DNA of 64,000 nucleotides from Phyllobates terribilis (Eukaryota): positions 191,828,001-191,892,000 of the forward strand of contig NW_027362770.1 of NCBI RefSeq assembly GCF_046119375.1. The letters run 5' to 3'. Under the pieces are notes generated by a model that searched no databases, was not told the DNA's origin, and was given only the letters and a program-made list of their open reading frames with translations. Within the stretch, counting starts at the first letter, position 1; the number at the start of each line of letters is the position of its first letter. This document shows positions 1 through 64,000 of the stretch, in pieces. The translations under genes were made by a program, and so were the position numbers.

Positions 1-84
1 CGGGATTTCCTGGACAGATAGATGGGATAAGACAATTATATATATAGATTAATATTGGTTTTTTTTATTAATGTTCACTATTGT

Positions 85-470
85 AGTATTCAGTCATTAT
101 GTGGTGGTAATATGTGGTTTTGTCATGGTGTGGTGGTATTTGTTACCTGCATGTAGTATTATTCGGTCACTATGACGTGTTAATATGTGATCTGGTCATT
201 GTGTGGCAGTATTTTCTTGTATGTGGTATTATTCGGTCACTATGTGGTTGTAATATGTGGTCTGGTCATGATGTGGTGGTATTTGTCACCTGTATTTGAT
301 TTTATTCGGTCACTATGTGGTGTAAATATGTGATCTGGTCATTGTGTGGCAGTATTTTCTTGCATGTGGTATTATTCGGTTACTATGTGGTGGTAATATT
401 TGGTTGGGTCATGGTGTGGTGGTATTTGTTCCTTGTATATGGTATTATTGGTAATTTTTAAAAATGTATG
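85..470 (+). repeat. Minisatellite, about 71-bp unit
   Basis: ATTCGGT recurs at 161, 231, 303, 374; paralogous array at about 18530-18980. Confidence 0.85.
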
Positions 471-750
471 TGACACATTCCCTTAAAGAAAAATAAAAAT
501 ATACCTAAAAAGAGTATTGAATATTTTAACAAATTTTTAATAGGTAGAGCAGAGTAGGGCCCTGCCAAAAGAGTCTACCTTGTCGTGGTCGCGGGTTAAA
601 AAATCTTTTGGCCAAAACAAAAGCTGATGGCTATGTGTGTGATATGGTGTTTGATTGGAACTGTTAATGTGTGAATTGTAAGGATGTGGTGCAGAAGTGG
701 AGTTTTTTCAAGAGTGGGAAGAGGGGCTGTGGAAGGTTTGAGGATTGGAG

Positions 751-2154
751 CAGGCCCGGCGCCAGCACCCGGGCAAGTGCCAGGGTCCTGAACAGGCCGG
801 GGGGGCCCACTCGCCCTTGGGCACCCCACCACGCTTTCGGACCCGTGAGCGGAGGAGAGCAGTGTCAGAGCCCGCTCCCCTCCGCTTGCTCAGGGCCCTG
901 GCAGCCGGCACAATACTTACCCCTCCCTGTGCCTCCGCAGCAGCTCCGGTGTCTTCCGCGTCCTCTGACTGTGACGTCTCAGGTCAGAGGGCGAGGTGAC
1001 GTCTTTCCACCGTGCCCTCTCCTGAGCATTCACAGCGCAGAGCGGGAAGACGACGGTGAAGCTGAAGTCCAGAGCAGCAGCAGAAGATAAGAAGTGAGGT
1101 ATTTGATTTTTTTTTAATGTATGGAGGCATGGGGCATTATAAGGGAGGGGTGACTTTCTGATCCTGCATGGGGCATTATATAAAGGGGGGGGCAAGTGAC
1201 ATCCTGCATGGGGCATTATAAGGTAGGGGGGTGACATCCTGCATGGGGCATTATAAGGGAGGGGGGTGACATCCTTCATGGGGCATTATAAGGGGGGGCA
1301 CAGCCTGCGTGGGGCATTATAAGGGAGGAGGGTGACATCCTGCATGGGGCATTATAAGGGAGGGGGGTGACATCCTGCATGGGGCATTATAAGGTAGGGG
1401 GGTGACATCCTGCATGGGGCATTATAAGGGAGGGGGGTGACATCTTTCATGGGGCATTATAAGGGGGGGCACAGCCTGCGTGGGGCATTATGTGGGGGAA
1501 AAGCCTGCATGGGTATTATGTGGGGGGAACAGCCTGCATGAGGCATTGCGGAGCATTTTACGGGGGCCTGTATTCTGTGTGGAGCGATTCGCCGGTTTCT
1601 GAACTATTGTGGAATTTACAATAGATATCGCTCATGTAATGTGAGAAGTGAAATCTTTGGCCTTTTACTACAGTACAGACCAAAAGTTTGGACACACCTC
1701 ATTTAAAGATTTTTCTGTATTTTCATGACTATGAAAATTGTACATTCACACTGAAGGCATCAAAACTATGAATTAACACATGTGGAATTATATACTTAAC
1801 AAAAAGTGTGAAACTACTGAAAATATGTCTTATATTCTAGGTTCTTCAAAGTAGCCACCTTTTGCTTTGATGACTGCTTTGCACACTCTTGGCATTCTCT
1901 TGATGAGCTTCAAGAGGTAGTCACCGGAAATGGTCTTCACTTCCCAGGTGTGCCCTGTCAGGTTTAATAAGTGGGATTTCTTGCCTTATAAATGGGGTTG
2001 GGACCATCAGTTGTGTTGTGCAGAAGTCAGGTGGATACACAGCTGATAGTCCTACTGAATAGACTGTTAGCTATATATATTTCTCTGCGGTATCTGTGCA
2101 TCATGAATCGTGGTATGTGTTAAAGGGGCCCACAAGAACCTGGAGCCGCCCCTG
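751..2154 (+). mobile_element. Non-autonomous hAT-like element (MITE) with an internal ~35-bp tandem array
   Basis: Ends CAGGCCCGGC...GCCGCCCCTG; 8-bp flanks GATTGGAG/GGTTGGAG (perfect GGTTGGAG in the paralog at 20155-21416); CATGGGGCATTATAAGG repeats at about 1125-1550. Confidence 0.8.
1671..2071 (+). mobile_element. Tc1/mariner left-end fragment
   Basis: TA|CAGTACAGACCAAAAGTTTGGACACACC start; absent from the paralogous TA-rich site near 21330. Confidence 0.75.
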
Positions 2155-2249
2155 GGTTGGAGGCGGAGCGGCGGTGTAGCCTGAGTGGAGCTCAAGGGTG
2201 CTCGAAAATGTTGCCAGTATTGGGCTCTGAAATTCCTGGTGGCAGCCCT

Positions 2250-2810
2250 GCCCGTCCTCCACCCTTAATTCATCATTTTCTGTCCCCTACCTTCAATACG
2301 TCATTTGCTGTCACCTGTCCCCCAACCTTATTTCATCATTTACTGTCCACATCCCCCACCCTCAATTCAACATTTGCTTTCCTCCACCCCCAATTCATCA
2401 TTATTTACTGTTCCCCATCCCTCACCCACAATGCATCATTATTTGCTGTTACAATTTAGTTAATTGTATTTAAAAAAATGTCATACTTACCTCTCATACG
2501 ATCCCTTGCAGCTCCACTTTTGGACTGGTAGCCTGGCACGTGTACATGCCGTCGGCTATGCGATGACTTCATCATTTAGGCGCCGTCACCAGCGCATCAC
2601 AGAAGTGGCGGAGGGAGGTCCCCCGGAGCTGCGCGCCAGTTCTGTTTTGACGGCTGTGGAGCTCCAGGAAAGCTTCCAGAGCAGAGATGTGCACCACCGG
2701 CGCACAATGCATTATTATACCCTGGGGCCCGGTGAGCAGAAGCAAAAGAGCGGGGTCCTTGGCCTCTACTCTTTTCTTCTGCTCACCAGGCCCCATACAC
2801 CAGCAAGGCC
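2250..2810 (-). repeat. Dispersed non-autonomous repeat, same family as 16329-17500 in opposite orientation
   Basis: Reverse-complement similarity (CACCAGCG..ATCACAGAAG..GGAGGGA, ATACTTACCTC, purine/pyrimidine-skewed ATGATGAATTGAGGG repeats). Confidence 0.6.
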
Positions 2811-2910
2811 AGTAATGTCCTCGTAGCTAAGGGTTTGGGTCAAGAGGGGCGAAACTTACGAGTGGGCCCCTCCAGGTAATCCTGATTACAGCTATGGTGG
2901 CGCACCCTAA

Positions 2911-3100
2911 GGCCACGGCCCCACTATCAATATTTGGTCAGTATTTTTTCTCAGGAGTGGGAGCCAAAACCAGGAGTGGATGATAAATGCAGAATTGTTG
3001 CACTTGTTTCTATTATATCTTTAATCTGATTGTTCCTCATCTGTTTTGTCTTCCACTCCTGAGAAAAAATACTGACTGAATACTGACCAAATACTAATAG
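2911..3100. mobile_element. PIF/Harbinger-like MITE with its right TIR deleted
   Basis: TAA|GGCCACGGCCCCACTATC start and internal inverted repeat; complete copy at 43058-43257. Confidence 0.65.
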
Positions 3101-3768
3101 TGGATGTAGGAGAACCTCAGCAGATGACAGCGCTGTTACTAAAAGAAATCTCTATACAAAGACCAACAATGATATTACCACCATATAGTGACCATATAGT
3201 GGTAGATACCAGTCCTGTAGAACATGTAAGAGGTTACAGTACAGTTATAGATGGTGACTTACAGATGACCTTCTTTCTGGTGGAGTCATTCACTTTTCCC
3301 ATCTTTTCCATCTGGCCCAGACCGACATGGCAACTTCTTCCAGCCAAGACTCGGCTGCAAAGATTACAACAAAGATACATATGACTTCTCACATTTCAGG
3401 CACAATTATCCCCAACCAGGACAAACGCCTTATCCTGCTGATACCCCAATACTGATCCGCTGCTGCCATATGTGTCCCCGTTACTACACGCACTGTGCGC
3501 CCTCTAATTTTGCTCATACTGGAGCCTTAGATTCTCCTTTCATTGCATTTGTAAAATATATGGCCCTACTGTACACCACCCCTCAACTGCCCTGAAAAAG
3601 TGTAGTGATGCCAACTGTGACCCCCACCACCTCTACAGCAGGATGGACCCCACACAAACCTTCATACTGTATAATTGCATCCTATAGCCCATACAGCATA
3701 ATGCACCCCATAGCCCATGTAGTATAATGCAACCCTATGTAGTCTAATTCATTAAGTATTAATTAATT

Positions 3769-5298
3769 ATAATTTCGGGAAGGGGTAACTTTCTCGAGAA
3801 TGTTAGCCGCTGGATTGATTCCAAATTGCAGCCTTTGGTAGAGAACCTCCCATCATTTCTACGTGATACGGGTGATCTCCTTAGGAGAGTTGATGGCCTT
3901 TATTTAGATCATGACACTATGATGGTAACAGTGGATATTGAATCCCTGTATACCAATATCAAGCATGCTGACGGTTTACGGGCTGTGGCTTTTTTCCTGG
4001 GGGGGTCTAACCTGTCAGAAGAAATGAGGTCCTTACTGGTGGAATTGTTGGATTTCACACTGACGCACAATTTTTTTATTTTTAAGGGGTCTTTCTACCT
4101 ACAGCTCCAGGGGACAGCGATGGGGGCGGCTTTTGCCCCTTCATATGCTAACCTCTTCCTGGGGCTGTGGGAGAGAGACCTCTCCCTGTCAGATCTAGGG
4201 TCGTCGATGGACCGTGTCCTCTTTTGGGCACGCTACATCGACGACATCTTCCTGATCTGGCAGGGCTCACAGCAATGCTTAATTGAATTTATGGACAAAC
4301 TCAATTGCAATAACGTAAATATCCACGTTACATATCAGTGTGATCCCAACAGGGCAGAATTTCTGGACGTGACTCTTAATAGAGAAGCGAATCAGAGCAT
4401 TAAGACCAATATATTCAGGAAACCCACATCCACCAATACATTGCTGCATGCATCGTCATCCCACCCACAACACATGATAAGGTCGGTTCCGGTGGGCCAA
4501 TTTCTGCGTTTAAGACGGCTCTGCTCAACGGACAGTGATTTTCTCACTCAGTCCAGGGAGTTAATGGAGAGGTTTTATGCCCGTGGTTATAGCCGTAGAT
4601 CTGTGAAAAAGGCCTTTAATAGGGCTAAATACTCTGCACGAGATGACCTCTTATATGGGTCAAGAGATGATACCAACACTGAGATCGTTAGGTTCATCAC
4701 TAAGTACCACACTCAAGCACCGGCTATGAGGAGAGCACTGGAGAAAGCATGGCCGGTGCTCATGAATGACCCGATTCTAACGAGATATGTGTCTGAAAAA
4801 CCATGCATAACTTTCAGACGCGCTAAAAATTTAGGGGATCATCTCGTGCGGAGTCATTATGAGGGGGTACCCCGACAGACTTTTTTGAGTGGTGTGGGTG
4901 GTGTACGGCGTGGATGTAGTCCGTGTGGCCGGTGTGTCGCCTGTCCCAACATTGATCGAAGTAATGAATTTTGGGACTCTGATGGTAATAGACTTCCGAT
5001 CACTAGTTACATCACCTGCCAAACACGGTACGTGATATACCATGCAACCTGTCCGTGTGGTCTCATCTATGTGGGCATGACTACTCGTCAGTTTAAAACA
5101 CGGGTAAGGGAACATGTACTGGGCATAGAGGCGGCACTTGGCCACACTGATGCATCCACCCTCAAGACCATCCCACGCCACTTCAAATTATACCATGGAT
5201 GTGACTCCACTGGGCTGAGTGTGAGAGGTATAGACAATATAGCGGTGGTGTTTATATCCCATGATCATGGGGGTGGCACCTTGGGCTTCATCATGTGA
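3769..5298 (+). pseudogene. Penelope RT plus GIY-YIG endonuclease, truncated at both ends
   Basis: IISGRG (RT motif 2 remnant) at the 5' break; VDIESLY, GTAMGAAFAPSYAN, YIDD; VIY..CPCGLIYVGMT.R; normal endonuclease C-terminus missing after GIDNI. Confidence 0.88.
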
Positions 5299-5685
5299 AG
5301 CGAGGGGGCGGAACTTGGAGCCACATGACAGGGCTGTTGATGCCTCTCCATGGATACGCAGTGAATGTGGCAGGAAGTTAGTCACATGCAGTGAGTGAGA
5401 CAGGAAGCCAGTTACTCGGGCTTGATCATGTGAAGTGAGGGGGTGGAACTTGGAGCCACATGATAGGGCTGTTTATGCCTCGCCATGGAGACGTAGTGAA
5501 TGTGGCAGGAAGTCAGTTACAAGCAGTGAGTGAGACAGGAAGTCAGTTACTTGGGCTTGATCATGTGAAGCGAGGGGGTGGAGCCTGGAGCCACATGACA
5601 GGGCTGTTGACGCCTCTCCATGGAGACGCTGTGAGTGAGGCAGGAAGTCAGTTACATGCAGTGAGTGAAACAGGAAGTCAGTTAC
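5281..5685 (+). repeat. 135-bp tandem repeat, 3 copies, in the Penelope 3' region
   Basis: ATCATGTGAAG at 5290, 5425, 5560. Confidence 0.9.
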
Positions 5686-5770
5686 ATGGCACTTCCGCTT
5701 TACTGTGCAACATGTGCACGCTGCAGATATGGATGTGGGGGTATAAAAGGTGGATAGTTGGTGTGCAGTA

Positions 5771-5816
5771 TTACCCCTTGAAAAAGGTTTTCCTACCGAA
5801 ACGTGCGTCGGGGTGA
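5771..5816 (+). ncRNA. Minimal type I hammerhead ribozyme (U3/A8 variant)
   Basis: Stem I TTACCCC/GGGGTGA; core TTGAAAA 5778-5784; stem II GGT/ACC; GAAA 5798-5801; GTC cleavage triplet 5807-5809; located in a Penelope 3' region where such motifs are known. Confidence 0.75.
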
Positions 5817-6708
5817 CGGTAGCAGAGCCTGTCTGGTGGCCTTACCCAGGTACATAGCTATTTTAGCTTATTTATGACCAATTGGTTGTATTACTTCCAT
5901 CTGTATAAGGGTTTTAACCCTTTTGTTTCTGGGTATTTTGATTGTGATGGGATATTATTGCTTTGGGGGTACTATTTGTAAAAGGTATTCATGATGGGTG
6001 GTATATATTTATTAATACATGTGACCCTGTCGCTCCCCCCCTTATATTTCCACTTGCTATATAGGCTGACCTTTCGGGCGCTGTGTCACAGTTTTTAACA
6101 TTGTTTTATTCATGTGGATCCAGCACTCTGTGTCTACTCTGTCGTCCGCATTTATCTTTGTAATTTGTGTTTACTACATGTGTTAATAAAGGAATTTTCT
6201 TACTTCTTTACAATTTTGAACTTGTGTGGCCATCTTTTTGTTTCTCTGCTTCACAGAGGAACAATCCCCCCTTATCTTTATTGTTACAAGATGATGGCCC
6301 GTTCTCTTTATTAGTCCTATATGCAATAACATGGGTCCATTGGGATTAGATTTATCTTCACTGTGTTGTTTGCATCTGAGTTTCTGTCTCTCACTACTCA
6401 TTAAGTATTATGCAGCCCATTCAGTATAATGCATCCCCATATAGTATAATACACCCCCATATAGTGCAATGCACCCCCATTTAGTATAATGCACCCCATT
6501 CAATATAATGCAGATCATGTCTCCTTGCTCTGCAGCAGAGTTTAACTGTATCGGCGCAGGCTGATAGAGTTAAACATAGCGTAGCTCCGGGTGGGCCCTT
6601 CAGAGTGCGGGGGCCCGGGGCTGCCGCACCCTCTGCCACCCCCCAGTAGCTACGCTACTCGGCGGGACACAAACAGCCATAGCTCTGGGGTAGATGTGGT
6701 TGGTGGCT

Positions 6709-6933
6709 CTTTGTGCCCTTGGACACGGCGTGCTTGGCCAGCTCTCCGGGCAGCAGCAGGCGCACAGCGGTCTGGATCTCTCGGGGGGTGATGGTGGAGT
6801 GCTTGTTGTAGTGAGCCAGGCGGGAGGCTTCCCCTGCAATGCGCTCAAAGATGTCATTGATGAAGGAGTTCATGAAGCCCATGGCTTTGGAGGAGATGTC
6901 AGGGAGGACCTGCTTCAGAACATTGTACACATA
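6709..6933 (-). pseudogene. H2B: Histone H2B pseudogene (histone-fold part only)
   Basis: [75 protein letters not shown]; N-tail absent, TG dipeptide deleted, C-terminus deleted into a half stem-loop. Confidence 0.92.
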
Positions 6934-7345
6934 TAGATTACAGTTTGCCAAAAAACACATTGACTGGACTAAAGAGAAGTGGCGCAACATTCTATGGACA
7001 GATGAGAGCAAGATTGTCTTGTACTGGGTCTAAAGGCCGTAGACAGTTTGTGAGATGACACAAACACTAAATTCAAGCCACGGTACACTGTGAAGACTGT
7101 AAAACATGGAGATGCAACCAGACTGGTTTGGGGATGTTTCTCATACTGTAGAGTTGGGCCCATTTATCGCATACCAGGCACCATGTACCAGTTTGAATAT
7201 ATCAAAATACTGGAAGAGATCATGTTGCCTTATGCTGAATGGGAAATGCCCTTGAAATGGGAGTTTCAGCAGGACAACGACCTCATGCACACCAGAAAGC
7301 GGGCAACATCCTGGTTCCAGACCAACAAGATTGATGTCATGTTAT
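6934..7345 (+). pseudogene. Tc1-family transposase internal fragment
   Basis: [23 protein letters not shown]...VWGCF, FQQDND; no termini. Confidence 0.88.
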
Positions 7346-8468
7346 GCTGTTTTTGATACAAAACCTAAGAATGCAAAAGAACTGTGGACTGTAGTGCAGT
7401 CAGCCTGGGTCAGATGTTAGTGACTCCATGCCACACAGATGTAAAGCTGTTATCAGAAATAAAGGCTATACAACTAAATAGAAGATCAGTTATTAACAGA
7501 AAAGTGAAGTCTGGAAAGAAATGTAAAATATTTGAGTTTGTAAATGAGAAGGCAGGCATTATTATCATTTTCAGTTTAAAAATTGACATCTTGTTCATGT
7601 TTCCATTTGGAATTGAGTGTATAGCTCTCAATGCCTCTGTATATGGAAAGAAATGCTACGAGGATTCAGCTTTTTCACAATTGTTTTAAACACACTGTGT
7701 ATACAGTTATCTGCAAAATAATAGCAATGGAAATTTCTGCTTATTAACACAGGTTTATATAGACAGGAAACAAAGGAATTGCAAAGTATTCAGGGTGGTC
7801 CTGACAGCACAATGGAGATGGCCTGCAGCCATGCAGAGGACAGAACTTGTTCTTCAAGGTTGGGGGAGACATGGAGAATAATCTATGCACATGGTTAATT
7901 CAGGGAACAAGATGGAAGATTTGAAAGAATAGTTTCCTTGGTAATGCCGCTCATCTAGTGCTGTATACCCATCTGCTTCTCACCCCCATACTGTATACCT
8001 CCAGTAGAGCCTGTATAATCCTCATATGCTGCTCTGCCCCAAACACTGCAGGACACCTCCACATACTGCTGTATACGGCCACATGATGGGCTTTACCCTC
8101 AAAATACTACTGTATACCCCAAAAAGTATCATATACCACCACATAGTGCTGAATAAATCACATCCATCAGATATGTAGTCACAGCTCCCAGCCCGACAAG
8201 AGCCGCCATCCTGACACCACATGTTACACCGAGAACACAGAGCAGAAGAGATCAGCCTCAGTGCAGGAATCACACACTCAGTGCTCAGCCAATCAGCGCT
8301 CAGCAGGGCTATGGCTCCGCCCACAGGCAGCTCCTCAGTGTTAACCCATTAGCACCTGCGATGTCTCCAGCCGCCCCTGGAGCAGCAGCCTGCAGTCACC
8401 CCAGCACAGGGGGTCTCCAGCCCCTCGCCCTCCCCAGCAGCAGGAGCTCCTCCTCAGAAGATGTGGGC

Positions 8469-8484
8469 GGCTCTGAGAAGAGCC
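8469..8484 (-). terminator. Histone 3' stem-loop of H4
   Basis: Minus strand AAA-GGCTCTTCTCAGAGCC-GCCCA, then purine-rich GAGGAGGAGCT (HDE-like). Confidence 0.92.
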
Positions 8485-8496
8485 TTTGTGTTGTTA

Positions 8497-9027
<531 letters not shown>

Positions 9028-9735
9028 CTACTGTGATGGTGGAAATAGTCACAGCCCTGATTCCTCTCTGGTGACATCCTGCTCGGAGGAATTACACTGT
9101 GACACCTGGAAATAACTCACTGTGAGGTCTATAGAGTTATATACTCTCCTCCATCCAGCGATGTATAAGCTCCATATCCTGCTGTATACCCCTATATAGC
9201 GCTGTATAAACTCCATATACTGTTTCCCCATATAGTGCTGTATACCCTCCATATAGTGCTATATATCCCCCATATCCTGCTGTATACCCCTATATAGCGC
9301 TGTATAAACTCCATATACTGTTTCCCCATATAGTGCTGTATACCTTTAATATACGGCTGTATTCGTCCATGAAGCGCTTTATACCCTCCATATTGTGCTC
9401 ATTTATCTCAGCGGCAGGTTCTGCTGCAATAAACAAGTGATCGGCTTCTCAGTGACAGATTCAGATCTAGAAATCGATCAATCTTTAGGAGCTTATTGAC
9501 CAGGTGCCTTCACCAGTCTGCGGAGCAAAAGGTGTGTAACATCAGAGGAGGATCAGCGAGAAAGTGCTGGAAACGTGCCGAGCACTGAAAGAGTTAACAG
9601 CCCATCTCCATCTATTGGCAGCAGAACAATGGAAACAGAGGGCACTAGGACCCAGTGTTCTGGGAGAGAACAGGATTCCACGAGTGAGGGGTGAACTATA
9701 GAAACAGCAATAACCCACAAGGGGCACAATGATCC

Positions 9736-9759
9736 TGCAGACTTGGCAGGTTCAGGCAT
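9736..9759 (-). pseudogene. H2B: Histone H2B 5' stub (MPEPAKSA only)
   Basis: ATG CCT GAA CCT GCC AAG TCT GCA then unrelated sequence; divergent from H2A with H2B-type promoter. Confidence 0.8.
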
Positions 9760-9827
9760 GATGATAGCAGAATGTTCTCTTCACAGGAGAGAAAGAGAAT
9801 AATCCTGCTCCTCCCAGAGCGGCCGTA

Positions 9828-10478
<651 letters not shown>

Positions 10479-10510
10479 GCGCCGCTGATCCTGTATCCAC
10501 ACAACCCAAA

Positions 10511-10526
10511 GGCTCTTCTAAGAGCC
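10511..10526 (+). terminator. Histone 3' stem-loop of H2A
   Basis: CCAAA-GGCTCTTCTAAGAGCC-ACCCA followed by CAAGAGCTG (HDE). Confidence 0.93.
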
Positions 10527-11061
10527 ACCCACACCGTCACCACAAGAGCTGGCGCCGCTGATCTCGGGGGTGATGTTCTGTATGTACAGATCTGTGTAAC
10601 ATCGGAGCATACGGGGGATAAAGCTGCACCAGGCAGTGGGTATGATCCTGACACTACTGGGTTGGCACAGTGGCACTAATGGTCTATGACCTGGCACTGA
10701 CTGCTCCGATATCTGCTCCATCCTCAGCCGCCATGTCTTGTAGTGTGAGGTGCTGTGTAATAAAGCCGCTGTCTGGTCCATGATCTGTGAATGGCACCGT
10801 GCACTAGAGGAGACGGAGTGTAATGTGGGCAGATGCCCTCCTGATGGCAGCACTGAGCTCTGCAGTGTGACCCTGTTACTGCACCGTCCTCACCTCCCAT
10901 GTGGCGGCACAGTGTGGTGTATATGGGGGTGAGATATCCATATATATATACACCCCATATTGTGCTGTACTCCACCATGTGCTCTGTACCTCTATATAGC
11001 ACTGTATAGGAACCTTATACCACCACACAGGGCTGTATTCCTGCACAGGATGCGGTCAAGA

Positions 11062-11154
11062 CACTGATAGGGAATTCAGATTGTGAGCTCCAATGGGGAC
11101 AGCGATGAAGATGTACGGAAAGCGCTGCAGAATATGTTGGCGCTATATAAAAAG
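11062..11154 (+). mobile_element. L2/CR1-type LINE 3' tail fragment
   Basis: GATTGTGAGCTC...AAAGCGCTGCAGAATATGTTGGCGCTATATAAA; resemblance from recall of amphibian L2 ends. Confidence 0.55.
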
Positions 11155-11310
11155 ATTATACCCTCCGTGCAGCACAGTATTCCTCCTTATAGTGCTGTAT
11201 ACCATGATATAATGCCTCATACACTCAGTATAGTGCTGTATTCCTCCTTGTGATGCTGTCTATGCCTAAATAGCACCACATACCCTCCATATAGCGCTCT
11301 ATAATACCTC

Positions 11311-11520
11311 CATATAGCGCTGTATACGGCCACATGATGTTATTACCCTCCATATAGCGCTGTATACGGCCACATGATGTTATTACCCTCCATATAGCGC
11401 TGTATACGGCCACATGATGTTATTACCCTCCATATAGCGCTGTATACGGCCACATGATGTTATTACCCTCCATATAGCACTGTATACGGCCACATGATGT
11501 TATTACCCTCCATATAGCGC
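11311..11520 (+). repeat. 40-bp tandem repeat, about 5 copies
   Basis: CATATAGCGCTGTATACGGCCACATGATGTTATTACCCTC repeated almost perfectly. Confidence 0.95.
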
Positions 11521-12465
11521 TCTGCACCACGTGTGACACTGAGGAGAACAAAGAGCGGGAGGAACTATCAGCCGTTGTGCAGGGATTTCATATTCAGGGC
11601 TCAGCCAATCAACCCCCATATAGTGCTATATACCTCCATATCCTGCTGTATACCCCCATGTAGTACTATATACCCTCCATATCCTGCTGTATACCCCCAT
11701 GTAGTACTATATACTCTCCATATCCTGCTGTATACCCCCACATAGTGCTATATACCTCCGTATTCAGCTATATATCCTCCACATAGTGCCGTGTACATTC
11801 CGCATCCTGATGTATACCCTCCATATAATGGTGTATACTCCCATATAGTGCCATATACCCTCTATATCCTGCTTTATACCCCTATATAGTGCTATATACC
11901 CTCTACATCCTGGTGTATACCCCTATAAAGTGATATATATCCTCCATCTCCTGCTATATACCCCCATATACATAGTACTGTTTACCCTGAATATATCGCT
12001 GTATTCATCCATATAGTGCTGTATTCCCTCCATATTGTGCTTTGCTCATTTATCTTGGCAGCTGTTCCCACTGTGATAAGCAAGTGATTGTCTTCTCCAT
12101 TAATGACAGATTCAGACCTAGGAATAGATCAGTCTTTGGAGTTCACCATCGATCAGCTGCCTCCACTGGTCTGGGGAGCGAAGGGTGTGTAACAGAGGAA
12201 TATAAGCGAAAAATAATATTACCATAAGTGCAATTATACACAGTAGCTCTGTATATAGTATACAGTGTATAGTGTCAGTGTACAAGTAATACAGAGATCA
12301 CCACTGACATTATACACAGGATCTCTGTATATAGTGTCAGTATACAGGTAATACAGGGATCACTAGTGGCATTATACTCAGGAGCTCTGTATATAGTGTA
12401 AATGTACAGGTAATACAGGGATCTCCAGTGACATTATACACAGGAGCTCTGTATATAGTGTACAG

Positions 12466-13302
12466 CAGGCCTGGGCAAAGTGCGGCCTGCGGGCCACATC
12501 CGTCCCTGTGGCTGTCCCCGTCCAGCCCGCGAACCGAGACAGCCGTGGTCTGCTGGTCGCACTGCACGCTCCCCTGCCTGTCCGTTGCCCTCTTGTCACC
12601 GCTATGTGCATCCTCAGGATGCAGACAGCCGTGACTGCACTGGTGGAAGATGGCGCCGCCAGCCCCTTCTTCCACCAATCACCGAGTGAGACAGCTGATG
12701 CGTTGACGTCATGTCATCGCGTCAGCTCAGCTGAGCAGTGCACTGCCGACTGGAGCAGAGAGAGGCACAGCGCCGGGGGAACGGGAGCGTGGTGAGGTGC
12801 TGGTGTTTTTTTCATGGCTATGGGGGTGAGTTGCTGGACATGGGGAGGCCATGGGGGATCAGTTGCAGGACATGCAGAGGCCATGGGGGGTCAGTTGCTG
12901 GACATGGGGATCTCCTACTGGACATTGAGAGTTGGCCATGGGGGTCTCCTGCTGGATATTGGGAGTTGGCCATGGGGGTCTCCTGCTGGACATTGGGAGT
13001 TTGCTATAGGGGTCTCCTGCTTGACATTGGGAGTTGGCCATGGGGTGTCTCTTGCTGGACATGGGGAGGCTGTGTGGAGGTTCTTACGGTATATATAGGA
13101 GGCTGTGTGTGTGCTCAAATGGTATATAGGGGATGTCAGCATACTTAATTCTGCTCAATTTTAAGTGATACAATTAATATAAAGTAATTATAATTAATAT
13201 GTTATTAATATTGAGCAGTTAATTTCAGCCTACTGGTTTGGCCCTCCACAACACTCACGGTCTCTCATGTTGCCCCTCTGGAAAATGAATTGCCTACCCC
13301 TG
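12466..13302. mobile_element. hAT (Charlie-like) MITE
   Basis: TIRs CAGGCCTGGGCAA / TTGCCTACCCCTG; perfect 8-bp TSD GTGTACAG at 12458-12465 and 13303-13310. Confidence 0.88.
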
Positions 13303-14058
13303 GTGTACAGGGATTACCAGTGACATTATACACAGGTACTCTGTATATAGTGTATACTGTACAGGTAATACAGTGATCACCAGTGACATTATACACGAGC
13401 TCTATATATAGTATATAATGTACAGGTAATATAGTGATCACTGGTGACATTATACACAGGAGCACTATATATATTGTACATGGATAACCAGTTACATTAT
13501 ACACAGGTTATCTGTATATAGTGTCAGTTTACTTGTAATTCAAGGAACACCAGTGACAATATACCCAGGAGCTCTGTATATAATGTACAGGTAATACAGG
13601 AATCACCAGTGGCATTATACACAGGTGCTCTGTATACAGTGTACAGGTAGTACAGTGATCACTAGTGACATTATGCACAGGCACTCTGTAAATAGTGTAC
13701 AGGTAATACAGTGATCACTAGTGACATTATACACAGGCGCTCTGTATATAGTGTTGAGGCAATACAGGGATCACCAGTGGCATTATACACAGGCGCTCTG
13801 TATATAGTGTACAGGTAATAGAGTGATCACTAGTGACATTATACACAGGCACACTGTATATAGTGTACAGGTAATAGAGTGATCACTAGTGACATACACA
13901 GGAGCTCTGTATATAGTGTAGAGGTAATACAGGGATCACCAGTGGCATTATACACAGGAGCTCTGTATGTAGTGTACAGGTAATAGGGTGATCGCTAGTG
14001 ACATTATGCACAGGAGCTCTGTGGTCCGAGTACCTCCTCTTTGTTTCTGCTCACTGGG

Positions 14059-15697
14059 CAGTGGGAACGGAAAGTATTCAGACCCCTTTAAATTTTTCAC
14101 TCTTTGTTTCATTGCAGCCATTTCGTAAATTCTAAAAAGTTCATTTTTTTTTTCTCATTAAAGTACACTCTGCCCCCACTCTGCCCCCATCTTGACTAAA
14201 AAAACAGAAATGTAGAAATTTTTGTAAATTTATTAAAAAACAAAAACTGAAATATCACATGGTAATAATTATGCAGATCCTTTGTTCAGACACTCATATT
14301 TAAGTCACATGCTGTCCATTTCCTTGTGATCCTCCTTGAGATGGTTCTACTCCTTCATTGGAGTCCTGCTGTGTTTAATTAAACTGATAGGACTTGATTT
14401 GGAAAGGCACACACCTGTCTATATAAGACCTCACAGCTCACAGTGCATGTCAGACCAAATGAGAATCATGAGCTCAAAGGAACTGCTCAAGGAGCTCAGA
14501 GACAGAATTGTGGCACAGATCTGGCCAAGGTTACAAAAGAATTTCGGCATTACTCAAGGTTCCTAAGAGCACAGTGGCCTCCATAATCCTTAAATGGAAG
14601 AAGTTTGAGACCACTGAAGTCTTCCTAAACCTGGCCATCCAGCCAAGCTGAGCAACCATGGGAGAAGAGCCTTGGTGAGAGAGGTAAAGAAGAACCCCAA
14701 GATCACTGTGGCTGAGCTCCAGAGATTCCATACGGAGATGGGAGAACGTTCCACAAAGTCAACTATCACTGCAACACTCCACCAGTCAGGCCTTTATGGT
14801 AGAGTGGCCCGACGGAAGCCTCTCCTCAGTGCAAGACATATGAAAGCCTGCATAGAGTTTGCTCAAAAACACATGAAGGACTCACAGACTATGAGAAATA
14901 AGATTCTCTGGTCTGATGAGACGAAGATAGAATTATCACCAAAAAGTTCTAAGTGGTATGTGTGGAGAAAACCAGGCACTGCTTATCACCTGCCCAATAC
15001 AATCCCAACAGTGAAACATGGTGGTGGCAGCATCATGCTATGGGGGTGTTTTTCAGTTGCAGGGACAGGACGACTGATTGCAATTCAAGGAAACATGAAT
15101 GCGGCCAAGTACAGAGATATCCTGGATGAAAACCTTCCACAGTGCTCTGGACCTCAGACTTGGCCAAAGGTTCACCTTTCAACAAGACAATGACCCGAAG
15201 CACACAGCTAAAATAACAAAAGGAGTGGCTTCAGAACAACGCTGTGACCATTCTTGACTGGCTCAGCCAGAGCCCTGACCTAAACCCAATTGAGCATCTC
15301 TGGAGAGACCTGAAAATGGCTGTCCACCAAAGTTCACCATCCAACCTGACGGAACTGGAGAGGATCTGCAAGGAAGAATGGCAGAGGATCCCCAAATCCA
15401 GGTGTGAAAAACTTGTTGCATCATTCCAAAGAAGACTCATGGCTGAACTAGCTCAAAAGGGGGCTTCTACTCAATACTGAGCAAAGGGTCTGAATACTTA
15501 TGACCATTTGAAATTTCAGTTTTTCTTTTTTAATTAATTTGCAAAAATTTCAACATTTCAGTTTTTTTCAGTCAAGATGGGGTGCAGAGTGTACATTAAT
15601 GAGAAAAAAAAAAGAACTTTTTAAAATTTACCAAATTGCTGCCATGAAGCAAAGAGTGAAAAATTTAAAGGGGTCTGAATACTTTCCATACCCACTG
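14059..15697 (+). mobile_element. Full-length Tc1 transposon with long inverted repeats, defective
   Basis: CAGTGGG..GGAAAGTATTCAGACCCCTTTAAATTTTTCACTC / mirror ending CCCACTG|TA. Confidence 0.92.
14468..15480 (+). pseudogene. Tc1 DD34E transposase, frameshifted
   Basis: [45 protein letters not shown] spread over several frames. Confidence 0.92.
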
Positions 15698-16328
15698 TAC
15701 ATAACCTAACCTATGCCTCCAAGTCTGCAATAATTGAATCGATATGCCCTATGTATTACATCTGCTACTAATGTATTTTGTTAGAGCTTTTAGATATTCC
15801 TACAGAACAGTCCTGACATGCTGTTGCCAACCTTCCCAACACATCCAACTTTCAGGATGCAGCAGTGACCGTCTTGACTTCTCCTGTACTCAGACTTTGG
15901 ACTCCTTCCTTAGTCCTCATTACAATGATCAGCTTCTGCAGAACATTTCTCAATTTCTTCTTTTCAGAGGCCTTATGCAGCATCTCAATCTGTTGTCCCC
16001 GGTGTTTGCCTGCAATTGCATTACATTATTCCATTATCTAGAGTTACTTTCTTCTGCAGCACAGGCTTCTGATTAAACTTTGTTGCTGTCCTGATTGTTG
16101 CATTTTTTGGTGGAGCTTTTTTATTTATTGCTTCCTGCAAAATCATGTAATTGCCAGTTAGGCACATGCCTTGCATAATAGTATTATACATATCAGTTTG
16201 TCTTTTGTTTGCTTACATTATTTCGGTTTTGACCATTAGCCCTAGAGAAAGTAATGTCCTTGTGTCAGCACCTCTGATCTCTATATTCCAATGCTTAGTG
16301 CTGTCCATCTCTCTATATTATTCATAGC

Positions 16329-17500
16329 CAGGGCTGCCATCAGGGCATTACTGCCCTTACTGTTGTATGTGGCCCAGTGAGCAGAAGTAAAGAGGAGAGG
16401 CCGGACACAGTCCGGGTGCCCCCTCTTGAGCTTGTGCTCACTGGGCCCCAGGACTTAAAAGTGCAGTGTGCATCGAGAGCGCACACTTGGTGCAGCGAAC
16501 CCTCCTGGAGCTCCACGGAACAGCCTTGAAGCTCCAAGGTAATCCCTCCTCCGCTTCTGTGATTCGCTGGTGACGGCGCGTACGCAATGACGTCATCACG
16601 CATGCACTGGCATGTACACTCACCAGGAGGGTACCAGAAGTGAAGCTGCACCTGCAGGGGATCGTATCAGAGGTAAGTATGAAATACTTCATTTTCTTTT
16701 TTTTTAATAAAATTCATTACATGGGCTTGAGGAGGATCAAATGATGATGGATTGAGGGTGTGGGACAGGGGACAGCAAATAATGATGGATTGAGGGTGGC
16801 GGACGGGGACAGTGAAAGATGATGTATTGAGGTGGGGGACAACAACTGTTGAATTGAGGGTGGGGGACAGAAAATGATGATTTGGGAGTGGGGGCAGCAA
16901 TGAATGATGAATTGAGGGTGGGAGATAGGGGATGGCAAATGATGATGAATTGAGACTTGGGGATGGGGGACAGCAAATGGTAATGAACTGAGGGTGGGGA
17001 GAGTAAATCATGATGTATTGAGACTAAGGAATGGGGGGAGCAACTGATGAATTGAGGGTGGGGGAGAGATAATGATGATGAATTGGGAGTGGGGGCAGCA
17101 ATGAATGATAAATTGACGGTGGGGGAGACCAAATAACGATGAATTGAGGGTTGTAGGATTATGGCTATAAATGATTATGTATTCAGACTGGGGGATGGGA
17201 GAGTAAATTATATATTGAGTGTGAGGTAGAGCAAATGATGCTGTATTTAGGGTCGGGGAGAACAAATGATGATGAATTGAGGGTGAGGGAGAGCAGTTGC
17301 TAATGAGTAGAGGGTGGGGGTGGGAGAGAGAGGACATGACATAATGAACTTAGGCGGAGAGGGGCATGTAAATATAATGAATCGAGGGAGAGGGAGGTAA
17401 AGGGTGGGGGCATTAAGGATGCAGGAGTGTGACTGGTAATGAATTGGGGGAAAGAGTACAGGTGCTAATTAATTTATATATTTATTGGGTGGGGAAATTG
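16329..17500 (+). repeat. Non-autonomous hAT-like repeat with an internal purine-rich tandem array
   Basis: Begins CAGGGCTGCCATCAGG; GC-rich core then GGGACAGCAAATGATGATGAATTGAGGG repeats; right end not found. Confidence 0.55.
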
Positions 17501-17950
17501 ACTGTTTATAGTTAGTGGGGGCACTGTCATGGATTACAATTTATATTTGGAATGGTGGGCTGCCTAATAAGTTACTATATATTAATGGTGGGTGCATGTC
17601 TGTACTCAGCTGCGTAGTGTAGAAGTTGGGGGGGGAGTGGGGAATGTTCTCTGGAAGCGGTGCTCTAGATAACTGTGTGTTATTTTCTGTAGAGATGAGT
17701 CCTGTCTGGAAGAAGTGATGGCGGGCTGCGCTGGATGAAGAGGAAAAATGAAGATGAAGGACTTCAACTAGAGACATCACTGGTGAGTCAATGTGTTACC
17801 TGTACACTTACACTATAGACTGTATACTATGTACAGAGCTCTGGTGTATACTGTCATTGGTGATCACTATTACCTGTACACTATACACAGAGTTCCTGTG
17901 TATAATGTCACCGGTCATCACTGTATTACCTGTACACTATACACTATATA

Positions 17951-18120
17951 ATGATTTATTATTTTAGCGCCATTTATCCCATGGTGCTTTACATGTGAAA
18001 ACGGGGTATACATAATAAAAAGCAAGTACAATAATCTTGAACAATGCATGTCATCGACTGGTACAGGAAGAGAGAGGACCCTGCCCACGAGGCCTCACAG
18101 TCTTCAAGGGATGGGTGAGG
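17951..18120 (-). mobile_element. L2-type LINE 3' tail fragment
   Basis: Minus strand ...GGGCAGGGTCC...TGTAAAGCACCATGGGATAAATGGCGCTAAAATAATAAAT, inserted in the tandem array. Confidence 0.55.
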
Positions 18121-19190
18121 ATACAGTAGGTACACTTACACTGTATATAGTATACAGTCTATAGAGCTTCTGTGTAAAATGTCACCAGTGATCACTGTAT
18201 TACCTGTACACTTACACTATGTACAGAGATACTGTGTATAATGTCACCGGTGATCACTGTATTACATGTACATTGACACTATATGCAGAGCTCCTGAGTA
18301 TAATGTCACTGTTGATCCCTGTATTACCTGTACACTGACACTATATACAGAGCTCCTGTATATAATGTCACTGGAGATCCCCGTATTACCTTTACATTGA
18401 CACTATATACAGAGCTGCTGTGTATAATATCACCAGTGATCACTGTATTATCTGTACATTGACACTATATATAGAGCTTGTGTGTATAATGGCACTTATT
18501 GTAATATTAATATTGTGTTTTTTTTATTAATAATCACTATTGTAGTAGTGAGTCATTATGTGGTGGTAATATGTGGTTATGGCATGGTGTGGTGGTATTT
18601 GCTGCCTGTATGTGGTATTATTCGGTCACTATGTGGTGATAATATGTGGTCTGGTCATGGTGTGCCAGTATTTGTCACCTGTATCTGGTATTGTTTGGTC
18701 ACTATGTGGTGGAAATATGTGATCTGGTCATTGTGTGGCAGTATTTTCTTGTATGTGGTATTATTCGGTCACTATGTGGTTGTAATATGTGGTCTGGTCA
18801 TGGTGTGGCTGTATTTGTCACCTGTATCTAGTATTATTCGGTCACTATGTGGTGGAAATATGTGATCTGGTCATTGTGTGGCAGTATTTTCTTGTATGTG
18901 GTATTATTCTGTCACTATGTGGTTGGGTCATGGTGTGGCGGTATTTGTTCCTTGTATGTGATATAATTGGTCATTTTTAAAAATGTATGTGACACATTCC
19001 CTTAAAGAAAAATAAATAAAAATATACCTAAAAGAGTATTGAATATTTTAACAAATTTTTAATAGGCTAGAGCAGAGTAGGGCCCTGTCAAAAGAGTCTA
19101 CCTTGTCGTGGTGGCGGCTTAAAAAAATCTTTTGGCCAAAACAAAAGCTGATGGCTATGTGTGTGATATGGTGTTTGATTGGAACTGTTA

Positions 19191-20067
19191 GGCTATGTGC
19201 CCACGATGCAGAAATGCTCCGGATTTTTCCTGAGAGTTTCTGCATCTCCCTGGCAGAAAAAACGCCTGCGGATTGTACATGCGTTTTTCCTGGCATGGAC
19301 ATGCGGATGTGCAGCGTTCTTCACATACATTTCCGCATGCGGGTTGACAAGCGCTTTCCAAGCGCTTTTAGCATCACTTGGAAAGTGCTTGTCAACTTGG
19401 TCACACTATATAAATCCATGCAACCGGCATGGATTTATATACTGTGACCAAAAGAATGTTTAAAAATAAAAAATAAATCTATACTTACCTTCCGATGGCC
19501 CCCGGAGTCTTGCTTCCCTCCGTCCTGGCTGCCGGCAGATCGCGGTACACTGAAGGAACTGCCGACGTCAGCATCGCGTGACCCGTCACATGACTATGAC
19601 GTCAGCGCAGGTCCTCCAGTCCATCGCGATCTGCTGGCAAGGGAGGACGAGCGCACCGCGGGCCATCAGAAGGTAAGTACAGTATAATATTTATTTTTTA
19701 TTCTTTTTTTTTTTACAGTTTTCTATGGTACCCTGGTCCGGAGGAGAGTCTCCTCTCCTCCACACCTGGGTACCATCCGCACATTGAACGCATGTATTCT
19801 GCATGTGCTTATCTAGTGAAGCGGAATACATGCGTTCTAATACAAGTCAATGGCGGTGAAAACGCAGCGCTTCCGCAAAATGATTGGTAGTGCTGCGTTT
19901 TTTTCCACAATGATAATCCGCAGCGGAAATTTCCGCAGCATGTGCACAGCACATGCGGATTATCATTGGGGAACATGGCAGGCCTTCTACCATGCGTTTT
20001 TTAAGCGTTTCTGCAGCATGTTTGCCGCTGCGGAAACGATTAAAAAGCGCATTGTGGGCACTCAGCC
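19191..20067. mobile_element. PIF/Harbinger-like MITE
   Basis: TIRs GGCTATGTGCCCACGATGC / GCATTGTGGGCACTCAGCC; TSD TTA; empty site CTGTTAATGTG at about 661-671 in copy 1. Confidence 0.88.
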
Positions 20068-20154
20068 TTAATGTGTGAATGGTGAGGACGTGGTGCAGAA
20101 GTGGAGTTTTTCCAAGAGTGGGCAGAGGGGCTGTGAAAGGTTCGAGGGTTGGAG

Positions 20155-21416
20155 CAGGCCCGGCGCCAGCACCCAGGCAAGTGCCGTGGTCCTGAACAGG
20201 CGGGGGGGCCCACTCGCCGTCAGGCTCCCCGCCACGCTTTCGGACCCGTGAGCGGAGGAGAGCGGTGTCAGAGCCCGCTCCCCCCCGCTTGCTCAGGGCC
20301 CCGGCAGCCGGCACAATACTTACCCCTCCCTGTACCTCCGCAGCAGCTCCGGTGTCTTCCGTGTCCTCTGACTGACGTCTCAGGTCAGAGGGCGAGGTGA
20401 CGTCTTTCCACCATGCCCTCTCCTGAGTCGTCACAGCGCAGAGCGGGAAGACGCCGGCGACGCTGGAGTCCAGAGCAGCAGCAGATGAGAAGTGAGGTGA
20501 GTATTTGATTTTTTTTTTTTTTTATGTATGGTTGCTTGGGGCATTATAAGGGAGGGGTGACTTCCTGATCCTGCATGGGGCATTAATAGGGGGGGGGGAT
20601 GACATCCTTCATGGGGCATTATAAGGGAGGTAGGTGACATCCTGCATGGGGCATTATATAGGGGGGGGCAAGTGACATCCTGCATGGGTCATGATAAGGG
20701 AGGGGGGTGACGTCCTTCATGGGGCATTATAAGGGAGGGGTGTGACATCCTGTATGGGGCATTAAAAGGGGGGTGGGGAGTGACATCCTTCATGGGGCAT
20801 TATAAGGGAGGTAGGTGACATCCTGCATGGGGCATTATAAGGGAGAGGGGTGACATCCTGAATGGGGCATTATAAGGGAGAGGGGTGACATCCTGAATGG
20901 GGCATTATAAGGGGGGGTGACATCCTGCATGGGGCATTATAAGGGGGGACAGAAACAGCCTGCGTGGGGCATTATAAGGGGAACAGCCTGTGTGGGGCAT
21001 TACGTGGGGGGAACAGCCTGCATGAGGCATTACGTGGGGGGAACAGAATGCATGAAGCATTATTTGGGGCCAAACAGCCTGCATGGAGCATTATGTGTGG
21101 GAGGGGGGCAGCCTGCATGAGGCATTATGTTGGGAGGAACAGCCTGCATGGAGCATTATATGGGGGCCAGTATCCTGTATGGAGTGTCATAAGCAGGCCA
21201 GTATCCTGTATGGATCATTTTATGGGGGCCAGTATTCTGTGTGGAGCGATTTTCCGGTTTCTGAACTATTGTGGAATTTACAATAGATATTGCTCATGTA
21301 ATGTAAGAAGTGAAATCTTTGGCCTTTTACTATATATATATTTCTCTGCGGTATCTGTGCATCATGAATCGTGGTATGTGTTAAAAGGGGCCCACAAAAA
21401 CCTGGTGCCGCCCCTG
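20155..21416 (+). mobile_element. hAT-like MITE, paralog of 751-2154
   Basis: Perfect TSD GGTTGGAG at 20147-20154 and 21417-21424. Confidence 0.85.
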
Positions 21417-22714
21417 GGTTGGAGGCGGAGCGGCGGTGTAGCCTGAGTGGAGCTCAAGGGTGCTCGAAAATGTTGCCAGTATTGGGCCCTGAAATTCCTG
21501 GTGGCAGTCCTTCCCGTCCTCCACCCTTAATTCATCATTTTCTGTCCCCCGTCCCCTACCTTCAATACCTCATTTGCTGTCACCTGTCCCCCCCTTCAAT
21601 ACATCGTTTGCTTTACCCTGACCCCCAACCTTATTTCATCATTTACTGTCCACATCCCCCACCCTCAATTCATCATTTGCTTTCCTCCACCCCCAATTCA
21701 TCATTATCTGTGCCACCCACCTCAATACATCATTATTTACTGTTCACCGTCCCTCACCCACAATGCATCATTATTTGCTTACAATTACAATTAGTTAATT
21801 GTATTTAAAAAAAAATGCCATACTTACCTCTCATACGATCCCTTGCAGCTCCACTTTTGGACTGGTAGCCTGGCACGTGTACATGCCGTCGGCTATGCGA
21901 TGACTTCATCATTTAGGCGCCGTCACCAGCGTGTAGTGAGCTGGCCGGCTCTGGCTGTTCTGTGATAATTGATATAGAGCCTGTTACAGAAGTGATTACA
22001 CAGAATGATGTTGCCACCTTGTGGCCAGAGGTTGCACCTGCGCAGGGTGTGATGACAGAGAAAAAGACTGAGCCTCCTGTGTCCCGCCCTAGAGAGTCAC
22101 GTGACCAAAGTGGGAAGCAGGAAAAAGCGCGCGAAGAGTCTCCTGTGGTCTGTGAAAAGAGCCAGGACGGTGTGCAGGCCCTCGTGTGTGGAGCAGGAGA
22201 GACTCTCAACGTGATTTCTTCTATCTAACACCATATCCTCGGAGCCTTCCCCAGCTTCTGCACTGCTGAAGGATACAGCTATTACACTCCCTGCTACTGG
22301 AGTGTGGACTACATAAGGGGACCCACCAGAGCTTCTATCCGGATCAGAGAGACTGTAAGCGGGACCTCTGGCGAGAGGCCGAAGTATCCCTTCCTTTCTT
22401 TCCGCGAATTCTGCTGTTCCTGTTTTTTTTTCGGCTGGGACGCCCTCCTGCAAAGACAGACAGGCCTGCGACGGGGGACACATCCTTCTGGTGTAAAGGA
22501 CTGGTAACGTGTGAGTAGGGACAGTGAGGGTCAGCTTATCAGTACACGTTATTACTGTGCATATTTACGGTTGTCATTTATTGTTTTCTTTCTTTGCTGT
22601 GTTAAAAATGTATACGAGTAAAGATACGGTTATCAAGATAGAGTCTGTGTGTGGGGGTCTTGCTGGGCCAGATCATAGATACCAATGCGCGGCCTTGCCC
22701 GCGGTCACTTCATC

Positions 22715-22732
22715 TGGCGTAGTCGGCAGGAT
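22715..22732 (+). other. Primer-binding site, tRNA-Ser (element 1)
   Basis: TGGCGTAGTCGGCAGGAT, complementary to the 3' 18 nt of vertebrate tRNA-Ser (…ATCCTGCCGACTACGCCA), 2 nt after the LTR. Confidence 0.88.
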
Positions 22733-23690
22733 CTGTGACCAACAGGATTCCCACCCAGGCCATGTGTACAGTCAGAAAGCCCCGCCGGTGTCTATTGTGA
22801 ATCAGGTCAGGAAATTTGGCGGACGAAACTACCCTGTACCAGAGTGGGCGGAACAAGTCCGGATACTGGGGGAAATGTATAATATTGACCCTAAGACCTT
22901 GGCAGAAATGGCGGTACTGACGCTAGAGGGGGAGGCATGGACGACAGTCAGACTGGAGACGGTCAGGGGCCAGTGTACAGTAGATGATTTAGTGCGGGTG
23001 CTGGAGAACACCTATGGGCCGACCCCATACCAGGGAACACTGCGACTCATGTTCTTTAGACGGACGCAGCTTGAATGGGAGGATATTCCCCAATATGCGA
23101 ACGCCCTTCAGGTACTCCTTGAACAAACCTGTGGAAAAGGGGAGCAACTAGCTGGTATGGCTTCTCGTGACCTGGTACTGAGAGACCAATTTGTAATAGG
23201 ACTGAGAGACCAGTATCTTAACCGCACGTTACAGGACTTGATCCGGATGATGCCGGCTCTTACTTTTGCTGAAGTCAAACAGGAAGCCATAGAACGTTCA
23301 AGGGGACCCGTCATGGATGTGGGGATTCAAGGTGCTGCGTGCAGATCCATATCTGACATTAAAAATCCGAACAGTGACACGGAAGACCTGAAACAGATGA
23401 TAGCAGACTTACAGAGACAGATATTACAGTTAACATTAGACCGACAGGGAGACCAGCGAAGACAGCCTAGTCGTCCCGTGGGACAGTGTTGGTCATGCGG
23501 TGATCCTCGCCATAGGGCAAATCGTTGTCCTCAACACTTCCCTCCACAACAACCTCCGTCGCACCAACGAACAAACCCTCAGTCACCCCAGCGAAGGGAA
23601 TTTCGATCAGACCAGCGAATGGAACCCCAGCCATATCCACAAGCAGAGCTACCACGCCGGGCCTCACCACAATGGCCGCCGTTAAACTAG
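22733..23690 (+). CDS. gag: Gag of element 1 (start codon uncertain)
   Basis: Open frame with capsid-like region (DQFVIGL) and CCHC knuckle CWSCGDPRHRANRC; ends at GTTAAAC-TAG. Confidence 0.8.
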
Positions 23691-26600
23691 ACACCCCTGC
23701 AGCTGAGGCTCGCGCAGCAGGGGAGGCCAAGGAGAGGGGTGTGGAAAAACAGAGCCGATGGCGGAGTGCTCTTGCCGCGAATAGCCCGACACTTGAAGTT
23801 TTCCTGGAAGGAATTGCCATACAGGGACTAATGGACACCCGATCACAAGTGACCACGATCTCTGAACAGTTTTACGAAAATTACCTCAAACCAAGAACTG
23901 CTCGTGACCCAGACACCGCCATTAAGATTATTGCGGCTAATAATCTACCAATTCCAGTGACCGGAGTTGCTTGGATGGACACAAAGGCCTGCGGACAGGA
24001 CTTAGGGAAACGAGGGATCGTCATCGTCAAGGAAGGTTTCGGCTCCGAGACCCCAGTGATAGTGGGAATGAACATCTTGAAAGACCTGGATCTTATGCTG
24101 TTGACAAGAAAAGGACCCAAATACTGGCAGAAAGTCACCAAACATATGCCGACTCGACTGGCGTTCCAGCGCGTAATTCGGACCGTTGGACTTCAACAGA
24201 TGGCAGAAGAACAACTACCCCTAGCCGCCATTACGGTGCCACGCCGTACCCGGATTACTTTGCCCGCTGAAAAAGAGACAGTCATTTCCTTACCCCTTAA
24301 CACCCACCGACAACTTGAGGGGGTTGAAGTGTTGATCGAGCCGAGGACCCCAAGTGGGGGTAAGCTAAACCCACTAGTTGCTCGTACTCTAGCCGTCGTG
24401 AGGAACGGGAGAGTCCCTATGAGGCTAAACAACACCGCAGACGTAGGCCTAGCCCTTGAAGCCGGCACTCAACTTGCCCGGGTATATGCTCTACCCACGG
24501 AAGTGAATCCCATTGGGCCCCTAGAATTCACCCAGTCTACAGAAGGCGACTGGACGGTAACCGTCTCAGCCATAAACGCTCAAGTAGACGATGAGGACAT
24601 TGGGCGAAAACTACGGGAAAAAGTGCAGCTAGACACGTCTCAGTACACCAAACAAGAAGTGTCTCAAGTGGAGGAACTCCTGCGGGAACACCAAGACTCC
24701 TTTGCAAAGCATGACACAGACTTTGGGTGTACCACCAGTATCCAGCACGAGATACCCACGGGCGATACCCCCCCTATCCGCGAAAGGTACCGGCAGATAC
24801 CACCTCAGCAATACCAGGAGGTGAAAAGCCTGTAAGAATCTATGCTACACACCGGAGTGGTACGTGAAAGCCAGAGCCCGTGGGCTGCACCCGTGGTGAT
24901 AGTCAAAAAGAAAGATGGTTCCCTAAGGTTTTGCGTGGACTACCGTAGGCTGAACGCTTGCACTATCCGGGACTCATATCCACTTCCTCGGATCGAAGAG
25001 TCACTGACCGCCCTGAAGAAGGCCAAATATTTTTCGTCCCTAGACCTGGCCAGTGGATATTGGCAGGTTCCAATGAGTGAGAAGGACAGGGAAAAGACCG
25101 CCTTCATCCTTCCCATGGGCCTATATGAGTTCGTCCGGATGCCGTTCGGCTTGAATAACGCACCGGGGACCTTTCAGAGACTAATGGAACGCTGTCTGGG
25201 GGACTTCAACTTTGAGTTTACGCTGATATACCTTGACGACATCGTGGTATACTCTGCCACCTTTGAAGATCATCTTCACAAGCTTGGCCAAGTGTTCCAG
25301 CGCTTGAGGCGACACGGCTTGAAGTTGAAGCCCAGCAAGTGCCGTCTGTTCCAGCAGGAAATCGACTACTTGGGTCACCGGATCTCGGCCGAAGGCGTCC
25401 AGCCCTCTCCGGAGAAGATAGCAGCCGTTCAAGAGTGGCCGCAGCCAACTACCGTCAAAGAAGTCCGGGCCTTTCTGGGGCTTGCAGGCTACTACCGTCG
25501 GTTTGTCAAGGACTTTGCTCGGCTTGCTGAGCCACTGCATGAGGTTCTCCGAGGGACCGCGAACAGCCCCAGAGGACGACGCATCAGTTGGGGGCCTGAC
25601 CGAGAAAAATCCTTTCAGGCACTTAAGGCTGCTCTAACATCACCCCCTGTTCTGGCATATGCAGACTACACATTACCATTTCAGTTGCACACCGACGCCA
25701 GCCTTCAAGGTCTAGGGGCGGTCCTCTCTCAAGTTCAAGATAATAAAGAACGCGTGATAGCCTATGCCAGTAGGTCTCTCCGTGACACCGAAAAGAATCC
25801 CGTCAACTACAGCTCCTTCCGCTTGGAACTCTTGGCTCTGACTTGGGCTATGACGGAGAAATTTGCCAGCTATCTGACAGGAGCGGAGGTGCTGGTCATG
25901 ACGGACAACAATCCTCTTGCCCACCTAGAGAATGCTAAACTAGGGGCAATGGAACAGCGCTGGATGGCCAGTCTCTCTAGATTCCAGTACAAAATTAAAT
26001 ACAGAGCGGGGAACGAGAATCAGAATGCTGACAGCCTGTCTAGAGTGACAACATCCCCGCCAGTGGGGGACCGGGATGAAGAGTTGGAGGAAGATGAGAT
26101 GCCTGACTTTGCCCGGCTCGCAAAGCAAATAGAAGATAGCCGCCAGTATGCGGTAGGAGGGATTGATGCCGTAGTGGGATCTCCCCTGTCCCAGCAAGAA
26201 TGGGCCAAGCTTCAAGATCGAGATCCCGAGCACGTCTTACTGAAACAGTATGTGAATAAACAAGAGAAACCGCCCTCCGAAGTGAGAGCCCGACTATCGA
26301 CCGGAGCCTTCGCTCTGCTTGCCCAGTGGGATCGGCTGATCGTGAAAGATGGAGTCCTGTGTCGCAGGGCCCTTTTATCCCATATGCTGGAGGAGTGTTT
26401 GCAGATTGTCGTCCCGGTGCAGTTGGCCCATGAGATGGTGGGCGAAGCTCACAGGAGCAACGGCCACTTCGGCATAGACAAGACCCTCCGGTGGACCCAG
26501 CAGTTCATTTTTTGTCCGGGGCTCCGTAAGTTGGTTGAAAACGTCTGTCAAGCATGCCGTACCTGTGAATTCCACAAGTCCGCGGAGCAGCGTGCCCCCG

Positions 26601-27664
26601 TCCAGACTATTAAGACGTCGAGGCCCCTCGAGCTGTTGATGGTGGACTATCTGTTGATCGGAACGGCGAATAGTGGCTACCAGTACTGTCTGGTGATGGT
26701 GGACCACTTCACGAAATTCGCTGTCGCTGTTGCTACCAAGGATCAGACTGCTGAATCAGCTGCACAGGCTATCTGTCAGCAATTCGTTCGGGTCTACGGG
26801 TGTGATCAGGGGGCTTGTTTCGAAGGGCGAGTCATTGAAGAACTCCAACGGATGTATGGAATCAAGAAGTCCAGGACCACCCCTTACCATCCACAAGGGA
26901 ATGGCGCGTGTGAACGCTTTAACCGGACCCTCTTACAACTGATCCGGACTTTGGCTGAAGACAAAAAGCCCGACTGGCCTCGATTCCTCCCGGAACTGCT
27001 GTGGGCCTATAATAATCAGGTCCATTCCGTCACCGGATACACTCCATACACCCTTCTCTTTGGCCGTCCAGGCAAAGACATCCATGAGTTGCAACTGTCT
27101 AGCTCCGAAGAAGATACCTGTGGTACCTATCCTTCTTGGCTACAAACACACCGCCAGAGAATGGAGACTGTCTACCGGCTAGTAGGCCGACAAATTCAGG
27201 ATCAAGTGCACGCTGACCCACTTCCGGTACAAGAAGACCCACTGAATGTAGGTCTACTGGTCCTAGTCCGAATAAAGAAGCCGCAAGGGAAACTCTGGCC
27301 CAAGTGGGAGACCGAAGTCTATCGAGTAATTGGACAGCCGTACCCCGGTGGCCCCGTCTATCGAGTGCAGGGCGAAGACAGCGGCAGCATCCGAATTTTG
27401 CACCGTAATATGTTGCGCCCCTGCCGTTCCCAGCCTGACTCCCCTACTGTGATACCTAGAGAGATGGATATCACTAATACTGTCGGAGACACTGACCCCG
27501 GGGATGTAGAGACTGAATGCATGCCTACCCCTGTCCGTCGGACTGACTCACTTGAACCGATTACCTCCTCTACTGACATGTCGACTGGGAAAGAGAGTGG
27601 GGTGACTGATAGGAGAGAGGGGATCCAACCCGTTAGGCGGACAACGAGGACCACTGCAGGGGTA
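23681..27664 (+). pseudogene. pol: Pol of element 1 (PR-RT-RH-IN), inactivated
   Basis: Protease DTR instead of DTG; in-frame TAA 24833-24835; YLDD; TDAS; HHCC; about 6 codons missing before integrase DQG relative to element 2; interrupted by element 2. Confidence 0.9.
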
Positions 27665-29119
27665 TGTGACACCCCAGGGGTCTGGTTGCCACAGTGATAG
27701 AGATATTACGTCTGAGAGCAGGTGGGAGGTCTCTTGGTCAGGGATCCTATGCATGCCACACCTCCTGCCCAGTCCTGGGAGGAGAAGAACTTCCCCTATA
27801 TAAACCTAGGGCTGAGGCAGGGTTAGTGAGTAGAGAAGAAGTAGAGACAGAGAAGCAGATATAGGAAAAGAACATCAGGAGCTCTGTGGGAGCAGTGCTA
27901 CAAGGAGTCAGGGGCTGGCAGCTGCAGAGCTCGCCCTGACTGAGAAGTTATCACCGGACCCGGAGTCCGAGGCTGTGGGGACTAATCTTTACCCAGCAGC
28001 AGAAACCGCCCGGCAGGGGATTTCAGGTCCTCTGGCCAAGAAACCCGAAGGCACGGTCACACGCGTGGGACCAGCACCGCCGTCGTGGAGCGGACGCCAC
28101 TAGAAGGCCCCGAGTCACCGGCCATACGGGTGAGCACCACACGGTACACTCAGGGACGTGGGCTACTTATACCCGCCTCTAGCAAGGTAGCCAGAAGAGT
28201 ACAGTCAGTTTGGGAGGCCTACAACTCCGCCTGGCCAGGGGAGATCCCATCTGCTCAAGGACTGACCAGGCCCCGATCGCTAGCCAGTACTCCGGGAGGG
28301 TCTATCTTTATCACCAGTAAAGACCCTGAACTACACCGCATCGTCTCTGAGTGATTCCTGCTACCCCCATCATCCACGTCGGCTGCGCTGAGGCCATACC
28401 CCTCCCGTTGGGGGTGATACTATCACGCTGCACAATCCTACCACCGGCCTCAGCGGTCTGCTCTGCAGCGGCAGCTCCTTCGCTGCATTCAACGGGTGGC
28501 GTAGTCGTCCAACATCTACCGCTAATACATCGCCGCTCAGTTTGACTCCCTGGGCACGGACCGGGTCACCGCCACGAGACTACGACCCTCAACAGATCCG
28601 GCTCCGGGTAAGCTCCCGTGCGCGCGACGCCGCGCGACGAAGGCCCAGGGGTGCGTCAACTTTTGGCGTAGTCGGCAGGATCTCGTGCCCGCAACCACCG
28701 GGTACTGCGTGCCTGAAAAAGACTGTTCAAACTTACCAGTGGTGAAGATTCCCGCCATCCGTGGAGGTTTCCCGCCATCCGGCGTCATCTTCTACCTTCT
28801 TCCCGCCATCCGCGAAGTTTTCCCGCCATCCGGCGCCATCTTCTGCCTTCTTCCCGCCATCCGTGGAGTTTTCCCGCCGTTGGACGCCATCTTGAAGACG
28901 CCGCGCGGGAAGAAGAGCGGCGTGGACTCCGAAAGCGCGCGAGAACTGAAGCCCCGCCTCACGTCCGGACGTTGCGTAAGGTCCTGGAAGGAGCCCAGCA
29001 GACGCCGACGTCACAGGAGCGCGACGGAAGGTCCTCAACCCTGACGATCCACTGCGGAGCCGCGGCCTACGGAAGAGGATCATCGCAAGGTAGGCCACGG
29101 TCCACTAGGGGGGAGGAAG

Positions 29120-30100
29120 ATGTCGGATACGGAGGAGAGCTTCACTGCCTCAACCCCCGCCAGCGCCACCGCTGCTGCAGTCATGCCTTTCACCATGCCC
29201 TATATCCCGGGAGCGGCCTGGCTACCCCAGTACTCAGGGGAGTCACATACCCTGCATGACTTTAGAGAAAAGCTGGATAGCCTCTTCCAGGTGTATCCCC
29301 TCACAGAAGAGCAAAAAGTGAGCATCCTGGTGGCCCAATTAACCGGGGCAGCCCAAAGGGAGGTAAAGTCCTGGCCACCTGGGGGAAGGACTGTTGCAGG
29401 GATACTAACCCGGCTGAGGGTCACCTTTGATACCCGCACCTCAGCCGAGATCAAGCTTAGATTCTACGGGTGCAAGCAGCGAGCACACGAGAGTATAAGG
29501 GACTATGCCCTGAACCTACAAGAGGCCCTGAGAGCCATTAAGCAGACCGACCCTGACGGCATGGGAGACGAGGACAGGCTGTTGACTGAACAATTTATAG
29601 AGGGTTTATATTGCAATGCCCACCGAACCCAGTTGCGGGCAATGGCCTTACAGGACCCTCATCTGGGATTTGCACAGTTCAAGGACAGAGCCATCCGGGT
29701 GCTTCGAGAACCGGCACCAGGTGGCGTTGTGACCCCCAGACGCCCCACTACCACTTACCACCAGGAGGCGGCGCCCTTGTCGGCAGGGCCTGTGGGAGCT
29801 GGTGCGCAGGCTTTGAACAATGACCCGGCTCCAGACCTGCACCATCAGGTCCAAGAGCTAGCTAAAAGCGTTGCTGCGCTAACCCGAACTGTGCAGTCTT
29901 TACAGGTTTCCACTCCAGGGAAGATCCAGCTGGCATCTGGACCGGAGGACATCCCGTGGCGTCGACCAAGGAGGACCCCACCGGCCAGAGGAAGACCCAG
30001 CGACCGATACAACGAGGACGGACGACCCATCTGCCGCCGCTGCAATCAACCCGGACATATGGCAAGGTACTGTCCTTTAAACTGGCACAACCTGGGGTAG
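29120..30100 (+). CDS. gag: Gag of element 2
   Basis: 326 aa; WLPQYSG, EQFIEGL, CCHC knuckle CRRCNQPGHMARYC. Confidence 0.9.
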   Translation: MSDTEESFTASTPASATAAAVMPFTMPYIPGAAWLPQYSGESHTLHDFREKLDSLFQVYPLTEEQKVSILVAQLTGAAQREVKSWPPGGRTVAGILTRLRVTFDTRTSAEIKLRFYGCKQRAHESIRDYALNLQEALRAIKQTDPDGMGDEDRLLTEQFIEGLYCNAHRTQLRAMALQDPHLGFAQFKDRAIRVLREPAPGGVVTPRRPTTTYHQEAAPLSAGPVGAGAQALNNDPAPDLHHQVQELAKSVAALTRTVQSLQVSTPGKIQLASGPEDIPWRRPRRTPPARGRPSDRYNEDGRPICRRCNQPGHMARYCPLNWHNLG

Positions 30101-33100
30101 AGGGCCAACCCCCAGGAAAAAGATCACCAGGCCCATCGAACTGGCGCGACAAATATGTGGGAGGACGTCCAGTCTTACCCGTGGTACTGGATGGCATTCC
30201 TATGAGTGCCCTACTGGACACCGGGTCACAGGTCACCACCATCCCGTACGTGCTCTTCAAGCAGTACTGGAATGACTCGGATATCACCCGCTACCCTGAC
30301 GACGACTTGAGTATCATCGCCAGCAATGGTCAGCCTGTGCCACAGATTGGATTTAAAGAGGTGACCATTAAAATCGGTAGAGTCGAACTGGCAGCACAGG
30401 GACTGATCATTGTAGACATTGACAAACACGAGAGTCACCCAAAGATAACTCTAGGAACTAATGTAATTGAAAATTTTCTTGCAGAGGTGATTTTCCTTTT
30501 ACAGCAGGTTGCCAAGAACGCCAGCTCCGGCCAGCAGCGAGTGCTCCAGAAAGAGATCCGGGCACTGATGCGACGGCAACAGCTAGAACTCTCCGGTGGT
30601 GAGATTGGTAGCGTGCGAATGTGCGACCCTTTCCCTATTGCCATGCCCCCGAAAAGTGAAATGATGATTTGGTGCCGGGCAGCTATTGGTCTGAGAGGTA
30701 GAGATTACCAGGCAATGGTAGAACCAGTTTACTCAGACAGTAGGCCCACCATTTTGACAGCACGGGGGGTGGTCAATGTACGCCATGGGAGGGTGCCCGT
30801 TCGCATAATAAATATCGGGAAGAGGGAAGTGTACCTGCCCCGGTACGCCATGCTAGCCAAATTGTATACCATCAATCAAGATTCCATACAGTCCGTAGAA
30901 CCCTTGCCTCCATCTTCCCCGGAGGAAGGTAACGGCTCTCAGAAAACAATGGAGGACTGGTGTCAGCAACTACATTTGGGTACTGACTCCACTCCCTCAC
31001 ACCAGAAACAGGGAGTCTATCGGGTGGTTCAAGAGTACGAGAGAGTGTTTAGTAAACACCCGTTAGACTTCGGGCGAGTCAAGGGGGTAGAACACCACAT
31101 CCCCACGGGAGACCATCCTCCCATAAAAGAGAGGTATCGACCCGTACCCCCTGCACACTACCAACACGCCAAGGGGATGCTTAGAGACATGAAGGAGGCT
31201 GGGGTGATCAGGGATAGCTGTAGCCCCTGGGCAGCTCCACTAGTCTTAGTCAAAAAGAAAGACAACACCATGAGGATGTGTGTAGATTACCGGAAAATCA
31301 ACCGTATCACACACAAGGATGCGTACCCCTTACCAAGGATAGAGGAGTCTTTGGCTGCTTTAAGATCTGCTAACTTCTTCTCTACCTTGGATCTCACTAG
31401 TGGGTACTGGCAGGTTCCTGTAGCAGAGGTGGACCGGGAGAAGACCGCATTCACCACCCCGATGGGACTTAGCGAGTTTACCTGCATGCCGTTCGGACTC
31501 TGCAACGCACCAGGAACCTTCCAACGATTAATGGAGTGCTGTCTGGGCCACAGAAACTTCGAGACGGTCCTGCTGTACCTGGACGATGTCATCGTATATT
31601 CCAAGACGTATGAGGACCACCTGAAACACCTGGCGGAAGTGTTCGAAGCTCTGGCAAGCTACGGCCTAAAGGTGAAACCCTCCAAGTGTCACCTCCTGAA
31701 ACCAAAGGTGCAGTACCTGGGACACGTGGTGAGCGCTGATGGAGTGGCTCCCGACCCTGATAAGATCACCGCAATTAAGGAATGGCCAAGTCCCTCCAGT
31801 GTAAAGGAAGTGCAGCAGTTTCTCGGGTTGGTAGGCTATTACCGCAGATTCATCCCCGGTTTCACCAAAAAGGCAGCTCCTATGCAGGACCTCCTGATAG
31901 GCCAGTCCCGGAAGGCCAAGAACCAGAAGCCACCCTTCAGATGGGAGAAGTTAGAAGAAGAGTCCTTCCGCCAGCTGAAGATGGCCCTCACGGGGGATGA
32001 AATCCTGGCGTACCCTGATTACAGCCAGCCCTTTATCCTCTACACCGACGCAAGTAACATCAGGCTAGGAGCCGTACTGTCCCAGATCCAGCAGGGGAAA
32101 GAACGAGTAATCGCTTACGCCAGTCGAAAACTGCGACCCACCGAAAGAAACCCTGAGAATTACAGCTCATTTAAGCTAGAGTTCCTGGCAGTGGTGTGGG
32201 CAGTCACCGAACGCTTTAAGCACTACCTCGCTTCTTCCCGGTTCACCGTGTACACGGATAACAACCCATTGACACACCTGGACACGGCAAGACTCGGTGC
32301 CCTAGAGCAGAGATGGATGGCCCGTCTGTCCAACTACGAGTTCACAATCAAATACCGGGCAGGACGCTCCAATACCAACGCGGACGCCCTGTCCAGGATG
32401 CCAAACCTACCGGACGTAGGAGAAGATCCAGAGGGACTGGAAGAAGTCGAACTCCCCGCGTTCCACCATCATGGGACTATCCAGTATTCCCATCGGGTAA
32501 GGAGTAAGCAAGCCGCTACGTTTAACCCCTTGCCTCACTACAACTGGGAGGAAACGCAAGACAGTGACCCTGCCGTCCGACTGGTGAAGGAGATGCTGAC
32601 TCGGCCAGAGGCTCGCCTTGACCCAGACGCTCCGGAGGAAGCCAAACAACTGTGGGCTGAGAAGAGTCGACTGTTCCTTTACAAGGGGAAGTTGTGCCGC
32701 AGAATGGTTAACTCCCGGACGCATGAACTAATCTGGCAAGTAGTGGTGCCACGAAGAGACGCAGCCATGGTGATGGAGGCATACCACGACGGGGCTGGAC
32801 ACTTCGGATGGAAGAAGCTGGAGTTCCTGCTGCGCGGGCGGTTCCACTGGGTAGGCATGAGGGGAACCATCGAGAGGTGGTGCAGAGACTGTGGCCCGTG
32901 CAACCTGAGAAGGAAGGACCGTGCCAGCCAGAAGACCCCCCTTCAGTCCATCGTCACCAAGCAGCCGTTGGAACTGGTAGCCTTGGATCATGTAAAACTG
33001 ACCCCAAGCAGAAGTGGCTACGTCTACGCGTTAACCATTGTGGATCATTACTCCCGGTTCTTGGTTGTCGTGTCCGTTAAGGACTTAACAGCTCAAACAG

Positions 33101-34212
33101 CAGCTAGAGCCTTCCAGCAGCACTTCTGCCGTCCACACGGGTACCCGGACCAAGTGCTGACGGACCAGGGACCTGCCTTTGAAGCGGAGGTCTTCCAGGA
33201 ATTCTGTAATCTGTATGGCTGCCGGAAGATAAGGACGACACCCTATCATCCGCAAACTAATGGACTTTGTGAGAAAATGATCCAGGTGGTAATGGATCTT
33301 CTGAAAACGTTGCCCCTGGAAGAACGCAGTCTGTGGCCTGAGAAGCTGCCCGACCTGGTGGACCTATACAACTACATCGCTGTAGGTTCCACCAACTGTA
33401 CCCCGGCTTACCTAATGAGGGCAAGGCCTGGTAAGCTATCTGTTGACCTGGAGATGGGAGTCCTGACCCCCGAGGACACTTCACCGGAAGCAGACTGGGA
33501 CACAGAGAGGCAGCAGCAGTACCGGAAAGTACAGGAGAGCGTGGAGCGAAGTCTCTGTCTCACTAGGGAAAGACAAGAGAAAACTTACAACCAGTATGCT
33601 CCCGCTGTTCCCCTGGTACCCGGAGAGCAGGTCTTGAAGAGGAAGAGACGGCTCCACAAGTTGGACGACCAGTGGGAGAAGGACCCGTACACCGTACTGC
33701 CCTCAAGCCACGACAACCCAAAGGTCTGTACCATCAGTAAAGACGGAGGGGAAACCACAGCCATTGTATCCCGGGATCACCTGAAGAAGTGTCCCGAGCA
33801 GCTACGGAACCCAGAAGGAGAGCAAGAAGACCCCCGACCCGTAGAGGAAAGGGAAGATATGGTTAGTACTGTGCTCGGAGACTTCCCTCGGTCCTGGACT
33901 CAAGTCAATGGTGCAGTTGTGGTACCCGTCCTCACGTTCCTCCAACCAGCATCCCAAGTGCCTACGGAGCAACAGGTGGAGCTGGAAGAGCAGCCGGTCC
34001 AGGAGGCAGCAGACTCCACACAAGCAGAACAGGAGGATCAACCCTCTGCTCATAGTGAGCCTGCTGTACCCCTAGTGAGCCAAAGAGCCTGTAGACAGCT
34101 GCCCAGTTTACCCTTGACAGCTCCTACACCCTGTAGTTCAGGGCCAGACAGTCAGCTCCGTAGGTCCACTAGGGCCACTAGAGGCCAGTTACCCGCACGT
34201 TGGAGGATTTGA
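30076..34212 (+). CDS. pol: Pol of element 2 (-1 frameshift), apparently intact
   Basis: LDTGSQVT, YLDD, TDAS, H..GH..C..C, D-D-E integrase; no stops in the ORF track. Confidence 0.92.
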   Translation, partial: FKLAQPGVEGQPPGKRSPGPSNWRDKYVGGRPVLPVVLDGIPMSALLDTGSQVTTIPYVLFKQYWNDSDITRYPDDDLSIIASNGQPVPQIGFKEVTIKIGRVELAAQGLIIVDIDKHESHPKITLGTNVIENFLAEVIFLLQQVAKNASSGQQRVLQKEIRALMRRQQLELSGGEIGSVRMCDPFPIAMPPKSEMMIWCRAAIGLRGRDYQAMVEPVYSDSRPTILTARGVVNVRHGRVPVRIINIGKREVYLPRYAMLAKLYTINQDSIQSVEPLPPSSPEEGNGSQKTMEDWCQQLHLGTDSTPSHQKQGVYRVVQEYERVFSKHPLDFGRVKGVEHHIPTGDHPPIKERYRPVPPAHYQHAKGMLRDMKEAGVIRDSCSPWAAPLVLVKKKDNTMRMCVDYRKINRITHKDAYPLPRIEESLAALRSANFFSTLDLTSGYWQVPVAEVDREKTAFTTPMGLSEFTCMPFGLCNAPGTFQRLMECCLGHRNFETVLLYLDDVIVYSKTYEDHLKHLAEVFEALASYGLKVKPSKCHLLKPKVQYLGHVVSADGVAPDPDKITAIKEWPSPSSVKEVQQFLGLVGYYRRFIPGFTKKAAPMQDLLIGQSRKAKNQKPPFRWEKLEEESFRQLKMALTGDEILAYPDYSQPFILYTDASNIRLGAVLSQIQQGKERVIAYASRKLRPTERNPENYSSFKLEFLAVVWAVTERFKHYLASSRFTVYTDNNPLTHLDTARLGALEQRWMARLSNYEFTIKYRAGRSNTNADALSRMPNLPDVGEDPEGLEEVELPAFHHHGTIQYSHRVRSKQAATFNPLPHYNWEETQDSDPAVRLVKEMLTRPEARLDPDAPEEAKQLWAEKSRLFLYKGKLCRRMVNSRTHELIWQVVVPRRDAAMVMEAYHDGAGHFGWKKLEFLLRGRFHWVGMRGTIERWCRDCGPCNLRRKDRASQKTPLQSIVTKQPLELVALDHVKLTPSRSGYVYALTIVDHYSRFLVVVSVKDLTAQTAARAFQQHFCRPHGYPDQVLTDQGPAFEAEVFQEFCNLYGCRKIRTTPYHPQTNGLCEKMIQVVMDLLKTLPLEERSLWPEKLPDLVDLYNYIAVGSTNCTPAYLMRARPGKLSVDLEMGVLTPEDTSPEADWDTERQQQYRKVQESVERSLCLTRERQEKTYNQYAPAVPLVPGEQVLKRKRRLHKLDDQWEKDPYTVLPSSHDNPKVCTISKDGGETTAIVSRDHLKKCPEQLRNPEGEQEDPRPVEEREDMVSTVLGDFPRSWTQVNGAVVVPVLTFLQPASQVPTEQQVELEEQPVQEAADSTQAEQEDQPSAHSEPAVPLVSQRACRQLPSLPLTAPTPCSSGPDSQLRRSTRATRGQLPARWRI

Positions 34213-37200
34213 AGTGTTTAAATTGTTTTATTTGTGGTCACCTGTCTGTTACTTGTAAATAATTATGTGTTTCTAGTTATTTTTAGGAGTCCTTGGTGGA
34301 TTTACCGGGAATCCTTGTACAATTAGTTGGAGCGTAACCCAGGATGGACTAAAAGACTGTTAAGGACTCGGGGCAGGACAGACCCCTACCTGGTTACGTC
34401 TCCCTGTTTTGGTGAAATGGACACCTTTGTTTTCTTCAAAGACTGCACCCGGTTGCGGACATGCCGTGACCATCCTAATGTCTTTCTTTATTGTACTGTT
34501 TTTGTTTATACCTTGTTATGTTTTTCTAAAAATATGTTTAGTCCCGGAGTACTAAATTTCACTAGGGGGGAATGTGACACCCCAGGGGTCTGGTTGCCAC
34601 AGTGATAGAGATATTACGTCTGAGAGCAGGTGGGAGGTCTCTTGGTCAGGGATCCTATGCATGCCACACCTCCTGCCCAGTCCTGGGAGGGGAAGAACTT
34701 CCCCTATATAAACCTAGGGCTGAGGCAGGGTTAGTGAGTAGAGAAGAAGTAGAGACAGAGAAGCAGATATAGGAAAAGAACATCAGGAGCTCTGTGGGAG
34801 CAGTGCTACAAGGAGTCAGGGGCTGGCAGCTGCAGAGCTCGCCCTGACTGAGAAGTTATCACCGGACCCGGAGTCCGAGGCTGTGGGGACTAATCTTTAC
34901 CCAGCATCAGAAACCGCCCGGCAGGGGATTTCAGGTCCTCTGGCCAAGAAACCCGAAGGCACGGTCACACGCGTGGGACCAGCACCGCCGTCGTGGAGCG
35001 GACGCCACTAGAAGGCCCCGAGTCACCGGCCATACGGGTGAGCACCACACGGTACACTCAGGGACGTGGGTTACTTATGCCCGCCTCTAGCAAGGTAGCC
35101 AGAAGAGTACAGTCAGTTTGGGAGGCCTACAACTCCGCCTGGCCAGGGGAGATCCCATCTGCTCAAGGACTGACCAGGCCCCGATCGCTAGCCAGTACTC
35201 CGGGAGGGTCTATCTTTATCACCAGTAAAGACCCTGAACTACACCGCATCGTCTCTGAGTGATTCCTGCTACCCCCATCATCCACGTCGGCTGCCCTGAG
35301 GCCATACCCCTCCCGTTGGGGGTGATACTATCACGCTGCACAATCCTACCACCGGCCTCAGCAGTCTGCCCTGCAGCGGCAGCTCCTTCGCTGCATTCAA
35401 CGGGTGGCGTAGTCGTCCAACATCTACCGCTAATACATCGCCGCTCAGTTTGACTCCCTGGGCACGGACCGGGTCACCGCCACGAGACTACGACCCTCAA
35501 CAGATCCGGCTCCGGGTAAGCTCCCGTGCGCGCGACGCCGCGCGACGAAGGCCCAGGGGTGCGTCAGGTACCTCCAGGACAGTCCTACAGAGACCAATAT
35601 GTGTGGCCCTCTTCCCAGCCGCCCCCTGTCACATCCACAGCCATCGCCGCCCTGGAGCCGGTTGTTGGCAGGGACTGCCAACCTTTGATTGGGGGGGCGT
35701 GTAGTGAGCTGGCCGGCTCTGGCTGTTCTGTGATAATTGATATAGAGCCTGTTACAGAAGTGATTACACAGGATGATGTTGCCACCTTGTGGCCAGAGGT
35801 TGCACCTGCGCAGGGTGTGATGACAGAGAAAAAGTATGAGCCTCCTGTGTCCCGCCCTAGAGAGTCACGTGTCCAAAGTGGGAAGCAGGAAAAAGCGCGC
35901 GAAGAGTCTCCTGTGGTCTGTGAAAAGAGCCAGGACGGTGTGCAGGCCCTCGTGTGTGGCGCAGGAGAGACTCTCAACGTGATTTCTTCTATCTAACACC
36001 ATATCCTCGGAGCCTTCCCCAGCTTCTGCACTGCTGAAGGATACAGCTATTACACTCCCTGCTACTGGAGTGTGGACTACATAAGGGGACCCACCAGAGC
36101 TTCTATCCGGATCAGAGAGACTGTAAGCGGGACCTCTGGCGAGAGGCCGAAGTATCCCTTCCTTTCTTTCCGCGAATTCTGCTGTTCCTGTTTTTTTTTC
36201 GGCTGGGACGCCCTCCTGCAAAGACAGACAGGCCTGCGACGGGGGACACATCCTTCTGGAGTAAAGGACTGGTAACGTGTGTAACGGGTCTGGGAGGCGG
36301 AACCTCTGGGCTACTATACAAGGGAGCGGTCCTTGTAAGGGAGCGGGTGGCGACCAGGCAGGCAGTCACAGCATGTGACCGGGACAGTCTCTGGGTGTAC
36401 GGGCAGGAGGTCACGGCAAGTGATCAGGGCAGTCTCTGGAAGAACGGGCTGGAGGTCACGGCAAGTGACCGGGGCAGTCTCTGGAAGAACGGGCTGGAGG
36501 TCACGGCAAGTGACCGGGGCAGTCTCTAGGTAAGGGGTAGGTACGACCTGTGATGGCTGAACCTCCAGGTAGGCTAGCAAGGCAGATGGAGGATGTGTGC
36601 TCCCAGGTGAGCAAGCGAGAGTCTCTGGAATAGCAGGTGGTCACAGCACGTGACGGCGGAGCCTCCAGGTAGGCAAGCAGGCAGGTAGCGGAGAAGCGCT
36701 CCCAGGTGAGCGGGCAAGAGTCTGGAATAGCTGGTGGTCACAGCACGTGACAGCGGAGCCTCCGGGCAGGCAAGCAGGCAGGTAGCGGAGAAGCGCTCCC
36801 AGGTGAGCGGGCAAGCTGGTCCATAGACAGACTGACCGGAGTTGTAAGGCAGACCGTCGGACCTCAGGCAAGCAGGCAGGTAGCTGATGTGCGCTCCCAG
36901 GTGAGCGGGCAAGTTGGTCCTTAGACAGACTGACCGGAGTTGTAAGGCAGACCGTCGGACCTCAGGCAGGCAGGCAGGTAACAGGAAATCAGGCAGGATT
37001 AGGACAGCAAGCTGGCAGGAATCTGGCAGGTAACTGGCAGGTAACTGGCAACGGGACCTGAGGGCTGAAGCAGAGTAGAACGGTGCAACAACATTGCTCG
37101 GGCACCTCCATTTTGGAGGAGGTGCCTTATATATGGTAAAGTCCTCCGGCCATTGGCCGGGGACTCCTTAGGACGGCGCGCGCGGCCCCTTTAAGAGGGA

Positions 37201-37342
37201 GGGAGGGCGCGCGCGCGCGCCCTAAGCACAGTGGCCGGGAAGGAGCGCGCGCTGCCAGCAGAGCGGGAGAGGGACGCCGGGCACGGAGCAGAGCGGTGAG
37301 GGGAACAGCGTCCCTGCCTAGCAGAGGGCAGGGACGCCGGCA

Positions 37343-40300
37343 CTACAGTACCCCCCCTTTAGGCCCCCCCTTTTTTAGGCCAGATAGAAATTTAGCTAGG
37401 ATGAGAGGGGCATGGATGTTCTCCCGGGGCTCCCACGTTCTCTCCTCAGGACCAAACCCCTTCCAATCTACCAGAAAAAAGGTCTTTCCTCTTACCCTTT
37501 TGGTGGCAAGAATGTTCTCTACCTCAAACTCGTCCTCAGCAGAAACCGGAGCAGGAGGCGTACCTGTAGACTTGGAAAAAGAGTTAAGCACCACGGGTTT
37601 GAGGAGAGATACATGGAAGGAGTTAGGGATCCGTAAGTTGGCCGGGAGTTTCAATTTATAGGCCACCGGGTTGATCTGACTGATGACCTCCAGAGGACCG
37701 ATGAACCGAGGCCCTAACTTGTAAGAAGGTATCTTGAGTCGAACATATTTAGATGAGAGCCAGACTTTATCTCCTGGACGAAATTGTGGAGGATCCAGGC
37801 GTTTTTTGTCAGCGTGTCTTTTCATACGCTCGGATGACAGAAGGAGTGCGGACCGGGTACTCTCCCATATGGAGGAAAATTTGCTAACGAGAGATTCCGC
37901 AGCCGGGTTGTCCACAGAGGTGGAGACAGGAAAAGGAATCTGAGGATGCTGACCAAAGACTACAAAAAACGGGGATTTGGAGGAGGATTCGCTCTCGTGA
38001 TTATTATAAGAGAACTCGGCCCATGGTAGGAGATCCACCCAGTCAGAATGGTGGGCATTAACGAAGTGCCGGAGGTAACTGGTCAGGTTCTGATTGATCC
38101 GCTCCACTTGACCATTGGACTGTGGGTGGTAAGCGGAAGAGAAGTCCAGGGTGACGTCTAGTAGTTTACAAGTGGCTCTCCAGAAACGTGAGGTGAACTG
38201 TACCCCACGATCCGACACGATGTGGAGGGGCAGGCCATGAAGACGGAAGATGTGGCGGATAAAGTCTTTAGCCAGCTCGGGTGCAGACGGAAGGCCTGGC
38301 AGGGGAATAAAGTGAGCCATCTTGGAAAAGCGGTCAGCGACCACCCAAATGACCGTACAACCGGCAGAGACGGGGAGATCAGTTATAAAGTCCATTGCTA
38401 TATGCTGCCAGGGGGCAGCAGGTACAGGAAGCGGAAGGAGGCGTCCGGCTGGCAGATGTCTCGGGACTTTGTTGCGGGCGCAGGACACACAGGCAGAAAC
38501 AAAGTCTATTATGTCCTTGTGCAGGGTAGGCCACCAATAGTGCCGGGCAATAAGCTGGAGGGTTTTTTTCTGACCGGCGTGGCCAGCTAGTTTAGACGAA
38601 TGGCCCCAGTGTAGGATCTTCTCCCGATCAGGTACTGAAACAAACGTCGTACCGGGAGGGAGACGATTTAGACTCACGGGAGCCACCTGCATTACTCTGG
38701 CGGGATCGATGATATGTTTAGGTTCTTCCTCGAGATCGGACACCAGAAAGGATCGGGACAAGGCGTCTGCTTTGACGTTTTTGTCAGCCGGGCGAAAATG
38801 AAGAACAAAATCAAAGCGAGCAAAAAACAAGGACCACCGGGCTTGGCGCGGGTTAAGTCTCTGGGCATGCTGGAGGTAAGCCAAGTTCTTGTGGTCAGTG
38901 TAAATTATTACCGGATGAAGAGCCCCCTCGAGTAGGTAACGCCACTCCTCCAACGCCAGCTTGATGGCCAATAACTCTCGGTCTCCTATGGAATAGTTGC
39001 GCTCAGAAGAGGAGAAGAGTTTGGAGAAGAAGCCACAAGTTACCATTCTCCCGGAAGATGATTTTTGAGTAAGTACCGCTCCGGCTCCAGAGGAGGAGGC
39101 ATCAACTTCCAGGAAGAACTGCTTGTTGCCGTCCGGGCGATGCAGCACCGGGGCGGAAGAGAAGGCCTGTTTTAGGGAAAGAAAGGCCTCCTCTGCTTCG
39201 GGCGGCCACTCTTTGGGATTAGTACCCTTACGGGTGAGCGCGGAAATTGGGGCAGTCCGGGAAGAGAAGTGCGGGATGAAGAGGCGGTAATAGTTGGCGA
39301 AGCCCAGGAACCGTTGAATAGCCTTCAACCCCTCTGGTCGGGGCCATTTCTCGATGGCAGACAGTTTCTCAGGATCCATTTGTAGTCCGGTCTGAGAGAT
39401 AATGTAGCCCAGAAACGGAAGCGAGGTCTGCTCAAAGAGGCACTTCTCATATTTAGCGTAGAGATGGTTCTGCCTGAGCCTGAGCAGGACCTGACGAACA
39501 TCCCTCCGGTGAGTCTGGAGATCCGGAGAGAAGACCAAGATGTCGTCCAGGTACACCACTACGCAGGAGTAGAGAAGGTCCCGGAAGATGTCATTGACCA
39601 ACTCTTGAAAGACGGCAGGAGCGTTACAGAGGCCAAAGGGCATTACCAGATATTCATAGTGGCCGTCCCGGGTGTTGAATGCCGTCTTCCATTCATCCCC
39701 CTGACGGATACGAACCAGGTTGTACGCCCCACGGAGGTCCAGTTTGGTGAAGATTCTAGCCCCCCTCAGACGATCAAATAACTCCGGAATGAGCGGAAGG
39801 GGGTACTTATTCTTCACCGTGATCTGGTTAAGGCCTCTATAGTCTATACAGGGACGGAGAGAGCCGTCCTTCTTTTTGACGAAAAAGAAGCCTGCTCCCG
39901 CCGGGGAGGTAGATTTCCGGATGAATCCCCTGGCCAGATTCTCCTCAATATATTCGGACATCGACCGGGTCTCAGCAGCGGATAATGGATAAATACGCCC
40001 ACGGGGAGGAGAATTACCAGGTAACAGGTCGATAGGGCAGTCGTATGGTCTATGAGGGGGTAGTGTCTCTGCCTCCTTTTTATTAAAGACATCAGCATAA
40101 GACCAATAAGGAATCGGAAGTCCAGGTAGATTAGCTGGGGTAGGAGAAGGACGGACGGGATGAACGGGAACCAGACAGGTCTTATGGCAGCCCTGTCCCC
40201 AGCGAAGGACTTCTCCGGTCTGCCAGTCAAGAACGGGTGCATGTTTCTGGAGCCAAGGTAGGCCTAGCAAGAGGGCGTGAGAGAGTCCAGGCAGAACATG

Positions 40301-40615
40301 GAAGGAGATACTTTCAGAATGCAGCATTCCCACCTGCAGAGTAATGGATTCGGTGATGAGTTGGATGGGGCGTGGTAAGAGCCCCCCATCCACGGCAGCA
40401 ACAGACAAGGGTACAGCCAGAGGTTTGGTGGGGATGCGGTATTTCTCTACCAGGGACTGTGAAATAAGATTCCCGGCTGCTCCAGAGTCCAGTTGGGCTA
40501 GTTCGAAATAACGGTTCTCCCCGTAGACGATTGAAACTGACAACAGCAGGGATGGAGAGGATTTATTCTTGTCTAGGTGGACCTCTCTGAGCGAACCTAG
40601 ACACAGGCGTTTCCC
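37343..40615 (-). CDS. pol: Pol of element 3 (PR-RT-RH-IN-chromodomain)
   Basis: LDSGA, YLDD, DASS, HHCC, DDE, GPY/F, chromodomain FEVENIL...FLVDWKGFGPEERTWEP; frame open from the GGGAAAC slip site; stop lies in the first bases of the 3' LTR. Confidence 0.93.
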   Translation of the reverse strand, partial: GKRLCLGSLREVHLDKNKSSPSLLLSVSIVYGENRYFELAQLDSGAAGNLISQSLVEKYRIPTKPLAVPLSVAAVDGGLLPRPIQLITESITLQVGMLHSESISFHVLPGLSHALLLGLPWLQKHAPVLDWQTGEVLRWGQGCHKTCLVPVHPVRPSPTPANLPGLPIPYWSYADVFNKKEAETLPPHRPYDCPIDLLPGNSPPRGRIYPLSAAETRSMSEYIEENLARGFIRKSTSPAGAGFFFVKKKDGSLRPCIDYRGLNQITVKNKYPLPLIPELFDRLRGARIFTKLDLRGAYNLVRIRQGDEWKTAFNTRDGHYEYLVMPFGLCNAPAVFQELVNDIFRDLLYSCVVVYLDDILVFSPDLQTHRRDVRQVLLRLRQNHLYAKYEKCLFEQTSLPFLGYIISQTGLQMDPEKLSAIEKWPRPEGLKAIQRFLGFANYYRLFIPHFSSRTAPISALTRKGTNPKEWPPEAEEAFLSLKQAFSSAPVLHRPDGNKQFFLEVDASSSGAGAVLTQKSSSGRMVTCGFFSKLFSSSERNYSIGDRELLAIKLALEEWRYLLEGALHPVIIYTDHKNLAYLQHAQRLNPRQARWSLFFARFDFVLHFRPADKNVKADALSRSFLVSDLEEEPKHIIDPARVMQVAPVSLNRLPPGTTFVSVPDREKILHWGHSSKLAGHAGQKKTLQLIARHYWWPTLHKDIIDFVSACVSCARNKVPRHLPAGRLLPLPVPAAPWQHIAMDFITDLPVSAGCTVIWVVADRFSKMAHFIPLPGLPSAPELAKDFIRHIFRLHGLPLHIVSDRGVQFTSRFWRATCKLLDVTLDFSSAYHPQSNGQVERINQNLTSYLRHFVNAHHSDWVDLLPWAEFSYNNHESESSSKSPFFVVFGQHPQIPFPVSTSVDNPAAESLVSKFSSIWESTRSALLLSSERMKRHADKKRLDPPQFRPGDKVWLSSKYVRLKIPSYKLGPRFIGPLEVISQINPVAYKLKLPANLRIPNSFHVSLLKPVVLNSFSKSTGTPPAPVSAEDEFEVENILATKRVRGKTFFLVDWKGFGPEERTWEPRENIHAPLILAKFLSGLKKGGPKGGVL

Positions 40616-41547
40616 GACCTCTCCGGGCAGGCACGGATCCGGTGCTCCTTACTGCCACAGTAGAAGCAGGTCCCCTCGGCACGGCGTAAGTCCTGACGGG
40701 TCTTGACCATCTTGGTCTGGTCGACCTGCATAGGCTCAGGAGGGTGTACCTGGTTAGAGACAGAAGGAGTGACGGGTTTCTGAAAAGTAGGAGCTAGACG
40801 TGGTAACCTCCTCTCACGGGTGACCTCTCTGGCACGCTCCTGGAACCGTAGGTCAATCCGGGTGGCAAGAGTTATTAAGTCATCGTGAGTGGTAGGAATG
40901 TCCCGACCGGCAAGTTCATCTTTAATACGGCCGGACAGACCCTCCCAGAAGACGGAAACCAGAGCGTCGTTATTCCAGGCCAGCTCCGAGGCAAGGGTAC
41001 GGAACCGTATGGCATATTGGCCCACGGTGAGACTTTCCTGACGGAGGCGTAGCAACGATGATGCGGATGAGGTCTTCCGTCCGGGTTCGTCGAAGACTTT
41101 CCGGAAAGCCGTGAGAAAAGCAGGCAAGTTGGACACCAGGGGGTCTCCTCTCTCCCATAGAGGATGTAGCCAGGCCAGGGCCTCCCCGGTGAGATGGGAC
41201 ATGATGAATGCAATTTTGGCTCGGTCGGAGTTAAACTGGTGGGACAATAGTTCAAAGTACAGGGTGCACTGATTTATGAAGCCCCGAGCCTGGGCTGAGT
41301 CGCCTCCGAAGCGAAGAGGTGCAGAAAGCCGAGGTCCGGGGTAGGATATCATGGTGTTAGTGGACAGCGGAGCTGCCGGATTGCGAGACATGGCACTGGC
41401 GGAGGTTGTTGGTGGAACAGTCAGAGTGTCCAGGCGAGTATTGACATTCCGCAGGTGACCCAGGATGGACTCCTGTTGGGACCTTTGACGGGACAGTTCA
41501 TGACACAGGTCCGAGAGCAAGGGAGCTTGGGTGCCACCGGGTTCCAT
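40597..41547 (-). CDS. gag: Gag of element 3 (PEG10/RTL-like)
   Basis: 316 aa; PLRFGGD..ARGFINQC, AKIAFIMSHLTGEALAW, CCHC knuckle CFYCGSKEHRIRAC. Confidence 0.92.
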   Translation of the reverse strand: MEPGGTQAPLLSDLCHELSRQRSQQESILGHLRNVNTRLDTLTVPPTTSASAMSRNPAAPLSTNTMISYPGPRLSAPLRFGGDSAQARGFINQCTLYFELLSHQFNSDRAKIAFIMSHLTGEALAWLHPLWERGDPLVSNLPAFLTAFRKVFDEPGRKTSSASSLLRLRQESLTVGQYAIRFRTLASELAWNNDALVSVFWEGLSGRIKDELAGRDIPTTHDDLITLATRIDLRFQERAREVTRERRLPRLAPTFQKPVTPSVSNQVHPPEPMQVDQTKMVKTRQDLRRAEGTCFYCGSKEHRIRACPERSGNACV

Positions 41548-43057
41548 GGCCCGAGCAAACTGTAACGGGTCTGGGAGGCGGAACCTCTGGGCTACTATAC
41601 AAGGGAGCGGTCCTTGTAAGGGAGCGGGTGGCGACCAGGCAGGCAGTCACAGCAGGTGACCGGGACAGTCTCTGGGTGTACGGGCAGGAGGTCACGGCAA
41701 GTGATCAGGGCAGTCTCTGGAAGAACGGGCTGGAGGTCACGGCAAGTGACCGGGGCAGTCTCTGGAAGAACGGGCTGGAGGTCACGGCAAGTGACCGGGG
41801 CAGTCTCTAGGTAAGGGGTAGGTACGACCTGTGATGGCTGAACCTCCAGGTAGGCTAGCAAGGCAGATGGAGGATGTGTGCTCCCAGGTGAGCAAGCGAG
41901 AGTCTCTGGAATAGCAGGTGGTCACAGCACGTGACGGCGGAGCCTCCAGGTAGGCAAGCAGGCAGGTAGCGGAGAAGCGCTCCCAGGTGAGCGGGCAAGA
42001 GTCTGGAATAGCTGGTGGTCACAGCACGTGACAGCGGAGCCTCCGGGCAGGCAAGCAGGCAGGTAGCGGAGAAGCGCTCCCAGGTGAGCGGGCAAGCTGG
42101 TCCATAGACAGACTGACCGGAGTTGTAAGGCAGACCGTCGGACCTCAGGCAAGCAGGCAGGTAGCTGATGTGCGCTCCCAGGTGAGCGGGCAAGTTGGTC
42201 CTTAGACAGACTGACCGGAGTTGTAAGGCAGACCGTCGGACCTCAGGCAGGCAGGCAGGTAACAGGAAATCAGGCAGGATTAGGACAGCAAGCTGGCAGG
42301 AATCTGGCAGGTAACTGGCAGGTAACTGGCAACGGGACCTGAGGGCTGAAGCAGAGTAGAACGGTGCAACAACATTGCTCGGGCACCTCCATTTTGGAGG
42401 AGGTGCCTTATATATGGTAAAGTCCTCCGGCCATTGGCCGGGGACTCCTTAGGACGGCGCGCGCGGCCCCTTTAAGAGGGAGGGAGGGCGCGCGCGCGCG
42501 CGCCCTAAGCACAATGGCCGGGAAGGAGCGCGCGCTGCCAGCAGAGCGGGAGAGGGACGCCGGGCACGGAGCAGAGCGGTGAGGGGAACAGCGTCCCTGC
42601 CTAGCAGAGGGCAGGGACGCCGGCACTACAACGTGTGAGTAGGGACAGTGAGGGTCAGCTTATCAGTACACGTTATTACTGTGCATATTTACGGTTGTCA
42701 TTTATTGTTTTCTTTCTTTGCTGTGTTAAAAATGTATACGAGTAAAGATACGGTTATCAAGATAGAGTCTGTGTGTGGGGGTCTTGCTGGGCCAGATCAT
42801 AGATACCAATGCGCGGCCTTGCCCGCGGTCACTTCAAGCGCATCACAGAAGTGGCGGAGGGAGGTCCCCCGGGGTCCGGTGAGCAGAGGCAAAAGAGCGG
42901 GGTCCTGGACCCCCACTCTTTTCTTCTGCTCACCAGACCCCATGCACCAGCAAGGCCAGTAATGTCCTCATAGCTAGGGGTTTGGGTCAGGAGGGGCGAA
43001 ACTTCCGAGTGGGCCCCTCCAGGTAATCCTGATTACAGCTATGGTGGCGCACCCTAA

Positions 43058-43257
43058 GGCCACGGCCCCACTATCAGTGGTCAGTATTTTTTCTCAGGAG
43101 TGGGAGCCAAAACCAGGAGTGGATGATAAATGCAGAATTGTTGCACTTGTTTCTATTATATCTTTTATCTGATTGTTCCTCATCTGGTTTTATCTTCCAC
43201 TCCTGAGAAAAAATACTGACTGAATACTGACCAAATACTGATAGTGGGGCCATGGCC
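43058..43257. mobile_element. PIF/Harbinger-like MITE (200 bp)
   Basis: TIRs GGCCACGGCCCCACTATCAG / CTGATAGTGGGGCCATGGCC; TAA on both sides. Confidence 0.8.
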
Positions 43258-44207
43258 TAATAGTGGATGTAGGAGAACCTCAGCAGATGACAGTGCTTTT
43301 ACTAAAAGAAATCTCTATACAAAGACCAACAATGATATTACCATGATATAGTGACCATATAGTGGTAGATACCAGTCCTGTAGAAAATGTAAGAGATCAC
43401 AGTACAGTTATAGATGGTGACTTGCAGATGACCTTCTTTCTGGTGGAGTCATTCACTTTTCCCATCTTTTCCATCTGGCCCAGACCGACATGGCAACCTC
43501 TTCCAGCCAAGACTCGGCTGCAAAGATTACAACAAAGATACATATGACTTCTCACATTTCAGGCACAATTATCCCCAACCTGCACAAACGCCTTATCCTG
43601 CTGATACCCCAATACTGATCGGCTGCTGCCATATGTGTCCCCGTTACTGCACGTACTGTGCGCCCTCTAATTTTGTTCCTACTGGAGCCTTAGATTCCCC
43701 TTTCATTGCATTGGTAAAATATATGGCCCTACTGTACCCCTCACTGTAGTGATGCCAACTGTGACCCCCACCACCTCTCCATACAGCAGGAGGGACCCCA
43801 CACAAACCTTCATACTGTATAATTGCATCCTTTAGCCCATACAGCATATTGCACCCCATAGCCCATATAGTATAATGCACCCATATAGTATAATGCACCC
43901 CCATGTAGTATAATTCATTAAGTATTATGCACCCCCATTCAGTATAATGCACCCCCATATAGTATAATGCATCCCCATATAGTATAATGCATCCCCATAT
44001 AGTATAATGCAGATCATGTCTCCTTGCTCTGCCGCAGAGTTTAACTGTATCGGCGCAGGCTGATAGAGTTAAACATAACGTAGCTCCGGGTGGGCCCTTC
44101 AGAGTGCGGGGGCCCGGGGCTGCCGCACCCACTGCCACCCCCCAGTAGCTACGCTAATGGGCGGGACACAAACAGCCATAGCTCTGAAGGAGATGTGGTT
44201 GGTGGCC

Positions 44208-44432
44208 TTATGTGCCCTTGGACAAGGTGTGCTTGGCCAGCTCTCCGGGCAGCAGCAGGCGCACAGCGGTCTGGATCTCTCGGGGGGTGATGGTGGAGCG
44301 CTTGTTGGAGTGAGCCAGGCGGGGGGCTTCCCCTGTGATGTGCTCAAAGATGTCATTGATGAAGGAATTCATGATGCCCATGGCCTTGGAGGAGATGTCG
44401 GGGTGGACCTGCTTCAGCACCTTGTACACATA
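44208..44432 (-). pseudogene. H2B: Histone H2B pseudogene, paralog of 6709-6933
   Basis: [31 protein letters not shown]...[14 protein letters not shown]. Confidence 0.92.
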
Positions 44433-44840
44433 TAGATTACAGTTTGCCAAAAAACACATTGACTGGACTAAAGATAAGTGGCGCAACATTCTATTTACAC
44501 ATGAGAGCAAGATTGTTTTGTACTGGGTCTAAAGGCCGTAGACAGTTTGAGAGATGACCCAAACACTAAATTCAAGCCACGGTACACTGTGAAGACTGTA
44601 AAACATGGAGATGCAACCAGACTGGTTTGGGGATGTTTCTCATACTGTGGCGTTGGGCCCATTTATCGCATACCAGGCACTATGTACCAGTTTGAATATA
44701 TCAAAATACTGGAAGAGATCATGTTGCCTTATGCTGAATGGGAAATGCCCTTGAAATGGGAGTTTCAGCAGGACAACGACCTCATGCATACCAGAAAGCG
44801 GGCAACATCCTGGTTCCACACCAACAAGATTGATGTTAGG
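44433..44840 (+). pseudogene. Tc1 transposase fragment, paralog of 6934-7345
   Basis: Same junction and the same TVKHG/WGCF/QQDND motifs. Confidence 0.87.
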
Positions 44841-45053
44841 TTTTGTATCAAAAACAGCATAACATAAGAATGCAAAAGAACTGTGGAAAGTAGTGCAGTC
44901 AGCCTGGATCAGATGTTAGTGACTCCATGCCACACAGATGTAAAGCTGTTATCAGAAATAAAGGCTATACAACTAAATATTAGTTCAGTTATTAACAAAA
45001 AAGTGAAGTCTGGAAACAAATTTAAAATATGAGTTTGTAAATGAAAAGGCAGG

Positions 45054-46356
45054 TGTGGCGCCCCTGAGGGTTCGACCGCCACAGGGATGCTGCATTTCTT
45101 CAATGGAGTGTGGTGTTCCTCCTCTGAGGTAAGAACAGTGCGATGATCAGGACTCCACCTCCACATCCAACACCACATTTCTCCACCAGAGGGGGATAGA
45201 ACGCACTAGGTGCTGCCCTCCTGGTTACAGGGAGACTGGGGAACCAAGAGTTAGGGGAACCATTTAGTGGGTGAGGGTGGAGGACTCACATTTTAGTGAC
45301 AATTAATATTTCATATTTAATACACAGCCATCTTGGCTCTTGGTTCGTTCTTTGACTGTCTTATGATCGTGATCTCCCACCCTGAGCGTGGATCCTGTGT
45401 GGACCTGCAGTGGATGAAGTCACAGCCCTCGTACCCTGGCCTTGGGTCGAGGGGCTGGTTGCAGATAATGAATGTCTCAGCCCGGTCAAGGACCATGACC
45501 AAGAAGGCCCGGAGCTTAGGAGTGTAGCTCCACTGCAAATGGATCCCGGGAGGATGCAGACGGAGCGGTATACGCCACCTGTCCTCGCTGTTCTGATATA
45601 TTCAGAGGGATTCCGGCTGCAAGAGGGGTACCGGCCCCCGACACCTGACCTTGCTACTCCATGTCCTGGTCGGGAAAGCCCGGTAGGCCCTGAGGATCCC
45701 ACCGGGTATCGGAAAGAGCGGAGCTGCCACTGGTGCCCTTTTTCTGAGAGGAGTTCAGAGGGAGACCAGGCGTATCTACACACACACACCGACAGGAAAG
45801 AACCCGGTCTGTAGTTTAGGAACACTCTGGTGCGGGGTCCTGATTGAACACTGGACTTACTCGGAGGTTGTTGGACCCCCTTCGTACCTGGTGACCGCAG
45901 AACTCCACGAGGAGCAGGGAGTCGCCTTCCTATTGCCATCTCTTATGTGAGTAAAGCCTTGGAAGTTCACCCCTATGGCCTCCGGACTCTTTATTCTGCA
46001 CTACACCGCACAATGCGGCGCCAGACCACCTGGACTACAAACCCCCTCTATCCTGTCCCTCTGCCCTGAGGCCTTACTCCGCCTGTGGGGAGTAGTAACA
46101 ACGTTGGCTGCCATAACACCAGGCCTCAGCGGACTGCAGCAGCGCTGGTGGCCCTTCACCAGGTGCCACATGTGGCGTAGTCGAGATCAGCCACTCAACC
46201 TGGATAAGCCCATACCATTCTTTTTAATGTGACGGCCCTGGGCACGGAGCGGGTCCGGGCCACGGCTGCACCCCATCTCTCAATCACAAGGACCCGACTC
46301 CGAGTCCCCCATCTCCCAGGGTAAAGAAAAAAGGGCTTTCGGGTAGAGGCGTCACA
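45054..46356. mobile_element. Solo LTR (1303 bp)
   Basis: TGTGGCGCC...GGCGTCACA ends; TSD CAGG; empty site AAGGCAGGCATT at about 7549-7560. Confidence 0.88.
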
Positions 46357-46964
46357 CAGGCATTATTTTCATTTTAAAAATTGACATCTTGTTCATGTTT
46401 TCATTTGGAATTGAGTGTATAGCTCTCAATGACTCTATATATGGAAAGAAATGCTATGAGGATTCAGCTTTTTCACAATTGTTTTAAACACACTGTGTAT
46501 ACAGTTATCTGCAAAATAATTGCAATGGAAATTTCTGCTTATTAACACAGGTTTATACAGACAGGTAAACTAAGGAATTGCAAGTATTCAGGGTGGTCCT
46601 GACAGCACAATGGAGATGGCCTGCAGCCATGCAGAGGACAGAACTTGTTCTTCAAGGTTGGGGGATACATGGACAATAATCTATGCACATGGTTAATTCA
46701 GGGAACAAGATGGAAGATTTGAAAGACAAAATAGTTTCCTTCGTAATGCCGTTCATCTAGTGCTATATACCCATCTGCTTCCCACACCCATACTGTATAC
46801 CTTCAGTAGAGTGCTGTATAATCCTCATATGCTGTTCTGCCCCAAACTGTGCAGGATACCTCCACATACTGCTGTATACGGCCACATGATGTGCTTTACC
46901 CTCAAAATAGTACTGTATACCCCAAAAAGTATCATATACCACCACATAGTGCTGAATAAATCAC

Positions 46965-48666
46965 CGGGCAGGGACGAATCAGGTGCTCCTTACTACCACA
47001 GTAGAAACAGCTCCCCTCGGCTCGGCGTGTCTCTTGGCGAGATTTGACCATCTTGGTCTGGTCGATCTACATAGGTTCGGGCGAGCGTGCCCGGGGAGTT
47101 GCAGGTTGGGAAGCAGGTTTTTGGAAAGCAAGAGCAAGACGAGGAAATCTTCTCTCCCGGGTAGTCTCCTTAGCACGTTCTAGGAAACGGATGTCAATCT
47201 GGGTTGCTAGTGACACCAGGTCATCCAGGGTGGTAGGAACGTCCCGGTCGGCTAACTCGTCCTTAATCCGACCGGAAAGGCCCTCCCAGAAGGTTGGACA
47301 CCAGGGCCTCGTTGTCCCAGGCAAGCTCAGAAGCGAGGGTACGGAACCGTATGGCATACTGGGCCACGGTGAGACATGATGAACGCCACCTTGGCCCGGT
47401 CGGAGGGAAACTGATGTGGCTGAAGTTCAAAGTGCAGCGTGCACTGGTTCAGAAAGCCCCGACATAGGACGGGGTCACCTCCAAAACGAGGAGGCGCAGA
47501 AAGCCGGGTTCCTAGGCTGGATGCCGTGGTATTGGTAGGTAGTGGCGCTGCCGGAGCGGGTGTCGCTCGACTTGAGGCAGACACAGGTGGGACAGACAGC
47601 GTGTCCAGGCGAGAGATGACAGACCGCAGGTAGGTCAGGATGGTTTCCTGTTGGGATCTCTGACGAGAAACCTCCTGGTACAGGTCAGCAAGCAAAGGGG
47701 TCTCAGGGCCACCGGGTTCCATGGCCCGTGCAAACTGTTACGGATCCGGGTGGTGGAACCTCTGTGCTGCGGTGCAAGGAGGGACCAGGGGGGCGCAGCT
47801 AGGTATCAACTCGGACCGACCAAGGTCGTACGGCGGCTCAATCAACTCCGTGAACAGGGAAGGACGAAGCAGAGGGACCAGGTGCTACTCTGGGGACTGA
47901 CCTTGTATGAGAGCAGGTGACTCCCACGCGTCAGAAGGCAGGGACTGACCGGTACAGCAGATGAGCATGGCAGGCAGGCTGACGGGTGATCCGGGCAGAC
48001 GGACTGGCAGGCACGGCAGGTAACAGGCAGGTGATTGTAGGTAAGCGAGCTGGCAGGCACGGCAGGTAACAGGCAGGAGCCTCCAGGTAGGCTGACTGGT
48101 AGGCACGGTAGGTAACAGGCAGGTGCTTCCAGGTAAGCGGGCTGGCAAAGCCCATAGACAGACTGGCGGACTGGACTGTAGACGGACTGCCGGGCTGGAG
48201 AGAGTAGGCCAGGCTGGCGGATTGGACTTGTAGTCAGGCTGGTGGATTGGACTTGTAGTCAGGCTGGCGAACTGGAATTGTAGTCAGGCTGGCGGACTGG
48301 ACTTGTAGTCAGGCTGGCGGGCTGGACTTGTAGTCTGGTTGGTGGGCTTGACTGGTAGTCAGGCTAGCAGCGGGACCTGAGGGCTGAAGCTGAGGATAAC
48401 ACACAAAGCTACAACCTGCACGGGCACCTCCATATTGGAGGAGGTGCCTTTTATAGGGGAAGTCCTGCGGCCATTGGCCGGGGACTTTTTAGGACGGCGC
48501 GCGCGGCCCCTTTACGAAGGAGGGAGCACGTGCCCTACGCACAGAGCCGTGGAGGCTGCGTGCACCAGCAGCAGCTGTAGGGAGGACAAAAAACGCCGGA
48601 GCAGGGCCGCGGCGGTAAGGGGGACGGCGTCTCTGCCGGGCCGGAGTCAGAGACGCCGATGCTACA
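46965..48666 (-). mobile_element. gag: Truncated chromovirus element 4: 5' LTR (47736-48666) plus broken gag
   Basis: MEPGGPETPLL...CRGFLNQC homologous to element 3 gag; frameshifted; cut just after the CCHC knuckle at 46965. Confidence 0.88.
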
Positions 48667-50749
48667 GCACCTGACTTTGTGGGGCAAACCCCAGGGTCCA
48701 CGACCAGTGTCAGCGGGTGTCACCACTGCTTCTTCCGCTGTTTTGCGTGCAAGGCAATCCCCTGTCCATACTGCATGCAAAGATGCCCCCTCCTCTCAGT
48801 CTTCACTTGTTATGGCAGTTTCTCAAGAAACGGCATCAACGTCCACGTCCCACCGCAGCGTTCAATTTTCCATATCCCAGACCTTTGAACGAAAGCGCAA
48901 ATTCGCAGCCAACGCCCCACAGGCCACAGTACTAAATTCACACATTTCACGACTGCTTGCGTTGGAAATGCTGCCTTTTAGGCTGGTGGAGACGGAATCC
49001 TTCTGCAACGTTATGGCGGTGGCCATCCCTCGGTACTCGGTCCCCAGCCGACACTCTTTTGCCCGGTGTGCCATCCCCGCACTACACAAGCATGTGTCCC
49101 AAAACATCTGCCGTGCCCTCAACAACGCAGTTACTGGGAGAGTCCACCTGACAACGGACACGTGGACAAGTGCTTGTGGCCAGGGAAGGTACATCTCCCT
49201 GACGGCACACTGGGTAAACATAGTGGAAGCCGTGACCCAGTCGGACCTTGGGACGGAACACATCCTCCCCACACCGAGGATTGCGGGCCCTATGTCAGTC
49301 AGAGTTGCCCCCACAGTGTACAGCTCCTGCGCATCATCCTCCTCCTACTCCTCATGTTCAGCCTCCATCTCAGATATCACCACATCAGTTACAAGCTGGA
49401 AGCACTGCAGTACTGCCTCAGCCAAGCGGCAACAGGCTGTGCTGAAACTCATAAGCTTAGGTGAGAAACTTCACACTGCTTGTGAGTTGTGGACAGCTGT
49501 GAAAGAGCAGGCAGATCAGTGGCTGAGACCGCTGAACCTATATCCAGGCATGGTTGTGTGTGACAATAGCCGTAACCTGGTGGCGGCTCTGAGGCGAGGC
49601 GAGATCACACACGTACCATGCCTGGCTCATGTGCTTAACCTCGTGGTTCAGCGGTTTCTTAAATCGTACCCAGAGTTGCCAGATATGCTCGTCAAAGTAC
49701 GCCGCCTGTCAGCTCATTTTCGGAAGTCGGCTACAGCTTCCACCGCCCTTGTTGTGTTGCAGAAGCGTTTGCAGCTTCCGGCACACCCACTGGTGTGTGA
49801 TGTCCCCACACGTTGGAACTCTACCCTCCACATGTTGCAAAGGATTTGTGAGCAGAAGAGAGCAGTTGTGGAGTACCAGCTGCAACAAGGCCATCTATAT
49901 TCAGGTCAGACTCTACACATAAGACCTCAGGAGTGGACCTGGATGTCTGACATATGTAATATCCTGACAAACTTTGAGGAGTTCACCAAGATGGTGAGTG
50001 GCGATGACACCATCATTAGCATCAGCATCCCACTTGTCTGTCTTTTGCAACGCTCTCTGCAGAGAATTAAAGAGGAGGCATTGCAGCCAGAGTATGATGA
50101 GATGGATCAAGAAGCCGTAGCGGGCGATTACACACAGGCCAGCCTCATCTCATCCCAACGTGCATTGGGGGACAATGAGGGAGAGGAGGAGGAGGAGTAA
50201 GAACAGGAGCTGGTATCATGCGATGTAGACGGTAGTACCTGTACAACTGTCATACCGTCGGTTCAGCGTGGGTGGCCTGAGGACAGGGGGGAGGAGGAGG
50301 AGGAGGAGAGCATGGTCAGTCATCATCTTGGTGAGGACACGGAAGTCTTGCCCGTTACCAGTCTGGTACGCATGGCTGACTTTGTTACGCTGCCTTACAG
50401 GCCCTGAGGCGCGAGGTACTCTCACAAGGAGTGGAAAGTTTCAAAAGATGGTGACGGAGTACCTTGCCGACCGTGCCAGTGTCCTCCGTGATTCCTCTGT
50501 GCCTTTTAATTATTGGTATCCAAGCTGGACACTTGGAATGAACTCTCTCTGTACGCCTTGGAGGTCCTGGCCTGCCCTACCGCTAGGGTGTTATCGGAGT
50601 GTGTTTTTAGTGCCGCTGGGGGAATTATAACTGATAAGCGCACTCGCCTGTCAACTGACAATGCTGACAAGCTGAACCTTATCAAAATGAACAAGGGCTG
50701 GATTGGGCCAGACTTCTCATCACCACCAAATGACAGCAGAGTAACATAA
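48667..50749 (+). pseudogene. hAT (Ac/ZBED-like) transposase pseudogene
   Basis: LTTDTWTS, VCDN, HVPCLAHVLNL, DVPTRWNST, dimerisation motif SECVFSAAG..ITDKRTRL; stop at 50198-50200 and frameshifts; N-terminus cut by the element 4 LTR. Confidence 0.9.
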
Positions 50750-50910
50750 AGTCAAATCCACTGTCTTTTTTCGGGAGGTGTATTCCCATGCACCGCTTCA
50801 CACCCACACATGGGTATACGCTTCCTTATTTCGGCTGTATTTTGCTCTTCTCCTTATCCTCAGCCTCCACCACCACTATACCACAAGGGTGACCGTGGTC
50901 CGTGTTGCCA

Positions 50911-51577
50911 GCATTGCAAGTTCCTCTGTCCTAATTTTTGGCAGCTTTTGCTTGGAAGGCATAGGAAAAGACTATGGGAGACCCACTCCCCAATAATGGG
51001 AATAATGTTTTTAATATGCTGTACTGCGTGGCTCTTGTAAGGGGCATTGCAAGTTCCTCCGTCCTAATTTTTGGCAGCATTCGCTTGGAAGGCATAGGCA
51101 AAGATTATGGGAGACCCACTCCCCAATAATGGGAATAATGTTTTTAATATGCTGTACTGCATGGCTCTTGTAAGGGGCATTGCAAGTTCCTCTGTCCTAA
51201 TTTTTGGCAGCTTTTGCTTGGAAAGGCATAGGCAAAGACTATGGGAGACCCACTCCCCAATAATGGGAATAATGTTTTTAATATGCTGTACTGCATGGCT
51301 CTTGTAAGGGGCATTGCAAGATCCTCCGTCCTAATTTTTGGCAGCTTTCACTTGGAAGGCATAGGCAAAGATTATGGGAGACCCACTCCCCAATAATGGG
51401 AATAATGTTTTTAATATGCTGTACTGCGTGGCTCTTGTAAGGGGCATTGCAAGTTCCTCTGTCCTAATTTTTGGCAGCTTTTGCTTGGAAAGGCATAGGC
51501 AAAGACTATGGGAGACCCACTCCCCAATAATGGGAATAATGTTTTTAATATGTTGTACTGCATGGCTCTTGTAAGGG
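50911..51577 (+). repeat. 133/134-bp tandem repeat, 5 copies
   Basis: GCATT unit starts at 50911, 51044, 51177, 51311, 51444, 51578. Confidence 0.93.
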
Positions 51578-51617
51578 GCATTAAAATCATCTTGTTAAGC
51601 TACTGTGACCTCCACGT

Positions 51618-52816
51618 TGTAACGGGTCTGGGAGGCGGAACCTCTGAGCTACTATACAAGGGGGCGGTCCTTGTAAGGGAGCGGGTGGCGACCAGGGAAG
51701 ACGGGCAGGAAGTCACAGCAGGTGACCGGGACAGTCTCTGAGTGAACGGGCTGGAGGTCACGGCAAGTGACCGGGGCAGTCTCTGGATGAACGGGCAGAT
51801 GGTCACGGCAAGTGACCGGGGCAGTCTCTGGATGAACGGGCAGATGGTCACGGCAAGTGACCGGGGCAGTCTCTGAATGAACGGGCAGATGGTCACGGTA
51901 AGTGACCGGGGCAGTCTCTGGGTAAAGGGTTGGTACGACCTGTGGCGGCTGATGATAGACGTGAGCTCCCAGGTGAGCAGGCGAGAGTCTCTGGATGAAC
52001 GGGTGGTCACAGCATGTGACGGCGGAGCCTCCAGGAAGACCAACAGACAGGCGGCAGATGAGCGCTCCCAGGTGAGCGGGCAGGAGTCTCTGGACAGGCG
52101 GGTGGTCACAGCACGTGACGGCAGAGCCTCCAGGTAGGCTAGCAGACAGGCAGCAGATGAGGGCTCCCAGGTGAGCGGGCAGGAGTCACTGGACAGGCAG
52201 GTGGTCACAGCACATGACGGCGGAGCCTCCAGGTAGGCTAGCAGGCAGGTAGCAGATGTGTGCTCCCAGGTGAGCAGGCAAGCTGGTCCATAGACAGACT
52301 GACAGGAGTTGGAAGGCAGACCGTCGGACCTCAGGCAAGCAGGCAGGTGGCTGAAGTGCGCTCCCAGGTGAGCGGACAGGCTGGTCCTTAGACAGACTGA
52401 CAGGAGTAGTAAGGCAGACCGTCGGACCTCAGACTAGCAGGCAGGTAGCAGATAATCAGGCAGGAATAAGACAGCAAGCTGGCAGGAATCTGGCAGGTAT
52501 CTGGCAGGTAACTGGCAACGGGACCTGAGGGCTGAAGCAGAGTAGTGAACAGTGCAACAACATTGCTCGGGCACCTCCATTTTGGAGGAGGTGCCTTATA
52601 TATGGTGAAGTCCTCCGGCCATCGGCCGGGGACTCCTTAGGACGGCGCGCGCGGCCCCTTTAAGAGGGAGGGAGAGCGCGCGCGCGCGCCCTAAGCACAG
52701 TGGCCGGGAAGGAGCGCGCGCTGCCAGCAGAGCGGGAGGAGGACGCCGGGCACGGAGCAGAGAGGTGAGGGGAACAGCGTCCCTGCCTAGCAGAGGGCAG
52801 GGAGGCCGGCGCTACA
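51618..52816 (-). mobile_element. Solo LTR of the element 3 family
   Basis: TGTAACGGGTCTGGGAGGCGG...CTACA; TSD CACGT at 51613-51617 and 52817-52821; extra internal repeats. Confidence 0.93.
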
Positions 52817-55171
52817 CACGTCTCTTCCAAGGGTCATTGATATTGTCTTTTTATTCCACTGGGACCTCCACCACTCTTACAAGGGGCATTGATATTGTCT
52901 TTTTATTCCACTGGGACTTCCACCATTCTTCCAAGGGGCATTGATATTGTATTTTTATTCCACTGCGACCTCCACCACTCTTCCAAGGGGCATTGATATT
53001 ATCTTTTTATTCCCCTGGGACCTCCACGTCTCTTCCAAGGGACATTAAAACCGTCTTGTTAAGCTACAGTGACCTCCACGTCTCTTCCAAGGGGCATTTA
53101 AACCGTCTTGTTAAACCACTCTGAACGCCACGTCTCTTCCAAGGGGCATTAAAATCGTCTTGTTAAGCTACTTGGACCTCCACCACTCTTCCAAGTGTCA
53201 TTGATATTGTCTTTTTATTCCACTGTAACCTCCACTACTCTTCCAAGGGGCATTGATGTTGTCTTTTTATTCCACTGGGACCTCCACCACTCTTCCAAGG
53301 GGCATTGATATTGTCTTTTTATTCCACTGCGACCTCCACCAGTCTTCCAAGGGGCATTGATATTGTCTTTTTATTCCACTGCGTCCTCCACCACTCTTCC
53401 AAGGGGCATTGATATTGTCTTTTTATTCCACTGTAACATCCACCACTCTTCCAAGGGGCACTAATATTGTCTTTTTATTCCACTGTGACCTCCACCACTC
53501 TTCCAAGGAGCATTGATATTGTCTTTTTATTCTACTGAGACCTCCACCACTCTTCCAAGAGGCATTGATATTGTCTTTTTATTCCACTGGTACTCCCACT
53601 TCTCTTCCAAGGGGCATTAAAACCATCTTGTTAAACCACTCTGAACTCCACGTCTCTTCCAAGGGGCATTAAAACCGTCTTGTTAAGCCATTGTGACCTC
53701 CACCACTCTTCCAAGGGGTATTGATATTGTCTTTTTATTCTACTGGGACCTCCACCACTCTTCCAAGAGGCATTGATATTGTCTTTTTATTCCACTGGGA
53801 CTCCCACGTCTCTTCCAAGGGGCATTAAAACCGTCTTGTTAAGCTACTGTGACCTCTACGTCTCTTCCAAGGGTCATTGATATTGTCTTTTTATTCCACT
53901 GGGACCTCCACCACTCTTCCAAGGAGCATTGATATTGTCTTTATATTCCACTGGGACCTCCACCACTCTTCCAAGGGGCATTGATATTGTTTTTTTATTC
54001 CTCTTTGACCTCCACGTCTCTTCCAAGGGGCATTAAAACCATCTTGTTAAACCACTCTGAACACCACGTCTCTTCCAAGGGGCATTAAAACTGTCTTGTT
54101 AAGCTACTGTGACCTCCACGACTCTTCCAAGGGGCATTAAAACCATCTTGTTAAACCACTTTGAACTCCACGTCTCTTCCAAGGGACATTAAAATCATCT
54201 TGTTAAGCTACTGTGACCTCCACCACTCTTCCAAGTGTCATTGATATTGTCTTTTTATTCCACTGGTACCTCCACCACTCTTCCAAGAGTCATTGATATA
54301 GTCTTTTTATTCCTCTGCGACCTCCACCACTCTTCCAAGGGGCATTGATATTGTCTTTTTATTCCACTGTAACCTCCACCACTTTTCCAAGGGCCATTGA
54401 TATTGTCTTTTTATTCCACTCGGACCTCCACCACTCTTCCAAGGGGCATTGATATTGTCTTTTTATTCCACTGGGACCTCCAACACTCTTCCAAGGGGCA
54501 TTGATATTGTCTTTTTATTCTACTGGGACCTCCACCACTCTTCCAAGAGGCATTGATATTGTCTTTTTATTCCACTGGGACTCCCACGTCTCTTCCAAGG
54601 GGCATTAAAACCGTCTTGTTAAACCACCCTGAACTCCACGTCTCTTCCAAGGGACATTAAAATCATCTTGTTAAGCTACTGTGACCTCCACGTCTCTTCC
54701 AAGGGTCATTGATATTGTCTTTTTATTCCACTGGTACCTCCACCACTCTTCCAAGAGGCATTGATATAGTCTTTTTATTCCTCTGCGACCTCCACCACTC
54801 TTCCAAGGGGCATTGATATTGTCTTTTTACTCCACTTCGACCTCCACTACTCTTCCAAGGGGCATTGATTTTGTCTTTTTATTCCACTGTAACCTCCACC
54901 ACTTTTCCAAGGGGCATTGATATTGTCTTTTTGTTCCACTGGGACCTCCACCACTCTTCCAAGGGGCATTGATATTGTCTTTTTATTCTACTGGGACCGC
55001 CACCACTCTTCCAAGAGGCATTGATATTGTCTTTTTATTCCACTGGGACTCCCACGTCTCTTCCAAGGGGCATTAAAACAGTCTTGTTAAACCACTCTGA
55101 ACTCCACGTCTCTTCCAAGGGGCATTAAAACAGTCTTGTTAAACCACTCTGAACTCCACGTCTCTTCCAAG

Positions 55172-56284
55172 CAGGGCCGGCGTCAGCACCCGGCGTACCC
55201 GGGCAAGTGCCGGGGCCCTGGAAAATCAGAGGGGCCCACCGCCCACTCACTGTTGGGGCCCACCGCCCACTCACTTTCGGGGCCCTGGTCGCTTCCTCGG
55301 CACCTGTTCAGGGACGCAGGCGCTGCTTGAATGCCTGCACTCCCCCCAGACATGGCAGCGCGCTGTGCGACTGTGTCTGCTAGTAATGACGCTGCAGGGT
55401 CGACGGCACTGCACCTTTAATTGTGCTTGTATGTCGCCCCTGCCGCGTCTTTACTAGCGGACACAACCGCACAGCGCGCGGCCATGTCTGGGGGGAGTGC
55501 CGGCAATCAAACACCGTCGGAGGTCCTGCACAGATGGGGGGGAGCGGCCCGGACCCGACCGCAAGTGGGCCCCTCTGATGGTCCAGGGCCATGATGTCTG
55601 TGACACGCCGGGGGCCCTGCACTGCCCCATACCTGAGGAGCTGCTGGACAGGACATTGGACCGGGGACAGGTGAGTGAGGCTTCCCCAATCCCCATATTA
55701 AAAATATTTGTAATGGGTCTGTGTGAGTGCATGTATGTGAATGTCAGTGTGTATGACTGTGTATATATATTTGTCTGTTTTATATATGTCTTTAAGAATT
55801 TGTGTAAAAATGTGTGTATGTCTGTATGTGTACATATCTGTGTACCATGTGTGCTTGCATGTGACTGTGTACCGTGTGTGCGTGCGTGTGACTGTGTACC
55901 GTGTGTGCGTGCGCATGTCTGCGTACCATGTCTGCGTATCGTGTGTGCGTGTGCATGTCTGCGTACCGTGTGTGCGTGCGCATGTCTGCGTACCGTGTGT
56001 GCGTACGCATGTCTGCGTACCGTGTGTGCGTGCGCATGTCTGCGTACCGTGTGTGCGTGCGCATGTCTGCGTACCGCGTGTGCGTGCATGTGTCTGCGTA
56101 CGCATGTCTGCGTACCGTGTGTGTGCGCATGTCTGCATATGTGAAGGATGAGGTGGCAGGCTGGGCCCTGTGTACTATATATATATTTCTCCCCCGTATC
56201 TGTGCATCATGAATCGTGTATGTGTTAAAAGGGCCCACTGTGACTCTATTGCCCGGGGCCCAGAAAAACCTGGAGCCGGCCCTG
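55172..56284 (+). mobile_element. hAT MITE (1113 bp) inside the satellite, with (CA/GT)-rich internal repeats
   Basis: TIRs CAGGGCCGGC / GCCGGCCCTG; 8-bp TSD CTTCCAAG. Confidence 0.92.
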
Positions 56285-59048
56285 CTTCCAAGGGGCATTA
56301 AAACTGTCTTGTTAAGCTACTGTGACCTCCCCGTCTCTTCCAAAGGGCATTAAAACCGTCTTGTTAAACCATTCTGAACTCCACGTCTATTCCAAAGGGC
56401 ATGAAAATTGTCTTGTTAAGCTACTGTGACCTCCACGTCTCTTCCAACGGTCATTGATATTGTCTTTTTATTCCACTGAGACCTCCACCTCTCTTCCAAG
56501 GGGCATTGATATTGTCTTTTTATTCCACTGGGATCTCCACCACTCTTCCAAGGGGCATTGATATTGTCTTTTTATTCCACTGGGACCTCCACGTCTCTTC
56601 CAAGGGGCATTAAAACCATCTTGTTAAACCACTCTGAACTCCACATCTCTTCCAAGGGGCATTAAAACCGTCTTGTTAAGCTACTTGGACCTCCACCACT
56701 CTTCCAAGGGTCATTGATATTGTCTTTTTATTCCACTGTAACCTCCACCACTCTTCCAAGGGGCATTGATGTTGTCTTTTTATTCCACTGGTACCTCCAC
56801 CACTCTTCCAAGGGGCATTGATATTGTGTTTTTATTCCACTGCGACCTCCACCACTCTTCCAAGGGGCATTGATATTGTCTTTTTATTCCACCGCGTCCT
56901 CCACCATTCTTCCAAGGGGCATTGATATTGTCTTTTTATTCCACTGTAACCTCCACCACTCTTCCAAGGGGCATTAATATTGTCTTTTTATTCCACTGGG
57001 ACCTCCACCACTCTTCCAAGGAGCATTGATATTGTCTTTTTATTCTACTGAGACCTCCACGTCTCTTCCAAGGGGCATTAAAACCATCTTGCTAAACCAC
57101 TCTGATATCCACGTCTCTTCCAAGGGGCATTAAAACTGTCTTGTTAAGCTACTGTGACCTCCACGACTCTTCCAAGGGGCATTAAAACCATCTTGTTAAA
57201 CCACACTGAACTCCACGTCTCTTCCAAGGGACATTAAAATCATCTTGTTAAGCTACTGTGACCTCCACGTTTCTTCCAAGGGTCATTGATATTGTCTTTT
57301 TATTCCGCTGGTACCTCCACCACTCTTCCAAGAGGCATTGATATAGTCTTTTTATTCCTCTGCGACCTCCAACACTCTTCCAAGGGGCATTGATATTGTC
57401 TTTTTACTCCACTGCGACCTCCACCACTCTTCCAAGAGGCATTGATATTGTCTTTTTATTCCACTGGGTCTCCCACGTCTCTTCCAAGGGGCATTAAAAC
57501 AGTCTTGTTAAACCACTCTGAACTCGACGTCTCTTCCAAGGGGCATTAAAACCGTCTTGTTAAACCACTCTGAACTCCACGTCTCTTCCAAGGGGCATTA
57601 AAACCGTCTTGTTAAGCTACTGTGACCTCCACGTCTCTTACAAGGGGCATTAAAACCGTCTTGTTAAACCATTCTGAACTCCACGTCTATTCCAAAGGGC
57701 ATGAAAATTGTCTTGTTAAGCTACTGTGACCTCCACGTCTCTTCCAACGGTCATTGATATTGTCTTTTTATTCCACTGAGACCTCCACCTCTCTTCCAAG
57801 GGGCATTGATATTGTCTTTTTATTCCACTGGGATCTCCACCACTCTTCCAAGGGGCATTGATATTGTCTTTTTATTCCACTGGGACCTCCACGTCTCTTC
57901 CAAGGGGCATTAAAACCATCTTGTTAAACCACTCTGAACTCCACATCTCTTCCAAGGGGCATTAAAACCGTCTTGTTAAGCTACTTGGACCTCCACCACT
58001 CTTCCAAGGGTCATTGATATTGTCTTTTTATTCCACTGTAACCTCCACCACTCTTCCAAGGGGCATTGATGTTGTCTTTTTATTCCACTGGTACCTCCAC
58101 CACTCTTCCAAGGGGCATTGATATTGTGTTTTTATTCCACTGCGACCTCCACCACTCTTCCAAGGGGCATTGATATTGTCTTTTTATTCCACCGCGTCCT
58201 CCACCATTCTTCCAAGGGGCATTGATATTGTCTTTTTATTCCACTGTAACCTCCACCACTCTTCCAAGGGGCATTAATATTGTCTTTTTATTCCACTGGG
58301 ACCTCCACCACTCTTCCAAGGAGCATTGATACTGTCCTTTTATTCTACTGAGACCTCCACGTCTCTTCCAAGGGGCATTAAAACCATCTTGCTAAACCAC
58401 TCTGATATCCACGTCTCTTCCAAGGGGCATTAAAACTGTCTTGTTAAGCTACTGTGACCTCCACGACTCTTCCAAGGGGCATTAAAACCGTCTTGTTAAA
58501 CCACTCTGAACTCCACGTCTCTTCCAAGGAACATTAAAATCATCTTGTTAAGCTACTGTGACCTCCACGTCTCTTCCAAGGGTCATTGATATTGTCTTTT
58601 TATTCCGCTGGTACCTCCACCACTCTTCCAAGAGGCATTGATATAGTCTTTTTATTCCTCTGCGACCTCCACCACTCTTCCAAGGGGCATTGATATTGTC
58701 TTTTTACTCCACTGCGACCTCCACTACTCTTCCAAGGGGCATTGATTTTGTCTTTTTATTCCACTGTAACCTCCACCACTTTTCCAAGGGGCATTGATAT
58801 TGTCTTTTTGTTCCACTGGGACCTCCACCACTCTTCCAAGGGGCATTGATATTGTCTTTTTATTCTACTGGGACCGCCACCACTCTTCCAAGAGGCATTG
58901 ATATTGTCTTTTTATTCCACTGGGACTCCCACGTCTCTTCCAAGGGGCATTAAAACAGTCTTGTTAAACCACTCTGAACTCCACGTCTCTTCCAAGGGGC
59001 ATTAAAACAGTCTTGTTAAACCACTCTGAACTCCACGTCTCTTCCAAG

Positions 59049-60161
59049 CAGGGCCGGCGTCAGCACCCGGCGTACCCGGGCAAGTGCCGGGGCCCTGGAA
59101 AATCAGAGGGGCCCACCGCCCACTCACTGTTGGGGCCCACCGCCCACTCACTTTCGGGGCCCTGGTCGCTTCCTCGGCACCTGTTCAGGGACGCAGGGGC
59201 TGCTTGAATGCCTGCACTCCCCCCAGACATGGCAGCGCGCTGTGCGACTGTGTCTGCTAGTAATGACGCGGCAGGGTCGACGGCACTGCACCTTTAATTG
59301 TGCTTGTATGTCGCCCCTGCCGCGTCTTTACTAGCGGACACAACCGCACAGCGCGCGGCCATGTCTGGGGGGAGTGCCGGCAATGAAACACCGTCGGAGG
59401 TCCTGCACAGATGGGGGGGAGCGGCCCGGACCCGACCGCAAGTGGGCCCCTCTGATGGTCCAGGGCCATGATGTCTGTGACACGCCGGGGGCCCTGCACT
59501 GCCCCATACCTGAGGAGCTGCTGGACAGGACATTGGACCGGGGACAGGTGAGTGAGGCTTCCCCAATCCCCATATTAAAAATATTTGTAATGGGTCTGTG
59601 TGAGTGCATGTATGTGAATGTCAGTGTGTATGACTGTGTATATATATTTGTCTGTTTTATATATGTCTTTAAGAATTTGTGTAAAAATGTGTGTATGTCT
59701 GTATGTGTACATATCTGTGTACCATGTGTGCTTGCATGTGACTGTGTACCGTGTGTGCGTGCGTGTGACTGTGTACCGTGTGTGCGTGCGCATGTCTGCG
59801 TACCATGTCTGCGTATCGTGTGTGCGTGTGCATGTCTGCATACCGTGTGTGCGTGCGCATGTCTGCGTACCGTGTGTGCGTACGCATGTCTGCGTACCGT
59901 GTGTGCGTGCGCATGTCTGCGTACCGTGTGTGCGTGCGCATGTCTGCGTACCGCGTGTGCGTGCATGTGTCTGCGTACGCATGTCTGCGTACCGTGTGTG
60001 TGCGCATGTCTGCATATGTGAAGGATGAGGTGGCAGGCTGGGCCCTGTGTACTATATATATATTTCTCCCCCGTATCTGTGCATCATGAATCGTGTATGT
60101 GTTAAAAGGGCCCACTGTGACTCTATTGCCCGGGGCCCAGAAAAACCTGGAGCCGGCCCTG
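59049..60161 (+). mobile_element. Second copy of the same MITE insertion
   Basis: Same length, TSD and flanking monomers; offset 3877 bp; a few SNPs. Confidence 0.92.
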
Positions 60162-63100
60162 CTTCCAAGGGGCATTAAAACTGTCTTGTTAAGCTACTGT
60201 GACCTCCCCGTCTCTTCCAAAGGGCATTAAAACCGTCTTGTTAAACCATTCTGAACTCCACGTCTATTTCAAAGGGCATGAAAATTGTCTTGTTAAGCTA
60301 CTGTGACCTCCACGTCTCTTCCAACGGTCATTGATATTGTCTTTTTATTCCACTGAGACCTCCACCTCTCTTCCAAGGGGCATTGATATTGTCTTTTTAT
60401 TCCACTGGGATCTCCACCACTCTTCCAAGGGGCATTGATATTGTCTTTTTATTCCACTGGGACCTCCACGTCTCTTCCAAGGGGCATTAAAACCATCTTG
60501 TTAAACCACTCTGAACTCCACATCTCTTCCAAGGGGCATTAAAACCGTCTTGTTAAGCTACTTGGACCTCCACCACTCTTCCAAGGGTCATTGATATTGT
60601 CTTTTTATTCCACTGTAACCTCCACCACTCTTCCAAGGGGCATTGATGTTGTCTTTTTATTCCACTGGTACCTCCACCACTCTTCCAAGGGGCATTGATA
60701 TTGTGTTTTTATTCCACTGCGACCTCCACCACTCTTCCAAGGGGCATTGATATTGTCTTTTTATTCCACCGCGTCCTCCACCATTCTTCCAAGGGGCATT
60801 GATATTGTCTTTTTATTCCACTGTAACCTCCACCACTCTTCCAAGGGGCATTAATATTGTCTTTTTATTCCACTGGGACCTCCACCACTCTTCCAAGGAG
60901 CATTGATATTGTCTTTTTATTCTACTGAGACCTCCACGTCTCTTCCAAGGGGCATTAAAACCATCTTGCTAAACCACTCTGATATCCACGTCTCTTCCAA
61001 GGGGCATTAAAACTGTCTTGTTAAGCTACTGTGACCTCCACGACTCTTCCAAGGGGCATTAAAACCGTCTTGTTAAACCACACTGAACTCCACGTCTCTT
61101 CCAAGGGACATTAAAATCATCTTGTTAAGCTACTGTGACCTCCACGTTTCTTCCAAGGGTCATTGATATTGTCTTTTTATTCCGCTGGTACCTCCACCAC
61201 TCTTCCAAGAGGCATTGATATAGTCTTTTTATTCCTCTGCGACCTCCAACACTCTTCCAAGGGGCATTGATATTGTCTTTTTACTCCACTGCGACCTCCA
61301 CCACTCTTCCAAGAGGCATTGATATTGTCTTTTTATTCCACTGGGTCTCCCACGTCTCTTCCAAGGGGCATTAAAACAGTCTTGTTAAACCACTCTGAAC
61401 TCGACGTCTCTTCCAAGGGGCATTAAAACCGTCTTGTTAAACCACTCTGAACTCCACGTCTCTTCCAAGGGGCATTAAAACCGTCTTGTTAAGCTACTGT
61501 GACCTCCACGTCTCTTCCAAGGGGCATTAAAACCGTCTTGTTAAACCATTCTGAACTCCACGTCTATTCCAAAGGGCATGAAAATTGTCTTGTTAAGCTA
61601 CTGTGACCTCCACGTCTCTTCCAACGGTCATTGATATTGTCTTTTTATTCCACTGAGACCTCCACCTCTCTTCCAAGGGGCATTGATATTGTCTTTTTAT
61701 TCCACTGGGATCTCCACCACTCTTCCAAGGGGCATTGATATTGTCTTTTTATTCCACTGGGACCTCCACGTCTCTTCCAAGGGGCATTAAAACCATCTTG
61801 TTAAACCACTCTGAACTCCACATCTCTTCCAAGGGGCATTAAAACCGTCTTGTTAAGCTACTTGGACCTCCACCACTCTTCCAAGGGTCATTGATATTGT
61901 CTTTTTATTCCACTGTAACCTCCACCACTCTTCCAAGGGGCATTGATGTTGTCTTTTTATTCCACTGGTACCTCCACCACTCTTCCAAGGGGCATTGATA
62001 TTGTGTTTTTATTCCACTGCGACCTCCACCACTCTTCCAAGGGGCATTGATATTGTCTTTTTATTCCACCGCGTCCTCCACCATTCTTCCAAGGGGCATT
62101 GATATTGTCTTTTTATTCCACTGTAACCTCCACCACTCTTCCAAGGGGCATTAATATTGTCTTTTTATTCCACTGGGACCTCCACCACTCTTCCAAGGAG
62201 CATTGATATTGTCCTTTTATTCTACTGAGACCTCCACGTCTCTTCCAAGGGGCATTAAAACCATCTTGCTAAACCACTCTGATATCCACGTCTCTTCCAA
62301 GGGGCATTAAAACTGTCTTGTTAAGCTACTGTGACCTCCACGACTCTTCCAAGGGGCATTAAAACCGTCTTGTTAAACCACTCTGAACTCCACGTCTCTT
62401 CCAAGGAACATTAAAATCATCTTGTTAAGCTACTGTGACCTCCACGTCTCTTCCAAGGGTCATTGATATTGTCTTTTTATTCCGCTGGTACCTCCACCAC
62501 TCTTCCAAGAGGCATTGATATAGTCTTTTTATTCCTCTGCGACCTCCAACACTCTTCCAAGGGGCATTGATATTGTCTTTTTACTCCACTGCGACCTCCA
62601 CCACTCTTCCAAGAGGCATTGATATTGTCTTTTTATTCCACTGGGTCTCCCACGTCTCTTCCAAGGGGCATTAAAACAGTCTTGTTAAACCACTCTGAAC
62701 TCCACGTCTCTTCCAAGGGGCATTAAAACCGTCTTGTTAAACCACTCTGAACTCCACGTCTCTTCCAAGGGGCAATAAAACCGTCTTGTTAAGCTACTGT
62801 GACCTCCACGTCTCTTCCAAGGGACATTAAAACCGTCTTGTTAAACCACTCTGAACTTCACGTCTCTTCCAAAGGGCATGAAAATTGTCTTGTTAAGCTA
62901 CTGTGACCTCTACGTCTCTTGCAAGGGTCATTGATATTGTCTTTTTATTCCACTGGGACCTCCACCTCTCTTCCAAGGGGCATTGATATTGTCTTTTTAT
63001 TCCACTGGGATCTCCACCACTCTTCCAAGAGGCATTGATATTGTCTTTTTATTCCACTGGGACCTCCACGTCTCTTCCAAGGGGCATTAAAACCATCTTG

Positions 63101-64000
63101 TTAAACCACTCTGAACTCCACGTCTCTTCCAAGGGGCATTAAAACCGTCTTGTTAAGCTACTGTGACCTCCACGTCTCTTCCAAGGGGCATTAAAACCGT
63201 CTTGTTAAACCACTCTGAACTCCACGTCTCTTCCAAGGGGCATTAAAATCATCTTGTTAAGCTACTGTGACCTCCATGTCTCTTCCAAGGGTCATTGATA
63301 TTGTCTTTTTATTTCACTGGGACCTCCACCACTCTTCCAAGGGGCATTGATATTGTATTTTTATTCCACTGCGACCTCCACCACTCTTCCAAGGGGCATT
63401 AATATTGTCTTTTTATTCCACTGCGACCTCCGCCACTCTTCAAAGGGTCATTGATATTGTCTTTTTATTCCACTGGGACCTCCACCTCTCTTCCAAGGGG
63501 CATTGATATTGTCTTTTTATTCCACTGGGATCTCCACCACTCTTCCAAGGGGCATTGATATTGTCTTTTATTCCACTGGGACCTCCACGTCTCTTCCAAG
63601 GGGCATTAAAACCATCTTGTTAAACCACTCTGAACTCCACGTCTCTTCCAAGGGGCATTAAAACCGTCTTGTTAAGCTACTGTGACCTCCACATCTCTTC
63701 CAAGGGGCATTAGAACCGTCTTGTTAAACCACTCTGAACTCCACGTCTCTTTCAAGGGGCATTAAAATCATCTTGTTAAGCTACTGTGACCTCCATGTCT
63801 CTTCCAAGGGTCATTGATATTGTCTTTTTATTTCACTGGGACCTCCACCACTCTTCCAAGGGGCATTGATATTGTCTTTTTATTCCACTGCGACCTCCAC
63901 CACTCTTCCAAGGGGCATTGATATTGTCTTTTTATTCCACTGCGACCTCCGCCACTCTTCCAAGGGGCATTGATATTGTCTTTTTATTCCACTGTAACCT

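What the first reader, a model, noticed from the sequence alone, without database searches (positions are those of the whole stretch)
41549..48455. tRNA-free self-priming with a compensatory base change between two elements
Element 3 has no TGG-type PBS. Two nt after its 5' LTR the minus strand reads TTGCTCGGGC (41558-41549). Exactly 30 nt downstream of the first T of TATATAA (42414) the LTR reads GCCCGAGCAA (42384-42375), its perfect complement. In diverged element 4 both sites changed together: PBS TTGCACGGGC (47733-47724) and 5' end GCCCGTGCAG (48425-48416), again 30 nt from TATAAAA (48455), with a terminal G-U pair. The covariation supports Tf1-style self-priming, where the RNA 5' end anneals to the PBS and is cut by RNase H. 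The mechanism is established for fission yeast Tf1; here it is inferred in a seemingly intact vertebrate element.
Basis: partly seen in the sequence, partly recalled or inferred. Interest (0 to 1): 0.7.

Follow-up and report, generated by a model that had tools for sequence, protein, structure and literature searches.

The report
Self-priming frog chromovirus retrotransposon family
A very abundant frog jumping gene has no tRNA docking site; the ten letters where DNA copying would start pair with the predicted first ten letters of its own RNA, and related families keep this pairing with different letters, so it likely primes itself, as shown for yeast Tf1 and already proposed in print for its vertebrate relatives.

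Summary
All four 10-mers lie where stated. Element 3 is a young chromodomain-bearing Ty3/gypsy element that groups with frog, fish and fungal elements. About 21,000 LTR-PBS junctions of its clade exist in the genome. I extended the two-element comparison: with the primer located without using the PBS, the varying pair stayed complementary in 27 of 27 copies, and seven different perfect primer/PBS states occur across subfamilies; shuffled PBSs gave 0 perfect matches in 580. A second stem, U5 with the gag start codon region, is also kept. Corrections: element 4's terminal G-U comes from a one-base deletion absent from its nearest relatives; the 30-nt TATA spacing is shared ancestry; element 4 is a broken fragment. 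The RNA start and RNase H cleavage were not shown, and the third Tf1 stem was not found. Self-priming is already described for vertebrate Tf1/sushi elements (PMC6317226; bioRxiv 2022.12.06.519325, citing Butler 2001), and this scan noted the signature before on other DNA. Verdict: new member of a known kind, with good covariation evidence.

The parts
41561..42630 (-). Element 3 5' LTR (1070 nt, TG...CA)
   Evidence: 1066 identities, 2 mismatches and one 2-nt gap against the 3' LTR
42408..42414 (-). Element 3 TATA box TATATAA
42382..42407 (-). 9-bp inverted repeat between TATA box and primer; its 3' arm includes the first 3 primer bases
   Evidence: confined to the A/B/C clade, no compensatory changes seen
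42375..42384 (-). Element 3 predicted self-primer GCCCGAGCAA (predicted RNA positions 1-10)
   Evidence: TG at -1/+1 in 76 of 80 copies; start not mapped
41579..41585 (-). U5 arm GGTTCCG of the second stem
41549..41558 (-). Element 3 primer-binding site TTGCTCGGGC; its last bases are part of the gag start context GCCATGG
41540..41546 (-). Leader arm TGGAACC of the second stem, overlapping the gag ATG (41547-41545)
40597..41547 (-). gag, 316 codons plus stop; Retrotrans_gag / Ty3 capsid and a CCHC knuckle
40609..40615 (-). GGGAAAC heptamer in the gag/pol overlap, likely -1 frameshift site
   Evidence: role inferred
37343..40648 (-). pol: protease, RT, RNase H, integrase, SH3_Tf2-1, chromodomain
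37351..37360 (-). Polypurine tract
36280..37347 (-). Element 3 3' LTR (1068 nt), with the second copy of the primer sequence at 37103-37094; flanked by target duplication CACGT
47736..48666 (-). Element 4 5' LTR; about 73-74% identical to element 3's LTR over the U3-promoter part only
48416..48425 (-). Element 4 primer site GCCCGTGCAG (one A missing relative to nearest relatives)
47754..47760 (-). Element 4 U5 arm GGTTCCA
47724..47733 (-). Element 4 primer-binding site TTGCACGGGC
46965..47722 (-). Element 4 gag remnant with internal deletion and frame change; no pol
51618..52816 (-). Solo LTR of element 3's subfamily, primer sequence at 52572-52563, no PBS behind it, target duplication ACGTG

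Best explanation
Elements 3 and 4 are frog chromodomain-type Ty3/gypsy retrotransposons whose primer-binding site is complementary to a 10-mer 30 nt behind their own TATA box, so they likely start reverse transcription with the 5' end of their own RNA instead of a tRNA. Steps: (1, inferred) Pol II starts at the G 30 nt after the TATA box. (2, shown as conserved complementarity) RNA bases 1-10, sometimes 11, pair with the PBS two bases behind the LTR. (3, shown as conserved complementarity) a U5 heptamer pairs with the bases at and behind the gag AUG, crossing the first duplex. (4, inferred from Tf1) the element's RNase H would cut behind the primer to give the 3'-OH for minus-strand synthesis. 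(5, inferred) because the primer would be copied into the plus-strand PBS, a change in the LTR 10-mer can be written into the PBS, which explains how the two sites stay in step.
For: No TGG PBS, whereas elements 1 and 2 of the same window have one. Primer located by an anchor that ignores the PBS: position 6 pairs with PBS position 5 in 27 of 27 copies not selected on that position (14 T-A, 13 A-T). Seven distinct 10-of-10 states, each matching itself best (cross-matches 3-9 of 10). Distant relatives: 13 of 29 have at least 9 Watson-Crick matches and 6 of 29 have 10, against 19 and 0 of 580 shuffles; 13 of the 14 best-scoring sites lie 23-34 nt behind a TATA-like word (background 6.7%). 0 of 19 tRNA-type PBS controls have such a match. 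Second stem in 60 of 64 and 8 of 16 copies against 6 of 1109 and 0 of 170 background windows, with a T-A to G-C change between clades. RT-RNase H tree places element 3 with frog, fish and fungal elements. Tf1 precedent.
Against: RNA start not mapped and no cDNA intermediate seen. The third duplex of the Tf1 'pretzel' was not found next to the primer (top-10% rank in 2 of 64 and 0 of 16 copies). Folding gives the primer duplex only 0.57 probability in element 3, 0.38 in element 4 and 0 in two of the 13 copies folded (the program cannot form the crossing stems). 15 of 29 distant hits had no good complement and I did not resolve why. Among 37 copies picked for a changed PBS position 5, only 3 were truly compensated; I read the rest as post-insertion mutations. 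Copies share ancestry, so counts of copies are not counts of events.
Confidence: 0.86

Rival explanations
1. The same 10-mer primes, but not as in Tf1: it comes from another RNA molecule of the particle or from the 3' LTR copy, or it is released by a host nuclease.
For: The same sequence lies in the 3' LTR (37103-37094); the third Tf1 stem is missing; covariation cannot tell cis from trans.
Against: In the A/B/C clade the 3' copy is preceded by a hairpin that takes its first 3 bases, and adding 40 nt of U3 lowered the predicted duplex in all 6 such copies folded; the element encodes RNase H.
Confidence: 0.07
2. The duplex is real but serves translation control or packaging, and an unknown RNA primes.
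For: The duplex and the second stem enclose the gag start codon; U5-AUG pairing has such a role in HIV-1 (PMC5035962).
Against: The paired bases sit exactly at the PBS position in every subfamily, and no other PBS is present.
Confidence: 0.04
3. A tRNA or tRNA fragment primes and the LTR match is secondary.
For: The host tRNA set could not be tested: only tRNA-Lys(TTT) copies were retrieved.
Against: No TGG for the CCA end; at least seven PBS sequences would need as many different RNAs; best match to the 29 distinct Lys tRNAs was 6-7 of 10.
Confidence: 0.03

Closest known systems
[quoted passage not shown] 2001)
   Same: Chromodomain integrase, CCHC gag, gag/pol overlap with a likely -1 frameshift, LTR end matching the Sushi 3' motif CNTNACA (PMC3601003), no tRNA PBS, self-complementary PBS. 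The passages say self-priming was described for this group in vertebrates.
   Different: LTR start TGTAGTG does not fit the Sushi 5' motif TGTYANR. I could not read Butler 2001, so I cannot say whether covariation or a stem over the gag AUG was shown there.
Tf1/Tf2 of Schizosaccharomyces pombe; Tj1, Tosmo1-3, Tcry1
   Same: Self-primer at the predicted RNA 5' end pairing with the PBS behind the 5' LTR; a PBS-adjacent stem with LTR sequence.
   Different: Tf1 needs three duplexes and only two were found here; fission-yeast gags lack CCHC and use a single frame or stop read-through; only Tf1 has experimental proof; here the gag AUG lies one base behind the PBS.
HIV-1 U5-AUG interaction
   Same: U5 pairs with the gag start codon region (PMC5035962).
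   Different: HIV-1 is tRNA-primed and unrelated at this level; a working analogy only.

Membership tests
Tf1/sushi group chromovirus | Ty3/gypsy domain order PR-RT-RH-IN | tested here: met
Tf1/sushi group chromovirus | Chromodomain at the integrase C-terminus | tested here: met
   PF00385 E=3.9e-11 and PF24626 SH3_Tf2-1 E=3.5e-19
Tf1/sushi group chromovirus | RT phylogeny within the fungi/vertebrates cluster | tested here: met
   frog clade 100/98, frog+fish 100/99, with fungal elements 95/90, apart from the tRNA-primed rows. No named Tf1 or Sushi-ichi sequence was in the tree; 15 of 120 listed homologues were used.
Tf1/sushi group chromovirus | No tRNA-complementary PBS | tested here: met
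   No TGG behind the LTR; full tRNA set not available
Tf1/sushi group chromovirus | PBS complementary to an LTR segment at the predicted RNA start | tested here: met
Tf1/sushi group chromovirus | -1 frameshift between gag and pol (non-fission-yeast members) | tested here: inconclusive
   Overlapping frames with a GGGAAAC heptamer; frameshifting itself not shown
Tf1-type self-priming mechanism | Three-duplex 'pretzel' | tested here: inconclusive
   Central duplex and downstream stem found; upstream stem not found beside the primer; other partners were not excluded
Tf1-type self-priming mechanism | RNA 5' end coincides with primer base 1 | not testable with these tools
   Only assembled contigs were offered; TATA spacing and TG at -1/+1 fit
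Tf1-type self-priming mechanism | Cleavage behind the primer by the element's RNase H | not testable with these tools
   RNase H domain present; activity not tested

The most novel reading that the evidence does not exclude
In these frog elements the priming fold is also a translation switch: the self-primer duplex clamps the capped 5' end two bases from the gag AUG, a conserved U5 stem buries that AUG, and the PBS doubles as the start-codon context, so each RNA must choose between making Gag and priming, while the PBS is continually rewritten from the LTR by templated copying. With about 21,000 junctions in one genome this can be tested by observation alone.
Probability: 0.3. Interest if true: 0.55.

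Novelty: new member of a known kind. Interest (0 to 1): 0.27.

Why it matters
The mechanism is not new, but for vertebrate elements it rests on sequence inspection. This family gives unusually clean evolutionary support (eight of ten primer positions vary in step with the PBS) and is abundant enough that mapping RNA starts and native cDNA ends could confirm self-priming in a vertebrate. A tRNA-independent element would also escape silencing by tRNA 3' fragments (inference; background from the PMC7472051 abstract listing).

Tried and rejected
RNA evidence for the start site: no RNA holder listed; four runs laid were contigs only and show no start. tRNA comparison: the Rfam search returned only tRNA-Lys(TTT) in the 30 loci fetched; no tRNA gene in the window. 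PF03732 search for distant relatives: the 40 loci fetched were not relatives (plant-type, mostly TGG PBS) and served only as controls. Third pretzel stem beside the primer: not found. The U3 hairpin as a general feature: absent from the distant clade, no compensatory changes, and its conservation count (45 of 64 perfect) is inflated because it was the anchor. Element 4's G-U pair as a functional feature: rejected. Primary papers Butler 2001, Lin and Levin 1997 and 1998, Atwood-Moore 2006 were not held. Searches for chromovirus + self-priming + Xenopus, self-primer + retrotransposon + compensatory and sushi-ichi + primer binding site + tRNA + zebrafish returned nothing; pretzel + retrotransposon + primer returned one relevant paper. 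These blanks do not show absence from subscription journals. PMC4340606 was irrelevant.

Full report
Observation. Element 3 runs on the minus strand: 5' LTR 42630-41561, 3' LTR 37347-36280 (1066 identities, 2 mismatches, one 2-nt gap), target duplication CACGT. Two bases follow the LTR, then TTGCTCGGGC, one C, and the gag ATG. A perfect complement appeared in 3 of 5000 base-shuffled LTRs. Elements 1 and 2 in the same window have an ordinary TGG-type PBS, which makes a useful internal contrast.

Corrections. Element 4's terminal G-U pair comes from one missing A: its nearest relatives read GCCCGTGCAA and pair 10 of 10. The equal 30-nt spacing is inherited sequence, not a second observation. Element 4 is only a 5' LTR and a deleted gag; no pol or 3' LTR was found in the window.

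What the element is. Pfam finds gag (Retrotrans_gag, Ty3 capsid) and pol with protease, RT, RNase H, integrase, SH3_Tf2-1 and a chromodomain. Gag ends in a CCHC knuckle and overlaps pol at a GGGAAAC heptamer. The closest proteins carry frog labels (98-99% for the best, dendrobatid), then other frogs and fish at about 60-80%, then fungi and algae. In an RT-RNase H tree of 24 rows (15 of the 120 listed homologues, element 3, elements 1 and 2, six plant-type loci) element 3 sits in a frog clade (100/98), with fish (100/99) and with fungal elements (95/90). No named Tf1 or Sushi-ichi sequence was available for the tree. The family is huge: 20,976 exact LTR-PBS junction matches and 57,261 promoter-primer matches, controls 0.

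Covariation in the close clade. I examined 73 copies; 64 were usable and 9 lacked the anchor or junction. The primer was located by the sequence in front of it, blind to the PBS. In the 27 copies not selected for a change at PBS position 5, that position and primer position 6 were complementary in all 27 (14 T-A, 13 A-T). These were chosen by likeness to elements 3 or 4 or by PBS variant, never by primer. At primer position 4 the 27 gave 18 C-G, 5 T-A, 3 mismatches and 1 wobble. The T-A state marks a supported clade (99/97). In 37 copies selected for C or G at PBS position 5, only 3 were compensated (C-G; L006, L021, L023), 10 were wobbles, one apparent match was a register artefact and the rest were mismatched. 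I read these as post-insertion mutations: they are 41 hits beside about 21,000. Comparing the lists by eye over the first 8.65 Mb of C1, 28 of 30 junctions had a listed primer 0.6-1.1 kb upstream and 27 of the 28 paired 10 of 10; nearly all were the common subfamily, and both patterns fix most positions.

Covariation in distant relatives. A looser junction pattern gave 29 hits (control 4). Thirteen of 29 had at least 9 Watson-Crick matches upstream and 6 had 10, against 19 and 0 of 580 shuffled PBSs. Of the 14 sites scoring 9 or more, 13 lay 23-34 nt behind a TATA-like word (background 6.7%); that word list was drawn up after seeing the contexts. Fifteen hits had no good complement and were not resolved. 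Altogether seven perfect states were seen: GCCCGAGCAA (11 copies), GCCCGTGCAA (5), GCCTGTGCAA (5), GCCTGCGCAA (1), GCCTGAGCTT (4), GCCTGAACTT (1), GCTCGAATGT (1), each pairing 10 of 10 with its own PBS and 3-9 of 10 with the others. With the 9-of-10 copy L125, positions 3-10 all vary in step. Positions 1-2 do not vary among the perfect states, which fits their double role: position 1 is the predicted start purine (TG at -1/+1 in 76 of 80 copies) and the PBS end is part of the GCCATGG start context. None of 19 tRNA-type PBS controls had such a match.

Flanking structure. A heptamer 26-27 nt before the PBS pairs with the bases at and behind the gag ATG: 60 of 64 close copies and 8 of 16 distant ones, against 6 of 1109 and 0 of 170 background windows, with GGTTCCA:TGGAACC replaced by GGGTCCA:TGGACCC in the distant clade. 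That is one compensatory event; the leader side was fixed by my patterns, the U5 side was not. This stem crosses the primer duplex, as described for the Tf1 'pretzel'. A third stem beside the primer was not found. Folding from the predicted start gave a primer-duplex probability of 0.8 or more in 9 of 13 copies, 0.57 in element 3, 0.38 in element 4 and 0 in two; the program cannot form crossing stems. A 9-bp hairpin between TATA box and primer takes the first three primer bases when U3 is present, which would weaken the 3' LTR copy as a competitor, but it is limited to one clade.

Mechanism. Shown: position, complementarity and covariation of the primer duplex; conservation of the second stem. 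Inferred: the RNA start, RNase H cleavage, and priming. Also inferred: the covariation need not be two independent mutations. About half of Tf1 cDNA carries a PBS copied from the primer (PMC11042837, passage), so a change in the LTR 10-mer could be written into the PBS. That would happen only if the LTR segment is the primer, so the reading stands either way.

Comparison with what is known. PMC6317226 (passages) states that self-primers were described in the Tf1/sushi group from yeast and vertebrates. bioRxiv 2022.12.06.519325 (passages) calls self-priming a common feature of the group and describes the three-duplex structure. PMC4600332 (passages) says the mechanism has been implicated from fungi to vertebrates. 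PMC3601003 (passages) gives Sushi LTR end motifs; the 3' one fits and the 5' one does not. PMC2864245 (passages) adds background only. PMC5035962 (passages) describes the HIV-1 U5-AUG pairing. Butler 2001 and the Levin papers were not held and are known to me only through those citations; they may already show the second stem. The scan's notes list the same signature in ray, shark-like, other animal and moss genomes; I did not test them.

Verdict. Real and well supported, mechanism probability about 0.86, but a new member of a known kind. Interest 0.27. The boldest open reading is that the priming fold doubles as a switch over the gag start codon (probability 0.3, interest 0.55).

Noticed in passing
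window 21929-42836: Three nested LTR elements: element 1 (+, LTRs about 21929-22712 and 35697-42836) carries element 2 (LTRs 27659-28658 and 34567-35566, 99.2% identical) in its coding region and element 3 in its 3' LTR. No chromodomain hit in their pol frames; both have a TGG-type PBS.
   Followed up: partly
window 52720 to about 62000: Large 52-bp tandem array (over 160 units); a solo LTR of element 3's subfamily (51618-52816) is inserted in its end with a 5-bp target duplication.
   Followed up: partly
window 55294-55543 and 59171-59420: Two copies of a roughly 250-nt stretch with an internal 111-nt inverted repeat, inside the tandem array region.
   Followed up: no
window 47660-47800; G000 C10 180-192 Mb and C510: Element 4's junction occurs at 99-100% identity at seven other places, all on C10 nearby or on C510, which suggests segmental duplication of the broken copy rather than transposition.
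   Followed up: no
L061-L100 (G000 contigs C3343-C6948, 40-81 kb): Small contigs dense in plant-type LTR elements (Athila-like ends and PBS, label recalled; one with an initiator-Met-type PBS). Probably plant contamination in the assembly.
   Followed up: partly
L006, L021, L023, L009, L139: A small supported clade (98/90) holding a C-G pair at the position that is A-T or T-A elsewhere, together with a G-U intermediate and a T-A copy.
   Followed up: partly
window 41547-42384: The predicted 837-nt leader has 2 upstream ATGs against 6.5 expected from shuffles; 17 of 18 leaders counted had fewer than their shuffle mean. The shuffles kept base composition only.
   Followed up: partly
genome-wide: 57,261 exact matches to the promoter-primer pattern and 20,976 to the LTR-PBS junction pattern, 0 for the reversed controls: a very large, recent expansion.
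   Followed up: partly
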